Assembly: GCA_029856525.1 (NCBI GenBank)
Contig: JAHQXC010000062.1
Location: 1-7,747, forward strand
Reading direction: 5' to 3'
Source of the DNA: Candidatus Odinarchaeia archaeon
GTDB taxonomy: Archaea > Asgardarchaeota > Odinarchaeia > Odinarchaeales > Odinarchaeaceae
DNA length: 7,747 nt
Positions 1-7,747 of this stretch are shown here, one piece after another. Positions within the stretch are counted from its first letter, which is position 1. Each line of letters begins with the position of its first letter. A model generated the notes under the pieces. That model did not search any database and had not been told where the DNA came from. It saw only the letters and a program-made list of their open reading frames with translations. The position numbers and the translations under genes were made by a program.

Positions 1-4
1 GAAC

Positions 5-130
5 ATGAGCCTAAAATACCTTAAAACCTACAGAAGCTGTCAAACAAGAAACACATACAAATACGCAGTTAACCTCTACCTAAAATCCACAGAAACTACA
101 CACGAAAAATACTTCACAGAAAATAACATA
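5..130 (+). pseudogene. Probable remnant of the N-terminal (SAM-like) domain of an archaeal tyrosine recombinase/integrase; first ~42 codons of ORF 5..307
   Basis: KYLKTYRSCQTRNTYKYAVNLYLK...EKYFTEN resembles the (F/Y)L..Y.S..T...Y..AL..(F/Y)...E.YF.E pattern I recall for archaeal integrase N-termini. No catalytic domain follows. The DNA is A/C-rich (about 12 G in the first 120 nt) with many C-ending codons, unlike the A/T-ending host genes. The frame is open to the window edge. Pattern recall only. Confidence 0.45.
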
Positions 131-151
131 CCCCCCATTAAACTTGGAAGA

Positions 152-293
152 CTGAAAATCAAAGAAAAATATTACAAACTTTTAAACGGAGACGGAGACC
201 TACTGGTGGAAAAAGTAAGCGACGGCTCAATAATAAGCAGATTCGACAAAACACCTTACCCAGTAAAAAAACACCGACGTTATATGCCCGCAT
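152..293 (+). pseudogene. Frameshifted, truncated 5' fragment of a radical-SAM (spore photoproduct lyase-like) gene
   Basis: The ORF frame gives LKIKEKYYKLLNGDGDLLVEKVSDGSIISRFDKTPYPVK. After the A7 run (265-271) the +1 frame gives TDVICPH (273-293), then TAA (294-296). Joined, this matches the N-terminus I recall for archaeal SPL-like radical-SAM proteins (..LLNGD...V.DGSII.RFDKTP.P...TDV.CPHF, just before the CxxxCxxC motif). GGAAG precedes CTG at 152. Confidence 0.55.
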
Positions 294-298
294 TAATT

Positions 299-760
299 TT
301 ATTCTAACTGTTCTTCTCTTAAAAGCTTAACTTTTAACCCATAATCTAAGGCTTTTTTATACATTTTTCCATCATCAGTTATAAGTATTGAATCTGTAAC
401 TTCTGCGCAGGCCATAAAAATAACATCAAATCCACTAACCTTTGTTTTAGTTCCGATTTCTATTGACTTTTCCAGTAAATATGCGTCAGAATACATCTCC
501 GAGTTTTGGTCTATAAAAGACAGGGCTAGTTTTACGCTGTCATTATCATTTGTTAATCTTGCAATAACACACACTATTTCTATTAAAGCTATCAAAGGAA
601 TATGATTCTTATAAAATCCACTCTCAATTTTAAGCAGGATCCTCTTTGCTTTTTTATGCAAGTTGAGATATTCTTCATACGATTTATCCTTTATTTTTCT
701 TCATGGTGGAATTAAGCCTTTTACAAGTACTGTTGTGTCTGTTGTTACATTAATACTCAT
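299..760 (-). pseudogene. vapC: PIN-domain (VapC-type) ribonuclease toxin, 153 codons, interrupted by an in-frame TGA at codon 20 (701-703)
   Basis: ATG at 760 is in frame with ORF 299..661 and reads MSINVTTDTTVLVKGLIPP*RKIKDKSYEEYLNLHKKAK... This supplies the N-terminal PIN DT motif that the ORF track misses. The remainder has the PIN acidic motifs IALIEI, SGFDVIF and LITDD. The ATG overlaps the antitoxin stop (ATGA). Confidence 0.85.
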
Positions 761-939
761 ATTTTTTTCCTCATTTCCCTAATAAGCCGTGTTGTATCTT
801 TATCATAATTGATTTTTTTTCCAATTTTTGAAATAACCTCTTCAAGCGTTACTTTTTTTGTTATCTTCCCTAGTTTTACTGAAATGAGAAGGTCAACTGC
901 ATCTTTACATATTTTCTCCACTTTTACTTCGTTCATCAT
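757..939 (-). CDS. Probable antitoxin (VapB-like), ~60 aa
   Basis: Small ORF directly upstream of the PIN gene with an ATGA overlap. The C-terminal TTRLIREMR is typical of archaeal VapB partners. An AGGTG SD at 945-949 favours ATG 939 (or 936) over the ORF-track start at 969. Confidence 0.7.
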   Translation of the reverse strand: MMNEVKVEKICKDAVDLLISVKLGKITKKVTLEEVISKIGKKINYDKDTTRLIREMRKKI

Positions 940-1286
940 AAGTGCACCTAATCTACTAATTTTGCTCATTAATATTTATTTGTTTTCAACAAGTATTTTT
1001 TGTTTATGCTCTTTTTTTATAGATCTAATTATTATTTTCGTTTTATTTTAATCTGGTGTTAATCTAAAATTCTGATAAACACAGAAACTACATAGTTGCT
1101 AACAAATATGGAAAAATAAGGATTGAACTTTTATCAAATTGAAGATTTCTTCAGTTAATTTTTTATCCCAAATCTTGGCACAAGTATCTGCTTGTTCGGC
1201 GATAGTTAATCCAGTAGTTATGTTTTATTTCTTTTTTATTTTTTTGAAGAAAAATTAATATTTGGTAAGTTGAATCTCAATCTTTT

Positions 1287-1595
1287 TTATGCTAGAAGTA
1301 GGAATGAGATCAGCAGACCGTATATTGCTATAGCCTCTGTTAAGACTACGAAGATGATGCTTTTACCGAGCATTTCAGGCTTCTCTGTTGAGGCCCCGAT
1401 TGCAGCGGCGCCGGCTATTCCAAGACCTATACCAGCACCTAAACCAGCTAAACCGATAGATAAGCCGGCTCCGAGAAACTTATAGGCGTCTGTTATGCTC
1501 CCTGCTTGGAAGGCTGAAACAAATGATAGTGCTTGAACAGCGACGGATATCATAATAATCAAGGTGACAATAACTAATAACGTGGTTTTCTTCAC
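1287..1595 (-). CDS. atpK: A/V-type ATP synthase subunit K (c, proteolipid), single hairpin with N-terminal leader
   Basis: Gly-rich helix GAGLSIGLAGLGAGIGLG, loop EKPE, and second helix VVLTEAIAIYG with the conserved Glu87 (1335-1337). GTG start with an AGGAGG SD at 1603-1608. Confidence 0.97.
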   Translation of the reverse strand: MKKTTLLVIVTLIIMISVAVQALSFVSAFQAGSITDAYKFLGAGLSIGLAGLGAGIGLGIAGAAAIGASTEKPEMLGKSIIFVVLTEAIAIYGLLISFLLLA

Positions 1596-1639
1596 TTTTT
1601 ATCCTCCTAGATCAAGTTTTTACCATTCGCTGTTATCTT

Positions 1640-1659
1640 ATTGTTGTATTTAAATATTT
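1640..1659 (-). promoter_or_regulatory. Internal archaeal promoter for atpK (TATA box TTTAAATA at 1647-1654, A-rich BRE-like upstream)
   Basis: Minus strand reads GCAAAATA-TTTAAATA-CAACAAT in the 69-nt atpC-atpK gap. It is 19/20 identical to 4924-4943. Confidence 0.7.
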
Positions 1660-1664
1660 TGCAA

Positions 1665-2723
1665 TTAATATATGAGGTAGTCTTTTATCTCAGATGGTGG
1701 AATACCCTCTAGTAAAGCGATTAGAATAGTTTTAATATTGTTAACCTCATAGAATTTTAAGTCTATGAATGCTAGAGGGGTTTGAATTTGAAAAGGATAA
1801 GTTCCTAATACAAGCTTAGCCTTATCGTATATGGATTTCTCTAACATGTTTTCAATAAGATAAAATTCTTTTTTAGCCTGGTATTTTTTCCACCCCATGG
1901 AGAGATAGTAGTCGAAAGGAGGGATCATAAAGTGTTTGATAGCTTCCTCTATATTTCTAGAGCGAATAGCAGACAATAAAACATCTTTTTTAATATATCT
2001 TCCCTCTCGAACTATCATTTTCTGTATTTCCACAGGGTTTAAGTTGGAGAGTTTACTGCGTAGGATAATATTTATATTGGTTGCATCTATCATTCTGCCC
2101 AGATAATTATATATTGCCAGATAATCATCAGGTGTTAGAATCCTTCTAGCCGAGTTCACCATCCTGGTGAAAGTATAATAGTCTAAGGCGAGTTCAAGTG
2201 GAAGCAATGTTTTTTCACGTTCAAAGTCTCTCCACACACTTGTTAAAATATTTCTATATCCTTCATCCGGTATAGCTTCAATCATAGACTTCAAAGTTCC
2301 CTTAGAGAGAAGTTCTAATATCGTTTTTTCAGAGAATAATCCGACAGGTACCATGTACATTAATGCTTTTTGAACAGGCTCGCCGCTATACTTTAATCTG
2401 AGAAGAGCTTTTAAAACCGCTGCTTCATATTTTAATCTAATAACTGTTAGCAGGGATCTTATTTCCGGAGGGGATACGATTCTAATACTTTCAATAGCGT
2501 CTATAAACGCTTTATTAAGTAACCTGTCAACTTCTCTCTCAGATAATTCCACGCCAGCCTGTTTAGCGATATACTTAGAGTAATCTGTGTAGCTTAAAAT
2601 TCTAATCATCGCCTGCAATGTTTTACTGCCTACTAGTGCATTAAATTCTTCAGGTGTTAAAAGCTTAGATTTAAGCCCTCTTATTTTAGCGTTTAAAAAA
2701 GATAGTTTAATGGTGTTAAACAT
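1665..2723 (-). CDS. atpC: A/V-type ATP synthase subunit C (AC39/d family)
   Basis: N-terminal NAKIRGLKSKLL and C-terminal EVNNIKTILIA match subunit C motifs (NARIRG.KS.LL; E..N...I). 352 aa, located between subunit I and K genes. Confidence 0.95.
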   Translation of the reverse strand: MFNTIKLSFLNAKIRGLKSKLLTPEEFNALVGSKTLQAMIRILSYTDYSKYIAKQAGVELSEREVDRLLNKAFIDAIESIRIVSPPEIRSLLTVIRLKYEAAVLKALLRLKYSGEPVQKALMYMVPVGLFSEKTILELLSKGTLKSMIEAIPDEGYRNILTSVWRDFEREKTLLPLELALDYYTFTRMVNSARRILTPDDYLAIYNYLGRMIDATNINIILRSKLSNLNPVEIQKMIVREGRYIKKDVLLSAIRSRNIEEAIKHFMIPPFDYYLSMGWKKYQAKKEFYLIENMLEKSIYDKAKLVLGTYPFQIQTPLAFIDLKFYEVNNIKTILIALLEGIPPSEIKDYLIY

Positions 2724-2973
2724 TTTTCTCTCCCGCTCTTCTTTGAGTTAAACGTTTAACTGTCCAGAACAGGTGGAGATACATTATAATAGTTCCCACG
2801 ATCGCTCCTACTCCTACTCCGAGTATCTCATTCCAACCGAGAGATTTAGCTATAATCCAGCCTACTATAGCGAATATGATTATGTCGAAGCCTATCCCTA
2901 AATACTTGAACATCCCCCCGTACGGAGAGGGGGTTTCCTTCTCCCCCTCGTTTTCTTTATTACATAACGTCAA
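2716..2973 (-). CDS. Small two-TM membrane protein, AtpZ/'ATPase gene 1'-like
   Basis: 85 aa, TTG start with an AAGGAG SD (2982-2987) and an 8-nt overlap with atpC. Two hydrophobic helices (LGIGFDIIIFAIVGWIIA; ILGVGVGAIVGTIIMYLHLFW) with the KY..(I/L)G..........G and G...G....Y pattern of AtpZ/gene-1 proteins. The CDS is well supported; the family call is less so. Confidence 0.65.
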   Translation of the reverse strand: MTLCNKENEGEKETPSPYGGMFKYLGIGFDIIIFAIVGWIIAKSLGWNEILGVGVGAIVGTIIMYLHLFWTVKRLTQRRAGEKNV

Positions 2974-2986
2974 CTATTACACTCCT

Positions 2987-4876
2987 TTAGTTAACTGTAT
3001 ATATTCGGCTTATCTTAAAGGGTTTAAACTCTGAGCCTCCGCCTTCATAGAATTTAAGGAACCATTCAACCCAGTGTAATCTGAGCGTGTTTATGAATGT
3101 TAACAAGCCCTCCAGGAACATTACTAAGCCGATCTGTGTTACAATAAACATCACATAGTAGAGTGTGGGTTGAAACACTAGAAAACCTGATTCAGATGCA
3201 GCTAGATATTCATGTAGTATCGGATGGTAGACTGGAGATGAACCTAGATTTATGAATGTCTTACTGAATCCTGCGTGGACTTGGTTTAAAGCTAGAATAC
3301 GAGTGTAAGATATAGTGTTAGATATGGAGGCCACTAAAACTTCGAATGTACCTATGAAACCCTCCATTATATTGCGGTGGGCTACAAGTTTACCTAATAT
3401 TAGCCCGGCGAATGGCATCGCGAATAAATAGAATGATGGATCGGTTAAACTGAATGTTGCAAACCAGTTTGTGAACGTGACACCTCTGTTGAAAGCTAAG
3501 TATACTAACCCTATATAGAACCATATCCAGAAGCCGCGGTCGACGATCGCCTCTAATATTTTACCCTTCTTAATACTGTTTATCACGCCTAAAATTAACC
3601 CGACTAGGAGATGGAGGACACCTATCATAATTGATAAAGCGAATAATAGGAATGGATGGTGAAATGGACTGAATAGAATAGGTCCACTGTAGTGTTCAGC
3701 GCCTGTCACAGGGTCGGTCCATAATTCACCTGGGAGAGGAGAGTATTCAGCTACACCTGTAGCGGGGTTAACATAGTTTGGATCTGTTAAAATCTTCACT
3801 CCGCCATCATAGTCGAAGAAAACGAATAATCCTATAAGCGCCTGTCTTAAAAATAATAGGTAGGGGGCGATCGCGATATACCATGGTTCAGCCACTATTG
3901 AGAAGCCTAACATTTCACCGAAAAGTAACCCGAAGAAAATAGAGGAGATAGATGACGCTATTAATAAAGGTGAACCTTTAATCCACCATCCGATCATTCC
4001 ACTAAAATTAGGACGCCCGCGTTTTAAAGCGATGAAGCCTAGCAGTGATGGAATTAAAAGTATTATTCCATGGCCTATATCCGCGAACATTATACCGAAG
4101 AATATGGGGAATGTGATGGATGCTAGAAGCGTCGGATCGATTTCTTTATAGGATGGAACTGAGAATCCTACTGTGAGCATTTGAACTGGTTTAAGCAGTT
4201 TAGGGTTCTCTATGAGAACAGGGGGTTTATCTTCTTTTTTAGGTGCTTCTACTTTAATAATACAGCTATTACTTGTGATCTTTAATAAGGTTTCTTGAAG
4301 TAGTTTAACTTTCTTCTCTTCAACCCAGCCTTCAAATACGAATGAGCGGTCTGTTCGACCGGCTAAGCTTTTAGCCTCCTCTATCCGCTGCTCTATTTGT
4401 AAAATCTCTCTTAGAGTGAGAAGCTCAACAGCTGTTCTTTTTCTAAGATCAATTTTATTCTCCTCTAGCTCGGCTAGCCTCTTCTCTTCTTCTAACGTCA
4501 ACGGCGTTTTATCTTTTAACGACTCATATTCCTTTGAAATCTTAAGATACTCTTGCTCTACTCTCTTAACATCCTCCTCTATCTTAGCCAGGTCGCTTTC
4601 AGTTAACTTCTCATGCTTCTTCTTTTCTTTAACAGCCACTGTTTCTTGAACCCCTAGATCGCCTATCAAACCTTCAACTTGAGATAAGATCGCTGAGACT
4701 CGATAATAATAGTCGCCTGGTTCAACAGGTTGGATAAGCCCGTTGTAATCTGTTATCCTCTCGCTAATATTCTCTAATTGAGCTATACCAAGATTACCGA
4801 GCGCTCTTACTATATCATCCACGTATTCGTCTAAAGCGATAACAGTGAACTTACTCATATTAACAGGTTTAAGCAT
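2987..4876 (-). CDS. atpI: A/V-type ATP synthase subunit I (a), 629 aa
   Basis: MLKPVNMSK start, FEGWV, DPT...FPIFFGIMFADIGHG, SNTISYTRILAL with the essential Arg526 (3299-3301), and LRLHWVEWFLKFYEGGG..FKPF. ATG with a GGAG SD at 4882-4885. Confidence 0.97.
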   Translation of the reverse strand: MLKPVNMSKFTVIALDEYVDDIVRALGNLGIAQLENISERITDYNGLIQPVEPGDYYYRVSAILSQVEGLIGDLGVQETVAVKEKKKHEKLTESDLAKIEEDVKRVEQEYLKISKEYESLKDKTPLTLEEEKRLAELEENKIDLRKRTAVELLTLREILQIEQRIEEAKSLAGRTDRSFVFEGWVEEKKVKLLQETLLKITSNSCIIKVEAPKKEDKPPVLIENPKLLKPVQMLTVGFSVPSYKEIDPTLLASITFPIFFGIMFADIGHGIILLIPSLLGFIALKRGRPNFSGMIGWWIKGSPLLIASSISSIFFGLLFGEMLGFSIVAEPWYIAIAPYLLFLRQALIGLFVFFDYDGGVKILTDPNYVNPATGVAEYSPLPGELWTDPVTGAEHYSGPILFSPFHHPFLLFALSIMIGVLHLLVGLILGVINSIKKGKILEAIVDRGFWIWFYIGLVYLAFNRGVTFTNWFATFSLTDPSFYLFAMPFAGLILGKLVAHRNIMEGFIGTFEVLVASISNTISYTRILALNQVHAGFSKTFINLGSSPVYHPILHEYLAASESGFLVFQPTLYYVMFIVTQIGLVMFLEGLLTFINTLRLHWVEWFLKFYEGGGSEFKPFKISRIYTVN

Positions 4877-4923
4877 AACCGCTCCATCCGTTTAATGTTC
4901 ATAGCCTTCATATCGTTTTTACA

Positions 4924-4943
4924 ATTGTTATATTTAAATATTT
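4924..4943 (-). promoter_or_regulatory. Promoter of the atpI-led operon (TATA box TTTAAATA at 4931-4938)
   Basis: Minus strand reads AAAGATTAAATA-TTTAAATA-TAACAAT, about 55 nt upstream of the atpI ATG. It is 19/20 identical to 1640-1659. Confidence 0.7.
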
Positions 4944-5027
4944 AATCTTTACCGATAGTTGAGTAAACCATTTATAAAATGAAAAAATTCATAGTATTAT
5001 TTTTAAACTATGGAAAAATAAGAAGAG

Positions 5028-5537
5028 TTAGAGATGTTCGGAGAGGCTGTTCAACAGGTTCTTCTTATTGAAGATTATTGAGTAGACTTCCTCTATGTGT
5101 TTATTTGTTTCGCTTTTAGATTCCGCTAGCATTCTAATCTTGTTTCTAAGGTTTTTCTGAATTTCATTGTTAAGAGTGTTCTCGCCGATTTGTGTTTTAA
5201 AGTAGTCTTTCACTAGAATTTGAAGCTCGTCTAATTTGTTAACCTCGTTTCTAATATGCGAGTTTAAAATTCTTAATTTCTTATCTAATCCGTTGATAAC
5301 TTCGAGGCTTTGAACGTCGTCAAGCCAGCTCTGGAATTGAAGGATTATCTCTGAGCATAGGTAGATTTTCTGTTGAAGTAATGCTACTAATTTAGCAATG
5401 TCACCGCTCTTATTCGAGTCTAATTCGCTGGCTACGTTGAAAAGCTCACTCATCCGTTGGTTGTAAGATGTTTTTAAAATATTATAGCGCTCGTTTATCT
5501 TAACTAACACGGCGGTTAGACCTTCGCTTTTTCTCAA
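5028..5537 (-). CDS. Hypothetical soluble alpha-helical/coiled-coil protein, 169 aa
   Basis: TTG start with a strong AGGTGA SD (5544-5549), host-like codon usage, heptad-like L/I spacing and no TM segment. No family recognised. Confidence 0.85.
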   Translation of the reverse strand: MRKSEGLTAVLVKINERYNILKTSYNQRMSELFNVASELDSNKSGDIAKLVALLQQKIYLCSEIILQFQSWLDDVQSLEVINGLDKKLRILNSHIRNEVNKLDELQILVKDYFKTQIGENTLNNEIQKNLRNKIRMLAESKSETNKHIEEVYSIIFNKKNLLNSLSEHL

Positions 5538-5740
5538 AGTATTTCACCTAAAAAACAGTAACTAAAATATTATTTTATACATCTAATTTTTTTAACTCTA
5601 TCGCTTCTAACTTGAATATATTGACGGCTTCAAATAATAAAGTCTATGTGTTCTATCTAATTTCTGTGACTAAAATATTATGGAGGAGTGTGAGAGTAAT
5701 TTAGTCGGAGAAAAGATTTTTGTCGGTTTTTTATTTAGTG

Positions 5741-5756
5741 ATACACTTAAGTGTAT
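5741..5756. promoter_or_regulatory. Perfect 16-bp palindrome ATACACTTAAGTGTAT, candidate operator
   Basis: Read directly from the sequence. It has the same ATACA-N6-TGTAT layout as 5814-5829. Confidence 0.6.
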
Positions 5757-5777
5757 TAGCTTATGAAATAAAAAGAC

Positions 5778-5839
5778 TTATATGTATCTATATTACATAA
5801 TATTGTTATCAAAATACACTTTTCTGTATCAATAATACA
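5778..5839 (+). promoter_or_regulatory. Promoter of the regulator gene (candidate TATA TTATATGT 5778-5785) overlaid by three tandem TGT(A/T)-N7-TACA sites with 21-bp period
   Basis: TGTA 5783, TGTT 5804, TGTA 5825; TACA 5794, 5815, 5836. The array ends 12 nt before the ATG at 5852. Confidence 0.65.
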
Positions 5840-5851
5840 GTTGGAATAAAT

Positions 5852-6496
5852 ATGGAAAGCGTTGAAAGAGAAATACAGCTGCTTAAAAAGCAACTAACCA
5901 GTCTTGAAGGTGTTAAAATCGATGTCACCGGATTAAGATTAATGCTTGATAGAGTTGTCAGATTACTGGAACAGCAGCCTAACACAGATAAAGAAGCTTT
6001 AACAACAGTTATAAAAGATAGTGAAACTGTTAAACAAGACGCTCTTGATAGAATTATTTTTGAAAGCGTTTCAGTTTCAAGAAGATTACAGAAAGGCGTT
6101 GTATTTTTATCCTCAGTGAAATTTTTTCAAAACCAGGCTATTCCAATGTACACCACCGTCGTAGAATTCGATGATGAGAATATAGTTGGTGATAATGAGA
6201 AAGCTTTTGAAAGAATAGCGAATTATCTTTCCGCTCTTTCAAACATCGATAGAATAAGAATACTCTGCGCTCTCGCTGAAAGAGATAGATCAGCTAAAGA
6301 GATACAGAAGCTTTCAGGTAAGAAAGGAGGGTCCCTTTACCATCACTTAAACGCTTTAATCAAACAGAATTTAATTGAGAAAGTTGGTAATAATTACAGT
6401 TTAACAGAAAACGGTAGAGAGATAATGGTTATAATGGGTTTAATTAACCAGCAGGCTATATTTCTGGAGAGGTTGGAGTCTAATCTCAGTGTTTAA
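5852..6496 (+). CDS. ArsR-type winged helix-turn-helix transcriptional regulator with an N-terminal coiled coil
   Basis: The C-terminal LSALSNIDRIRILCALAERDRSAKEI...GGSLYHHLNALIKQNLIEK...YSLTENG is an ArsR/HTH_20-like wHTH. The N-terminal IQLLKKQLTSLE...LRLMLDRVVRLLE is zipper-like. Confidence 0.9.
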   Translation: MESVEREIQLLKKQLTSLEGVKIDVTGLRLMLDRVVRLLEQQPNTDKEALTTVIKDSETVKQDALDRIIFESVSVSRRLQKGVVFLSSVKFFQNQAIPMYTTVVEFDDENIVGDNEKAFERIANYLSALSNIDRIRILCALAERDRSAKEIQKLSGKKGGSLYHHLNALIKQNLIEKVGNNYSLTENGREIMVIMGLINQQAIFLERLESNLSV

Positions 6497-6606
6497 ATTA
6501 ACATTGAAGGTTTAACTGTCTACACGACATTTATAAATCTATTATAAGAATGCCGCCACCAGATTATTTTCAACCAGTTTTAAAAGAGGAACCTCAGCTT
6601 ATAATT

Positions 6607-7722
6607 TTAGATTAGTTTCTTAATATTTATTTTATCCGCTGGAAGAGTCGAAAGTTCTTTCTCTATTCTCTTTAAGAGGAGAATTCTCTTATATGTTGGA
6701 GGATGGGTTGCAAACTTAGCGCTTAAACCGCTCAGCTTAGTTTTTTTAGCCTCACTCTCCATGGCTATTAGTAATTCATGTTCGTTGAGAACACCGTCTT
6801 TATCGAGGTCAAACTCTTCTTTATGCTCTCTAACATACGCCACCTCTAATTTCGCCTGCGATGGATCTGCTATATAGAGATTTCTCATCGCGCTACTCTG
6901 ATTACTCGGAGGGGCTAAAGATAACCCCCATGTTATTTTAGCTAAAGCGCTTTGCATAGAATGAGGGTCACCTGTGGATATAGCTGAGTGAGCGTCAGCG
7001 TAGTGTTCGCGAAGCCTGCTTAGCCCTCTAACTGCTAGAAGTGATAAGAAGAAGATAGCTGAGGCTATAGCTATTATTATCAGGATCACTACTATAAAAC
7101 CAGCGTCTCCCCCTCGACTGGTAGAGCGTGATGAACGACCGAAACCGTAAGCTGTATATAATCCCCCTCTCAATACTAGAAGCGCTAGTAATGGAACGCC
7201 CGCCGCTAAAGTCATTATAATAACGTCTCTATGCTTTAAATGACCGATTTCATGGCCTATAACCGCTTTTATCTCGTTTTTGTTAAGTGATTTTAATAAC
7301 CCTGTGGTTAAGCATAGAGAAGCGCTCCCAGCAGTGCGGCCGTAAACGAAGGCGTTTGGAGCCTCTATATCTACAATTTTTATTTTAGGCGGTTTAACAC
7401 CTGCATTATAAGATAGCTCCTCAACTGTTTTCTCTATCCACGGGTTCTCACCTTTTCTTAGAATACGAGGCTTCATAGCATATTCGACAGATGAGGATCC
7501 TAGCAGCCATTGAACTGTTAAAAATATAGCCACGGATATAAAACCCCATATTATATCTCTAGGTATGGGGATATACACGCCTGTGTTGAAGATCGGAATC
7601 CAGTATAATGCTTCGAAGAAGAAGTCGATAGCGTAAACTATTCCGAAAATAAATATTAACTCTAATATTATTATTAGAATAATAGACTGGCTCATCTTAA
7701 TTTTTAATTGATTTAAATTCAT
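6607..7722 (-). CDS. htpX: HtpX-family (M48) membrane zinc metalloprotease with an EF-hand-like loop
   Basis: PNAFVYGR, HEIGH (HExxH, 7240-7254) followed by KHRD, SRLREHYAD and FATHPPTYKRI, plus N-terminal and central TM helices. A GGTGG SD lies at 7727-7731. Confidence 0.95.
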   Translation of the reverse strand: MNLNQLKIKMSQSIILIIILELIFIFGIVYAIDFFFEALYWIPIFNTGVYIPIPRDIIWGFISVAIFLTVQWLLGSSSVEYAMKPRILRKGENPWIEKTVEELSYNAGVKPPKIKIVDIEAPNAFVYGRTAGSASLCLTTGLLKSLNKNEIKAVIGHEIGHLKHRDVIIMTLAAGVPLLALLVLRGGLYTAYGFGRSSRSTSRGGDAGFIVVILIIIAIASAIFFLSLLAVRGLSRLREHYADAHSAISTGDPHSMQSALAKITWGLSLAPPSNQSSAMRNLYIADPSQAKLEVAYVREHKEEFDLDKDGVLNEHELLIAMESEAKKTKLSGLSAKFATHPPTYKRILLLKRIEKELSTLPADKINIKKLI

Positions 7723-7747
7723 TAAACCACCGTTAAATAAAATATTA

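Follow-up and report, generated by a model that had tools for sequence, protein, structure and literature searches.

The window, that is, the whole stretch of DNA that was analysed (7,747 nucleotides), is an entire 7.7-kb contig of an Odinarchaeia genome which is 93% complete and divided into 127 contigs. Its minus strand carries four consecutive genes, atpI, a small gene that we call X, atpC and atpK, in the order I-X-C-K. The first gene of this membrane-sector operon, atpI (4876..2987), encodes subunit I/a with a length of 629 aa and matches PF01496 V_ATPase_I with an E-value of 2.9e-44. Further downstream, atpC (2723..1665) encodes subunit C/d with 352 aa (PF01992 vATP-synt_AC39, E 3.5e-59) and atpK (1595..1287) encodes a proteolipid of 102 aa whose N-terminus is extended by a hydrophobic stretch (PF00137 ATP-synt_C, E 6.3e-20). 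Gene X itself (2973..2716), identified by its open reading frame, its orthologs, its dN/dS values and hhalign comparisons, lies between atpI and atpC and encodes an 85-aa protein with two TM helices, which we assign below to an X-type subfamily of the AtpZ/AtpQ superfamily.

Regarding the start of X, the coding sequence begins at a TTG (2973..2971). An SD-like AGGAG (2986..2982) follows directly after the TAA stop codon of atpI (2989..2987) and is separated from this TTG by a spacer of 8 nt. At the other end of the gene, the TAA stop codon of X (2718..2716) is located just after the ATG of atpC (2723..2721), and both genes overlap by 8 nt (2723..2716); furthermore, a GGGAG is found 6 nt upstream of the atpC ATG. 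The same overlap between X and atpC is seen in four Odinarchaeia orthologs. Judging from the sequence, this 8-nt overlap between stop and start indicates translational coupling, by which X and subunit C (d) would be produced jointly. The earlier note had described X as a two-TM gene inside the membrane-sector module, with its own SD and coupled to atpC, and this description agrees with the AGGAG, with the overlap and with the hairpin model given below.

The orthologs of X show identities of 63-100%, the five from Odinarchaeia 63-85%, and the TTG start as well as the N-terminal extension are kept in 5/5 of the Odinarchaeia orthologs. We also considered the internal ATG (Met21) as the start of X and rejected it, as the orthologs have Ile, Val or Ala at this position. 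Because Met21 is replaced in the orthologs, the long form is taken as gene X. In the seven Odinarchaeia ortholog pairs with unsaturated dS, the dN/dS of X was 0.04-0.20. Gene X is real and is under purifying selection. Among the sequencing data sets listed for this DNA, it was present only in the probable source metagenome, and no RNA data set was listed.

The catalytic genes are located in other parts of the genome: we found one A gene (together with E, in contig 11) and one B gene (in contig 62), both of them off this contig. No F-type alpha or beta genes were found in this genome, in which the sole rotary ATPase is of the A/V type. Because this is the only rotary ATPase of the genome, X cannot serve an F- or N-ATPase. 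X goes with an A/V-type enzyme that has scattered genes, the membrane sector (Ao) having an operon of its own, apart from the A1 genes.

The AlphaFold2 model of X, calculated with the family alignment, is a helical hairpin formed by residues 17-45 and 49-82, with a helix pLDDT of about 70-82. TM1 would correspond to about residues 24-43 (2845..2904, minus strand), within the first helix, and holds D30 (codon 2884-2886), an acidic residue that is conserved. TM2 would correspond to about residues 50-71 (2761..2826, minus strand), within the second helix, and contains in the alignment a glycine zipper, G52-x3-G56-x3-G60-T61. Across the family alignment G38, G52, G56 and G60 are invariant and T61 is nearly so, the position of D30 is occupied by D or E in 25 of the 26 members, N48-E49 is conserved in the loop and H67 occurs frequently. 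Moreover, D30 is aligned with the conserved Glu of the GSELP motif of the PF09527-like proteins, which we call Z-type. The basic C-terminal tail and the positive-inside rule suggest that both termini are probably cytoplasmic. Foldseek of the hairpin model against the PDB gave no match at E<=0.001 and only generic small TM subunits, a bare hairpin being uninformative in such a search. NCBIfam gave nothing meaningful for the X family. A complex predicted for X and four K copies had a score of 0.00, which speaks neither for nor against binding.

In order to classify X we used the Pfam gathering cut-offs of PF09527 ATPase_gene1 (26.6 bits) and PF03899 ATP-synt_I (25.1 bits). PF09527 did not match the X protein of the window at E<=1, X was not matched either when its own genome was searched in six frames with PF09527 at E<=10, and in the family as a whole this profile reached only sub-threshold matches, in 11 of the 26 members (best E 0.0024). 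PF03899 matched X with 16.6 bits (E 0.011), which is under the cut-off, and its matches were sub-threshold in 8 of the 26 members. RseC_MucC was also found below threshold in 16 of the 26 members, and Gly-zipper families were comparably weak. Sub-threshold matches of Gly-rich TM hairpins such as X are in part compositional.

The comparison of profiles gave a different picture. As target for hhalign we used 11 Asgard proteins that a PF09527 search had detected, the majority above its cut-off, and the X family aligned to them with 97.3% (P 1.8e-11, score 68, 67 columns); among the controls, reversed sequences gave 1-68% with scores of 17-33, and an unrelated K hairpin gave 16. When X was used in a protein-language-model search, the top three matches were AtpZ/AtpI clusters with a score of 0.82, which we counted only as a lead. 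The HMMs of the X-type and of the Z-type proteins matched each other's members at 20-39 bits, and both types were cleanly split by score. From these comparisons we place X in the AtpZ/AtpQ superfamily, as a member that has diverged, and not in PF09527 at the Pfam level. The relationship with the AtpZ/gene-1 proteins proposed in the earlier note is thus supported, at the superfamily level, by the hhalign value and by the top matches of the language model.

Both types are present in archaea. PF09527 was over its curated cut-off in 10 of the 301 Asgard genomes, and the 10 places (10/10) adjoin an atpC of the A/V type; at 4 of them the X profile matches weakly as well. PF09527 also had a match in the control genome, that of Methanocaldococcus jannaschii. 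X-type and Z-type genes are found together in the Ao clusters of Baldrarchaeia, Korarchaeia, Culexarchaeia and other TACK archaea, and as both occur in the same clusters, they are paralogs and not orthologs. Among the 16 Z-type relatives examined, 3 were located beside a LarA-like gene and had no linkage to ATPase genes. It had been stated that AtpZ-like genes are not standard members of A/V-type operons, and this statement fails for the Asgard and TACK archaea, where such genes are common.

X resembles AtpZ/AtpQ in the two-TM hairpin core of around 55 aa, the glycine-zipper TM2 and the basic C-terminal tail, as well as in the location inside rotary-ATPase gene clusters. However, the bacterial AtpZ/AtpQ goes with an F/N-type enzyme, whereas X goes with an A/V-type enzyme in genomes without the F-type. 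AtpQ is a member of the N-ATPase operon, atpQ is not confined to N-ATPase operons, and AtpQ and AtpI have no significant mutual similarity (PMC2881411). Furthermore, and unlike AtpZ/AtpQ, X has a specific tie to subunit C(d), for which the F-type has no counterpart, and in Nezhaarchaeales it forms a fusion with a C-like domain.

Regarding the distribution of the family, an exhaustive phmmer search with X in 1.8 billion representative proteins gave 23 clusters with E<1e-3, almost all with a length of 65-90 aa. According to the source names, the X-type is hosted by Odin-, Baldr- and Hermodarchaeia, Korarchaeia, Bathyarchaeia, Nezhaarchaeales, Culexarchaeia and 'Thermoprotei'. Among the 301 Asgard genomes sampled, strong matches of X occurred in three families only, in 3/3, 17/19 and 3/4 of their genomes; weak matches (E 1e-9 to 1e-3) occurred in several other families, and most Asgard families of the sample yielded no X-type. 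X had a match in 22 of the 301 Thermoproteota genomes.

At all the X-type loci that we examined, atpC, atpI or atpK is located no further away than about 1.5 kb. These loci comprise 20 from the Asgard genome sample, 7 genome contigs, 3 distinct metagenome contexts and 16 from TACK archaea, some of the places being the same. Co-occurrence with A/V-ATPase loci across archaea had been suggested in the earlier note as a check, and the X-type homologs adjoin Ao genes of the A/V-ATPase at every locus examined. With 23 representative clusters among 1.8 billion proteins, and with all the loci examined adjoining Ao genes, X is far beyond what could be expected by chance.

This proximity is not due to one conserved gene order, as we found at least four among the X loci. 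The order is I-X-C-K in Odinarchaeia and X-C in Hermodarchaeia, whereas in Baldrarchaeia and Korarchaeia C-X faces several K genes and I. In a 'Thermoprotei' MAG, X is divergent from I-K-C; in Culexarchaeia it is located between C and I on the opposite strand; and in Bathyarchaeia there is an overlap of X with the start of an AtpC that has diverged (97% to AtpC in hhalign). Since the linkage outlasts repeated rearrangement, we infer a functional tie of X to the membrane sector. It might be argued that X is just a small membrane protein of a generic kind, carried along in the operon and unconnected with the working of the ATPase, as Gly-zipper hairpins are common, but this is hardly credible given that X stays linked to Ao genes through repeated rearrangement in two archaeal superphyla, that the gene is under purifying selection and that X is found fused to an AtpC-like domain.

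This fusion was found in 9 Nezhaarchaeales genomes, where a protein of 375-379 aa, with its gene located between atpK and atpI, has the X hairpin at its N-terminus. The hosts represent one TACK class (NCBI name Nezhaarchaeota/Nezhaarchaeales). The fusions were detected by a six-frame search of the genomes, and no fused or longer form of X was found in an index of 5.8 billion proteins, a false negative in view of these genomes.

The fused domain of around 310 aa aligned with the AtpC profile in hhalign with 95.3% (P 2e-8) along 278 colinear columns that span both, in comparison with 0.3% for the reversed sequences; the profile giving this value included the divergent Bathyarchaeia-type AtpC, and the canonical AtpC alone gave 54% in local and 84% in global mode. 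In the Atlas search, which is based on a protein language model, 27 of the 30 matches of the fused domain carried PF01992, with a top score of 0.92. The direct Pfam search of the fusion proteins gave no AC39 match, and the HMM search of the PDB only gave weak 14-3-3 noise. The AF2 model of the fusion, with 8 sequences, was poor (pLDDT 46.6), and its Foldseek matches were meaningless.

We considered that the fused domain could replace a missing atpC, and this idea was rejected, as the Nezhaarchaeales keep a canonical stand-alone atpC elsewhere in the genome. Because of the presence of this canonical atpC, the fusion protein is considered a paralog. This in-frame fusion, newly found here, joins the X hairpin to a putative divergent AtpC/d-like domain. 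Together with the coupling seen in Odinarchaeia, it provides evidence of the Rosetta-stone type, which points to X working with subunit C(d). As partner of X, C(d) is favoured by the evidence no less than the K ring.

We propose that X is an accessory or assembly protein of Ao that acts from the membrane as a partner of C(d), and we consider this role rather probable. The assembly role is deduced from the fusion and from the analogy with UncI/AtpI, which is also small, hydrophobic and encoded in the operon, and whose proposed chaperone-like role at the proteolipid ring serves as our functional model for X. AtpI has around 120-130 aa and four TMs, X being shorter. As cited in PMC4453477 and PMC4154653, UncI/AtpI helps to assemble the c-ring in F-type enzymes. 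Following this proposal, a divergent X-type branch of the AtpZ/AtpQ superfamily would have been co-opted for the A/V-type rotary ATPase in Asgard and TACK archaea. X would be co-produced with C(d) by means of translational coupling, and it would then aid the docking of C(d) onto the ring of K proteolipids while the Ao sector (I-C-K) is being formed. Physical contact of X with both C(d) and the K ring may be presumed.

X could also be a stoichiometric subunit of the rotor rather than a transient chaperone, with its hairpin placed in the central pore of the K ring under C(d), where it would plug the ring and anchor d. We regard this possibility as rather unlikely. The hairpin of the Nezhaarchaeales protein is joined to the d-like domain by a short linker, and the position inside the ring would follow from mechanics, since a TM element that is tethered to the rotor has to lie within the ring in order to move past subunit I of the stator. 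Known examples of TM helices inside the c-ring, seen by cryo-EM in contact with subunit d, are those of Voa1 in yeast and of ATP6AP1/Ac45 and ATP6AP2 in mammals. As proposed for X, these are short TM elements coupled to subunit d and to the ring, they are needed for Vo assembly, and the Nezhaarchaeales hairpin tethered to its d-like domain could, by analogy, take an equivalent position. X would then be their functional counterpart in prokaryotes. However, Voa1, ATP6AP1 and ATP6AP2 are single-pass proteins with large lumenal domains, whereas X is a hairpin, and we claim no homology between them.

Another explanation that has to be weighed against the accessory role in Ao is that X takes part in Mg2+/Ca2+ uptake or homeostasis, as a small oligomeric channel that would supply Mg2+ for MgATP and would only be loosely connected with the ATPase. 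X is homologous to PF09527, which Pfam describes as 'putative F0F1-ATPase subunit Ca2+/Mg2+ transporter', and the atpZ of Bacillus pseudofirmus boosts the acquisition of Mg2+ (PMC4453477, citing Hicks 2003). As far as PMC4453477 reports on AtpZ, this Mg2+ acquisition, and not assembly, is the only experimentally reported phenotype. In addition, the acidic residue of TM1, which is D or E in 25/26 members, the N48-E49 loop and H67 are possible ion ligands. Nevertheless, the phenotype comes from one alkaliphilic bacterium, and a channel would leave unexplained both the in-frame fusion to the cytoplasmic AtpC/d-like domain and the fact that the gene to which X is specifically adjacent and coupled is atpC and none of the catalytic genes. 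Therefore, we consider a role in cation homeostasis improbable.

The earlier note had also suggested that X is possibly related to the eukaryotic Vma21 or to subunit e. According to this explanation X would be a prokaryotic homolog or ancestor of Vma21 or of the Vo subunit e, that is, an Asgard-inherited chaperone on the exterior of the proteolipid ring. The similar size, the layout of the two-TM hairpin and the cytoplasmic termini are in its favour, and X occurs in Asgard archaea, linked to the homologs of a, d and c. The eukaryotic V-ATPase derives from Asgard archaea (PMC10656485). However, the profile comparisons stayed at the level of the controls. The Vma21 alignment consisted of 12 proteins, all of them PF09446-positive and from Saccharomycetaceae only (a fragment of 53 residues served only as bait for these database proteins), and against it the X family gave 0.9% in hhalign, with a score of 14.7 along 7 columns, the same as the reversed and unrelated K controls. 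When the X family and the X+Z superfamily were both compared with Vma21, the values were 0.3-0.9% with scores of 12.7-14.7, again at control level.

The other searches were in agreement with this result. The profile search of the X family against all the PDB chain sequences at E<=10 found no Vma21, no subunit e and no other V-ATPase chain, and neither Vma21 nor subunit e was among the Foldseek matches listed for the X hairpin. In Pfam, VMA21 was not matched by the X of the window and was absent from the 25 families most matched by the members, and PF05493, which corresponds to subunit e, did not match X at E<=1. The yeast Vma21 sequences end in KKED or KKEK, whereas X ends in GEKNV, and the absence of a C-terminal KKxx motif had been correctly remarked before. 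Furthermore, most of the sampled Asgard families gave no X-type match, which is also against such an inheritance. On the sequences compared, homology of X to Vma21 is not supported, bearing in mind that the Vma21 set was yeast-only and that short hairpins lose signal fast. Descent shared with Vma21, or with subunit e as covered by the Pfam, PDB-sequence and Foldseek searches, seems very improbable. What remains is a functional analogy based on the size, the two TM helices and the assembly of a membrane sector of the a/d/c type. Even so, Vma21 binds the exterior of the ring, is then released and carries a dilysine motif, whereas X can be fused to a d-like domain.

To our knowledge, the textbook A/V-type ATPase, both the archaeal and the bacterial V-like enzyme, has no dedicated assembly or accessory membrane protein. 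The known assembly factors are UncI/AtpI for the F-type, and Vma21, Vma12/22 and Voa1/Ac45 for the eukaryotic Vo. X, considered as an accessory protein of Ao, would therefore be a testable candidate for the assembly of the sector formed by d, the ring and a, in a lineage ancestral to the eukaryotic V-ATPase. The AtpZ/AtpQ superfamily is widened from the F/N-type to the A/V-type enzymes, with a specific tie to C(d), and such an extension would put these accessory proteins before the split of F and V, or would imply an early exchange. If X were located inside the ring, the A/V-ATPases of Asgard and TACK archaea would have an unrecognised tenth subunit, and accessory helices inside the ring would predate eukaryotes.

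Regarding previous descriptions, we found no paper that describes AtpZ-like genes in archaeal A/V-type clusters. In the databases, the ortholog of O. yellowstonii (LCB_4) has the automatic name 'AtpZ/AtpI family protein' in UniProt and is hypothetical in NCBI. IMG names one member of the X family 'assembly protein I', and the members examined are 'hypothetical' in NCBI. Automated annotation has thus picked this up only in part.

Directly upstream of atpI, the window carries a gene for a predicted coiled-coil protein of 169 aa (5028-5537, minus strand), for which no family was found in Pfam. The gene occupies the same place upstream of atpI in all the Odinarchaeia loci, with identities of 52-79%. 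Since atpH precedes atpI in the canonical archaeal operon order, this protein is possibly subunit H/G of the peripheral stalk in a divergent form.

Regarding the proteolipids, the K subunit of the window (atpK, 1287-1595, minus strand) has 102 aa and consists of a hydrophobic N-terminal extension of around 30 residues, signal-peptide-like or extra-TM in character, followed by the canonical hairpin. The K relatives from other Asgard families also have N-terminal extensions, of similar or greater length. In the Ao clusters of Baldrarchaeota and Korarchaeota we found double-hairpin, four-TM K subunits of 146 aa (L058:4373-4810, plus strand; L013:9020-9457, minus strand; L026:201-638, plus strand), with either one or two K genes of the single-hairpin form (72-82 aa) beside them, a mixed set of proteolipids that resembles the eukaryotic c/c''.

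A second small two-TM ORF, of 80-85 aa, was present together with the X-type gene in two loci. In a Nezhaarchaeales locus it lies directly upstream of atpK (L097:1178-1435, minus strand), and in another TACK genome directly upstream of atpC (L083:1774-2013, plus strand). The latter is Z-type, that is AtpZ-like, by score; the Nezhaarchaeales ORF is too divergent to obtain a Z-type score and its likeness to this type is by eye only.

In three Asgard genomes (loci L043, L053 and L055) the Z-type gene was not adjacent to ATPase genes. At about 5900-6450 in each of these loci, it adjoins a LarA-like gene of the lactate racemase family and, because this neighbour was found in all three, a second conserved context of the Z-type genes is suggested.

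As for the genes flanking the Ao operon in the window, an M48 (HtpX-like) peptidase (6607-7722, minus strand), whose C-terminal part gives a weak EF-hand-like match, and an ArsR-type HTH protein of 214 aa with a long N-terminal extension (5852-6496, plus strand) are syntenic with the operon in all the Odinarchaeia loci examined. Just downstream of atpK there are a PIN-domain (VapC-like) protein (E-value 5e-6; 299-661) and, upstream of it, a 70-aa ORF (757-969), both on the minus strand, which probably form a VapBC toxin-antitoxin pair. O. yellowstonii LCB_4 lacks this pair at the equivalent place, where an NTP-transferase gene comes after atpK.

Finally, in the genome from which the window comes, the A1 genes are located apart from the Ao genes and also from one another, E and A being on contig C11 (25905-28152) and B on contig C62 (1360-2016). 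The A/V-type ATPase genes of this genome are distributed over at least three separate loci.
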